A stretch of DNA of 64,000 bases from a virus. This document shows positions 1 to 64,000 of this stretch, in pieces. A model generated the notes under the pieces. It was given only the letters and a program-made list of their open reading frames with translations. It was not told where the DNA came from and ran no database searches. The position numbers and the translations under genes were made by a program. Location: positions 16,784-80,783 of IMG/VR virus record IMGVR_UViG_3300042399_001709; one strand, written 5' to 3'. How positions within the stretch are numbered: the stretch's first letter is position 1; each line of letters begins with the position of its first letter.

Positions 1-344
1 GCTCAACCGTTTATGGCAACGCCCATGACGACTTTACCGGTGGCTCGTACTCGGTCAACTTTGACCCAGACGGCGGCCGCCCGAACGCCAGCATTGCAAA
101 CGTGACTGCCCTCATGGGCCTGCCACGACCGCTGTACGTTAAGTTTGAGCACATTCGCTCGGACGACCCTTCAAAGTCGGTGATTATTCACCTACCGAAG
201 GCATACAGCATGCAGCTCATGATGCCGTTCACCCGTGAAGACATTGCCCGACAGGACATTGACTTCTCGGCTGTTGTTGACCGCGATTGCGTCACGACCG
301 TTGGTGGTGCTAAGACCCCAGCAGTTGTGCTGATCTCGGCGTAA
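1..344 (+). CDS. tail tube-like protein, C-terminal part (runs in from the window edge)
   Basis: Shares HIRSDDPSKSV.I...K......PFTREDI...D..F with the next ORF; lies upstream of the chaperones and tape measure gene. Confidence 0.6.
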   Translation, partial: STVYGNAHDDFTGGSYSVNFDPDGGRPNASIANVTALMGLPRPLYVKFEHIRSDDPSKSVIIHLPKAYSMQLMMPFTREDIARQDIDFSAVVDRDCVTTVGGAKTPAVVLISA

Positions 345-367
345 TAGAAATTTAGGGGGTTACGAAT

Positions 368-1222
368 ATGTTTACACTTGGTAGCGGCCGGCTCCAAATC
401 GGTACTTGGATTTCCGGTGGTCTTTATACTCAGGTTGCGGGCGTCGCCGTAACCCCCTCAACTGCTAGCGGCTCCGTCCCAGCCGGCACGTACTATGTAC
501 GTGTCGCTGGGCGGAACGCTGCCGGTACGGCAACTCCGTCGGCCCCGCTGACGGCAATCCTTAGCGCAACCGGGAAGCTTGATGTTTCCTGGACCGCGCT
601 TTCCGGCGCCACAACGTACGACGTGTATGTTGGAACCGTTTACAACTACGAATGGCTTCACACCAACACCGCCTCAACAACGGCCAGCATTACGGCCATT
701 GTTGACCCAGCTAGCGCAGCCCTTGCTCAGTACCAAGGCATGCAGGACATTGGCGAAATTGGTGGCGACGTTGAGTTTGACATCTCCTTCCAAGAGCGTG
801 AATTCTTTGGTCAGTTTAACTTCCCTATTGCTAAGGCACACTTTGGTGGCAAGTCAACCATCCGCGTCAGCGGACTTGAGCTTGACCCAATGCGCTTCTC
901 GCGCCTCTTTAGCACTACGCTGACCCATAATGGCTCGACAAGCATCTACCCAGGCACGTTGAACTTCCGCGAAAACCTTAACTTTGGTACAGCGGCTGTC
1001 AACCCACTTGACTTGTCGATGCTCCGCAACCGACCGGTTCGTGCAGTGTTCACGCACATCCGCTCAGATGATCCATCCAAGTCGGTGGAGATCACCGGCC
1101 ATAAGGTTTGTATCTATCAGCACAACATTCCGTTTACACGAGAGGACATCATCAAGGTTGACCTTGAGTTCAACCTTCAGTATGATTCCAGCACGGCGCA
1201 AATCGTGACAATCACGGCTTAA
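368..1222 (+). CDS. major tail tube-like protein with an inserted FN3/Ig-like segment
   Basis: Position before chaperone/TMP; FTLGSGRLQIG start; IGEIGGDVEFDISFQEREF tube-like strand; TYYVRVAGRNAAGT...VSWTALSGATTYDVY looks FN3-like. Confidence 0.65.
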   Translation: MFTLGSGRLQIGTWISGGLYTQVAGVAVTPSTASGSVPAGTYYVRVAGRNAAGTATPSAPLTAILSATGKLDVSWTALSGATTYDVYVGTVYNYEWLHTNTASTTASITAIVDPASAALAQYQGMQDIGEIGGDVEFDISFQEREFFGQFNFPIAKAHFGGKSTIRVSGLELDPMRFSRLFSTTLTHNGSTSIYPGTLNFRENLNFGTAAVNPLDLSMLRNRPVRAVFTHIRSDDPSKSVEITGHKVCIYQHNIPFTREDIIKVDLEFNLQYDSSTAQIVTITA

Positions 1223-1268
1223 GCCGCCGAGCTTTTAGCGGACCCCTCCGGGGGCCAGGAGTGTTCAG

Positions 1269-1562
1269 ATGGCAACCCTTAATCAAGTACGCCCAACGCG
1301 CGTACTCACCCTCAACGACCTCGCGGACATTGAGGATAAGTTTGGAGGCCTTGACAAGGTCGACCTTACCAAGTTCACTGTACTTCGTTATATCCTTTGG
1401 CTTGTCCTTCGCAAGGATGACAACAAGATGGATGAGCGCGCGGTAGGTGACAAGTTCTCGCTCGATACAATGCGTGACGAAATCGACAAGGTGCTTCGCT
1501 CAAGCGGTCTCATCGGCAACGATGAGGGTGGCGTTTCCGAGGGAAAAGCTCCGGAGGCGTAA
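1269..1562 (+). CDS. tail assembly chaperone (gpG-like)
   Basis: 97 aa, CAGGAG SD, between tube and TMP genes; ends with an in-frame G GGA AAA slippery heptamer. Confidence 0.75.
   Translation: MATLNQVRPTRVLTLNDLADIEDKFGGLDKVDLTKFTVLRYILWLVLRKDDNKMDERAVGDKFSLDTMRDEIDKVLRSSGLIGNDEGGVSEGKAPEA
1541..1547 (+). other. programmed -1 frameshift slippery site (G GGA AAA)
   Basis: XXXYYYZ heptamer in the correct phase; the -1 frame is open from 1541 into the ORF at 1592-1825. Confidence 0.8.
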
Positions 1563-1591
1563 GCTGGGGGGAGATCGACTGGGGGTCGATC

Positions 1592-1825
1592 ATGGCTTCT
1601 TATGCAGATGCCTTTGGTTATACCCCAGCCGAGTTCATGCAACTTACGCTTCCACAACTTAATGCATACGCAAAGTATGTTGAGAAGCGTGATGAAGCGA
1701 TGAAGGGCGAAACCAAAAACACCTCCGGTAAAAATAAGGCGAAATTCGCCGATGGTTCTTCAGGGATGAAAACAGTTGGGTCTCTGGAGCAAATGATTTC
1801 GGTCTTCGGAAAGCCGGGGGCCTAG
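1592..1825 (+). CDS. tail assembly chaperone gpT-like part (expressed as a frameshift fusion)
   Basis: FGYTPAEFMQLTLPQL motif typical of gpGT C-termini; in the -1 frame of the upstream ORF. Confidence 0.7.
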   Translation: MASYADAFGYTPAEFMQLTLPQLNAYAKYVEKRDEAMKGETKNTSGKNKAKFADGSSGMKTVGSLEQMISVFGKPGA

Positions 1826-1840
1826 CGGGGGGTAAAGGCA

Positions 1841-4800
1841 GTGGCCGAGATTGATAATGTAGCACGGGTTGGCATATCGCTTGACTCTGCCGCATTCCAG
1901 GACGGTGTAGCCCGTACGCTCCGCGACATTGACAGGCTTCTCAGCGGCCTTAAGGCCTTGCAGTCTGCGAACAAGCAAATCTCCCTTGCGTCTGGCGGCC
2001 TACTCGGCAGCGGATCGAAGTCCCCCGTTGCCGGATTTGCAAAAGACATTACTCGCACGGCGATACCGGCTCTGCGCGACATGGAACGCAATGCGATCCG
2101 TGTCGGCGGGGCCGTTCGTCGTTCTATGGAGGAAATGTCCCGACTAGCCGCAGCTTCGGAGCGTGTCCAGCGCCAAGCTCAGCGAGTCTCCTCCCCATCC
2201 TCCTCAGGCATAGTTCAAGACGCCAGGATTCGCCGTGGCCAAGAGGCAAGCCTACGAGCCTTGATGGCAAAGGCCGAGCGCCAGGGGTTCCGCATTGAAA
2301 AGACCAATGGCGGACACTTTGCTGCCTACCCGCCAGACAAGTCTAAGCAGATAGTCTTCTTCCCATCTACCGGAGGCGACCGCAGAAACGTTCAGAACAT
2401 ACGCTCGCAGCTGCGTCGATCTGGGTATGTTGATGACGTGGAGAGCGATAGGCCTGCCCGAGCACCTAAGCGTGCCGCAACACCAACGCCAGTCCCAACC
2501 CAAAGCTTTGTTGACCCGCGCAGCACTAGTGGAAAAATAGAGGCAAGGTATGTTGTTCGGGCACTTGAGGAGCTTGTTACTTCACGATCCAGCGAATACC
2601 CACAGTATCTCCAGCCACGTGCCCGTGGTGGCGCTGGCCGAGCTGAAAGCGTTGCCTCTCGCCAGCTCATTGAGGAGATCTCCGGTCGATTTGACCCAAC
2701 GCAGATTTTCTTTAAAGGCCCAAACCTTGCAGAGGGAATTGTTGCAACCGTTCGATCTGAGGCAGCTAAGGCTGCATTGGTTCTTTCTGGCAATGCCCGT
2801 ACGCTTGGCATGCAGCAACTTGCTTCCACCCCGGCAGGTCAGAAGCAAATCAATAAAGCAGTTGCGGAGTTTATCACCGCTAACCCGGAGGCACTTGGCG
2901 GTACGGCTGGCGTAGCAAGAGCCCTTAAAGAAGCTTTAAAGATCAAAGAGTCTGGCAGGACTCCAGTTATAACGCGAGAGCTTGTAACAAGCCTTGAAGG
3001 CCTTGGCCCACGCGAGGGCGCACGCCTTGGCCACATGCTTAACACTGGTACCGGCATGACCGAAGCAGAAACGGCGCAGGCGATTGCTAGGACTATCGCG
3101 CGTATCCCTGGCGGCTTTGAGCGCGGAAACGTTGGCGCCACAATTCGCAAAGGTGGACCAGCCGTTGAGGAGCTAAAGAAGCTCGTTCTTGCCGAGCTTC
3201 CAACGTCGGAGATACGTGCAAAATACCAAACCAAGAAGGGGGAAACCTCTAGCCCAGCGATAAATACGCTCATGGAGAGGGTGCTGCTCTCTACGGCATT
3301 TGGCAACAACGCCGCAACCGAAAGTATGATTGGCAAGATTCTGGAAGGTGAGCGCGGCGGCATTCCAGCGCCGCTACTAAGAGAACTTCACAAGGCGGTT
3401 GGGCCACAGCTGCAACTTCGAGGCAGGATTGGGGCTGGAGAGATCCCAGCCGGAATGGACCCGATTTACAATGCGCTCCCAGAGGCAATTGAGCTGATCA
3501 ATGCTGCCCAGGCGGTGGCCGGGGGCGCAAAGAGGATGGGAAAGGTTGCTGGCAATCTTGCAGAAGCTAGAAAACTTATTTCCGCGCAAACAGCTGCCTT
3601 TGGAGAGCCGTCCGCCCAAGGCGTTGAGCTTGCCTCAAGCATTCTTGCAGCTGGCCGGGGCCTTCCTGCATTCTTTGCCGGCCTTTCTACCTATGGCGGA
3701 CGCGCAACGTCTGCAACCCAAGGCGGCATGGGGCTTGACCCAAGCGCAATCACAGCAGACCCACGTGTCGCATTGCAGATTGCACAAGAGGCAGCCGCCA
3801 CCATGCTTGCCGGACTCAAGTCCGGCTCGAGCAAGGGCGCTAAGGGCGTTGAGCGTCTTATCCAAGAGGCCGTTGAGGGCGCAATCCAGGCTTCTGCAGC
3901 CCGAGACCCTGGATATCTTGGCTCAGCGCCTCCAGCTTCTAGCGGCGGCGGCGGATCTGGCGGAGGGAAAAAGCCACCGCGCAGTAGCAGGGGAAATATG
4001 GAAGACCCTCCAGAGGAGGAGCCAGAAGAGCCTATTGCAATGCGCCGCCCAGAAAGCTCGCGCGCCTATCGCCTTAATGAGCGAGCCGTCGGCACTGCTC
4101 GCGGCTCAGCAAAGGCCCGAGCAGGCGGATATCTTCCATATGAAGAGTCTAGCCCCGCCCGCCAGGCGCAGCTAAATACAAACCTAACCCGGGGATATTT
4201 AAAGCTTACCGAGGGTCTTATCAGGGTTTCTGAGCAGGGAAGCCATCCCTTGGGGGCAACGCATATTGAGGGCATGCTTAAAGAGCTTAATAACGCATAC
4301 TCCCTTATGGGCTCTCGCGGGCTGCAGGTTCCAGAACTTTCCCAACACATGGCGATTGTCAGCAGCGTTCTAAAGAAACTTGGGATTGATCCTGAAACTG
4401 TTCCAAATTCAGTTTCTGGCGCGGCCATACCAGGGTCGGCTGCCGTCACAACAGCCGCCACAACGGCGGCCACAACGGCGGCCACAACGGCGGCCACAAC
4501 GGCGGCCACAACGTCGGCAACATCCGCTGCGACCACCGCTGCAAATCAAGTAGCGACAGCAACGGCTGCCACAACGGCTGCTGCAATTGTTGCCAAAACA
4601 CCTGCAATGCAGCGCTTTGAGCGCCTTATGCTCGGTCGTAGCGTCGCCATTGGGCCGCGCACCGCCAACACAAAGTTTATGACAGAGGCCGTTGAAGGCG
4701 TACTGCCAGGTATCACCGAGGCGTTTAAGCCCTTCCTGGAAAAGAACTTTGCATCTCAGATTTTGCAACACTTTAAGGCGTCGTTCCGTGGGCTACCTGG

Positions 4801-7800
4801 CGAGAGTGAAGGTTTGCAGGGGCAGACAAGCACCGGAGCATCTTCCGGGTTCCTGGAGATTGGGAACCTAAACCGAGGCTCGGGAGCCATTCTTCGTACT
4901 GCAATCCATGAAATTGCGCACGGTGCATTTGAGCGGATGAGAGAAGGTGGTTATCAAACGCCGGCCACGACAATGCATTACGGGCCAAAGGGAGAAAAAC
5001 TTGGAGAAAAGAGCCCGGCGACAATTCTTGCTGCTGAAGGTGGCAGAGGAATTAGCCATGCTGACCCAATGTTCTACCAACTCCAGGCAGAGATTTCAAA
5101 AAGAACCGGTGGCCTCCTTGCCAATCTTGCATTCCACCAATATGCCCAATCGCGGCCGCAAGGCTTCAATACCCCCGGGCTTGGCGTTGGCATTGCCGCA
5201 GCGCAACTCACACCACATCTTCAAGAGCTAGCATTTAAAACTAAGCCCTCGCTTGTCTCCGCCTCAACCCTCTTTACTGAGTTTGCTACCAAGATTCATG
5301 AAACCGCAGCAAAGGTGCAGGGTGGTGGGGCTCCAATCCAAGAGCTGCTTGCCCAAGTTTCGGCAGGAATTGGAGAGCTTGGCAAGTCTTCCAAGATGTT
5401 CCCAAAGACCTCGTTCCTTGAGATTGCTTCTATCCTTTCTGAAACCATCCGATCATACGGAGAGGGCGGCATTCGGTCTGGGGCTGCCAAGCAATTCCAG
5501 GGCCTTAACATGCCGTTTGAACAGGCCCTGCAGCGTGCGTTTATCCAGGCTACCGGCTCGCTGCTCAAGCCAGGAAGCGAGCTTCGTGGCATAACTGGTA
5601 TCTCCAATCGAACACCGGAAATGATGGCCGCGTTCATGGCCAACGCATCAGAGGCCGAGAAGCAGGCTGTTGCCATGGCCATCAACCCAGAAGCATTTGA
5701 AAAGATTATCAAGGGGCAAAAGCCCGGAGTAGCCGCAGATGATCCCGGGGTTCAGCAGCAGCTCAACGAGCTTACAAAGACCATCCTTCAGGCTACCGTT
5801 TCACAGATCAATGCCGAAATTGCCCAAAGTGGCGCGCTAGTACAGAAGGGCAGTCTCGTTGGCATGCCACTGCCAATAACCCGCCGTGGCGGTTTCTTGC
5901 CTGCCGGTGCCTACCCAAATGAATCTGGCCCTCAGTTCCGCCTGCCAGGCGGTGAGCCTGTGTACAACATTCCACCTGGAGGTTCACTTGTGCCGCTCAG
6001 CGGCCAACCTATTGATTTTGTTGAGAGGGCTCGCCAAGAAGCCGAGGCTCGTGCGGCCCGAATGCGAACTGCATCAGCGTACGGGCGCAGTATATTCGAG
6101 CGTTTTATCCCAGGTGTTGGGCAATACCGAGAGGCCCAAATAGAGTACGGCGGCCAGGCATTACGCTCTGCAGAAACCAAGCAGCAAGCGGTTGCGGAGT
6201 TCCAAAATAATGCCAAGGCGGCAGAGGCAGCCAGAGCCGCCAACAGCCGACTTAATCTTGTCATCCAAGATGGTCGCGTTCAATTTGGTCAGCTAGCAAA
6301 TGTTTTGACCCAGGCAAATACCGGATTGACACAATCCGTAACCGGCGTTCTTTCGCTTGGTCTTTCGTTTGCCATTGGCCAGCAGGCAATCTTTGCCTTT
6401 GCCGGCGGAATCCAACACCTCATGGGCGGCATCATTGGCTTTAACGCCATGCTTGAGTCCGCCGGAGTTGGATTTAATACACTTTTCAAGAATGCAGGAC
6501 GCAGCGTAAGGGAAGCACAGCGGGAAACAGAATCAACAATTCAAACCCTTAAAGACTTTGCCAACGTCACAAACTTCAGGTTCGGTGACCTTGAGGTTGC
6601 AGCCGTCCGCATGCAAGCATTCGGCTTCGAGGTTGACTCAGTCAAGGCAAAAGCGCAAGGGCAAATGCCGATTCTTGAGGCATTTACAAATCCATACTCA
6701 ACAAACGGTCTTAAGGAGTTCCGTGGAGCGCTTGTAAACATTGGAGATGCCGTTGCGGCACTCGGTGCCGAAGACGATAAGCTCCGCCGAGTAACGTACG
6801 CACTCGGACAAATGAACTCTGCTGGACGCGTCTATCAAAACGACATGATGCAGCTGGCAAACGCTGGTATCGCCGGATATGAAATTCTTGCTAACGCTTT
6901 GCTTGCGGAGCTTGAGCGAACTGGGCAAACCGCTAGCGCAACATACAAGAAACTGCTAAACCCACAGTCCGCCATCGAAGAAATCCGCCGCCTTGCTCGC
7001 ATCGGCGCCCTTTCCGGCCCCGGCGGCGTTCAGGCGATCCTGCAGGGGTTGGAGGCAAAATACGGCGGTGGAATGAAGGCATTCTCCAGAACCTTCCAAG
7101 GAGCAATGACCACGGTTGCGGATACGTCCCAGTCGCTTGTTGCAACAGCGTTTAATCCACTGTTCTCGGTTATGCGAGACCTTCTTGCTGGAACAAAGGC
7201 TCAAGAGTTTAACGACGGCCTTGCAACATTCCTCCAGGGCGAAGAGGCAATAAAAGCATCTCAACTATTCGCACGTTCAGTTAAAACTGTTGCGGAGGCA
7301 ATCCGATCTGGCCTCCCAGAGGGGCTTAGTGTCGCCGGCGGCTTTATGGATGCCGTGCTTAAGACACTTGGGGGCATCGGCGGCGCAGTAACGGCCAGCG
7401 GGGGTCCTCTAAACGCATTTATTACCTCCTCGGTTTCTGGATTTAAGGCAATGGCCGAGATCCTCTCTAATGATGTTATCCGCAAGCTTGGCGCATCGAT
7501 TATTGTTGCCAGGGCCCTGTTTGGATTTATCAGTAGCAACCCGCTTGTAGCAACTCTTGGAGCCAGCACGGCCCTTGTTGGGTTCCTTGCTAACGCCTAT
7601 GAAAATAACCAGTACGGCGTTCGCTCTGCTTTTGACCGAGCTGCCCCGGGCATCCTTAGCTCAGCGGATTCAATCGCCAATTCGGTAATCCCAGGAGTCT
7701 CATCAGCCGCAGCCGCATCAATCGGGACGCTTGCCGCTACAATTGCCTCGGCACTTTCCACCGCAATGCCAGTCATTGACGGAATCTTGGCCCTCTTTGC

Positions 7801-10800
7801 TGGGATAATGAAGGTTATTGAGCCTCTTGCTCCGCTCTTTGGTGTGCTCTTTGCTGGATTCGTCGGCGGAAAACTTCTGGTTGATGGCCTTGCCCTTGCA
7901 ATGACAAAGTTTGCAAGCGCTACTGCCAGGTCCGCAGAAAAAATGGAAAAACTCAAAATCAGCATGTTTGCATTCAAGGCCCTTGGTGCCGTAGAAAGCT
8001 ATGGCCTGGAGCGTCTTGTTCCTATCCAAAGGCAAGACCAAGACGGGAACCTTGTCGCATCTGGATTCGGCGTTGACGATACGCCGGGAAAAACCATCAC
8101 ATCTCCGGCGCTTGTGCGCGCCATTGCATTCATAGAAGCCCTGGGGGCCTCTAAGGGTGGTCGAGAATTTATTGCGCCATCCGGCGGGGTAGATTCAGTT
8201 CTCAATACTGGCGTTGACATAGATTACGCAGCTCAACGATTGGCGGAACTAAAGAAATACAGCATAGACGACCCAAAGGGATACAATGACTTCCTGGACA
8301 GCGTAGGCGCTAGCGAGCGCGCGCAAATTGAGCAAGCACTTGCCGCAGGACTAGAAAGCGTTACCAACAGAGTTAGGGGTTTTGGAGAAAGACTTTCCGC
8401 AGCAAGCGGAAAGCTCGCTAAGCTCGGCATTATTATTGATGCAGTTAAGTCTCGCATGGGCATGCTGGGCGGAATCCTAAGCGGTTTGGGCATGTTCGGC
8501 AGCATTGCCTCTAACCTTCTCGGTCTTGACGAGAGCATTTCTACTGTCTTTAACAATATGATGATGGTTGGAATAGCAATAGAGTCCTTGCACGGCGCTT
8601 TCATTGCTCTTACTGCAGCCACAAACGCGCAGATCGCAGCGCTTACCTTTGGTATTGCTGGTGCGGTCATGGCGTTGGCCTTCCTTACTGGAGAGCTTTC
8701 AAAGGCAGCGCAAGCGGCATTTAACAGTAACCCAATTAACACAAGGGCAAAAGTTGTTACCGACACAAGGACCCGCCTTGAGGGCCAGGTTGGAAAAGAC
8801 AAGGCAAAGGAGATGTTCCCGGAGCTCTATGCCGAAGAGCGCGGAGTCCTTGATGACCTTGAAACGTGGTTCAGGCGCACAGTTGCCCTCATGGGAGCAA
8901 ACGCTGACCCTCAGGGCGCTGCTGCCAGATACGACACGCAACTTAACAGAGAATTGGTTGCGGACAACGATCCATCACGAGCTCAGCAATGGCTCCGAGA
9001 CAACCCTGCGTGGTCCATGTCCACAACTGGCATTATGGGCCAACTGGAACAAGTGCAGCAAGACAAGATCAAGCAAATGCTTCGAGAGGGGTTCTCGCCT
9101 GACGAAGTAGCAAAAACTATGAACTTGGATCAGGCATATGTTGAAGAGCTCTATGCAAAGTGGTATGGCGCTGGCGATGCCGAGGCAACAAAGTACATCA
9201 GCCTGCTTACCAAAGCCCTAGACGCCACCGGAGAGCTCCTGCAGCAGGCGCAAGAGGCAATGCAGAAGGCAATGGAAGCCTTCCAGACACCGCTCAATCG
9301 CCTCATGTCCCGAGCACAAGTCGCCATCCAGGCACTGTTTGAAGAAGAAAAGAAGCAGCTCGAAAACGAGCGAATGAATGCTCTTGCAAACGTAGAGGTT
9401 CTCTACAACGGTGAAATGATCCGCCTTGGCGTCCTTGAGCAGCAGTACGAGGCGTTGCAAGAGCAAGCAAAGCAGATGGAAAAGCTGCAGCAGCTTGAAG
9501 AGTCTAGGACCAAGGCATCAGAGGCCGCCCTTGACATGTTTGATGCTAGCGTTGATCCGCTGGAGCGCGCCCGCGCCGCGCGAGACGCCGCACGTGAGCT
9601 ATTCAAAGATGAGCAGCGCGCACGTCTTGACTCAATGGGGGCCGCCATCCAGTCCGGCAAGACCAGCTCTGCATACGTTGGGACTACCCAATTCTACGAC
9701 GAGAAGGCCAGGGCGCTTGAGCTCGATCAGGCAGAGCGCAGCCGCGTCATGCAGGAGCGCATTGACGACCTGCTTAAGAAGATCCAGGAAGGAAAGATCA
9801 GCAAGTCCAAGGCATCTACCGAGCTTAAGGACATCTTTGGCGACGTTGGCCTTGACCTAGAGGTTGCTTCTGCCCAAGGTTACTCCTTCATGGAATCGTT
9901 CTCCTCTGGCTTCATGGCTGCGTTGCAGGCAAACATTAACTCGACCTTTGCCGCCCTTCCTAAGGCCATTACTGCCGCCCTAAACGTCCTGTCGCAATCT
10001 GCTGCGTACAAGAAGGCACAAGACGCGCTGAACGCCATCATGAACCCAGACTCGGAAACAAGAACCATCAAGGGTCAGACCATGGTGGACTTGCTTAAGG
10101 CACGTATTTCTGATGCTAAGAACCTTCAAACAAAGCTCCGCGAATACTATGCCCTGGTTAAGCCAGAGGTTGGCGGAAACGACCCAGAGCGGGTAAAGCG
10201 CTTTAACCAAATTGGCCAATTCCTTGCGCAGCTCGAGCGCATGCAGAATGTCTATACCCCGGGCGGCAAGTACACGAGCGGCCAATACGACGATTTGAAT
10301 ACTGGGTTTATGGAGCAGTTCCAGACCCTCCTTCAAATGGTTATGGCTGGTCTCTCTGGCTATAACCCAGACAGGAATAGGGCTATGGGCGGGTCCCTCT
10401 CAAGCGCCACCAGCTATATGGTTGGCGAGCGCGGACCAGAGATGCTTACCATGTTCCAGCGTGGTGGTGGGTACGTCACCCCGAACCACAAGCTCCCACC
10501 GGCCCTTAAGTCGTCCGCTGGCGCCTTGCGAGCCGGCACATACGGACGCGCGGTTGGTGGCTATGTTGGATGGGGCAAAGGCATCATGCCTCAAGACAGC
10601 ACCGGAGATCCAACGCCAGGACCAACGCCGGAGCCATCATGGGAGCCAACCCCGACACCAACACCGACGCCAACTCCTACCGGAACGCCATCCCCGACCC
10701 CGACACCAACACCCGGTCCAACGCCAACAACCGGCGGCGATCCGTGGGGGCTGTTCCCGTTTAATTTTAGGATGTATACCAAGTGGATCAACTCGGTCAT

Positions 10801-18200: not shown

Positions 18201-20611
18201 TAACCGTTGGGGAAACAGCAATCATCTTTGTGTCATACAACCCAGCCGCACTGCATATGTATCCTGCAGAGAGCGGTTCAGAAACTTTTGCAGGGTCAGG
18301 ACTGCTAACAATTCAAAAGAATGATGAAACCCCACAGACACAAACAGTGTCAACCATAGCAGTCACTGCCTTTGGAAACTTCACTGTTGGTCACGGTTAC
18401 ACAAATGCCGGAGTGGCAACGTCATTCTTTGACGGGCTGATTGGCAACATCTACGTGCTTGATCGTGTTTTGCGAAACGCCGAGCGTGATCAGCTAGTGT
18501 CGTGGATGGCACATTACTTTACGATTTCCGACCTTTTAAGCGAGGACAACGATTATCGATATCTTGCAGACCATCCTGGAAAGATAGAGGTTAATCGGGC
18601 TAAAGAGCCGTTTAATGCAATGACGCTTCGCCAGGCCATGGACTATATCTGCAAGAAGACTGGATCGCAATACTGGATTGACGCCAACAAGAACCTTCAC
18701 TACCAGCGAAGAGACGTTAAGAACCTTGTAGAGAATGCAACTTACGAGGACAAGTTTGGCAATGCTAGCTCAAACGAATGGAACTTTGGCGGCTCGTTTG
18801 TCCTAAGCAACCGCTCATCTGGGCCATACGGCTACGGCTATGCCGCTACGTGCGCTGGGTCAACGGAGTCAACTGCTAGATCGCAATACTTTACCGTTGC
18901 AGCAAATGAAGTGTACTTTGCCTCGGCTCTAATGAAGACGTCAAACTCAGAAAAAAGCCGTTTGAAAATTCGTTTTTACGATGTTTCTGATGCGCAAGTT
19001 GGGTCAGATAAAACTATTGGTGCTGGAGTAAACCTTAATAACTCCTGGCAGAAGATGTGGGGGATGGTTAAGGTTCCTGGAACTGCAGGAATCGTAAAGG
19101 CCGCCTTGATCTTCCACCACACAAGCCACAGCAGCTCTTATACCGACTTCTACGCAGACCCAAAGGTTGTAAAGATTACCGCAGAGTACGGATTTGCTGA
19201 CTATGGTATTGCGCCTGGATCAAGTGTTGAGATGCTGTTTGATCCTGACCTTAATGCCATCTTGCCAATGAAAACATATGAATCGCCAGAAAACATTAGC
19301 CAGGGCGGAACGCAGGCTAACAGGCTTTATCTTTACGGCAAGGCCACAACAGTTGACCAATCTAACAGCGTTATCACCCCGTACGTCAAGAGTGGTCAAG
19401 TTATCCGGTACACCTTTGACTATGTTCAAGGGGTTTGGGACACACACGGGAAAATTGTTGAAGCCTCTAAGGCAGATACCGCGCCAGAAAGCGTGGAGGA
19501 TGCCGTCTTGTCTGCCAGCTCTTTCTGGGCAGAGAATGGCCAAAGCATCGAGTCATACGAATTCTCTCACTCAAATAACGCTTCAGCCGGCAGGCTTACC
19601 GTTGGGTCGATTATTCCATACCTTTGGAGTGAGGTCGGAATCGTTGAGCCTCTTGTGGTAAAGAGCCAGACCGTTACCATTATTGGCGGGGAAATCTACT
19701 ACAGCGTGCAACTTGCAGGGGAGCCAGCGTTCCAAAAGAACGCCATTATCCTTGTGCAAAAAGAATATCTCACAGAAAATCTTGGCACCGGCAAAATTAA
19801 ATTTATGGCCCCGACTAAACTTCGTAACCTGGTTGTTCAAACAGTAGATAACGACGGAAAAATAACAACTATAGATCAAAATGTTCAGCTTTCATGGTCT
19901 ATTGACACTACAAACCCAAGCAACAAAAGCATTACGGGCTACGAGATTGAGCGGCGAAGGCAAGAGCTAAAAAAGACCTCTTTTAGCAAAACGAACATGA
20001 AAGCTGGTGTCACTGTTCTGACGCGAACTCCCGCTGTGGCTGGTGGAATTTCTGTTGTTTCATTGACGTTTGCTAGCTCAACGGGTATTGACGTTGGTGC
20101 ATATATTCAAATTAAAGGTGGGCAAATTGGCAAGCAAACAACAAAAGGCCCTAAGAACCCCTCATTGGCCGGATCACACGAAGTAATCAGCGTAACAAAC
20201 TCTGGCAAGACTATTAAATTTAACCAATATGCTTCGGCAACTCATGGCATTACAGAACTTAAAGCAAAGCAAACAAAGGATATTCCGTCTATAGTTGTCT
20301 CCTGGTACGAGAACGTGGCCAAAACCGCTGAAGCTTGGGCACCGCTTGTTACAACAAGGTCGCAGACTTATACTGATGACGGCGACACCAACACGGCACA
20401 GGTTAAAGGCCCTGGCCTTGGCATTAACTACCGATATCAGTATCGCGTAAGGGCCGTTTCCTCAGACATAACTACTGGCGTTAAGCTTTCTGGTCCTTGG
20501 TCGTATGTTCCACCTGGATACATTAACGCCTCAGCGCAGTCCGGATGGATCTATATTACCGACAGCCTCATGCTTTCGGGTGTCGTTGAGCCAATAATTG
20601 GAGATCAATAA
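15239..20611 (+). CDS. large minor tail/host-recognition protein (repeated beta modules, LamG-like, CBM-like and FN3-like regions)
   Basis: Directly after TMP; repeated ...AH.F..G..V.V....YNG...I..V modules; FFDGLIGNIYVLDRVL...ERDQLVSWM LamG-like end; YRYQYRVRAV FN3-like. Confidence 0.75.
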   Translation: MNYTGTITVKIKPKLLNHTPVGDGFFDITRRISFSEGGADSSFTFTESSDGSLGEAKFDMFTMFPLSITDWSSYSGATVDDKVQNALNDHTFDFEIPPRTEIQVYEDATLLFGGVVMEVARVRAGGTITTNVTCSDYTALLDEIVIDRYKAPFETYDYQLIRGGYETSADKNGVKITKIINGSSGGGSPTRVITVTLEDAHDLMVGQKVNIDQTSNYNGTWTVASILSLIGYTATNSSTYAGPVSVTNAARAGSTATITVGTHAFIVGDTVQVALATGPTGYAALNGTYKITSVVANTSITYTTTTSGTVTSGAATGTVQIPDEKSGRSTPWTISFFEDVNKTDPYSGVSIAHGINYDSPTSTTGYVVTEGSDWRFSPINYVPDAQFPEKLGAKIFLPLSEGKSDITRAAADPRSLDSDERLRLYRLDNEIKEMYVLTSIGAYDAASNYLDITTISDHNFESGQILALGNVDYSRVGDYSAGFRANKQSETVLRIETNVDPGLSLRSAAITGATSDGTFATYTCNNTFLIGDPIAVSGITESGGTTGSFNVSFTIIEDSTPTTFKVRNSTDRTYTSGGTAYASFVALNRVQSVGAFEKRLKLISGQRLDTITTLYYDSATSYFNVGDVIHVNGSTTYDGRFTVTEVGSAPGNSGVPIRIGAITRTNNVAQVLLTDKALSISRDASAHAFDRGEVVDVTLPSPYTSFSGTAKIITGVGAPGSNLTASNIYYASTGSNQKYTNLTKAQKLASSITFAEKTLSYVKFIDNRADTANSPISVSAGAYISIPYHSWDAVSGGSRTAATPSTSFITMPNDSIDYMGGRQSVDFEASEFQGIGTSKYAEIAYVSRASNVVTIRTKAPHAFIEGETVTVAASAPYTSLNGSYAISDATAGTFTFSLAGSNITEAAATGSATSVGTGFYAAGRKMSCICVVKLESLPSSGEYRTVWHHGSITTGQRRELQINDAGAICFMTINNAGSTQRFTTTLLLTVGETAIIFVSYNPAALHMYPAESGSETFAGSGLLTIQKNDETPQTQTVSTIAVTAFGNFTVGHGYTNAGVATSFFDGLIGNIYVLDRVLRNAERDQLVSWMAHYFTISDLLSEDNDYRYLADHPGKIEVNRAKEPFNAMTLRQAMDYICKKTGSQYWIDANKNLHYQRRDVKNLVENATYEDKFGNASSNEWNFGGSFVLSNRSSGPYGYGYAATCAGSTESTARSQYFTVAANEVYFASALMKTSNSEKSRLKIRFYDVSDAQVGSDKTIGAGVNLNNSWQKMWGMVKVPGTAGIVKAALIFHHTSHSSSYTDFYADPKVVKITAEYGFADYGIAPGSSVEMLFDPDLNAILPMKTYESPENISQGGTQANRLYLYGKATTVDQSNSVITPYVKSGQVIRYTFDYVQGVWDTHGKIVEASKADTAPESVEDAVLSASSFWAENGQSIESYEFSHSNNASAGRLTVGSIIPYLWSEVGIVEPLVVKSQTVTIIGGEIYYSVQLAGEPAFQKNAIILVQKEYLTENLGTGKIKFMAPTKLRNLVVQTVDNDGKITTIDQNVQLSWSIDTTNPSNKSITGYEIERRRQELKKTSFSKTNMKAGVTVLTRTPAVAGGISVVSLTFASSTGIDVGAYIQIKGGQIGKQTTKGPKNPSLAGSHEVISVTNSGKTIKFNQYASATHGITELKAKQTKDIPSIVVSWYENVAKTAEAWAPLVTTRSQTYTDDGDTNTAQVKGPGLGINYRYQYRVRAVSSDITTGVKLSGPWSYVPPGYINASAQSGWIYITDSLMLSGVVEPIIGDQ

Positions 20612-23601
20612 TGTTTGACAAGATTTCTAGCGGCAAGATTTACGGGAATACTGGGAATCAATTTTCTGCTATTGAGATTGACGGAGACGGCGTTCTTATT
20701 AGGAATGCTGCCGACGAGATAGACTCGTCTGGAAATCTTGTGTCGGCTGGCAGCGACGAGGTGCTTTCCGCTAGCCGATCTACCGGTACTACAATTAATG
20801 CCAGCTACATAAAAACAGGCGTGATTGACGCCAACCTTATGCGCGCCGGCCTTATCCAGACCGTCCCTTCCTGGAACACCAAGTGGTATGGGGCCCCAGA
20901 AGACCATGCCGCAGTGCAGATGGGCTTTACCGGCGGCTCAATTGCGGCAACTGCCGTCTCAACCGGCACTGGCACCGTTAGCCTTACGCTCCCTGGCGGG
21001 CATGGCCTAATCACCGGCGACTACGTCCGGGTATCCGGCCTGTACTTCACTACCGGCACCCTGCTAGGCGGCGTTGGCCTTAACCTACCGACCAATGGCC
21101 CACTTGACTACGCCGCAGCAACAGTCGCCACAAACACCCTGACCTACAGCAAGGCCGACATCACCAGCGGCCTCACTGCCTCTACCGCCTCCATTGTCTA
21201 TGTTGGCAAGGCGCACACAATCACTGGCGTTGTTCGCTCCTTTGACGAGCCTGAGAACCCAGCAGAGCTTAGCACTGTGGTCGTGACTACGAGCGCGGCA
21301 CATGGCTTTTCCGTAGGAGAATATGTCGAGCTAGTAAATGTCGCCCCGACCATCGACGGCGTGGCATACATTACCGCAGTCACCAGCACCACCTTTACCT
21401 TTAAGCAGCGCTTTGGTGCGGACATTGAGCTTGACCTTGCGGAAGTTGACCCGGTGCTTCCGGACCTTGGCGCCCCAGTGGCCATCAAGGTGCTGAAGTC
21501 CTACACCCAGAATGCCGACGGCTCTATTCACATTACCTCCGGCACGGTTGACTCCACGCTCATCGTCGGCGAGATTGCAGCCACAGAAATTACAATTGGC
21601 TCCGGAGAAGGAGTTGTGCGCGTTGGCAGCTACCCAGATGCTATCACCCCAACCTTCCAGGGAATTTGGGCAGGAAGTGCCAATCCGTCTACGGCTGAGT
21701 TCTCAGCCAATACATCCGGAGCCGTAACAGCAAGCAACCTCACGGTCACTGGTGGCAGCATCACCATTGGAGATTTTAGTCTTAGCACGGGCGGCCAACT
21801 GACTGATGACCTGGTGCTGCAGCAAACACGAATTACCAACGATAGCGGCGTAACCATTATTGACACGGATAGCGATGGGGAGAAATCAACGCTATTTGGC
21901 GGCGCTGCTTTAAGGGAAATACAAGCTGGCGTAGCAAATGGCTCATTTGCAGAACCTCCGCCAAGCCCGTATGCAAACGTTGGCGGCGCAAACAAGCTGC
22001 CGTATTGGACATTCACCGACGTGAATAGTGCTGGCGCAATTACCGCCGCGATTGTTGCGGATGCTGGAGCAGCGTCTGGAAATGTGCTGCGATTCACGGT
22101 CGCTAGTGGCACGCTGACTGGTAAGAGCGCAACGCTGACGCGCTATGTGCCTGTCGCATCATCTGCATCTCGCTCCTTCTCGTTTTACGCTGAGGCAACC
22201 TTTGACAACGCCACCAACAGCACCCAAGCCAATGCCAAACTAACTTGCGAGTTCTACAAGTCAGACGGAGTGACAGCAACAGGCACTCCCTTCGAGTCTC
22301 TCCTATACGGATTTAATCTGCTGCAAACACCGACAGGAATTACTGCTCCAGATTTGTGGGAGACCAGCCCTGACCTTACAGATAGCACCGCCCCTGCCGA
22401 TGCTGCATATCTGAAGGTCACTATCACTATTGCCACGGTTGCAACGCAGTCCGCGAATCGCGTTGTGGACTTGACAGAAGTTCGCGTTGGCAACGGCTTG
22501 CCGGAGTTGATCTTGACCGACAAGAGCACACCAACAAACTTGCCTGCTTACATCATCAACGACAACAACGAACTCTCAATGTACAACGGCAGCCAAAGCG
22601 GATATGTCATTGTTGGAGACGAGACGCTTGTGGCTGGGGCTATCAGCGCGACGGTCACAAGCCTAGAAGACGTAATTATTGAGGGTTATGTTGCAACTTC
22701 AATCAATTCTGTAATTGGACCAGTCAACATTACTGCCGCAACAGCAGTCGACATTACTGCGCCAAGCGGTGTTGACGTCAGCAACAACCTAAACGTTGAT
22801 GGAACAATCGGCGTTCTTGGCAGCATCAACATCGGTGTATCCGACACAAGCACGGTAGGAGACATTACCTTCAAGGGCGGCAACGGCGGCTCCATCCGTG
22901 CGTTCAGCGCGACGGCGGGAAACGATAGCCTAGGAATCTACAACACCGCAGGAACAGACTTCACCAACCTTGTCGCCGAAAGTTTTTTCCCAGGCGGGCA
23001 GGGATCATTCCGACTCACGCATGACGGCAACTTCGACTTCAACGATACGGTCGACGTGACGGGAAGTATCACCGCTTCGTCCAGCATCGTCGGCTCAAGC
23101 TTCCAATCAACAGGTTCCTTGACGGCTCTGAACGCTTCAGGCGGTGGCGATATTACATTAACTGGAGCAGACACGAGCGTACCCATCAGCGGCAACGGCG
23201 AGCTGTTGGCGATTGCGAACACCACTACCGCAACAACGAACAGCGCACGATGGGTGCTGACCAGCGGCAGCACATACGCGCTGCGCCGCGACTCATCAAC
23301 TCGCCGCGTAAAAACAAATATTGTTCAGGCTGATTCAGCAGTGCTGGCGGCAGCTAAAAACCTGCGAGCGGTTCACTACGAAGCACTTGAAAAGGACAAT
23401 GAGGGGAATGTGGTTCCGAGTGGCAAGCACACGCTTGGACTCATCGCCGAAGAAATCGCTGAGGCTGGGCTTGGCTGCGCCGTTACATATGATGGGGAAG
23501 GATTGCCGGACGGATACGACGAGCGCGTCATTATCGCGGCCCTCCTACACCGGCTCAATGACCTTGAAGCGCGCCTCGCAGAACTCGAAGGCAATGCCTA
23601 A
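20611..23601 (+). CDS. tail fibre/spike with C-terminal Peptidase S74-like intramolecular chaperone
   Basis: SSTRRVKTNI...GLIAEEI...YD...L..RLAELE C-terminus; Gly/Thr-rich beta repeats. Confidence 0.8.
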   Translation: MFDKISSGKIYGNTGNQFSAIEIDGDGVLIRNAADEIDSSGNLVSAGSDEVLSASRSTGTTINASYIKTGVIDANLMRAGLIQTVPSWNTKWYGAPEDHAAVQMGFTGGSIAATAVSTGTGTVSLTLPGGHGLITGDYVRVSGLYFTTGTLLGGVGLNLPTNGPLDYAAATVATNTLTYSKADITSGLTASTASIVYVGKAHTITGVVRSFDEPENPAELSTVVVTTSAAHGFSVGEYVELVNVAPTIDGVAYITAVTSTTFTFKQRFGADIELDLAEVDPVLPDLGAPVAIKVLKSYTQNADGSIHITSGTVDSTLIVGEIAATEITIGSGEGVVRVGSYPDAITPTFQGIWAGSANPSTAEFSANTSGAVTASNLTVTGGSITIGDFSLSTGGQLTDDLVLQQTRITNDSGVTIIDTDSDGEKSTLFGGAALREIQAGVANGSFAEPPPSPYANVGGANKLPYWTFTDVNSAGAITAAIVADAGAASGNVLRFTVASGTLTGKSATLTRYVPVASSASRSFSFYAEATFDNATNSTQANAKLTCEFYKSDGVTATGTPFESLLYGFNLLQTPTGITAPDLWETSPDLTDSTAPADAAYLKVTITIATVATQSANRVVDLTEVRVGNGLPELILTDKSTPTNLPAYIINDNNELSMYNGSQSGYVIVGDETLVAGAISATVTSLEDVIIEGYVATSINSVIGPVNITAATAVDITAPSGVDVSNNLNVDGTIGVLGSINIGVSDTSTVGDITFKGGNGGSIRAFSATAGNDSLGIYNTAGTDFTNLVAESFFPGGQGSFRLTHDGNFDFNDTVDVTGSITASSSIVGSSFQSTGSLTALNASGGGDITLTGADTSVPISGNGELLAIANTTTATTNSARWVLTSGSTYALRRDSSTRRVKTNIVQADSAVLAAAKNLRAVHYEALEKDNEGNVVPSGKHTLGLIAEEIAEAGLGCAVTYDGEGLPDGYDERVIIAALLHRLNDLEARLAELEGNA

Positions 23602-23660
23602 CCTTGCCCTATTCCGTATGATGTGCTAGCCGAGAGGCACATATATGAAAGGGGTACCCC

Positions 23661-24395
23661 ATGAAATTTAAGGTTAAGTCCCAGCTTGATCACGAGGAAA
23701 AAGGTGGGATTCTCGACGATTGCGGCCCGTCTTCTATGGCTGCAGCAGTGTCTTGGGCGTTTAAGTACGCTCCGGGCAAAGATTTTTCCGCCGCAGACGG
23801 CATTGCCGCCAAGGCAAAGGCTACCGGCTTTGTTGAAAAGCAAGGCGTTAGCGATAACGGCTCAACGCTTGCGGACCTTATTAAGACCGCACGGGTTCTT
23901 GGTGCCGAAGCCCGCTGGGCAACGGACTGGAACGACGTCATCAACTCCGCCAAGGCCGGTGCGGCTCTAGGCGTGTGGGTTGAGCAGCCTGCCGGCTATC
24001 CTAAGGGCCTAGAAGTTTCCGCGTGGCATGCCAAGTGGCAGCGCTGGTGGTGGGTCAAGCAGAAGCAACCTACTCGAACGTACGGCCACATGACTGCGGC
24101 TGTCTACGACCCAATCGATGGCTGGCAGTGGGCGTGCCCAACGCGCTCCGGCAAGGGTGCCGAGCAGTTTGGCGTCAAGATTGATGAGGCAACCCTCAAG
24201 ATCCTTGCCGACTCAAAGCGCGTAAGCAAAAAGCACGTTGCACCACCGCATAAGCATGTTATTATCATTTCAGCACCAAAGGGTTGGGTCGCGCCTAAGC
24301 CTGCGGCAGCTCCTGTAGCCCCAGCGGCACCAGTAGCACCAGCGCCCGTAACGGCGCCCGTCAGTCCGGCAAAGTGCCCGACTTGCGGTAAGTAA
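23661..24395 (+). CDS. putative endolysin, peptidase C39-like (papain fold)
   Basis: SQLD...DDCGPSSMA catalytic Cys motif, GHMT His, YDP; Pro/Ala-rich tail; next to a holin candidate. Confidence 0.65.
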   Translation: MKFKVKSQLDHEEKGGILDDCGPSSMAAAVSWAFKYAPGKDFSAADGIAAKAKATGFVEKQGVSDNGSTLADLIKTARVLGAEARWATDWNDVINSAKAGAALGVWVEQPAGYPKGLEVSAWHAKWQRWWWVKQKQPTRTYGHMTAAVYDPIDGWQWACPTRSGKGAEQFGVKIDEATLKILADSKRVSKKHVAPPHKHVIIISAPKGWVAPKPAAAPVAPAAPVAPAPVTAPVSPAKCPTCGK

Positions 24396-24409
24396 TAGAA
24401 GGAGTACAC

Positions 24410-24805
24410 ATGAGCGCCATTAAGAACGCAGTTCTATGGATCATGGCTAACACGGGTATCGACGAGATGCTCCTGGAGGCCGCACGCGCCTTTATCGCAA
24501 CGTCGATTGCCGTTGCGCTTGGTCTTGGCATCCCGCTGCTTGATATTTCAGGCGGGGATTTCCGAACCGTAGTATCGGCTGGTCTGGCCGCCTGCTTGCA
24601 GGTTGTCGTCCGCGCCCTGAACCCTGAAGATGCCAAGTTTGGCGTTGGCAAGGCAAAGGTCGCCCGAGCTGATGAGAAGGCTGCTGCCGAGAGCACGGCT
24701 CACATTACCGGTAGCGCAATTGACACTGACGGAGATGGAATCGCAGACGAGCTTGCTGGCAGCCTTGCCGGTGAGAACTTTGAGGATGACAGCCGCCAGG
24801 GATAA
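24410..24805 (+). CDS. putative holin
   Basis: Two hydrophobic helices, RALNPED.KFG motif, AGGAG SD, follows the endolysin candidate. Confidence 0.6.
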   Translation: MSAIKNAVLWIMANTGIDEMLLEAARAFIATSIAVALGLGIPLLDISGGDFRTVVSAGLAACLQVVVRALNPEDAKFGVGKAKVARADEKAAAESTAHITGSAIDTDGDGIADELAGSLAGENFEDDSRQG

Positions 24806-24818
24806 TCGTTATAGGGTA

Positions 24819-24864
24819 AAATAAAAGAGGAGGGGCCCCGTGAGGCCCCTCCTCTTTTTATTTG
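24819..24864. terminator. bidirectional intrinsic terminator
   Basis: AAATAAAAGAGGAGGGGCC-ccgtga-GGCCCCTCCTCTTTTTATTT between convergent operons. Confidence 0.85.
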
Positions 24865-25054
24865 CTAGAAATTACTTAGTCGTCTTCGCGCCAGCGAAGC
24901 GGTCCGGTAACAAGCCATGCACCGGAAAGGGCAAGCAGGATCGAGCCCACTACGTCGCGGGTCTCGCCCTCTGGAAGCACTGCCCAAGCAATGGCCAAGC
25001 CAAAGATTGTCCAGCCGCCAGCGATCACATCGTTGATTGCGTTTTTAAGCATGT

Positions 25055-26518
25055 TTAGTTTCTCCCTCTTTTTCCATTAGAAGACGAGCCACTTGCGCCG
25101 CCTCCACCTGAACTACCCGCGCTTGCGGCCGCCGCAGCTGCGGCTGCAGCTTGGGCTACTTGTGTCACCACGACAGCTGCAACCACGACTGGCGCAGCCT
25201 TCTCCCTCTCCTCTGAGCTGAGATCCTTGCCGAGATTGGTAACCGCAGTGACGGCTTTACCGACGTTTTCTACAGTATCACCGATAGTGCTGGCAATAGC
25301 TTCCGCAGCTTCTCCGATTGCCTCGCTTACTGCCTCTACTGCAGCGCCCGGATCAATTGGTCCAGGTGTGTCAGTAGGTACAGGGCTGGGATCAACAGAA
25401 GGGGCAGGAGAGTCCGTAGGGGTGGCCGTCGGTTCGGGTGTTGGCTCGGGTGTTGGTTCATTGGTTACCTCCGGGCTAGGGCTGGGACGCGGGGTCGGGG
25501 ACGGCGTCACAGAAGGCTCTGGCGTGGGTGTAGGAGCCACGCTAGGGCTTGGTGTTGGTGGTTCTGGTGTCGGCGTAGGGGTTGGCGTAGGCGTTGGCTC
25601 TGGGGTCGGCGTTGGGGTTGGCTCAGGTGTAGGGCTCGGGCTTGGCGGTGGCGGGGCCGGAACAAACACGGAAACCGTTGTTGAGATGGGGGAATAAATG
25701 CCTAGCGTGTCGTTGTCAGCCCTGATCCAAAATGTGTAGGTTTGATCAGTGCCGCCGGTAATGGCAAAGACGTTGCTGCTAATGCCCATATTGGTTTCGC
25801 TGGAAGCGGCAGCCCAGCCCGCAAGGTCCCCGGTGGTCCAGAACACTCCGTACCGCTCAATGTCGGTGCCGCTTGCTTCTGGAGCATTCCACGTCAGATA
25901 AACATTCCCATCGGTGTAAACGGTCACCATAAGACCGGTTGGCGCGTTCAAATACGGGTCAGGTACCGGGGTAGGGGTTGGCTCCGGAGTCGGGGTTGGC
26001 GTTGGCTCCGGAGTTGGCGTTGGTGTGGGGGTGGGGGTGGGCTGCGGGGTTGGCGTCCATGTTGCTGATGGTGTTCCCGGCGCAAGCTCGGCTGCAAAGT
26101 TGCTGATTAGGTAGTAGTGGTTGCCACCAAAACGGTCGGCCGCTGGGTCGCCGCAGCAGACGCCAGCACGGACTCGATACTCGCCAGCGGGCAGGGAGAT
26201 GCGAATTGTTGAAGCAAGAGAGTAGCCGCCAGTGTGCTCGGTAAACGAGTCATCGTTGGCAGTAAGGAGCGTTCCAGTGCCGTCATAAAGCCAGAGCATT
26301 GAGTCAACTGTTCCGGGGCACCAGGGTGCAGTGGTGTCGTCGCACAAGTCGGTCCACAGGTGAAGCTCGCCCTGCTCTGGAAGATTAATCCAGAAATCTT
26401 GCGTTCGGTCGACATAGTTGTTTTGACTTCCAGATGCCGGGCCGGCAACCAGGCCATATGCAAGCGTCGCCAAGATAAGCCACAAAGTGGCGATGGTGGT
26501 CATTAGCTTAGTGTTCAT
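25055..26518 (-). CDS. secreted/membrane protein with PPC-like and FN3 domains and Pro-Thr linkers
   Basis: N-terminal signal peptide; DSMLWLYD...NDD...LPAGEYRV; APTGL...LTWNAP...YTFWIRADN; (PT/PE)n; hydrophobic C-terminal helix. Confidence 0.75.
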
Positions 26519-26700
26519 TTTGCCTGCCCTGACATCCAGGCCATAAGGCCGCTAATGCCGGTTAGCCCAAGAATGCCAAGGACAAACTTGGCAAGTCGAT
26601 ATGCGCCACGAGTCTCTGCCATTTCAACGCGCATAGCAGTGATCTCTTCTTCAATTTTTTCAAGACGCTGGAGAATTTGTTGGGATTGGTTGGCAGTCAC
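26515..26700 (-). CDS. small coiled-coil membrane protein
   Basis: Coiled-coil followed by one TM helix; stop overlaps the next start. Confidence 0.6.
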
Positions 26701-26832
26701 ATCTGTACCTCAAACATTTAGCGCAAGCAGGGGTTGACGTACACAATATACATAATGAAAACGTAACGAACAACAAATAAAAAGTCTGCCGGCAAAAACC
26801 GACAGACTCTTTAATACAAAACGATGAACTAA

Positions 26833-27009
26833 TTAATCGCTGATGCTGTTAAAGCTCACCGTTGTTGTTGGATGAACATGTTCTTCTGGCTTTGGAAGAG
26901 CTGCGACTTGCTTCTGCAGCTGCTCGATCTGCGCGCGCAAGATATCGTTTTCTAGCGTGAGCGCGCCAATCTTGTAAATCAACTGCTCGGTTGTGATTCG
27001 CTGGTCCAT
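26833..27009 (-). CDS. small coiled-coil protein
   Basis: AAGGAG SD before the ATG at 27009. Confidence 0.5.
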   Translation of the reverse strand: MDQRITTEQLIYKIGALTLENDILRAQIEQLQKQVAALPKPEEHVHPTTTVSFNSISD

Positions 27010-27172
27010 AATTACTCCTTTACTATTCTGGCTTTGCATACACTGTGTTGCAACCGCCGCACTCTGCTTCGTTTTCAGAAATAGGAAAACTGATTCCAGC
27101 AAGTTCGCAGCCATCCGTAGAGCAATTTACGTACCAGAAATTGATCTCAACAGCTTCACTCATATTCTCTCC

Positions 27173-27703
27173 TTAGGCGCTCATGTTGCCCATATAGACT
27201 ACCGAGCATCCAGAAATCCTTGATCCACCAATGGTCTTGGATGACGATGAGGCGGATACCCGGAAAATCAATGCGTCTGCTGCGGTTAGGTACTGAATTG
27301 TAGAGATTGCTGGGGTGTCGTTGTTAGTGTTTGCCTGTGCCTGGGTTTCATTCCTTGCAACCACGGTTCCGTTTACCAAGACATATAGCCTGAATGCAAA
27401 ACCAGTACCAAGACCGCCGCCGCTGGCCAGATGGCAGGTGATGCTGTACCAGCCGGTCAATGGGATGGTAATTGTTGACCCAGAGGACCAGTATGCATAG
27501 AGGGCAGTGTTCTTTACGGCGCTAGACCAGGTAATTGCCGTTGCAGATGCGTCAGTAGATGTGTTTACGGTTAGAGTTGTTGTTCTCTGAAGGGTAATTC
27601 CATGAACCAAATCGGTTGTGACCCCGTCTCCAGTAATTGCGCCAGCAACCGTTAGGTCGTCCGTTGTTGCCGGGAGCACAAGGTCGCTAAGAATTCTTAC
27701 CAT
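27173..27703 (-). CDS. virion protein with a C1q/TNF-like jelly-roll
   Basis: ITIPLTGWYSITCHL...YLTAADALIFRV pattern. Confidence 0.5.
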   Translation of the reverse strand: MVRILSDLVLPATTDDLTVAGAITGDGVTTDLVHGITLQRTTTLTVNTSTDASATAITWSSAVKNTALYAYWSSGSTITIPLTGWYSITCHLASGGGLGTGFAFRLYVLVNGTVVARNETQAQANTNNDTPAISTIQYLTAADALIFRVSASSSSKTIGGSRISGCSVVYMGNMSA

Positions 27704-27712
27704 GGGGGTATC

Positions 27713-29488
27713 TTACCCTAGAACGACGACTCGGTATGTCCCGGCCAGGCTGATTGTGACGGTCAGGGTGTTTGTGGTTGCTGTTACCACGTCACAGAGC
27801 ACCGCAGCATCGCCAGAATCGTACACGGAAACAACCACTGCCTTCGTCCCAAGGCTGTGGGTGACCGTCTTGGCCTCTCCGGCCGTCCAGGTAGCGCTGG
27901 TGTTATAGCGGAGTGCTCCACCGTAGGTTGAGGCAATAGCAGTGCCCTGCCAGGTGCCAGCAGAGATTGTGCCGACGGTTGTAATGCTGTCATCGCCGCT
28001 GTATGTTCCGCCAGCTACTGCGGCCAGGGTTGCGTTGTATGCCTGAACGTCCGTGCCAATCGCAAGTCCAAGGGCCGTGCGGGCATCGCCAGCGCTGGTC
28101 GAACCAGTACCACCGCTTGCAATAGCAATCGCGGTGCCGTTCCACACGCCGGTGGCGATTGTGCCAACCGAGGTCAGGCTTGATCCGGTGACTCCGCTGC
28201 CAAGGGTTGTTGCATTGAGGACGCTTGTTCCAGCAATCTTGTAGGCCTTGCCAGTAAGAAGGTTAAAGTCTTCTGACGAGGTCCATGCGTCTGTTGCGTC
28301 AACCCAGTTAAGCGTCTTGTCGGTGGTGCCTTTAAGAGTAATACCGCCGCCATCAGCGGTTGCGTCACTTGGCGTGGCTACCGATCCAAGCTCAATGTTC
28401 TTGTCGTCTACCGTGAGGGTAGTTGAGTTGATGGTGGTGGTTGTTCCGTTGACCGTCAGGTCACCAGAAAGCACAAGGCTTGTACCAGTTGCTGCGCCAA
28501 TGTTTGGCGTGACAAGGGTTGGCGTGTTCGCGAATACAAGTGCGCCACTGCCTGTCTCGTCAGAGATAACGCCAGCAAGTTCTGAGGATGACGTTGCGGC
28601 AAAAGCGCTAAGCTTGTTTCCAGTAAGCGCAACCGTGCCAGAAGCATCTGGAAGGTTAATTGACCTGTCGGCAGTTGGATCAACAACATTAAGGAACGTT
28701 TCGAAGTCGTTAGCCGTTGTTCCTTCGAAATAAATTCCGTGCGTTTCTGGAAGGTAGATACCGTGAATTGTCGGCGTCTGCCCTGTGGCAGTGATGGTTG
28801 CGCCGTTAAGTGTTGGCGTATTGGCAAAGACTAGGGCGCCGCTTCCGGTTTCTCCCGTTACAGCGCTGGCAAGATTTGCAGACGATGGGGTTGCAAGGAA
28901 ATCTGCAACACCAGTTCCCAGGCCAGAGACGCCCGTGCTGATCGGAAGGCCGCTTGCATTTGTAAGGGTGGCGCTTGATGGCGTCCCAAGTGCGGGAGTA
29001 ACAAGCGTTGGGCTGTTGGCAAACACCAGAGCGCCTGTGCCGGTCTCGTCAGAGATAACGCCAGCAAGCTCGGCAGAAGAGGTTGCCGCAAAATCACCTA
29101 GCTTGTTTGAGGTGCTTGCCTTGCTTGCGGCCAGGTCGTAAGCAGACTTGACGGACGCTGGGACAGCGGCCGTAGTCGTTGAGGTGCTGGAGGTGGAGTT
29201 TTCAAGCTGTACGGCACCCTTTTGGCTGGTCGTGCCGTCCTGGATAGTAATGTTTGGCGTATTGCCGCCGGAAGAGGCGAGCGGGCTGGAGGCGGTTACA
29301 GAGGTAACGGTGCCACCGCCAGTTGCAAGCGTGACCCACGCAGCTCCGTCATAAACCTTGATGGCGTCAGAGACGGTGTTGTAATAAATCTGACCCTGAA
29401 CTGGCGATGCCGGGTCGGTGGCAAGGTTCTGTAGCGTGGCGTTCTGCAGCTCATTTTTCTGAAGGTCAAGATTGGTTAAGAACTTCAT
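27713..29488 (-). CDS. tail fibre/virion structural protein
   Basis: MKFLTNLDL..NELQNA start; repeated LAGVISDETG.GALVFAN.PTL; GDLTVNGTTTTINST; KGAVQL fibre repeat. Confidence 0.75.
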   Translation of the reverse strand: MKFLTNLDLQKNELQNATLQNLATDPASPVQGQIYYNTVSDAIKVYDGAAWVTLATGGGTVTSVTASSPLASSGGNTPNITIQDGTTSQKGAVQLENSTSSTSTTTAAVPASVKSAYDLAASKASTSNKLGDFAATSSAELAGVISDETGTGALVFANSPTLVTPALGTPSSATLTNASGLPISTGVSGLGTGVADFLATPSSANLASAVTGETGSGALVFANTPTLNGATITATGQTPTIHGIYLPETHGIYFEGTTANDFETFLNVVDPTADRSINLPDASGTVALTGNKLSAFAATSSSELAGVISDETGSGALVFANTPTLVTPNIGAATGTSLVLSGDLTVNGTTTTINSTTLTVDDKNIELGSVATPSDATADGGGITLKGTTDKTLNWVDATDAWTSSEDFNLLTGKAYKIAGTSVLNATTLGSGVTGSSLTSVGTIATGVWNGTAIAIASGGTGSTSAGDARTALGLAIGTDVQAYNATLAAVAGGTYSGDDSITTVGTISAGTWQGTAIASTYGGALRYNTSATWTAGEAKTVTHSLGTKAVVVSVYDSGDAAVLCDVVTATTNTLTVTISLAGTYRVVVLG

Positions 29489-29497
29489 GCTTCCCCC

Positions 29498-29950
29498 TTA
29501 GTTTAGGTATGCCTTACCGCCAAAGGCGGCAACGAACGTAAGCCGCAGGCTGTTGCTGTCAAGATACTCAATGTTGCCGTAAACGACACTACCAGCTGAA
29601 TCTACAACCATGACAGACGGAAAACAATTCAAATTGTGCGTAACGCTCCAGGTAGACGAGGCAGTGTTTTGGCTGTGCGTATAGGTGGTGTGAGAAGCTC
29701 CGGTTCCCTGCGGACCTTGCGGTCCGGTTGCGCCCTGTGCGCCCTGTGGGCCCTGCGGGCCCTGTGGGCCGTCTGATCCAACAAAGCCATCATCGCCTTT
29801 TGGTCCCTGCAGCCCAAGGGTTCCTACCGTGACGCTATTGGTTGTCTGGTTGGCCGTAATTGAATTTGTTGACGGAGATACGGTAACAGTATTATCTGTA
29901 GCCGCTGTAATCGTTAAATTTATGTCTACTACGTCGACGTCTGGGCTCAT
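29498..29950 (-). CDS. collagen-like virion protein
   Basis: (G-X-Y)n [16 protein letters not shown]; [16 protein letters not shown]-terminus. Confidence 0.75.
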
Positions 29951-30294
29951 CTCGTTACTTCTCCGGTGACAATAAAGTCTCCGGAGATAAGCCTGACAAC
30001 GACACCGGCTCCAGAGATAAGCTCAAGATCGTAAACGTAATTGCCTGCCGGTACCGAGGCAAGCGTCGCGGCAGAGATGGCAATCGCAACCGTTCCAGCA
30101 GCCCCACCAAGCGTGATGCCAGAGGCATTAGTCAGCGACAAATACGGAGTTTCAGAGCCAAGGGTCTTCCGCACCTGCATCCTGGCGGTATAGCCAGTAA
30201 TGTTAATCAGCACGTTTGAGCTGTCCCTATAGGTCAGCGTAGCGTTGTAGTTTGCTCCCTGTTCAGCGGTGATGTCGTACACAGAACTTGCCAT
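29947..30294 (-). CDS. baseplate/fibre-attachment protein (BppU-like)
   Basis: EQGA...[12 protein letters not shown]...YVYDLEL...RLISG.F.V..EVTR. Confidence 0.65.
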
Positions 30295-30324
30295 GGTATA
30301 TCCTATTGTTACACGATAACCGGA

Positions 30325-30666
30325 TTAGCCGGTAAGGCCAGACCGCAGCCTTTTGAGGTTTTCAACTGCATTTTCGAACGCCTTGACCTGGTTGTCAATA
30401 GCTTCCAGCAATTTCTTATTGGCAACCTGCACCCCAAGCATGGCCGTTGCCTCTTCTTGCTCCATTTGCATGAGGCGGGCACGGATCTTGTTATATGCTT
30501 TACTGCGTCTTGGCACGCCTGAGGAGGCGTAGCACCGCATTGTCTCTGCGGTTAGGCCAAATACCGGCCCAGCAGCCGCGCAGGCGTCCTTAATAGACTT
30601 AAATTGCGGGTAGTCGCGTGCCAGCATACGCTGTAGGTCCCCGCCGTCAATCGGAACTCGATGCAT
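30325..30666 (-). CDS. hypothetical protein (HTH-like plus coiled coil)
   Basis: GAGGTGG SD before the ATG at 30666. Confidence 0.55.
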   Translation of the reverse strand: MHRVPIDGGDLQRMLARDYPQFKSIKDACAAAGPVFGLTAETMRCYASSGVPRRSKAYNKIRARLMQMEQEEATAMLGVQVANKKLLEAIDNQVKAFENAVENLKRLRSGLTG

Positions 30667-30673
30667 AGCCACC

Positions 30674-30910
30674 TCAATAATAGTCGGAACAGGAGGCAAA
30701 ATAGCCACATTCACAAATAAGCTTGCACTTAAACTCTTGCATTCTTGCTCCACAGTTGGCGCATTGCAGCACTACAAGCTCAGAAGCCGTGTCGCAAGGA
30801 TAGCAAAGTTCGGGCTCCGCTGCATGGTTTTGACAGCGTTTAAACGTAGTTTTACATAGCCTGCATGTACGTTCATTAGAAATCTCGCAGGTGTCGCAGA
30901 TACTGATCAT
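30674..30910 (-). CDS. Cys-rich zinc-finger protein
   Basis: Several CxxC pairs; AAGGA SD. Confidence 0.5.
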   Translation of the reverse strand: MISICDTCEISNERTCRLCKTTFKRCQNHAAEPELCYPCDTASELVVLQCANCGARMQEFKCKLICECGYFASCSDYY

Positions 30911-30937
30911 GCAGATTTCCTTTGGTATACTACAACT

Positions 30938-31462
30938 ATGGCAAAGCGTGGGCGCGTTGGCGCTGAACAACTGGGCGTACTTCGAGAAAAGATTAAAGGC
31001 CTGCACCTGCAGGGGGTTCCGATGCCGGAAATCGCCACTGCCGTAGACCTTTCGCCCGAAACTGTCCGGAAACATATCTATGCTATCAGAAAACAATGGT
31101 CTGAGGAAGGTCCGGACGCTGCTTCTAGCCGGATTGAGCTAATCCAGCGGGCAAACCTTATTGGCAAAATGGCCGCCGGAGGAGCCGCCCGCGCCCGTGG
31201 CTCAAAGGAGGAGGCAACTTTCCTTAAGCTGCAGCTTGAAGTGGTTGATCGACTTGCCAAACTTACGGGTGCCTATGCCCCAGAAACATCTTCCAGGCCA
31301 GGGCAGACAAACGTGGCCATTCAGATCAACACCGTTCACGAGATTGACAACCTTCCCCCAGCAGAGCTTGCAAAAAGGCTGCAAATGTGGGCAAGCGAAG
31401 TTACGGACAGCCTCAAGATAATTGAAGGGACGGCCACAGAAGATGACAGCGACGGTCAATAA
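30938..31462 (+). CDS. terS: terminase small subunit (HTH)
   Basis: N-terminal HTH (MPEIATAVDLSPETVRKH), RLAKLTG helix, directly upstream of terL. Confidence 0.7.
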   Translation: MAKRGRVGAEQLGVLREKIKGLHLQGVPMPEIATAVDLSPETVRKHIYAIRKQWSEEGPDAASSRIELIQRANLIGKMAAGGAARARGSKEEATFLKLQLEVVDRLAKLTGAYAPETSSRPGQTNVAIQINTVHEIDNLPPAELAKRLQMWASEVTDSLKIIEGTATEDDSDGQ

Positions 31463-32864
31463 CAACTACCGGGAGTGGCTTAGGGTCAAAGCCCAAACTT
31501 CCGACGCTGCCTTTGCTGAGTATGTTAGCGGGCTGGTCTTTCCAAGGCATCTGCGCGAGATGGAGCAGTTTCTTGACGAGAACGAGCGCGGACTGGTGCT
31601 CATGCCCCGTGGCCACGCTAAGACTACGCAGTTGATTCATCGCGCCGCCCGCATGGTTGGCGTAACAAAGGGCAAGGTGCGCATTGGCGTTCTTACCGCA
31701 GTCATGTCTGACGCCCTGGCACGATCTAGGGCAATTAAGGTCATCATTGAGTCCCCGTACTTTGCCGAAGTTTTTCCCTGGGCGCAAGAAGGCGTTATTG
31801 GCTCCAAGTGGACCGACGAAGTGTGGACAGTGAAGGGGGCAAACCTGGGCAAGGACTCAACGTGCTTTGCCGACGGACTTGGCTCTATTAAGCCCGGAGC
31901 TCGACTTGACATTCTTTTTGCGGACGACATGGTGGGCATGAAGGAAAACGCTACTGCTGTTCAGCGCCAGAAGGCAAGTGAAACGTATTGGCAGGTTGTC
32001 GACCCCATGCTTGTGCCCAAGGCAAAGCGTTGGTACATCGGCACGCGCTGGCACGAAGATGACTTTTACGCCGAGCTTATTAAGAAGAACGTGCCGCACT
32101 ATCAGCGACGAGCGCTCGAGGAAGACGCTGTTCTCTGGCCGGAAATGTACACCGTTGCCGACATGGAGCAAAAGAAGATGGAGCTTGGCACGCCAATCTT
32201 TATGTTGCAGTTCCAAAACGATGTTACCTCAATGGGCGGCAACATCTTTAGGTATGAAAACTTTCAGCGTGTCGACAAGGTCCCAGAAGGATCACGCCGC
32301 CTAGGCGTAGACCTTGCATCCTCAGCCTCCCAGAGAAGCGACTACACCGCTGCTGTGGAGATTGTGGTAGACGACCAGCACAACATTTACATCATCGGCA
32401 GCTGGAAGTCTCGGTTGCAGGAAGGGCACAGGGCTTGGTTGACCGGCATTGACGGCCAGGGAAACCTTGACTACGACTCTGGGCCCCGCGCACTATGGCC
32501 ACAACGACTCGTTGGCCTCAAGGGGCTTGACCCGGAGCTCGACGATGCTCGCTTCTTTGAGTCGGTCAACATTGAGGCCGTTCAACATCAGAGTACGTTC
32601 GTTCGAGAGATCTTGTCCACCACAACCCTGCCGGCAAGGCCGATTCGCCCGGACCGAGATAAGGTCACGCGCTCCAGGGCTCTTGCGGCAAGGTATGAGG
32701 CCGGTAAGGTCTTCCACGTAAACAACGCCCCTGGCATTGATGACCTTGAGATGCAGCTGCTTGCATTCCCAAACGGGTCACACGACGACGTTGTTGATGC
32801 GCTAGTGTACGCAGCCGATCTTGGCGGAGACGGCTTTTACTTCACTGCAGCTAAGCGCTACTAG
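31443..32864 (+). CDS. terL: terminase large subunit
   Basis: Walker A LMPRGHAKTT, Walker B ILFADD, GTRWHEDD, nuclease GVDLA and FPNGSHDDVVDAL. Confidence 0.92.
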   Translation: MTATVNNNYREWLRVKAQTSDAAFAEYVSGLVFPRHLREMEQFLDENERGLVLMPRGHAKTTQLIHRAARMVGVTKGKVRIGVLTAVMSDALARSRAIKVIIESPYFAEVFPWAQEGVIGSKWTDEVWTVKGANLGKDSTCFADGLGSIKPGARLDILFADDMVGMKENATAVQRQKASETYWQVVDPMLVPKAKRWYIGTRWHEDDFYAELIKKNVPHYQRRALEEDAVLWPEMYTVADMEQKKMELGTPIFMLQFQNDVTSMGGNIFRYENFQRVDKVPEGSRRLGVDLASSASQRSDYTAAVEIVVDDQHNIYIIGSWKSRLQEGHRAWLTGIDGQGNLDYDSGPRALWPQRLVGLKGLDPELDDARFFESVNIEAVQHQSTFVREILSTTTLPARPIRPDRDKVTRSRALAARYEAGKVFHVNNAPGIDDLEMQLLAFPNGSHDDVVDALVYAADLGGDGFYFTAAKRY

Positions 32865-33823
32865 CACATCCACCAATCATCCGTGCAAAGATCCGGGGCA
32901 AACTCATCCCCTGAGAACATTTGCAGCAAAGCCTTGGTGGTCTTGAGCCTCTGGGCAATGGTCATGCTGCTAGAAGTCGCCTCCATCACCATATTCAATG
33001 CCTCTTCGGTAGTGACACCGTTTTCTGCTGCGTAGGCTGCAATTGCCCCCGACACATACGGAGCTGAGAACGACGTTCCGCTTACCAACCTCTCGTCGGT
33101 TGGGCCCATGGCCAATACGTTGGCGCCCGGGGCATACAGCCAGACGCAATCTCCGTAGTTTGACTTAGTCCACGGAAGATCCAGCCACGTGCTTGCGGCT
33201 ACCGCAACCATCAGTCCGTCGCCACAGCCCATTCGGGATGGTGAATACTTAGCAGCGTTTGCTCCATAGTTGCCGGCGGCAATGATTACTGGAATCCCAA
33301 GGTCGCTAATGGCCTCTACGGCCTTGTCTACTGCCTTGTCAGCCTTTCCGCCAAAACTAATATTTACAACAGAGGTGTCTGGGCTTGCATTAGTTGCAAT
33401 CCACTTAAGTCCAGCCAGGATTGCCGCCCTCGTGCCACCTCCACTGCAATTAAGCACACGCACGGGAACAATGGTTGCAGCCTCGGCTACGCCATAGCCG
33501 GCTCCGGCAATAAGAGACGCCACAGAAGTTCCGTGGCCCTTAGCGCAATCAAGGGTGTTCTTGCCAAAGCTATGAAAGCCAGGGGCAAGGTTTTCAATAA
33601 GCCCGTTGTCGGCAATACCAGTATCTACAACGTATACCGTGATTCCAGCACCCTTACCGGCACCGCTCCAGACAAAACCGTCACGAACGTAGCCGCCACG
33701 CCAAAAATTATCTGGCTCAAGGATGCGGTCTCGGGCCCAGTCGTCTTCTGCTTGCGCAAAATACTCTGGGGCCGGAGAGCAGGGGACAATAATGAGCGCT
33801 AGCGCAATAATGAAGTTAAGCAT
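32861..33823 (-). CDS. subtilisin-like S8 serine protease, probably exported
   Basis: Catalytic triad motifs VVDTG, GHGTSVAS, SGTSFSAP; AAGN; hydrophobic N-terminus. Confidence 0.9.
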   Translation of the reverse strand: MLNFIIALALIIVPCSPAPEYFAQAEDDWARDRILEPDNFWRGGYVRDGFVWSGAGKGAGITVYVVDTGIADNGLIENLAPGFHSFGKNTLDCAKGHGTSVASLIAGAGYGVAEAATIVPVRVLNCSGGGTRAAILAGLKWIATNASPDTSVVNISFGGKADKAVDKAVEAISDLGIPVIIAAGNYGANAAKYSPSRMGCGDGLMVAVAASTWLDLPWTKSNYGDCVWLYAPGANVLAMGPTDERLVSGTSFSAPYVSGAIAAYAAENGVTTEEALNMVMEATSSSMTIAQRLKTTKALLQMFSGDEFAPDLCTDDWWMC

Positions 33824-33826
33824 TGG

Positions 33827-34147
33827 TTACGCCTCGATCTGTTCGGCGTTTTCCCCTAAGCTTGCATACACCGGCATGCCCGGCTGAAAGTACGCACCTT
33901 CAACATTAAACGAGATGTACTCGTCAGCCTCAAGATACGGGTCAGAGTCTTCTGCCTGATCCTGATCGATGCTCTGCTCCTGCTCAATAATCTCTTGAGC
34001 CATCTTCTTGACCATCTTATCTCGGTCATAAATTGCTACCGTAAGCTGTCCGTCAGATCCATGAAAGATGTTTCCGTGTCCAATAAGGCAATCGTCCCAT
34101 CCGTCGGCGTACAAAACGCCTTCGATCTTTTCAGTTACTGAGGCCAT
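33827..34147 (-). CDS. conserved phage hypothetical protein
   Basis: LYADGWDDCLIG...AIYD...EADEYISFNVEGAY...P pattern. Confidence 0.65.
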   Translation of the reverse strand: MASVTEKIEGVLYADGWDDCLIGHGNIFHGSDGQLTVAIYDRDKMVKKMAQEIIEQEQSIDQDQAEDSDPYLEADEYISFNVEGAYFQPGMPVYASLGENAEQIEA

Positions 34148-34149
34148 TT

Positions 34150-34512
34150 TCAACTCCTAAATACAAAGACCTGCCTTTTCTTGCAGGAAATACAGTACGT
34201 TGAAGCATGTAGCTCTGACAACGTATTGGACCTGACTGAATCCTTAGCCTCAATCCTGCCACAGCGGGAACAAATCCATCCCCCGCTGATCGTTTTCTTA
34301 TCTACAACAACGAGCTTGTACTGCCAAGACTTGCGCTTTGGGTCTACGTTCTGCTGGTGATCAATAACATGACCAGCAGTCCTGAGCTCTGCAATCAGAG
34401 CACCAAATCGCTCCCCCTCAGGAAGCTCGTTCTGAACCAGCTTGGCATCAACCCAGCTGTTTTGATAGCGCTGCAAAATGGCCAGAACTGCTTTCGCGTT
34501 CTTGCTAATCAC
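34150..34512 (-). CDS. winged-HTH plus zinc-ribbon hypothetical protein
   Basis: IAELRTAGHVID HTH-like segment; two CxxC. Confidence 0.5.
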   Translation of the reverse strand: MISKNAKAVLAILQRYQNSWVDAKLVQNELPEGERFGALIAELRTAGHVIDHQQNVDPKRKSWQYKLVVVDKKTISGGWICSRCGRIEAKDSVRSNTLSELHASTYCISCKKRQVFVFRS

Positions 34513-34841
34513 TTTGCACGAACCATCTTATTAATAAAGGTGTGGTTCGCCCAAGCGTATACAAAAAGCTGAAGGTCCTCCACATCACTGCCGTTGTAGG
34601 TCGTTGCAACGCGGTCGTTTGGGACGTGCATTGACACGTGGGCTCGAATCTTCTGCGTCTTGCGATCCCTGGCGATAAAGCAAAACCCTTCGTAGTCGGC
34701 GTCCTTGCCGCCAAGAACCGGCGCAAGCTTCTTGGAAACCGTAGTCAAGTACTCTGCCAGCTCGTCGGAAAGGTCAAGCATGATTGCGCGCTCGGCCAAG
34801 GGGCTAGGAGTACTCTTTGGCTTTGGCATCTTGCTGCTCAT
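34509..34841 (-). CDS. hypothetical protein
   Basis: 4-nt overlaps with both neighbours. Confidence 0.55.
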   Translation of the reverse strand: MSSKMPKPKSTPSPLAERAIMLDLSDELAEYLTTVSKKLAPVLGGKDADYEGFCFIARDRKTQKIRAHVSMHVPNDRVATTYNGSDVEDLQLFVYAWANHTFINKMVRAK

Positions 34842-35098
34842 TCGGCACCCCCTACCAGCTTATTGACCAATTGTTCCGCATGCTCTGCGGCAGTATCCGT
34901 CTGATTTGAAAGGCCTTGGCCGAGCACAACTCGTTGCACCCGGTCAATTACTGCCCAGAATACCACGCTATGCTCTCGGTCGTTTTCTAGGACGATCCAG
35001 AGGTCATCCCTATTCACCTTTGGCCTCCTGCTTTGGCGGGTATTGGGTAAACTCAACAAGTGGGCAGCCGCTGTCCCAGCAGAATCCGCCCTCTTCAA
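34838..35098 (-). CDS. hypothetical protein (true start probably near 35017)
   Basis: Fills the operon; GGAGG precedes an internal GTG. Confidence 0.4.
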   Translation of the reverse strand: MKRADSAGTAAAHLLSLPNTRQSRRPKVNRDDLWIVLENDREHSVVFWAVIDRVQRVVLGQGLSNQTDTAAEHAEQLVNKLVGGAE

Positions 35099-35462
35099 TT
35101 GTTGCTCCGGCGCAGTTTAGGCACATCATATCTACAGCCTTTTGCATCCTGGTGACCATCTTGCTTTCTGCAAGAACGACACGCTTTGCTCTCGTTGGGC
35201 TTTCGGTAATTGCTAACTTCTGCAGAAGCTCACTGCTATCTTTGCCGCTCTTTAGGCAATAGAAGTCAACAAACCTGGAAATGAACTGAGGCACAATCCT
35301 GCGGTGCCCGTAGACGTAAGCTGCGATTGTCCGGTGACTGTACCCGCCCATCTCTTCAGCTAGCTTCTTGGCCGCTTCGCCTCGATTAAAGCCCGGGTAC
35401 ATCTTTTCAAGTTCGTCTTCGAGCTGACGGTACGTCATCACCACAGACTCGCGCAACGACAC
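35010..35462 (-). CDS. putative HTH DNA-binding protein with Cys cluster
   Basis: EAAKKLAEEMGGYSHRTIAAYVYG; CLNC...C...CPL. Confidence 0.55.
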   Translation of the reverse strand: MSLRESVVMTYRQLEDELEKMYPGFNRGEAAKKLAEEMGGYSHRTIAAYVYGHRRIVPQFISRFVDFYCLKSGKDSSELLQKLAITESPTRAKRVVLAESKMVTRMQKAVDMMCLNCAGATIEEGGFCWDSGCPLVEFTQYPPKQEAKGE

Positions 35463-35851
35463 TAACGGTCCTCCGCAAGCAAGCTTTCTTCAAGTGGCCT
35501 GCCCCAGAGCCCGCGCCGGAGCGCAACGGCAATCAAGGCGTAGTTTGCAATGTCGAGCAGGGTATCCTCAAGCGACTCCTCGGTGCTGTAGTCCATGTCG
35601 CTAAGAACAACCTTCCCGTCAATCACCCTGCCATTCATAAACTTCAGGGCGCGAGAAACCTTGTCGAAGGAGATGCGGCCAATCACGCCGTACAGCCCCA
35701 GGTGCTGAATGTTTGCGTCTCCGTACCGGCGCTGCTTCTCAACCAAGAGAGAGAACGCCTCTGAGTAGATCCTTTGAAACTCGGACTCAAACGATCCCTC
35801 TACAAAAAGATCTGGGATTGCGGTGAGCTGGTGGTCCTTTGTGTCGCTCAA
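35462..35851 (-). CDS. nucleotide-modification-associated domain 1-like protein (MazG/dNTP pyrophosphatase-like)
   Basis: EKQRRYG...R..DK..R...ESLEDTLLDIANYALI. Confidence 0.7.
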   Translation of the reverse strand: MSDTKDHQLTAIPDLFVEGSFESEFQRIYSEAFSLLVEKQRRYGDANIQHLGLYGVIGRISFDKVSRALKFMNGRVIDGKVVLSDMDYSTEESLEDTLLDIANYALIAVALRRGLWGRPLEESLLAEDR

Positions 35852-35852
35852 G

Positions 35853-36728
35853 TTACCTCCTTGCGTTTAGTGCTCGCTTGATTCCAGTCTCAAGATCGAC
35901 TTTCGGTGTGTATACCTTTAGCATAGAGGAAATGTCTGCTACGCGCCAGTTTACGCCCTCTGGCTTGTCTGTTAGAAACTGAAACTTCGGGAAGTACCCT
36001 TCCGCCTTGGCAACCATTTCTCCCAGCTCGCGGAAGCTTGTACCGTGTCCGGTGCCAATGTTGAGCGGCCCACGGTAGTCTTGCTTCACTGCCGCGTCAA
36101 CGCAGCCAACGACATCGCTAATGTGCACAAAGTCCCTGGTCTGGGTTCCGTCGCCCCAAATAACAAATGGGTTTTCTCGATTACGTCCCCGCTCGATGAA
36201 CGATGGGAACGGATAGTCTAGGGCCTGGTCTTCTCCGTACCCGGAGAATGGGCGGAACACGTGCGTGCGCACACCCTCTGCCTCGGCAAATTGCGCAAGG
36301 TACTCTCCCGTAAGCTTTGACCAGCCGTAGGTAAGGTCTGGGTTGCGGATATTACTAAGGTTAATGTCTGCCTCTGTAAGCTTCTTGTGTGACTGCTTGG
36401 TCTGCAGCTCGATTGGATATGCTGCCGAAGAAGAGAAGTAAACGACTCTTGGTTGCCTGGTGCGGATAGCCCACTGCCACATTTCCGCGTCGATAGAGAG
36501 GTCAACGGCCACAGAGAGGGGGTTCCCTTCAATCTTTGCCCGGCCACCGACTACGGCCGCTAAATGAATTACCAGGTCAAACTTCGTGTGATTTGCCAGG
36601 GAGAAGAATTTACGCACGTCCATTGAGTCAACGATGTCAACGCCAAGAATCGTGTGCCCCTGGCTTTCGTAAAACTTCTGAAAGTGCCGACCGACAAACC
36701 CTCGGTGCCCAGTAATTAAAATGTTCAC
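35853..36728 (-). CDS. NAD-dependent sugar epimerase/dehydratase
   Basis: ILITGHRGFVG, HLAAVVGG, SSSAAY, YGWSK, RDFVHISD. Confidence 0.92.
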   Translation of the reverse strand: MNILITGHRGFVGRHFQKFYESQGHTILGVDIVDSMDVRKFFSLANHTKFDLVIHLAAVVGGRAKIEGNPLSVAVDLSIDAEMWQWAIRTRQPRVVYFSSSAAYPIELQTKQSHKKLTEADINLSNIRNPDLTYGWSKLTGEYLAQFAEAEGVRTHVFRPFSGYGEDQALDYPFPSFIERGRNRENPFVIWGDGTQTRDFVHISDVVGCVDAAVKQDYRGPLNIGTGHGTSFRELGEMVAKAEGYFPKFQFLTDKPEGVNWRVADISSMLKVYTPKVDLETGIKRALNARR

Positions 36729-37477
36729 TAGTAAGCCTCCAGTAGCTCAAGGTCATATTCAAACTTGCCAATTCCGCCATTCTTAACGGACAGGCTTTCA
36801 TCTTCCCAGATGACAAAATAATCGTTCTCGTCTAGCGCTGCGCCGACGTGATTTGCAGGATTCTCAAGTTCAACTGGGAACTTCTTGGTAACGCTTGGCG
36901 CTGTTACCTTTGTGCCAAAAAAGCTGTCGTGAATCATGCAGCTTTTCTCCACCCTTACCCAAACCCTCCGTGACAAAAACTTTTGGTCGGATAGGTATGG
37001 GTCTCTGTCGGTTTCCTCCTGCATAAACATGCCCATCATTGTGGCAAGATTTCGAAGCTTATCTGCGTAGCCGCCCCACATCCCTGCGCTCATCGGCCAT
37101 TTCTTGTGACCAATCTCGTGATCTTTCATTACATGGAAGTCTAGGCCGCTATCAAGCCATTCTTCGTAGGCTCGGCGCTCTCGGACGGTCAGGCGCGCAT
37201 CAATATCCCTAATCAGTACAACATCGACTTCTCGGTCGGAAAACGCAAGAAATCTCCAGGCATTCGCAAACCATTGGTTTCCGGCTGGTGCAATCTTAAT
37301 TTCCACATTGGAAAACTTCTTTAACTCTTCTACGGCCCATGCGGGAACTCCGTGCGCGATATAGATGCGCATTACAAAGTCCGGGTAAATCTTTTTTGCC
37401 AGGATTGCGTTAATAAACGCTCCGACAATGTATCGCCTGTTGTTTCCGTAGAGAACAAAGGAGAGAACGTTTTTCAC
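36728..37477 (-). CDS. putative glycosyltransferase-like protein
   Basis: SFVLYG...WRFL...IRDIDAR (DxD)...AGMWG...DQ.FL. Confidence 0.6.
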   Translation of the reverse strand: MKNVLSFVLYGNNRRYIVGAFINAILAKKIYPDFVMRIYIAHGVPAWAVEELKKFSNVEIKIAPAGNQWFANAWRFLAFSDREVDVVLIRDIDARLTVRERRAYEEWLDSGLDFHVMKDHEIGHKKWPMSAGMWGGYADKLRNLATMMGMFMQEETDRDPYLSDQKFLSRRVWVRVEKSCMIHDSFFGTKVTAPSVTKKFPVELENPANHVGAALDENDYFVIWEDESLSVKNGGIGKFEYDLELLEAY

Positions 37478-38130
37478 TTGTTAAGGATTTTTTGGAGATC
37501 ATGAGCAAACCGATCTCGAAGATATCGGTCAAAGGCAACTACGTCCTTGGTATAAATCTCTGGGCTATTGACCTCGATATACCCGGCATCATTCTGTGAC
37601 TTCCCAGCCAGTGGGTGCAGGTGCTCAATGATGACGTCGCTACGGTAAATGAGGTGGCCAAGATCCTGTCCAAGCGCCTTCCAAAAATTATCCATGTACA
37701 TATGGATAAGCTCCGGCGGCGCCATGTACCCAATAGCCCGAACGATTGATGCCGACATCATTACGGCGGTAGGAAGATTCTGACCCTGGAAAAGGTCGTT
37801 TCCGTATGCCACGCCGTCCCGGTCGCCAATTTCTTTTGCAAGCTCTGTGTCCCAGCCCTTGGTCATGGGCCGGTGATCGTCGCCCATAAATGCAAGGTAC
37901 TCATAGTCGTTGGCATGCTTGACGGCAAGAAGGTTCAGCGTTCCGCACATTCGCAGGCGCGGGTTCACAGACGCAAGGGCCATCACCTCGTCCGAGTACG
38001 GGGAGAAGTCGTCCTCGTCAATTCCGAACAAGATGTCGCAATCTTCAGACGTTTCACGAAATTGCTTTAGCAAAGCGTCGCACGATGCTGGCCGGTGCCT
38101 GGTCGGCACGATCAAGAGTGTCTTAGCCAT
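37474..38130 (-). CDS. glycosyltransferase family 2-like protein
   Basis: LLIVPTRHRP, FGIDEDD, FMGDDH, HMYMDN, IEHLHP. Confidence 0.75.
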   Translation of the reverse strand: MAKTLLIVPTRHRPASCDALLKQFRETSEDCDILFGIDEDDFSPYSDEVMALASVNPRLRMCGTLNLLAVKHANDYEYLAFMGDDHRPMTKGWDTELAKEIGDRDGVAYGNDLFQGQNLPTAVMMSASIVRAIGYMAPPELIHMYMDNFWKALGQDLGHLIYRSDVIIEHLHPLAGKSQNDAGYIEVNSPEIYTKDVVAFDRYLRDRFAHDLQKILNK

Positions 38131-38344
38131 TTTTCACCGCCGATTTCATGGTAATAAGCCACTGGGCCTCTTCTTCATTGAGTCTCACAAAATCCTCCGC
38201 TTGAATGTTTTCTGGAAAATGCACCGCGTATGGGTCGGTGTCGTTTGTCCACCTTGGAGAGTACGCCAAGGCAATGTTAAACGACGAAGACCATAGATAC
38301 CAAATTGCCGCAACTTTAGGGCTTGGTGGCGGTGTTTTGCTCAT
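38123..38344 (-). CDS. hypothetical protein
   Basis: ATG at 38344; overlaps the downstream start. Confidence 0.45.
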   Translation of the reverse strand: MSKTPPPSPKVAAIWYLWSSSFNIALAYSPRWTNDTDPYAVHFPENIQAEDFVRLNEEEAQWLITMKSAVKNG

Positions 38345-38475
38345 GGCAGGACTATAACACACCATGAGTAGATTTTCACAGGATTGCGCTTGTAACCAAG
38401 TCGCCACTATCTTGTGTTACTGCCCCTTTATCCGGGGAGTGGCGCCCCCTGGGCGCCTGGAAGAAAGGAGGCATT

Positions 38476-38700
38476 ATGGCAGGCAAAACGAACACAAAGC
38501 TTACGCTTAAGGCAACCCCAAAGCCGGCGCACCTGACTGGCATAGCTTGCTATACATGTTCCAATAACATTATGTCAAATGAGATAAGCACCTGGAAGCA
38601 CATCTGGTTCCCAGAAGGCGCAGCTAGGCGCTCAGTATTTCGACAGTATCACAAGAAGTGTGGCCCAACAATTTCCGCAGACGCAGGTAAAAAGAAATGA
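38476..38700 (+). CDS. small zinc-finger-like protein
   Basis: AAGGAGG SD; CYTC...HKKC. Confidence 0.6.
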   Translation: MAGKTNTKLTLKATPKPAHLTGIACYTCSNNIMSNEISTWKHIWFPEGAARRSVFRQYHKKCGPTISADAGKKK

Positions 38701-38859
38701 TCGACCTGCTCGCCCCGTTCCCCGAAGATGAGAACACTGAGGAAGAGTGCGGTGATTTATGCGGGGCTGCGCTTGCTGAGCGGGTATGTGACGCATGCGA
38801 TGAAACATTCGTTGCATGCTATGACCACGAAACCTATGTGATGCTTTGCGAGATCTGTC

Positions 38860-39318
38860 GTGAAGTCTAGAAAAAAGGATCGCAATGAAGAAATCGCACG
38901 TCTGTTCCTGGATGGCTACACGGCCAACGAAATCGGAAGGATGCATGGCATCAGCAAGCAGCGCGTCTCTTTTATCCTCCACAAGCTTGGCATCAGGGCT
39001 GAAGAGTCGTTTACAACAGTTACCCTTCCTGACCCCTACGTTGTTGCGTTGGATTTCGGGGATATTGCCAGTAGGGTGATGCTTGATTGGTCTGCCGCAA
39101 AAATATTGCCAAAGTTTGATTGCGTCATAACCTCAACCCCGGACACTGCTCATGTTGACTTGCGCCAATTTAGCAATCGAGAACACGTCTTGGCCTATGT
39201 TCCAAAGCTAGAAGGGGCAGAAATTCCAGGTAGGGAGATCCGTTCTAACTGGTTGATGTACGCCTACCCGCTTGAGGAGTCCCGGTTTAGTCCCTTTTCG
39301 CAGGCGGAACGTACTTAA
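38860..39318 (+). CDS. HTH protein (sigma region 4-like N-terminus)
   Basis: RNEEIARLFLDGYTANEIGRMHGISKQRVSFIL. Confidence 0.7.
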   Translation: MKSRKKDRNEEIARLFLDGYTANEIGRMHGISKQRVSFILHKLGIRAEESFTTVTLPDPYVVALDFGDIASRVMLDWSAAKILPKFDCVITSTPDTAHVDLRQFSNREHVLAYVPKLEGAEIPGREIRSNWLMYAYPLEESRFSPFSQAERT

Positions 39319-40099
39319 GCTTACTGACGGCAGCAGCATCAAACCGGTAGTCCAAAAATCCAGCGTGTCCGGTCCTGGCGTCAATCTTTGCCTTGACCTC
39401 GACCCCTGACTTTTTTGCCAGCCTGCAAAATGATACGTCTTCACCGGCGTATTGCGTGCACTTCACCCCATCAATGACAATCTGCTGATGCTCGTAGCGG
39501 AAAAATTGATGAATAGCCCTTTTGTCAAATTCAACCTTGTCTTCAGGGTTTGCTGCGATGATCTTCATAAGCGAAGCTCGTGATGCAAGCATTGCACCGG
39601 TGCCAATCCAGTCGACAGTCGCAAGCCCGTAGTCATCGGTGTGCATAATTCCGCTTTCTGGGATAGAGAAGTTTGCGTCAGACAAAATTGCCGGAATGTC
39701 TTTTGGGGCAAAGTCTGGGTTGTTTCGAACAGTTTCGGCAATCCGGTCCCATTTTGCAAACTTTTTGCAGCAAGGAAAGCCAACAATTGTGTTTTCAAGG
39801 TGCGGTAAGCACGCCAACACATCGCCTGGCTCGTAGTTAATGTCAGAGTCAACCATGAAGATCCAGTCTGCATCTGTCTCTAGGAAGCGATCCACAAGAT
39901 AGTTTCTTGCCGAGGGAAGAATCGAGTTGCCGGTAAGGAAGTCAACCTTGCAGTTGATCTTTTGCTGGAAAAGCGCAGACTTTAGATTGTCGTATGAGTG
40001 CATGTACTCCGACGAGACTCGGCCATCTAGCGTTGGCGTCGAGACCCAAAGCTTTGGGAACCTCTTTGTCGGCGCTGATTGAATCCTTGGCTCTGGCAT
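39287..40099 (-). CDS. GT-A-fold glycosyltransferase-like protein
   Basis: STPTLDG, ARNYLV, MVDSDI, GTGAML, GEDVSFC, GH. Confidence 0.75.
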   Translation of the reverse strand: MPEPRIQSAPTKRFPKLWVSTPTLDGRVSSEYMHSYDNLKSALFQQKINCKVDFLTGNSILPSARNYLVDRFLETDADWIFMVDSDINYEPGDVLACLPHLENTIVGFPCCKKFAKWDRIAETVRNNPDFAPKDIPAILSDANFSIPESGIMHTDDYGLATVDWIGTGAMLASRASLMKIIAANPEDKVEFDKRAIHQFFRYEHQQIVIDGVKCTQYAGEDVSFCRLAKKSGVEVKAKIDARTGHAGFLDYRFDAAAVSKLKYVPPAKRD

Positions 40100-40323
40100 T
40101 AGTTGGCCTTGCGCTTTGCGCCAATAGGTTCAGGCATCTTTCGCTTGTTCTCCTCTTCGTGCCACTTTGTATGCTCGCGCTGCAGGTTGATAAAGACGCC
40201 AATAGCTTCCCCCCACGCCCTGCGCTCGCCCTCCGCGACTTTCATTGCCATTCCCCCGGCAAGCAAAAGCGCGCTGATCAAAAACCCAACAACAAATCCA
40301 AGAAGCAATGCCGCAAAGTCCAT
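40099..40323 (-). CDS. small membrane protein
   Basis: N-terminal TM helix, GGAGA SD. Confidence 0.55.
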   Translation of the reverse strand: MDFAALLLGFVVGFLISALLLAGGMAMKVAEGERRAWGEAIGVFINLQREHTKWHEEENKRKMPEPIGAKRKAN

Positions 40324-40324
40324 G

Positions 40325-41143
40325 TTACTTTTCTCCTTCAAGCGCGTGTAGCGCAGCTAGATCGTACTTCAGCGCAAGTGAGGCGCTGTGCCGAGTATGG
40401 CCATCAACCTTGACCCACACTTCTCCACCGATTGCTCGGAACTCATCGCAGAAGTTGTAATCCTCTCCGATAAAATAATTTTCCCTCCGACCGTAGCGAA
40501 AATACTCAACAGTTCTTATCTGCTTTTCATCCATTAGCTCAATATACCATCGGTCCGGATAGGCCTTCTGGAAGCGTTCGAAGGCGCTTCTCTGGACAAT
40601 CATACACCCCGTTCCGGCATGTGTGGCACGCATTAAGCCAAGAGCTGCTTCTTGCTCGTTGGGCGCCGGTGCCGAATTGTCTAAGACAAAGTTTGGCCTA
40701 CCAAGCACGGCCTCAATGGCCTCCGCTGGAACCTCAGGGCGCTTTCTCACAAGATCTACTGCCCGGTCCCAACGAATTTGCCGCTTGATGCACGGCAATG
40801 CAACAATTTCTTTTCCTGCCGCAATGGCATACATCACGTCTTCCCAGTCAACCGTGATGTCGGCGTCAAGCATGAGGATGTGTGTTGCTGTGGACTCTTG
40901 CATGAACTTGGCAACGCATCGGTTTCGCGCTACCGGGAGCATTGAGCTGCCAACAACAAAACTCCAATGAAAATCAATCCCTACTTGGAGACACGCCCGT
41001 TGGATGCTCAACAGCGAATGCGTATAGCCGTGGTCCACCTTACCGTCGATGATCGGCGTAATGGCAATCAGTGAAATTTTCTCCGGCTGGGGGGCCGTAG
41101 TTTTCACAAAGCTTGCCGCTCGACGCTGCTTTTTCTTGCTCAT
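40325..41143 (-). CDS. GT-A-fold glycosyltransferase-like protein (paralogue of 39287-40099)
   Basis: ITPIIDG, ARNRCV, MLDADI, GTGCMI, GEDYNFC; start set at ATG 41143 after AAGGAG. Confidence 0.75.
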   Translation of the reverse strand: MSKKKQRRAASFVKTTAPQPEKISLIAITPIIDGKVDHGYTHSLLSIQRACLQVGIDFHWSFVVGSSMLPVARNRCVAKFMQESTATHILMLDADITVDWEDVMYAIAAGKEIVALPCIKRQIRWDRAVDLVRKRPEVPAEAIEAVLGRPNFVLDNSAPAPNEQEAALGLMRATHAGTGCMIVQRSAFERFQKAYPDRWYIELMDEKQIRTVEYFRYGRRENYFIGEDYNFCDEFRAIGGEVWVKVDGHTRHSASLALKYDLAALHALEGEK

Positions 41144-41302
41144 GGGTTCTCCTTCGTGGATGGAAGATACCACACTTTTTGCCCGTTTGGTGACGATTTT
41201 GGGGAAGGGGGGGAGAACCTTTAAGGAGAGGGGGGGATGGGGCTCCAGAGATCCGGGGGTCTGGGCTAATACTTCTTTTGTAGTTAGAACACAGAATTGA
41301 AC

Positions 41303-41331
41303 TTGACGGGAGTATCCGGGGGGCGTATGAT
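41303..41331 (+). promoter_or_regulatory. sigma70-type promoter
   Basis: TTGACG-17-TATGAT. Confidence 0.6.
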
Positions 41332-41364
41332 CGCAATCCTTCCTGGGGGGGATGGGGCGACGGA

Positions 41365-41757
41365 GTGACGGGGCGACGGGCTGATACCGGAGGTCGATTG
41401 ACTGGAAAAGATTTACAGCTGGTGAACGAGAAGGCAGAGTGCTTGCATTCGGCGGCAATCATTCTTGGGCCAGAGGGAACCAAGGCATACGGATTACCAA
41501 CAGATGTTGAAAAGTGCCTAGATTGTGGATGGCGGGCATTTGAGCAAGCTTGTGGTAAGCGGGTCGAGCTTCCAGCGGTGCAGATTGTTTGGTGGGAGAA
41601 GACCGAGAAGCGCGAAGCACATTGGATTGTTGAATGCTTTCCTGGAGATCTTGTCCCAGACGAAGCCAGCATCATTGGTCGCGGAGAAAATCCGGGCGAG
41701 GCAATGCACAACTTGGCTAAGGAGATTACTTCTTGTCTGAGGGGTCAGCGCCAATAA
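41365..41757 (+). CDS. hypothetical protein (start uncertain)
   Basis: ORF downstream of the promoter; GGAGG before a TTG near 41398. Confidence 0.5.
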   Translation: MTGRRADTGGRLTGKDLQLVNEKAECLHSAAIILGPEGTKAYGLPTDVEKCLDCGWRAFEQACGKRVELPAVQIVWWEKTEKREAHWIVECFPGDLVPDEASIIGRGENPGEAMHNLAKEITSCLRGQRQ

Positions 41758-41950
41758 CGAGGTGGGTTTCTTGCGGAATTTTTTCCTGCCAGGCCCAACC
41801 AGATCCCTTGTAGGTAATCTTCGGGGTGTTGAATACAACGCTCATCTCGCCGTTGCACACAAGGCATAGCTCCTTAGAGTCGTCGCTCATCTTGCGCACG
41901 GTCTCACGGACGATGTCGCACTTCTTGCACTTGTAGTCGTAAGCTGGCAT
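41726..41950 (-). CDS. FmdB-family zinc ribbon protein
   Basis: MPAYDYKCKKC...CLVC...ITYKGSGW. Confidence 0.8.
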   Translation of the reverse strand: MPAYDYKCKKCDIVRETVRKMSDDSKELCLVCNGEMSVVFNTPKITYKGSGWAWQEKIPQETHLVIGADPSDKK

Positions 41951-41961
41951 TCCTTCTCCTT

Positions 41962-42033
41962 TGGTGGAGCCGGGCGGGAGTTACACCCGCCGTTACCCTC
42001 AGGCATGATGACCTTTGGCGTTTACTCGGCCCC
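41962..42033 (-). ncRNA. 72-nt tRNA-like RNA with tmRNA/tRNA-Ala-type acceptor stem
   Basis: 5'-GGGGCCG pairs with CGGCTCC-ACCA (G3:U); T-arm-like GGCGGG-TGTAACT-CCCGCC; extended -10 TGnTATAGT just upstream; no canonical D or anticodon arm. Confidence 0.6.
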
Positions 42034-42049
42034 AGGGGACTATAACACG

Positions 42050-42421
42050 CTATAGCCCGAGCGTCACCTCTCCAGGCATTGCGTTGTCGCGGCGAGCCTG
42101 ATCTTCTTGGACCTTCCACTTCTTGGCAATCTTTCGGACAGCCCAAGAAGATCGAAGAAGGCTTCGGGCGCGCTCTCGTTGCATGTTCGACCACGCCTCA
42201 AGCTCCTCAGAGCTGGTGGCGAGGTAGATCCCGGCCGGGGCGTCGGATGCCGAACAAATCGGCTGCTCCCAAACATTCCGCAACTCTTCAACCGCCAGCT
42301 GGATTGCCCGGCTGTTCCACCGGGTGCGCTGGGAAAGGTCTTTATACGTAATGGCGTTCTTGCGGCCCACGCTAATCTGGGAAAGAATAAATACAAGCTC
42401 TGGGCCCATCTTGGTTTCCAT
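42050..42421 (-). CDS. winged-HTH protein
   Basis: GRKNAITYKDL...RAIQLAVEELR...PICS...GIYLAT. Confidence 0.7.
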   Translation of the reverse strand: METKMGPELVFILSQISVGRKNAITYKDLSQRTRWNSRAIQLAVEELRNVWEQPICSASDAPAGIYLATSSEELEAWSNMQRERARSLLRSSWAVRKIAKKWKVQEDQARRDNAMPGEVTLGL

Positions 42422-42489
42422 GCTAATCCTCCTTACTGGGTGATGCTCTTCAACTACACAATACTACGCTCATCCTAGCAAGGCGTCAA

Positions 42490-43188
42490 CTAGGGGATAA
42501 AGCGAACCTCAATGGTGTTCTTAAATCCTGGGGTTGTGTTGGCGTACGGCCATCCAGGAATCTTCTCGTTCTTGTACGCCCCCAGGGCCGCCCACACTTG
42601 TGGGCTCAGGTCGATCAGGCTGTCGTCTCGCGTGCCTTGCTTCCTGTCTGCACCGTGGCAGGCGCAATAGTCGGCGATCCAGACCTCAACGGACTTACCT
42701 GTGTGCGTTGAGACGATAAGTAATTTTTGGGTAGGGATTGTGTGCCACGATGGAATATTGAGGTGCTCGCGCAATCGCGGACCAAGCGCGGCGTACATGT
42801 TCTTCAAGGTAGTCTTCCATGGGCGCACGTTTGCATACCAGCCACCCATGTTGCGGCGATAGCACTTCCACTCTGGGCGGGCAGCGCACTCTTTCTTGTT
42901 TGCATACACCCACGTCTTTGGGGAGTCGTACCAAGAGCGAGCATGCTGGTAGGCGTCATAGCGAGTCCCGAAGCCGTTTACCCGGATAGCATTGTCCCAC
43001 TTCTGGTCCCAGCTTTGAGGTCTGCTGGTGGGAACGGCTGGCTGGTCGGCAAAAACCTCTCTCGGTGGCTCCTGGACGGGTTCTGGCGGATTCCAGAAGC
43101 CCATTGGGAAGAGGAGGCCCGTAGCCACGGCCAACGCAACGAGCACTGTCCAAAATCGTCGGTGAGCCCTGTGTGCCGGTAGCTTCAT
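42490..43188 (-). CDS. membrane-anchored RlpA/expansin-like double-psi beta-barrel protein
   Basis: N-terminal TM; TGKSVEVWIADYCAC...LIDLSPQVWAALG. Confidence 0.65.
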   Translation of the reverse strand: MKLPAHRAHRRFWTVLVALAVATGLLFPMGFWNPPEPVQEPPREVFADQPAVPTSRPQSWDQKWDNAIRVNGFGTRYDAYQHARSWYDSPKTWVYANKKECAARPEWKCYRRNMGGWYANVRPWKTTLKNMYAALGPRLREHLNIPSWHTIPTQKLLIVSTHTGKSVEVWIADYCACHGADRKQGTRDDSLIDLSPQVWAALGAYKNEKIPGWPYANTTPGFKNTIEVRFIP

Positions 43189-43357
43189 AGGTACCTCCCT
43201 TCGACAAGCCTAGCACCCTTCCGGGCTCTTGTCTAGATGATACCAGACTTCATTAGTATTTTTGTTACATAGAAAACAGCGCCCCGTTGTTTGGCGCGAG
43301 TTCCTCAGGTAGGATGCAAACGCGGCACTTGCCAGCAAAAATCACCCTGGAGGAAGC

Positions 43358-43813
43358 ATGGAAATCAGCATTGAACCGGTAGATAAGCTCGCGCTTCACC
43401 CGGAGAACGCTCGAGAGGGTGATATTGGGGCTATTGTTACCAGTATTAAGAAGAATGGGTGGTTCGGCACCATTGTGGCCCAGACTTCTACCGGGTACGT
43501 GCTTGTTGGCAATCACCGGCTCCAGGCCGCTCGCATCTGCGGCATCAAGGAAGTTCCGGTGTTCTGGGTTGACTGCGATAACGAGCGGGCAAAAGCAATT
43601 TTGCTTGCGGACAATAAAACCTCTGAGCTTGCGAGCTGGAATGACCATGCGCTTCTTGAGCTGCTCCAAGAGGCAGACGCTAACGACTACCTTCTTGACA
43701 CTGCATTTGACCAGGATGATATCCAAAAGCTCCTAGCAAAACTAAACGGCTCGGAGTCTGACGATGGGGAAGTTTGTCCAACGTGCGGTTCAAAGCGCAA
43801 AAAGGGCCGATAA
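43358..43813 (+). CDS. ParB N-terminal-like protein
   Basis: HPENAR...SIKKNGW...VGNHRLQAA...LADNKTSELASW. Confidence 0.85.
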   Translation: MEISIEPVDKLALHPENAREGDIGAIVTSIKKNGWFGTIVAQTSTGYVLVGNHRLQAARICGIKEVPVFWVDCDNERAKAILLADNKTSELASWNDHALLELLQEADANDYLLDTAFDQDDIQKLLAKLNGSESDDGEVCPTCGSKRKKGR

Positions 43814-44251
43814 ATGAAGTGGTACGCCGATCTTCCTTTTGAGCTCGTTGTCCCGGTCACTATGCCGAAGTCAGAGCTACCCAAGTGGAGAGAGGCCATT
43901 GAGGTCATTGCAGATTCCTGCAAGACATTTAAGTCAGGCGTGCAGCTGGTTCGATTGCACCATCACGAAAGAGAACGCAAAACATACGGGTATCATCACC
44001 CTATGGGCATATCTATCTCCGAAGAACACGAGATTATTCTTTGCGCCAAAGACATTGACACGGCCATCCACGAGGCGGCCCACGTAAAGTCCAATGAGAA
44101 CCACACGCCAAAATGGGCAAGGATCTATGTGAAGATGGCTCGGCACTACATGACGGATGAGTTTTTACGCACGTCTATGAAGAACGCTTGCAAACATTAT
44201 CGGCCAGTCCGGCCACTTGTTCGCAAGCTCGGGATCTTAGCGCAAGGCTGA
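43814..44251 (+). CDS. small zincin (SprT-like)
   Basis: IHEAAH...H..KW. Confidence 0.65.
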   Translation: MKWYADLPFELVVPVTMPKSELPKWREAIEVIADSCKTFKSGVQLVRLHHHERERKTYGYHHPMGISISEEHEIILCAKDIDTAIHEAAHVKSNENHTPKWARIYVKMARHYMTDEFLRTSMKNACKHYRPVRPLVRKLGILAQG

Positions 44252-44385
44252 GATAATCGCCTCAATGCATTGATAGCAGATCGCGTGTTCTTTTCCCCGA
44301 ACTGGCTCCCCGTATTCCCACACACGTGAGACCGTTCCGCAGTGATTGCAAATGCCAAGTGGACCGGTGCCGCGCAGCACTCGAG

Positions 44386-44811
44386 CTACCACGGGGTGGC
44401 CTCAGCTGCAAACTCGGGGCTGGCAGACTCGTCATACTGCCACGGGAACGTCTCTGCGCCGATAACGTATCGTCCGCAGCAAGGCGTTTGGACGCACTGC
44501 TCAAACGCGAGCTCAGACGCCGTCTCTGACAAGCGGATAATCCAAAAGCTCTTCTCGTGGACGTCCTCAACGATCAAAGTCCCGTTAGGCCAGAAGGTCA
44601 TTGCCTGCTTGGCTAGCCACGCGCCGATCCTTCGAACAGCAACGTCGCTAAACGAGCAGACGCGGAAACCGTCAGAGTCCGGCTCACGAAGCTCACGGGC
44701 GTAAAAGATTGGAGCCTTTGCATGTAGGGTTACAAATGCCGCCTGGCTCGTCTCTGGGTCGCAAAAGTCGCAGACAATCTGCTGCTCTGGAATATTAATA
44801 TCGTCAGTCAT
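44386..44811 (-). CDS. hypothetical protein, paralogue of 47934-48356
   Basis: CDFCDPETS ... TPCCGRYVIGA; AAGGAG SD. Confidence 0.6.
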   Translation of the reverse strand: MTDDINIPEQQIVCDFCDPETSQAAFVTLHAKAPIFYARELREPDSDGFRVCSFSDVAVRRIGAWLAKQAMTFWPNGTLIVEDVHEKSFWIIRLSETASELAFEQCVQTPCCGRYVIGAETFPWQYDESASPEFAAEATPW

Positions 44812-45097
44812 TCTTGCTCCTTGCATCATCGAGTCCGGCAATGTATGCCCAGATCAGGTTGTAAAACTCGCGCTTGCTCGTTGTCTGAAGCTTTAACACA
44901 GACCGGTGACCACCACGGTCATTGGTTGTGCAGACCAACTTTAAGCCCGCATCGTACCAAGAGTGGTAGAAACCAACCTTTGATACCTGCTTGCCGTCGA
45001 TGTTTTCCCAGAGCTTTGTGCCCGGCGGGAACCCTGCCCGGCGGTTCAGGGCGTCAATGGCGTCCTGAATATCCTTCTTGGTAAAGGTATAGCTCAC
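44804..45097 (-). CDS. hypothetical protein
   Basis: Overlapping operon arrangement. Confidence 0.55.
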   Translation of the reverse strand: MSYTFTKKDIQDAIDALNRRAGFPPGTKLWENIDGKQVSKVGFYHSWYDAGLKLVCTTNDRGGHRSVLKLQTTSKREFYNLIWAYIAGLDDARSKND

Positions 45098-45512
45098 TTC
45101 TTCCCCTTCTTGGCAAAGGCCGTTCGGGCCTCAGGGCTCTGTGATCGCAAAAACCGGCGGTACTGCGAAATGCCGGTGACGACCATGGCCAGTACGAAAA
45201 TACCCAAATAGATCAAACCCATAACAACTCCTTGCTAACGCAATCCAACGGCTGAAACCAGCAACCAGATTAACCCACCGACCAAAGCGGTGATAGTCAG
45301 ATCATACACCCTCTCACTCATCGTCGCATCCTCCGGCGCACCAGTCGCTGCCGCACCCGGGGCATAGCCCCTGCTCACGCGCAGACTGCTGCAGCTCGTA
45401 GACGTTTACCTTTACTTCGTCAAGGAATGCATTACAGCAACTACAGGCAGAGTACACGGTCGCCCCGGCGCTATCTTCGCAGTCAACGTGAATGTGGCCC
45501 TCGATGTGGTTG

Positions 45513-45851
45513 CTATGCGCCATGAATTTCCGCCGCAAAGATCTTTACCTTCAGCCGTGCCGCCCTGGCAACAACATATCCGGTCGCTCGTTCTGCGGTA
45601 TCGTGAAGCTCAATCACATCATTCTGCAGCAGGAACGCAACAAACGGCTCGTTTTCGCTCCAGTGCTTCAGCCAAAACCATCCAGCCGGGGGGCTTTCAT
45701 CCAGCTCGGCACTTAACCGGCAATACGGCTCATGTGTTTGAGCAACCTCTCCAGAGCACTTGCTGGCCCACTGGTGCAGCCGGATCATATCGCCATTGTA
45801 CTCAACGGTTCGAAAGATTTCCGGAGGAAGCTCAGAAAGCCTGTCTAGCAT
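45513..45851 (-). CDS. hypothetical protein
   Basis: FWLKHWSENE motif; ATG at 45851. Confidence 0.5.
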   Translation of the reverse strand: MLDRLSELPPEIFRTVEYNGDMIRLHQWASKCSGEVAQTHEPYCRLSAELDESPPAGWFWLKHWSENEPFVAFLLQNDVIELHDTAERATGYVVARAARLKVKIFAAEIHGA

Positions 45852-46513
45852 TCCAATCACCCTAGATTCCCTCGTGTTCACAGCAATTCCCCTCAGAGCA
45901 GCCAACGCATGCGCACACATCGCATGGAGCAAATGCCGGGGGCTCAATCCGTACGGGCTCTTCAATAAAGGCCAGGCTCATAACTCGTCGCCACTCGTGG
46001 TGGTCTGAGTTAAAGCAGTTGAACCCGTCTGAGTTTCCGCACTCACACATGGCGCTACTGCTAAACCAAAGCGCTTCTCCCGGCCCAAGAAGGCCGACGC
46101 GGTACTGGTACCAAGCTGCCTCTAGGCTAAGAGTAGAGATGCTATCCCTTTTTGCCACGCTTTTCCTCCCAGTTTTTGTTAAACCCCTCACGGAAGAAAT
46201 GATCTGCCGTGTGATCAACCATTGCTACAATACCAAAGATTTGGAAAACTGCTGCCACTAGCCAGCCAAACCAATATTCGTGCGTGATTGCGTGCCAGAA
46301 TATTACATTCCCGAAGATAACAAATACAAACCATTGGGCAAGGCCTGCTGCAAACATCTTATCCCCGCCGAGTGTCGGCATAGAGGGTTGCAATGCCAAA
46401 CAGGAAAAACAAACCGGCGATAACAATGTTGATCGGCTCCTTAGAGAGAACGCCGCTAATCATGAGAAGGGCGCCCCCTCCAACAATTACCAAGTCCTGC
46501 ATGATGTTGTACT

Positions 46514-46840
46514 TCATTCTTGTCCAGCCTCCTCGATATAATGTTTTGCAATCTCATACCACTCAACCTTTGGCAAGTAGCTATGGTAGATGGCATCCGC
46601 CACAGGCCCCTTGATGTCATCCTTGTTGAGGTGACCAAGATACACCTCTTCGGCAAAGTCGCGCAACCAGCTTGCCAACGATGACGTTGCTTCGTGCACA
46701 TTGACCACTTCATCGTCGGTAAAGTCAGCAATTTCTTCCCGGGCCTGAAGCAAGATGTGCTCTCCGTCGTGGTCTTCACCAATCCAGAGCGCCATGTTCC
46801 AAGTTTCCCAGTTAGCCCAACCGTTGTATTCGCTACACAT
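46514..46840 (-). CDS. conserved phage early protein
   Basis: YNGWANWETWNMALW...VEWYEIA. Confidence 0.7.
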   Translation of the reverse strand: MCSEYNGWANWETWNMALWIGEDHDGEHILLQAREEIADFTDDEVVNVHEATSSLASWLRDFAEEVYLGHLNKDDIKGPVADAIYHSYLPKVEWYEIAKHYIEEAGQE

Positions 46841-47023
46841 CGTATCCCTACTTTTCTGCGAGCCAGCAAAGCTCGCAATCCTTGGTGCCCGGAAGATAAA
46901 AGTCTTCACACCTATGCTCTTGCACCGCATTGTTAAAACAATCGTTGCAGTGCCAGGCAAATGACTCACTACTAAACACTTTCGGGTCATGTTGGTAGCA
47001 AGGGTTAAAAACTACTTCTACCA

Positions 47024-47350
47024 TTATACCTTTACGCGCTGCCGGGCAATGTACGCCGCCTGGCGCTTGTTTGATGTCGGGTCAACCTGATACCGATGCC
47101 ATTCCAGCACAGCAACGCCCCCAATCTCGTCTAGGCCCAGCAGCCCCTTCGCCACGAGCCCGTCAATCGCCTTGCTGTAGCGACTGCCAATGCACGCCTT
47201 GAGGTGGTTCCGGCTCTTAAAGAGGCCGCCACTGCGGATCTGCTTTGCCTCACTAATCGCCGTGATAAAGGCGCGGAACTCCGTGTCGGTCAGCGACGCA
47301 ATCTTGTCGTCCTTATGGGCATTAGCGTCCCACTTGATCCAGAGCCCCAC
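47024..47350 (-). CDS. protein resembling phage replication-initiator N-terminal domains
   Basis: WIKWD...DDKIASLTDTEFR...W..YQ...RQ; GGAGG SD. Confidence 0.5.
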   Translation of the reverse strand: MGLWIKWDANAHKDDKIASLTDTEFRAFITAISEAKQIRSGGLFKSRNHLKACIGSRYSKAIDGLVAKGLLGLDEIGGVAVLEWHRYQVDPTSNKRQAAYIARQRVKV

Positions 47351-47367
47351 GTTACCTCCCCTCCCCA

Positions 47368-47919
47368 TCAGAACGGAAGGTCTGCAGAGACATGCTTGTG
47401 TCCGCAGCACTCCGGTACCTTTTCGTAGCCGTGCCTCTTTGCCTCATTGTTATACACAGCCCTGAGGGCGGCCAAGCACTTGTTGCACCGGCACGCTTCG
47501 CAAAGGTACGCTTCCTTTGCAAACAGTCGCCAAACATGAGCAACGTCGTGCTCAAGCGCAGTCTTCATGACGTGAATAAATGCTTTTGCCGGGTGCATGT
47601 GAGACTTCCCCAAGCTGTCAAGCGCAAGATCGCAAGCGGCCCCAAGGTATTCAATGTGCTTGTTGAGCTTGGCAATTACAGCATCTCGATTCTTAATTTC
47701 TTGAACGAGCCGGTCAAGCTGATACCGCGCAGGCTGGCCATGCTCGTTATCCCAATATGCCAGATGCTCGCAGCAACGCTTATCAAGGCATCCCGCGCAC
47801 GAGCACAGCTCGCAATTGCTTACTGGCTCCTTCTTAACCTCTACGTCGTAAGAATCACCCATCTCCTCGTCGTACTTACGAATGGTGATGGTCTCAGTTA
47901 CTTCCTTCTTCTTCGCCAT
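47368..47919 (-). CDS. Cys-rich hypothetical protein
   Basis: AAGGAG SD; CELCSCAGC...CCEH. Confidence 0.6.
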   Translation of the reverse strand: MAKKKEVTETITIRKYDEEMGDSYDVEVKKEPVSNCELCSCAGCLDKRCCEHLAYWDNEHGQPARYQLDRLVQEIKNRDAVIAKLNKHIEYLGAACDLALDSLGKSHMHPAKAFIHVMKTALEHDVAHVWRLFAKEAYLCEACRCNKCLAALRAVYNNEAKRHGYEKVPECCGHKHVSADLPF

Positions 47920-47933
47920 GATTTCTCCTTCTA

Positions 47934-48356
47934 TCAGACTGGTACGGGGATTGTTGCCGTAAACTCCGGCTCATCTCCCATCTCAGGCATATCTTCTACC
48001 CACGTCCAGTTCATTGCGCCAATATCATAGCGCATGCAGCACGGCGTGGCGTTAATCTCCACAAGCTCGTCATCAAACGAGCGGCCACCACCGCTCATCA
48101 CGAACGTACCGTACCGGGCGTTATACGAAGCAAACTCCACCATGTCGCCATGGTCGCCTTCTTCGGTGGCCTCTGAGGCGAGGATGTGGGTGTCCGCCGC
48201 AACACGCAGGGCGGTCTTGAAATCGAATGCTGGGCAGAGCCAGCCGTTCCACCGGTAGTCGGTGCGGACTCGGGCCGTGTAGACGCCCATAGTGCCTTCA
48301 CCAAGAGTGACCTTAATCTCTGTGCTTGTTGCCGGATCGCAATACGTGCAGCTCAT
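47934..48356 (-). CDS. hypothetical protein, paralogue of 44386-44811
   Basis: CTYCDPATS, RWNGWLCPAF, TPCCMRYDIGA; own promoter and SD. Confidence 0.65.
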   Translation of the reverse strand: MSCTYCDPATSTEIKVTLGEGTMGVYTARVRTDYRWNGWLCPAFDFKTALRVAADTHILASEATEEGDHGDMVEFASYNARYGTFVMSGGGRSFDDELVEINATPCCMRYDIGAMNWTWVEDMPEMGDEPEFTATIPVPV

Positions 48357-48376
48357 TTACTACCTCCTACTCTAGA

Positions 48377-48425
48377 GCGGGAAACCCCGCCAACACATCC
48401 TAAGGCATCGGTATTCGCCTGTCAA
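48377..48425 (-). promoter_or_regulatory. sigma70 promoter with GUUU-loop leader hairpin
   Basis: TTGACA-17-TAGGAT, then GCGGG-GTTT-CCCGC and AGTAGGAGG. Confidence 0.7.
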
Positions 48426-48979
48426 ATCCTCCGCGTTGAGTCGCACGCCCAGGCCTGGTACCTGTACCCCAGGTTAAGAATCTGGAAGGTGGAAAATGCC
48501 TTTGGGGTAAAGCCGGAGGCTAAAAGCATTTCCCGCACACCGTCGCTGTCCCAGCCCCAATAGTGCTCTTTATTATTGTTGTCAATCTCTCCATCTGGGG
48601 TCGTAAGGATTAAGTGCTTTGCCTTCTTGCTGATCTCCACTAAAACCTCATCTGGGTTGTCAAGGTGTTCGATGGTCTCAGAGCAGATAAACAAATCGAC
48701 CTCAGGGATCTCGTGGATGGTTTTTTCAATTGGTCCTACAAATTGATACGAAGGGGCAAAGTCTCCGATGTACCTTGTATCCGCCGGCAGAGCGCTGATG
48801 ATCGTTGCGTCCCCGGCAGATAGATCAGCAATAGTCTTAACATTAGGAAAATACGAAGCTAGCGCAATGGTCATCTTTACCCTGAGAATGTGGTCTTCCC
48901 ACTGCCTATGCTGATGCGGTGTCTGGTAAATCTCTGCTAGCCGAGCATCTGAGTGTTTTTGGCGAAGTCGAATCCTCAC
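48422..48979 (-). CDS. class I SAM-dependent methyltransferase-like protein
   Basis: IADLSAGDA, DLFICSETIEHLDNP, LILTTP. Confidence 0.7.
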   Translation of the reverse strand: MRIRLRQKHSDARLAEIYQTPHQHRQWEDHILRVKMTIALASYFPNVKTIADLSAGDATIISALPADTRYIGDFAPSYQFVGPIEKTIHEIPEVDLFICSETIEHLDNPDEVLVEISKKAKHLILTTPDGEIDNNNKEHYWGWDSDGVREMLLASGFTPKAFSTFQILNLGYRYQAWACDSTRRI

Positions 48980-49209
48980 GAGTTAATGCCTTTGGACTTC
49001 TTCATCGCTGCGGCCATTGCCTTTACGGGGTCTGGGTTGATTGGCCGAAGGAACTTCATCTCTGCCAGCCGGTCGTCAAGAAGCTCGTCCATCGAAGTCC
49101 TCTCAACCCTAAGCGCCAGCTGCTCACACCCCGTGCTGCAGCAGCGGCTTTCAGTCGGTTGCTCCATGGGGTTGCCGCAATAGAAGCAGCATCGTCCGCT
49201 TTCGGTCAT
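48976..49209 (-). CDS. small zinc-finger protein
   Basis: CFYC...CCSTGC; 4-nt overlaps. Confidence 0.5.
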   Translation of the reverse strand: MTESGRCCFYCGNPMEQPTESRCCSTGCEQLALRVERTSMDELLDDRLAEMKFLRPINPDPVKAMAAAMKKSKGINS

Positions 49210-49622
49210 GGCTGCTTACCGGTGCCATCGGAGTACGGCCGCATTTTACGCATTCTGCTTGGGTGCCGCAGCGTTTTCATGGCGGCGTTCTCAATCTGGC
49301 GAACACGCTCACGGGAGAGGCTAAACTCTGCGCCGATCTCTTCCATGGTCATCGGGCGGGGAAAACCAATGCCGTATCGCATGGACAGGATCTGCCGGTC
49401 ACGCGAAGGCAGGGAGTCAAGAACCGAGTGAACCGCCTCTACCATGGCGTTCCTCATGGCCTCGGTCAGTGGGTCGGCTGCGTGCTCATCTTTGAGAAAA
49501 TCTCCAAAGGAGCTGTCGCTCTCCTCAGACACCGGCGCATCTAACGAGGTAAGGTACTCTGTGTCTAGGAGCTTTTTGAGCTCGCGCACATCTTCAGCTG
49601 TGACAATTTTCTTTCGGGTCAT
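49206..49622 (-). CDS. truncated sigma70-like protein (regions 3.2-4 only)
   Basis: SLDAPVSEESDSSFGDFLKD...L..RDRQIL.MRYG...TMEEIG..F.LSRERVRQIE..A...LRHPSR; no region 2. Confidence 0.85.
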   Translation of the reverse strand: MTRKKIVTAEDVRELKKLLDTEYLTSLDAPVSEESDSSFGDFLKDEHAADPLTEAMRNAMVEAVHSVLDSLPSRDRQILSMRYGIGFPRPMTMEEIGAEFSLSRERVRQIENAAMKTLRHPSRMRKMRPYSDGTGKQP

Positions 49623-49825
49623 GACTGGGCCTCCCTCTGCTTCTTTCGCGCTTGATATGCGCGTTGATATTCCCTCCGGCGAGCCATGTGCTCAGGGGTG
49701 CGGTATTTCCGCCACTCTTGACTCTCGCTTTCGCAGGCGATGCACTTTGGCGATTCGGGTGTTTTATAAAATTCAGTATCCGTTGGCCAATCTTCCTTGC
49801 AGCGCACGCACACCTTCATTCGCAT
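49619..49825 (-). CDS. small zinc-finger protein
   Basis: KVCVRCKE...EFY...CIAC. Confidence 0.55.
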   Translation of the reverse strand: MRMKVCVRCKEDWPTDTEFYKTPESPKCIACESESQEWRKYRTPEHMARRREYQRAYQARKKQREAQS

Positions 49826-49997
49826 TAGTCTTCCTTTGCGTACTTAACCCGGTAGGCCGCCTCGCGTGCGCGGACGCAAGGATCGCACAGGGGGATGTTG
49901 CCGTCATTATCGCACCAGAGCGCCCTAGCTTGCCCATCGCAGTCGGTGCAGTCTAGCGTTGTTTTTAGTTCTTCGTCCCTGCGGAAAACGAATGGCT

Positions 49998-50219
49998 TCA
50001 CGCTGGCGTACCGCAATTCACCGCAACCGCGTTTCCGGCAATGTCGATGCCGTTTGGAGCAGGGTTCGGATAGACACTGACCTCATACCCGCATTTCTCG
50101 CACTGGGCATGGCTGGCAAGATCCCAGCCGGCACCCATCAGGTGGGTGAACTTGGTGAGCTGGTGGCCGCGAGTCTTGGCGACCTTTCGGGCGGTTTTTC
50201 TAAGTTCTCGAGTCTTCAT
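49998..50219 (-). CDS. hypothetical protein
   Basis: TAGGAGG SD; CEKC. Confidence 0.55.
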   Translation of the reverse strand: MKTRELRKTARKVAKTRGHQLTKFTHLMGAGWDLASHAQCEKCGYEVSVYPNPAPNGIDIAGNAVAVNCGTPA

Positions 50220-50376
50220 GGTTCCCTCCTACTAAGGTATCGGGAGGCGGGGTAGGAGTCCCGCCTCAACCGACACAAGTGCCCCACCGGGTTATGGCGA
50301 ACCGTTCTACTTCCGAGAGCAGAGACTCGCATCTCTTTTCCCCGGTTGTTGATGTTCCCCGGCGGGTACAAGAGGA

Positions 50377-50405
50377 ACGGTATCAGGCCGCAAACAGACT
50401 GTCAA
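50377..50405 (-). promoter_or_regulatory. sigma70-type promoter with a long leader
   Basis: TTGACA-17-TACCGT, about 150 nt upstream of the ATG at 50219. Confidence 0.5.
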
Positions 50406-50522
50406 ATCGGGGTTATCGCCGCTTATTCTTACGGGACTCTTTGATCTCGTACCGAGCCTGTTCCACAATGATGAGCACGCCCATGGCTATGGCAACCACC
50501 CATGCCCAATCCCCAAAATCAC

Positions 50523-51176
50523 TCATTTGGCCTTCTCCTTATTTTGCGTTGGCTCATATGTCCACGAGTCTTCGTCACCTAGGCCCCAACGGCCACCCTC
50601 AGCCGAGAACTCTTTGGTGCTGACCTTAAAGTTCGGCATCTTTGGCTCCTTTGCCACAATAGCCTCATCAAGCCACAGCACCCGGTTGTTTGGCTGGGCG
50701 GCAAATTGCCCGTTGTCTAGGCGGATAAAGTTATAGGACTTATGCTCAGAGGGGACACGCGCCCAGTTTGCGTCGATCTCGTTCGGTTCAGTATGTACCA
50801 TGTCAACGGTAAAGAGGTAGTGCCCCTCTCCCCATGTGCCCGCCGGGGTTCGGAACTTACACCGCATATTCTTAAGCACGGCCTTTTCGATCACGCTCAG
50901 CTGGGGGGAGATAGCGTCCCAGAGCTGCAGGTCACCCAGCTTCAAGTCAGGGCTTGGGGTCTCCGGCTTCCAGACAAAGGCGCTGATCGGCAGCTTGTCA
51001 TAGAGCGCACCGTACTCCGGAAGGAACGCTTCGATATACAAGGCGCGGTGGCGGATTGCCTTGACGGTTACCCAATAGGCAGGAGTGAATTCTCCGTGGC
51101 TGTCTTGCAAGTCGCGCAGGTACTCCTTGCGGACGTAGCAGGCAATTGGCGGGATATTTGCAATGACGTATGACAT
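50523..51176 (-). CDS. conserved phage hypothetical protein
   Basis: MSYVIANIPP..CYVRKEYL...GALYDKLPISAF...EHKS...NGQFAAQPNNR. Confidence 0.75.
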   Translation of the reverse strand: MSYVIANIPPIACYVRKEYLRDLQDSHGEFTPAYWVTVKAIRHRALYIEAFLPEYGALYDKLPISAFVWKPETPSPDLKLGDLQLWDAISPQLSVIEKAVLKNMRCKFRTPAGTWGEGHYLFTVDMVHTEPNEIDANWARVPSEHKSYNFIRLDNGQFAAQPNNRVLWLDEAIVAKEPKMPNFKVSTKEFSAEGGRWGLGDEDSWTYEPTQNKEKAK

Positions 51177-51185
51177 ATCTTCCCC

Positions 51186-51752
51186 TTACAACAAGATGAT
51201 GGGAATTGTGACCATTAGGCCAATGCCAACCACCCACAGGACTGCGGCAAACGCCACAAGGTAGGAGGCGTTCTTCCGGCTTTTCATCGGAGAGGTGACA
51301 CCCAGGGCAAACAGGGCAACGGCAAAGATACCCGTAAGTACCTGCAGTCGGTTGCTGTAGCCGCCTTCAAGCTCAGAGAGCGCAAGGAATTCGTCTCCGC
51401 TGTTATACATCTCGTTATATGGGCCATACACGGCGTCCATATACTCCGCGCAGTCTGGCAGTTGGGTCGCGGGGAAGATTTTGGTCTGGCACGGCACCGC
51501 GTACACGCTGAACTCATATGAGCCACCAAGGCCGGTGTCCCAGGCCAGCAGGTCGGCCCGGTACTTGACCTCTGCCGTAATCCACAGGTTATTCGCGTCA
51601 GCGATAATCAGCTGGTAGTCGCCATAGGCGGCAGACGACGCATTGTTGTGGAATGAGGCCTGGATCGCTGTCCAGGCGGTGGTGGTCGACACAAGGCCGA
51701 TCAGCAGGACTACGATCAGTTCCTCAGAGAACTTGCGCAATATGTATGCCAT
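51186..51752 (-). CDS. multi-pass membrane protein
   Basis: One N-terminal and two C-terminal TM helices; AGGAG SD. Confidence 0.7.
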   Translation of the reverse strand: MAYILRKFSEELIVVLLIGLVSTTTAWTAIQASFHNNASSAAYGDYQLIIADANNLWITAEVKYRADLLAWDTGLGGSYEFSVYAVPCQTKIFPATQLPDCAEYMDAVYGPYNEMYNSGDEFLALSELEGGYSNRLQVLTGIFAVALFALGVTSPMKSRKNASYLVAFAAVLWVVGIGLMVTIPIILL

Positions 51753-52288
51753 AGTGTATCTCCTAGCTTGCTAGCGCCAGCACGCAGCCGATGACAATGC
51801 CGGCAAGCGTAGATGCTACCAACACGGGGTTCTCATCGAAGACTTCTCTCATGTATTCAACCATATGCTTTTCCATCTAGACATTCTACCACCGTCGTAT
51901 TATTGCGCAGCTCTGTGGTTGTCTACGCCAGTGAGCCTCAGGCTCGGCCCGAAGACGCCGAAGGCGGCTGAGTCGTGAGAGGAGGGTCACGGTGCCGTGA
52001 GGCAGGCGCCGTATACGCTCCATAGGGAAGGAGAAACACTAAGAGATCGTAGAGAGAGCAAAGAGGTTCGATCATGGCTGATTCGTTCTGTGCTGGGGAC
52101 TGTTATCCCTCTCTGCGCTATGACCTGATCTTCCCGGTGCTGGGCATTTCTTTTTGCTGGTGGTGGGTTGGTGGTGATTTGGTGAAGGAATCTTATAGAT
52201 GATAAAAGAGTGGTGGGTTGGGATGCTTGCATACCTGGGCAGGGCAGCCAGGCCGTTTTTCCCTCACTTCACAACTAATACCTACAGT

Positions 52289-52381
52289 GTTATTCCCGCA
52301 GTTATTCGCACCGGAGTTATTACCACAGCTATTATTCTGGCCAGTTATTCGGGTTATTCCAGTTATTCCATCGTGTTATTC
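52289..52381. repeat. eight short direct repeats (G/A)TTATT(C/A) at the strand switch
   Basis: Copies at 52289, 52301, 52316, 52331, 52344, 52353, 52362, 52375. Confidence 0.8.
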
Positions 52382-52467
52382 CTGGTGGGCATTGTTAAGG
52401 CGTCTTAACACAACAGGCCAGCGCAGGGCACGAATAGAAAGTTAAGATTCCTTATCGTGCTGGGTGG

Positions 52468-52530
52468 TTGACAGCGTGATAGTCAGGCCTTAGGATTAGG
52501 GATGCCCCACTTGGGGTGTGTAGTAGGAGG
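52468..52530 (+). promoter_or_regulatory. sigma70 promoter, ACUU hairpin and SD
   Basis: TTGACA-17-TAGGAT; GCCCC-ACTT-GGGGT; GTAGTAGGAGG. Confidence 0.75.
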
Positions 52531-52537
52531 TACCGGT

Positions 52538-52789
52538 ATGGCAGATGGCCAGAAGTATGAGAGCGGGTTGCTCGATGGATTCCTGAGGAGCCGAGCAGCT
52601 ACCGCGTTCCTGAATGGCAGGGAGTCAGAGAACCCTATGGCGGCAATGGAGTGGCTCCGTGCGGGTGTCGCCTATCAGGAGGCCTTGGTCTCCTATGAGA
52701 AGGATGGAGACTCCGAGGAAGTACGGAGGCTCACCGCCGAAGGTATGGACTATGCGGATAAGGCGATCTCCTTGGAGAAGCAGTCATGA
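52538..52789 (+). CDS. hypothetical early protein
   Basis: Strong SD before the ATG at 52538. Confidence 0.65.
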   Translation: MADGQKYESGLLDGFLRSRAATAFLNGRESENPMAAMEWLRAGVAYQEALVSYEKDGDSEEVRRLTAEGMDYADKAISLEKQS

Positions 52790-53097
52790 AGGCCTATCTT
52801 CATAAGGGCTGCTCTGGGAAGACCCGGGCGTCAGGCGAGTGGTGGGATGGTATCTACTTCTATGGGATGCTTGAGGTTGTCTGCTCGATTACCGGCGAAG
52901 GGGATCGGGCCGCGATTGGCATTCAGGCGAACCCTGAGGAATACACCTACCCAGACATTACCGAGATTCGTTGCCACGACTGTGGTGAGAGCATTAGGAA
53001 GGTCAGTATGCCGGCCCTGAAGCTTGAGTCGCGCATTGGCCACGATCCCGAATCGTATGGTCTGGTATACTCAGACTCCACAATCGTTCAGCCGTAG
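52786..53097 (+). CDS. hypothetical protein
   Basis: ATGA overlap; CHDC. Confidence 0.6.
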   Translation: MKAYLHKGCSGKTRASGEWWDGIYFYGMLEVVCSITGEGDRAAIGIQANPEEYTYPDITEIRCHDCGESIRKVSMPALKLESRIGHDPESYGLVYSDSTIVQP

Positions 53098-53162
53098 GAG
53101 GTATTTATGAGCCGCTATTTGTTATGGCTTCTCTGGTTCTTTGTCGCAGGGTGGTTCTGGTA

Positions 53163-53432
53163 ATGATGGCGTGGATTGTTCAGGCCTATACCTATGAAGG
53201 TGGGATTCATTGCGAAGGGTGTGCCGAATCCCGGTTTGGCGCGGAGCTTAGTAGCACGGCCTTAGACTCCGAGGGGAATGCTCCCTATCCGGTCTTTGCC
53301 TCAGATGACTTCTGCCCTTGCGGGGAGTGGTGTCTGTCGTGTGGTGCCGCGATCAGTGAGGCCTATACCCACGAGCCGGGGATGTGTTCCCGGGGGTTCG
53401 ATAACTGCCGACTGGTGGTGCCAAGTGAGTGA
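53163..53432 (+). CDS. Cys-rich hypothetical protein
   Basis: AYTYEGGIHCEGC...DSEGN..YPVF. Confidence 0.6.
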   Translation: MMAWIVQAYTYEGGIHCEGCAESRFGAELSSTALDSEGNAPYPVFASDDFCPCGEWCLSCGAAISEAYTHEPGMCSRGFDNCRLVVPSE

Positions 53433-53433
53433 G

Positions 53434-53661
53434 ATGAGCGACGATGAGGTCGATCAGGAATTTCAGATCATCTCTATTACGGTGTCATGGGGAGTGGAGG
53501 ACATTCTCCGGCTCTACCCAGACTGGACGCCAGATGAGGCCGAACATTTCATTGACAGTTCGTATCGGGAAATTGCTGCGGAGGTTCGAGAAGCCGGCGA
53601 CAGCATGATCCATAAGATTGTCAAGGAGATTGAGAGGGGAGATCGTGGCGCGTCGAACTAG
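53434..53661 (+). CDS. hypothetical acidic protein
   Basis: SWGVEDI...PDWT.DEA..F. Confidence 0.55.
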   Translation: MSDDEVDQEFQIISITVSWGVEDILRLYPDWTPDEAEHFIDSSYREIAAEVREAGDSMIHKIVKEIERGDRGASN

Positions 53662-53807
53662 CGAATGGGAGGGTGCTCCGGCACCCCGCTGTCCGAACAA
53701 TGTTAGGCACGGCCTTGTTCCCGATCCGAACGGAGCATGGGTCTGCGAGGATTGTCGAGCTGCCCACAAGCCCAGGAGCAAGACACCATTCCGGTTTGCG
53801 TTCGTAC

Positions 53808-53872
53808 TTGACAAGGTGGTAGACAACCCAGATACTAAGTAAATCCCGCTTGGGATAGGAAGTAGTAGGAGG
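53808..53872 (+). promoter_or_regulatory. sigma70 promoter, GCUU hairpin and SD
   Basis: TTGACA-17-GATACT; ATCCC-GCTT-GGGAT; GTAGTAGGAGG. Confidence 0.65.
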
Positions 53873-53877
53873 AAGTT

Positions 53878-54066
53878 ATGGCGCGAACATACTTGGTGAG
53901 CTTGTCTATCGAGGTAGACGAGCGCGGAGACCATCCGGCAAACTGGGATTGGAATACCCTGCTTGATACGCCGTATGGCGTTGAGGTGGTGTATACCGCA
54001 GAACTCGCTCCGGTCGATCAGTTCTCACCCGAGGACGAGATCGTTGTGCCGGTAGCACAGCAGTAG
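53878..54066 (+). CDS. hypothetical protein
   Basis: Strong SD. Confidence 0.6.
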   Translation: MARTYLVSLSIEVDERGDHPANWDWNTLLDTPYGVEVVYTAELAPVDQFSPEDEIVVPVAQQ

Positions 54067-54075
54067 GAGGAAGTT

Positions 54076-54345
54076 ATGGAAGTCAATCATGACGCGCTAG
54101 TAAAGGAGCGCGAGAAGCTTCTGCCAGAGGATCGGGAAGTTCATTACATCATCAGTGAGATGCTTGAGCCGCTGCGCGGCGCGCGGATTATTGGTGGCCG
54201 GGTTGAGGAAGGCGACGATTATTTCCCCCCATTCCCGGTTCTTATTATTGAGGACATTCACGGCGACAAGTTCGAGGTGATTGTCTCGGCAGACGACGAG
54301 ATGAACGGCGGCGGTCGTCTTATCTTTCAGGTTGCCGATAGGTAG
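54076..54345 (+). CDS. hypothetical protein
   Basis: TAGGAGG SD; DDEMNGGG. Confidence 0.65.
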   Translation: MEVNHDALVKEREKLLPEDREVHYIISEMLEPLRGARIIGGRVEEGDDYFPPFPVLIIEDIHGDKFEVIVSADDEMNGGGRLIFQVADR

Positions 54346-54409
54346 TTGACAGGATAATACCGATACCCTAGTATCGTTAGCACGGCAGTTGCCGTATTGT
54401 TGTAGGAGG
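54346..54409 (+). promoter_or_regulatory. sigma70 promoter, AGUU hairpin and SD
   Basis: TTGACA-17-TAGTAT; ACGGC-AGTT-GCCGT; TGTAGGAGG. Confidence 0.75.
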
Positions 54410-54413
54410 CAGT

Positions 54414-54980
54414 ATGGATAAGCATAGGACACGAATCGAGCAGGACACAGCCGACGGCTACGATGTCCTTGGCGACCGCGCAGGTCAGTTCTATACCGGA
54501 GAGAAGGCCGCAAACTACGGCTTCCCGTGGGATGTCAAGCTTCCGGTCGATGACGAGAATACGGCGACCTTCACGCCACCGGCAGACGCGGTGTATGTCC
54601 ATAAGCTTTATGGCTACTCGCACTCCGGCATGAGCATCAGCCTTGCGCCGTTCACCGACAAGTGGGATTCCGCGCAGATTGGCTTCTATGTCATTGAGAA
54701 GGAACAGGCAAAGTTCTGGCTCGGTGATTCGTATACCGAGGAGGAGCTTGCGGCGAAGGCCGAATCCGAGATTAGCGTCGTAGACTCCGTGCTTCGTGGC
54801 GAGGTCTATTGCGTCATCTTGGAGAAGTCGGTTGATTGCGGCGTTCACTCGCACGAGAACACTTGGGAAGTCGTGGAGTCGTTGGGCGGCATCATTGGCT
54901 ACGACCAAGCAGAAGCCGAGGCCGACGCAATGATTCGCTACAAGAAGGGCATCGTGGACTATCAGGGGGAGCCAGTATGA
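54414..54980 (+). CDS. conserved phage/plasmid early hypothetical protein
   Basis: YSHSGMSIS..PF.D.WDS.Q.GF...LRGEVY. Confidence 0.7.
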   Translation: MDKHRTRIEQDTADGYDVLGDRAGQFYTGEKAANYGFPWDVKLPVDDENTATFTPPADAVYVHKLYGYSHSGMSISLAPFTDKWDSAQIGFYVIEKEQAKFWLGDSYTEEELAAKAESEISVVDSVLRGEVYCVILEKSVDCGVHSHENTWEVVESLGGIIGYDQAEAEADAMIRYKKGIVDYQGEPV

Positions 54981-55261
54981 GCGGCCAGATGGATAGTTGC
55001 CGGAGCTGTAAGGCGATGGTCTTTTATGCCGACGAGAAGGTTATCGGTACTTGGAATGGCGAGCCGAACACGCGCTTCGATGTGCTCGACTTCGACCAGT
55101 ACGAGGCCGGTATCCCTGAGGGCTATGAGGTCTATTGCTTGGACTGCGCGCCGTGCGAGTGTGAGTTTCATCCGCCATTTATGTCGGACAAGGCCGCTCG
55201 TGATGCGGGGTGGTGCTTCTTGCCAAGCTGCGATTTCGTAGAGGCGCACCGGCACGCTTGA
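54977..55261 (+). CDS. Cys-rich hypothetical protein
   Basis: ATGA overlap; CxxC pairs. Confidence 0.55.
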   Translation: MSGQMDSCRSCKAMVFYADEKVIGTWNGEPNTRFDVLDFDQYEAGIPEGYEVYCLDCAPCECEFHPPFMSDKAARDAGWCFLPSCDFVEAHRHA

Positions 55262-55323
55262 CGAGCAAGCCATTAGGTTGTAAGGTAGTACCACTCCACT
55301 TGGAGTAAGGATGTTGTAGGAGG
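55258..55323 (+). promoter_or_regulatory. sigma70 promoter, ACUU hairpin and SD
   Basis: TTGACG-17-TAAGGT; ACTCC-ACTT-GGAGT; TGTAGGAGG. Confidence 0.7.
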
Positions 55324-55327
55324 CAGT

Positions 55328-56128
55328 ATGCCAAACTGGTGCGTAAATCAGGTTGATGTAAAGGGCGACGAGGCAGATGTCGCGCGGCTCATTGAGTTGG
55401 TGAAGGGCGATAAGGATGCGTTTGACTTTGCCAAGATTGTGCCGACACCGGATAGCCCTATCTATTCTGCGGCAGAGACCCAGAACGATTTCCTCTGTGG
55501 CTGTAAGAAGGTCTGGGTCGAGACGAAGGCGCAGGTCGGCTTGTACAACGAGGAAGGCTACGAGAAGGCTGAAGGCCTCTGGGTAGTAGATGGCTTCCCT
55601 GTCGTCAAGGAAGTGCTGAACAACGGAACCATCAAGGACTTTGTAGCTGCCGGATTCGGCGGCTCGGAAGTATGTCCTACCCATAAGGTCGGACAGATTT
55701 CATCGCAGCCAGACTGGTGGTACAACTGGAATGTTGCCAACTGGGGAACCAAGTGGAACTGCGGAGAGGTGTGGCACGACCGCACGACCGAGGAGATTAC
55801 CGAGCAGGGTCGCACATCGTACAACTTTGATACGGCGTGGTCGCCAGCCGAGCCGGTCATTGAGGCTCTTGCCGAGCAGTTTCCAACGCTTACCATTACG
55901 CATCGCTATTGCGAGGCGGGTATGGGCTTTGCGGGTGAGGTTGTGTATGAGCGCGGGTCGTTCGTCTCACGAGACGAATACAGCTCTGATAACGATAATC
56001 TCCCAGACGACGCCTACTTCGATGAAGGAGATGGCTCTCGCGGGTACGAACGCAACTATGATAAGGTTCCAATGACCGCCTTTGAGTCGTTCTGTGATGA
56101 GCACTTCGGCGGCGTAGTAGGAGGTTGA
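55328..56128 (+). CDS. YubB/DUF1281-like ferredoxin-fold protein
   Basis: MPNWC...WYNWNVANWGTKWN...FDTAWSP...Y.E.GMGFAG. Confidence 0.8.
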   Translation: MPNWCVNQVDVKGDEADVARLIELVKGDKDAFDFAKIVPTPDSPIYSAAETQNDFLCGCKKVWVETKAQVGLYNEEGYEKAEGLWVVDGFPVVKEVLNNGTIKDFVAAGFGGSEVCPTHKVGQISSQPDWWYNWNVANWGTKWNCGEVWHDRTTEEITEQGRTSYNFDTAWSPAEPVIEALAEQFPTLTITHRYCEAGMGFAGEVVYERGSFVSRDEYSSDNDNLPDDAYFDEGDGSRGYERNYDKVPMTAFESFCDEHFGGVVGG

Positions 56129-56130
56129 GT

Positions 56131-56484
56131 ATGAAGGCGGTTTACAGCGCGTACATTGACGGCAATACGATTGACGAAATCGTGGAGTCGGGAGAGGACT
56201 TTGTCTACTCCGACATCTATCCGCAGGTGGAAGGCGTCTTTGGCAGGACGGCCTTGTATGAGGCTCTTGCCGGAGCTTCGGAAGGGTTCGCTCAGGAGGA
56301 GCTGACCATTATGCTCAACGGCACGCCGTTCATTAGCCACGAGCGGCACGGACAGGTCGTTCTTGGGTGGATTGACGGAATGCGCGGCAGCAATGTCAGC
56401 ATCTTTAGCCACGATGAGCCGGCGAAGGAATACATGGAATACCTCCGCGAGAGCGCAGAGCGCGAGCGAATCTCATGGACTTGA
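56131..56484 (+). CDS. hypothetical protein
   Basis: TAGGAGG SD. Confidence 0.6.
   Translation: MKAVYSAYIDGNTIDEIVESGEDFVYSDIYPQVEGVFGRTALYEALAGASEGFAQEELTIMLNGTPFISHERHGQVVLGWIDGMRGSNVSIFSHDEPAKEYMEYLRESAERERISWT

Positions 56485-64000: not shown

Follow-up and report, generated by a model that had tools for sequence, protein, structure and literature searches.

The closest described counterpart of the RNA that we report here is a tmRNA from mycobacteriophage DS6A that is entered as 'TLD only' by Hudson, Lau and Williams (PMC4131195, Table 2 and text). According to the same source, a molecule similar to that of DS6A strongly inhibits tmRNA, perhaps by titrating SmpB (PMC4131195). Nawrocki, Petrov and Williams repeat the DS6A statement and add CDS-less plastid forms of about 65 bp (PMC11915505); the experimental paper cited for the DS6A-similar molecule is Mao et al. 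2009 (PMC4131195; PMC11915505). The third-pair G-U is reported to be conserved without exception in tmRNA and to act as a strong determinant for AlaRS (PMC3985003); the D-loop, the T-loop and the interaction between them are described as needed for SmpB binding (PMC3968760, PMC3985003). In the literature that we found, the still tmRNA-like molecule of DS6A is the only phage mini-tmRNA, and it is a similar molecule that has been reported to block ribosome rescue.

Several other RNAs invite comparison. The alanine minihelix, that is, the acceptor-T arm of tRNA-Ala, was reportedly described as an AlaRS substrate by Francklyn and Schimmel in 1989, and an acceptor/T coaxial helix with G3:U70, A73 and CCA is sufficient for charging in vitro. 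The tRNA cluster of phage T4 encodes stable RNAs, 'species 1 and 2', that possess tRNA-like ends and whose function is unknown; our literature search found no paper describing them. The tymovirus element combines a pseudoknotted acceptor with valine identity. The t-elements of plant mitochondria are described as contributing to the formation of mRNA ends (PMC1920247); like the tymovirus tRNA-like structure, they are used in cis on mRNAs or genomes, belong to other kingdoms and have other overall folds. Our literature searches gave no description of the RNA family reported below, and the supplementary tables of PMC11915505 may hold other phage sequences of the tmRNA-like type, possibly this family among them.

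Results

A tRNA-like RNA between a promoter and an FmdB-type gene

The window that we analysed (64,000 nt) belongs to an IMG/VR virus record of 80.8 kb with an estimated completeness of 92%, and it derives from an uncultured freshwater tailed phage with a terminase and an ORF of 4464 aa. Deposited phages contain no close relative, with the 2-kb region, the 72-nt element and the 113-nt variant introduced below all unmatched by blastn against INPHARED; a cultured representative, and hence a host, was not found in this search. The locus comprises the following features, given in the direction of transcription:

42050..42421, minus strand: gene for a 123-aa protein of unknown function, upstream of the RNA (phrog_2113)
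42062..42067, minus strand: -35-like hexamer GTGACG, located within the upstream gene at its 3' end (promoter scan)
42039..42047, minus strand: extended -10 of the form TGnTATAGT, here TGTTATAGT (promoter scan and alignments)
42034..42038, minus strand: spacer of 5 nt between the -10 and G1 (6 nt in L108), variable in sequence and kept in length
41962..42033, minus strand: 72-nt tRNA-like RNA, from G1 to the A of CCA (fold, conservation, covariation)
42027..42033, minus strand: 5' strand of the acceptor, GGGGCCG, positions 1-7, invariant in 11/12 distinct variants
42022..42026, minus strand: 5-nt connector at the position of the D-loop, positions 8-12, variable at 8, 10 and 12, without GG or stem
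41995..42021, minus strand: central arm, positions 13-39, stem and internal loop, with a CAUCAU loop closed by U-G
41992..41994, minus strand: 3-nt connector AAC, 5' of the T-arm, kept in 12/12 variants
41973..41991, minus strand: T-arm, 6-bp stem and 7-nt loop UGUAACU (T-stem covariation)
41966..41972, minus strand: 3' strand of the acceptor, CGGCUCC, in which the U at position 66 is U70 in tRNA numbering
41962..41965, minus strand: discriminator A and encoded CCA, in 12/12 variants
41956..41961, minus strand: SD sequence AAGGAG of the FmdB-type gene, immediately 3' of the CCA (sequence)
41726..41950, minus strand: 74-aa zinc-ribbon (FmdB-type) gene (Pfam Zn_ribbon_8, 1.7e-09; phrog_1076)

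The RNA, whose G1 lies at 42033, has a 7-bp acceptor stem (GGGGCCG/CGGCUCC) with G3:U70 as its third pair, and its 3' end is formed by A73 followed by CCA. Directly on this stem stacks the T-arm (GGCGGG-UGUAACU-CCCGCC; the loop of the family as a whole is UGNAACU), which extends the continuous helix to 13 bp. The minimum free energy fold computed with ViennaRNA is exactly the proposed structure (-32.1 kcal/mol, z -2.2, with 4 of 200 shuffles equally good). The original prediction for this locus is thereby borne out in most of its anatomy, namely a minus-strand RNA of 72 nt (42033..41962) with a 7-bp acceptor, G3:U, discriminator A and CCA, a T-arm with a noncanonical loop and no D-stem, an extended -10 placed 5 nt upstream and recovered by both promoter scan and alignments, and the SD of the FmdB gene (AAGGAG, 41961..41956) directly after the CCA. 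It had also described a short central hairpin; a hairpin is indeed found there, but the arm (positions 13-39) comprises about 10 bp with an internal loop, and this internal loop is Watson-Crick paired in the variant L126.

A descriptor restricted to the shape of such a molecule (7-bp stem, adjacent 5-6-bp hairpin with a 7-nt loop, G3:U70, A73 and CCA) was tried on 100 Markov-shuffled windows, of which 8 contained a match (mean 0.08 per window). The real window gave two matches, one of them being weak, AU-rich and situated within the giant ORF. On its own, the shape is only mildly unlikely; the decisive support comes from conservation and covariation. An antisense role of the CAUCAU loop was considered and rejected, as 19 matches with at most 2 mismatches were found and 18.5 were expected.

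The promoter scan reads GTGACG-17-TATAGT with the TG extension and a 5-nt spacer to G1. In relatives, the -35-like hexamer takes the form GTAAC[T/C/A] or GTGACC, and TG together with TATAGT is kept in 8/8 distinct variants from the same gene context (context i below), with T, C, G or A at the n position. From this arrangement we infer that transcription would start at or next to G1. The genome holds one further copy of this -10, GTGTTATAGT, at window position 38359, where it stands 6 nt before an ATG. In this phage the CCA is followed not by a terminator but immediately by the SD; a free 3' CCA consequently needs a cut no more than a few bases away from the ribosome-binding site of FmdB.

As to RNA data, none of the 9 runs listed had a share above 0.24, and 4 lake-water metatranscriptome runs were examined as Logan contigs. 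These four yielded 10 phage pieces at a depth of 2-4, among them one contig of 151 nt (run X1, depth 2.1) that spans 41917..42067 and with it both the element and its promoter. Since this contig covers the promoter up to 42067, read-through transcription or DNA carry-over would also account for it. In run X4 one piece ends at 41956, just short of the element, and nothing on the element was found in X2 and X3.

The structure of the 123-aa protein was predicted by AlphaFold2 from 6 sequences at a pLDDT of only 49.8. A complete close relative of 91 kb (G001), whose TerL is 86% identical, passes from a DPBB-like gene directly to FmdB and has neither the 123-aa gene nor the RNA. Judged from this comparison, the 123-aa gene, the promoter and the RNA are an accessory insert of about 0.5 kb that was gained or lost in this lineage, and the RNA is dispensable because a complete close relative exists without it. 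The phage genome contains no SmpB gene, and neither a Fem-type nor a related transferase was detected in it (PF02388, PF13480: no match).

Conservation and covariation

The 123-aa upstream protein led us to 9 related viral contigs, and the element is present in 9/9. Compared with 7 relatives, 64-72 of its 72 nt are identical (89-100%), and in the same 7 relatives the flanks are 74-93% (upstream gene) and 80-88% (FmdB gene) identical at the DNA level. Sites of the element that do vary among relatives are located in loops; the spacers from the -10 to G1 and from the SD to the ATG vary freely, and the block from G1 to ACCA does not.

Covariation was assessed on 9 distinct 72-nt sequences, with the metagenome contig L134 left out and included in a separate run. 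The score of this set was 0.123 compared with 0.066 in shuffles, of which 0/500 scored as high, and it was also above every control with slid partners. Changes on both sides occur in 3 pairs, and 91% of the cells are paired, compared with 30-57% when the partners are slid. In the T-stem, pair 45-59 is found as C-G, A-U and U-A, and pair 46-58 as G-C, A-U and G-U; in the central arm, pair 20-33 appears as G-C, A-U and C-G, and the pairs 18-35 and 19-34 become Watson-Crick in L126. RNAalifold, run without a supplied structure, returns the same three helices. Outside the 72-nt type, the acceptor of the 113-nt variant L199 begins with GGGGGCG, so that pair 5-68 is flipped (G-C for C-G), with the 3' strand compensating and G3:U70, A73 and CCA kept; the two 97-nt versions differ by one compensated pair in the central stem. 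Homologues thus preserve the pairing, and the alignments indicate that the element is a selected, structured RNA.

Related RNAs in four genomic contexts

Altogether, 12 distinct full-length variants with lengths of 72, 97 and 113 nt were assembled. A pattern for the central arm, in which the acceptor and the T-arm were left free, matched 9 viral contigs and 30 metagenome stretches, and the covariance model R1 accepted 9/9 and 8/30 of these, respectively. A pattern for the 3' end, in which the 5' half was left free, added 4 more viral contigs with two distinct 97-nt versions. A T-arm pattern, which left the acceptor free but required AAC, added the one 113-nt version, L199. The synteny route through the upstream protein fixed nothing. 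Discriminator A and CCA were required by the acceptor-ends and 3' patterns and left free in the synteny, central-arm and T-arm searches. G3:U70, A73 and CCA are present in 12/12 variants and G2-C71 is invariant in the family, an invariance that is partly by design because three of the four search patterns fixed some sequence, and one that concerns few, related sequences.

The middle domain, in contrast, varies in both length and sequence. It measures 31-72 nt across the family, with 56 nt in the 97-nt and 72 nt in the 113-nt variants, and it occupies the site at which tmRNA carries helix H2 and its large insert. The family was encountered in four contexts:

Context i, this phage and relatives: 123-aa gene, promoter, RNA, FmdB
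Context ii, L126: an unrelated ORF with its stop codon overlapping G1, RNA, 40-nt spacer, MazG-like gene
Context iii, 97-nt versions: between TerS and TerL of integrase-bearing phages of 34-36 kb, followed by a hairpin and a U-rich stretch
Context iv, L199: ORF stop abutting G1, RNA, the 7 nt UUUUUGU after its CCA, then a genuine tRNA-Tyr gene

In all four the borders of the unit are G1 and ACCA. The FmdB-type gene is the neighbour of the 72-nt type in context i only, and no protein neighbour is common to all four contexts.

Among relatives of TerL, R1 was run on 35 of 80 loci, mostly contigs of at least about 10 kb, and true copies were found in 3/35. The acceptor-ends pattern, applied to 35 related records, gave true copies at 3 of the 9 places listed, all of them already known. 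The MazG route covered 32 loci of at most 48% identity and gave no match to model R2. Among the candidates that were rejected are the 22/30 metagenome pattern matches that failed R1, of which the best with R2 (L124, 24.3 bits) lacks a T-arm and falls within a capsid-like ORF; L198, L200 and L201, which possess a T-arm-like hairpin but no acceptor; and a 12.7-bit match in G002, which has no T-arm.

Comparison with tRNA and tmRNA models

ARAGORN reports 0 tRNA genes in the window and in the whole genome, the Rfam tRNA model (RF00005), run over the entire genome, gives no match at E<=10, and Rfam at gathering thresholds and the mt-tmRNA model RF02544 at E<=10 likewise give none. The element does not, therefore, score as an ordinary or decayed tRNA, an outcome that the original prediction had named as speaking against it; nor did the two others that it had named occur, as the element is not adjacent to an integrase in the manner of an attP remnant and its pairing is conserved. 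The tRNA-clan Rfam model that aligns end to end is that of tmRNA (RF00023), which does so with its interior deleted and at 10.8 bits, compared with a gathering threshold of 47; the E value is 0.011 in a relaxed search of 201 nt and about 3 at the scale of the whole window. L199 reaches 15.5 bits.

Feature by feature, the resemblance to tmRNA is confined to parts of the molecule. A 7-bp acceptor with G3:U70, discriminator A and 3' CCA is found in 12/12 variants, and the helix (H2) or larger insert that precedes the T-arm of tmRNA has its equivalent in the covarying central arm. The D-loop consensus of tmRNA, GAucuGGaUUCGAC, is deleted in the alignment of the element, so that the stemless D-loop typical of tmRNA is missing, and instead of a 5-bp T-stem with a UUCGAuU-type loop, 12/12 variants have 6 bp and UGNAACU. 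An mRNA-like domain is absent: the RNA totals 72 nt, ARAGORN calls no tmRNA, and the 113-nt variant holds no tag-like frame. The 97-nt variant was also considered as a permuted tmRNA and rejected (RF04321, 16.7 bits, E 0.1), its downstream GGGGCGG being mismatched and the upstream strand pairing perfectly.

The RNA of DS6A could be located at L174:28478-28560 (83 nt), where the tmRNA model scores 43.2 bits and ARAGORN misses it; model R2 finds it at 20.1 bits, mostly via the acceptor. The likeness to our family is considerable. Both RNAs are encoded by phages, are about 70-85 nt long, start just after an ORF and are missed by ARAGORN; they have the same acceptor stem of 7 bp, including G3:U70, and the same discriminator A, lack a D-stem, an anticodon and a tag frame, and carry a short hairpin in place of helix H2. 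However, DS6A has a tmRNA-type D-loop, a UUCGAUU T-loop on a 5-bp T-stem and the end ACUA, whereas the present family has a variable 5-nt connector, UGNAACU on a 6-bp T-stem and an encoded CCA, and obtains 10.8-15.5 bits from the tmRNA model. With bacterial tmRNA (RF00023) and the tag-less organelle forms (mt-tmRNA RF02544, plastid) it shares the alanine-type acceptor end, the T-arm and a variable insert between them, but it has neither an mRNA-like domain nor pseudoknots nor the D-/T-loop consensus, and its acceptor/T stack comprises 13 bp compared with 12 bp in tmRNA. Membership of the family in tmRNA is consequently not supported by these alignments, in which the acceptor end is TLD-like and the SmpB-type loops are missing. 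For the original suggestion of an RNA consisting of the tRNA-like domain only, DS6A, which was not named there, is a precedent in print (PMC4131195, PMC11915505); the tmRNA model, at 10.8 compared with 47 bits, does not support the designation as tmRNA. The family is a second, much more divergent lineage besides DS6A and is missed by the standard finders of tRNA and tmRNA.

The remaining systems resemble it in single respects. The alanine minihelix has the same coaxial helix, but the present RNA is natural and phage-encoded, has a central arm and a 13-bp stack. Species 1 and 2 of T4 are likewise encoded by a phage and stand beside tRNA genes, as L199 does, but they are longer. The tymovirus model (RF00233) matches the T-arm only, at 10.1-18.9 bits, with a UGCAACU-type loop in common.

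Discussion

At the level of sequence, our data establish the structure of the element, its selection, its portability between phages and its conserved set of alanine identity elements. They lend themselves to an explanation to which we assign about even odds, namely that the RNA is a small, stable, trans-acting, alanine-chargeable mimic of the top half of tRNA or tmRNA, a TLD analogue of the DS6A kind whose charging and target are predicted. In this phage, a sigma-70-type extended -10 of its own would drive transcription of the RNA, with the start at or beside G1; in other phages, in which it lies between genes or before a tRNA gene, host tRNA-processing enzymes would excise it. Cleavage and trimming of a read-through transcript by host nucleases would expose the 3' CCA. 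The invariant G1-C72, G2-C71, G3:U70, G4-C69, A73 and CCA should then turn the molecule into a substrate of the host alanyl-tRNA synthetase, and we regard charging by AlaRS, predicted from this set, as somewhat probable.

Because it can neither decode nor offer a tag frame, the RNA would work in trans, competing or serving as a decoy in a pathway that recognises the upper half of tRNA-Ala or of tmRNA. By analogy only, ribosome rescue by SmpB and tmRNA would be the most likely such pathway. Titration of SmpB, as for the DS6A-like molecule, is the best-documented option; it is nevertheless a tentative one that we would sooner bet against, because the consensus of both the D-loop and the T-loop is missing. 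As the phage has no SmpB or Fem-type gene and the contexts have no common neighbour, the partners of the RNA must be host factors.

Uncultured phages of at least four unrelated groups carry the family, which combines an invariant alanine identity set with a swappable middle. Should the RNA be charged and bind SmpB, interference of phages with trans-translation would be more widespread than thought; should it be charged without binding SmpB, this would amount to a new viral use of aminoacylated RNA. The RNA is short, easily synthesised and can be tested directly with E. coli enzymes.

The same observations can be read in a further way, which we think rather unlikely, according to which the family would be a separate, phage-specific class of anticodon-less alanyl-RNA and not a degenerate tmRNA, with a predicted role as a modular decoy or alanyl carrier independent of SmpB. 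A fixed handle, formed by the acceptor, AAC, the 6-bp T-arm with UGNAACU and the 13-bp stack, would keep the RNA off EF-Tu and the ribosome; the exchangeable middle, represented by the CAUCAU hairpin, a C/U-rich 28-nt loop or a 72-nt branched domain, would address different partners; and the molecule might be used in host takeover or counter-defence.

An explanation in cis seems to us similarly improbable. The element would then be a tRNA-like punctuation or leader at the 5' end of the FmdB mRNA, processed in the manner of a t-element by RNase P and 3' enzymes, which separates or stabilises neighbouring messages, and the released RNA would be functionless. Its position is well suited to such a role: in each of the four contexts the genes on either side of it run in the same direction, in this phage it fills the whole stretch from promoter to SD without a terminator, and in L126 and L199 the stop of the upstream ORF overlaps or abuts G1, with no promoter evident. 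A helix that serves processing or stabilisation, however, needs no third-pair G-U, A73 or CCA, yet 12/12 variants keep precisely these as other pairs change. Moreover, L199 adjoins a true tRNA, which is itself a processing site, and G001 expresses the same FmdB gene without the element.

Somewhat lower still do we rate a function off the ribosome, in which the RNA would be a decoy for toxins or defence systems that attack acceptor ends, a sink for AlaRS or an alanyl carrier that supplies an aminoacyl-tRNA-dependent transferase and acts without SmpB. The 13-bp stack, the non-tRNA T-loop and the missing D-loop may argue against a route via EF-Tu, the ribosome and SmpB. The element is also an accessory, moron-like insert, and counter-defence genes are often found in moron-like accessory inserts. 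Acylated RNA helices that mimic the acceptor arm only are alanine donors for FemX, with G2-C71 as the main determinant (PMC2655667), and this pair is invariant in the family. Against this stand the lack of a Fem-type transferase in the phage and of a neighbour common to the four contexts, and the data name no specific toxin or defence system.

Returning to a selected RNA that mimics the top half of a tRNA, we find its 3' half nearly identical in unrelated phages, as might also be expected if the element were an attP relic, a 3'-terminal segment copied from a tmRNA or tRNA gene of the host and devoid of RNA function. The tyrosine integrase encoded by the phages of the TerS/TerL context and the joining of a bacterial segment to the 3' part of the element in L134 would agree with such an origin, but we hold it to be most improbable. 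This 92%-complete genome encodes no tyrosine or serine recombinase, and in 3/3 integrase-bearing records about 9 kb separate the element from the integrase. The 5' strand, which an attP copy does not need, is present and compensates in L199, and the promoter is conserved. In addition, the 21-nt 3' pattern has 8 places in 185,579 species genomes, and at none of them did ARAGORN call a tRNA or tmRNA or R2 give a match. A tRNA-Ala pseudogene in decay or a fold that arose by chance, for which one might cite that no detector calls the element and that the bare shape arises in about 8 of 100 shuffled windows, we consider already refuted by conservation exceeding that of the flanking genes, by covariation and by recurrence in four contexts.

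As to L134, which was excluded from the acceptor counts and from alignment A5, this metagenome contig consists of a bacterial pstB-phoU-phoB' segment joined to the 3' part of the element inside the central arm. Its first 12 nt are non-homologous to the element and are coding sequence of a PhoB-type receiver domain, and the junction is a 21-nt word that encodes a conserved receiver-domain motif of PhoB. The contig, for which an insertion is the alternative, is probably an assembly chimera formed at this shared 21-nt word.

Accessory insert and neighboring genes

In the complete 91-kb relative that lacks the RNA (G001, locus L176), the DPBB-like gene abuts the FmdB gene, and the 123-aa gene, the promoter and the RNA of the window phage thus behave as a single accessory insert. 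The regions compared are:

L176:1489-2335, G001 counterpart region, DPBB-like gene and FmdB gene separated by a 4-nt gap
Window 39287..41458 (minus strand), two phrog_1574 paralogues downstream of the RNA, weak glycosyltransferase-like matches
L126:420-1325 (a different phage gene context), single downstream phrog_1574 homologue

G001 likewise carries a single homologue; phrog_1574 genes occur both with the RNA (window phage, L126) and without it (G001). Between the FmdB and phrog_1574 genes of the window phage lies a lone plus-strand ORF of 130 aa (41365..41757), whose G001 counterpart comprises 115 aa (L176:1176-1523).

Part of an L126-type element is also met on a metagenome contig:

L134:113-430 (minus strand) and L134:134-205, junction of pstB-phoU-phoB with the 3' portion of such an element

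Here, the fusion falls within the PhoB receiver motif (LPVIML), at a 21-nt word that is the same in phage and phoB; the joint could be either a chimera made in assembly or a genuine insertion.

A second copy of the promoter motif

Window 38359..38344, frame to 38123 (minus strand), motif match to GTGTTATAGT and ORF

A 72-aa frame opens with its ATG 6 nt downstream of this second GTGTTATAGT copy, which is preceded 17 nt upstream by GTGAAA. The frame is a candidate for a leaderless mRNA, and the arrangement lends support to the promoter motif of the RNA gene.

Longer and related RNAs

L186:700-796 (minus strand) and L187:2950-3046 (plus strand), 97-nt versions between terminase genes
L199:10105-10217 (minus strand), 113-nt version with a branched 72-nt middle
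L174:28478-28560, published TLD-only tmRNA of Mycobacterium phage DS6A, 11 nt after gp33

Both 97-nt versions contain a C/U-rich loop of about 28 nt with anti-Shine-Dalgarno-like CCUC runs, and are followed 3' by a GC hairpin and then a U-rich stretch. Besides a purine-rich run, the 113-nt version holds GGGUUCGAUUCCC, a second T-arm motif of canonical appearance. Its CCA is followed 7 nt later by the start of a tRNA-Tyr gene. The GenBank record of DS6A carries no annotation for this phage's RNA, and ARAGORN does not detect it. Alongside it, the DS6A genome encodes an RtcB-like ligase and MazG.
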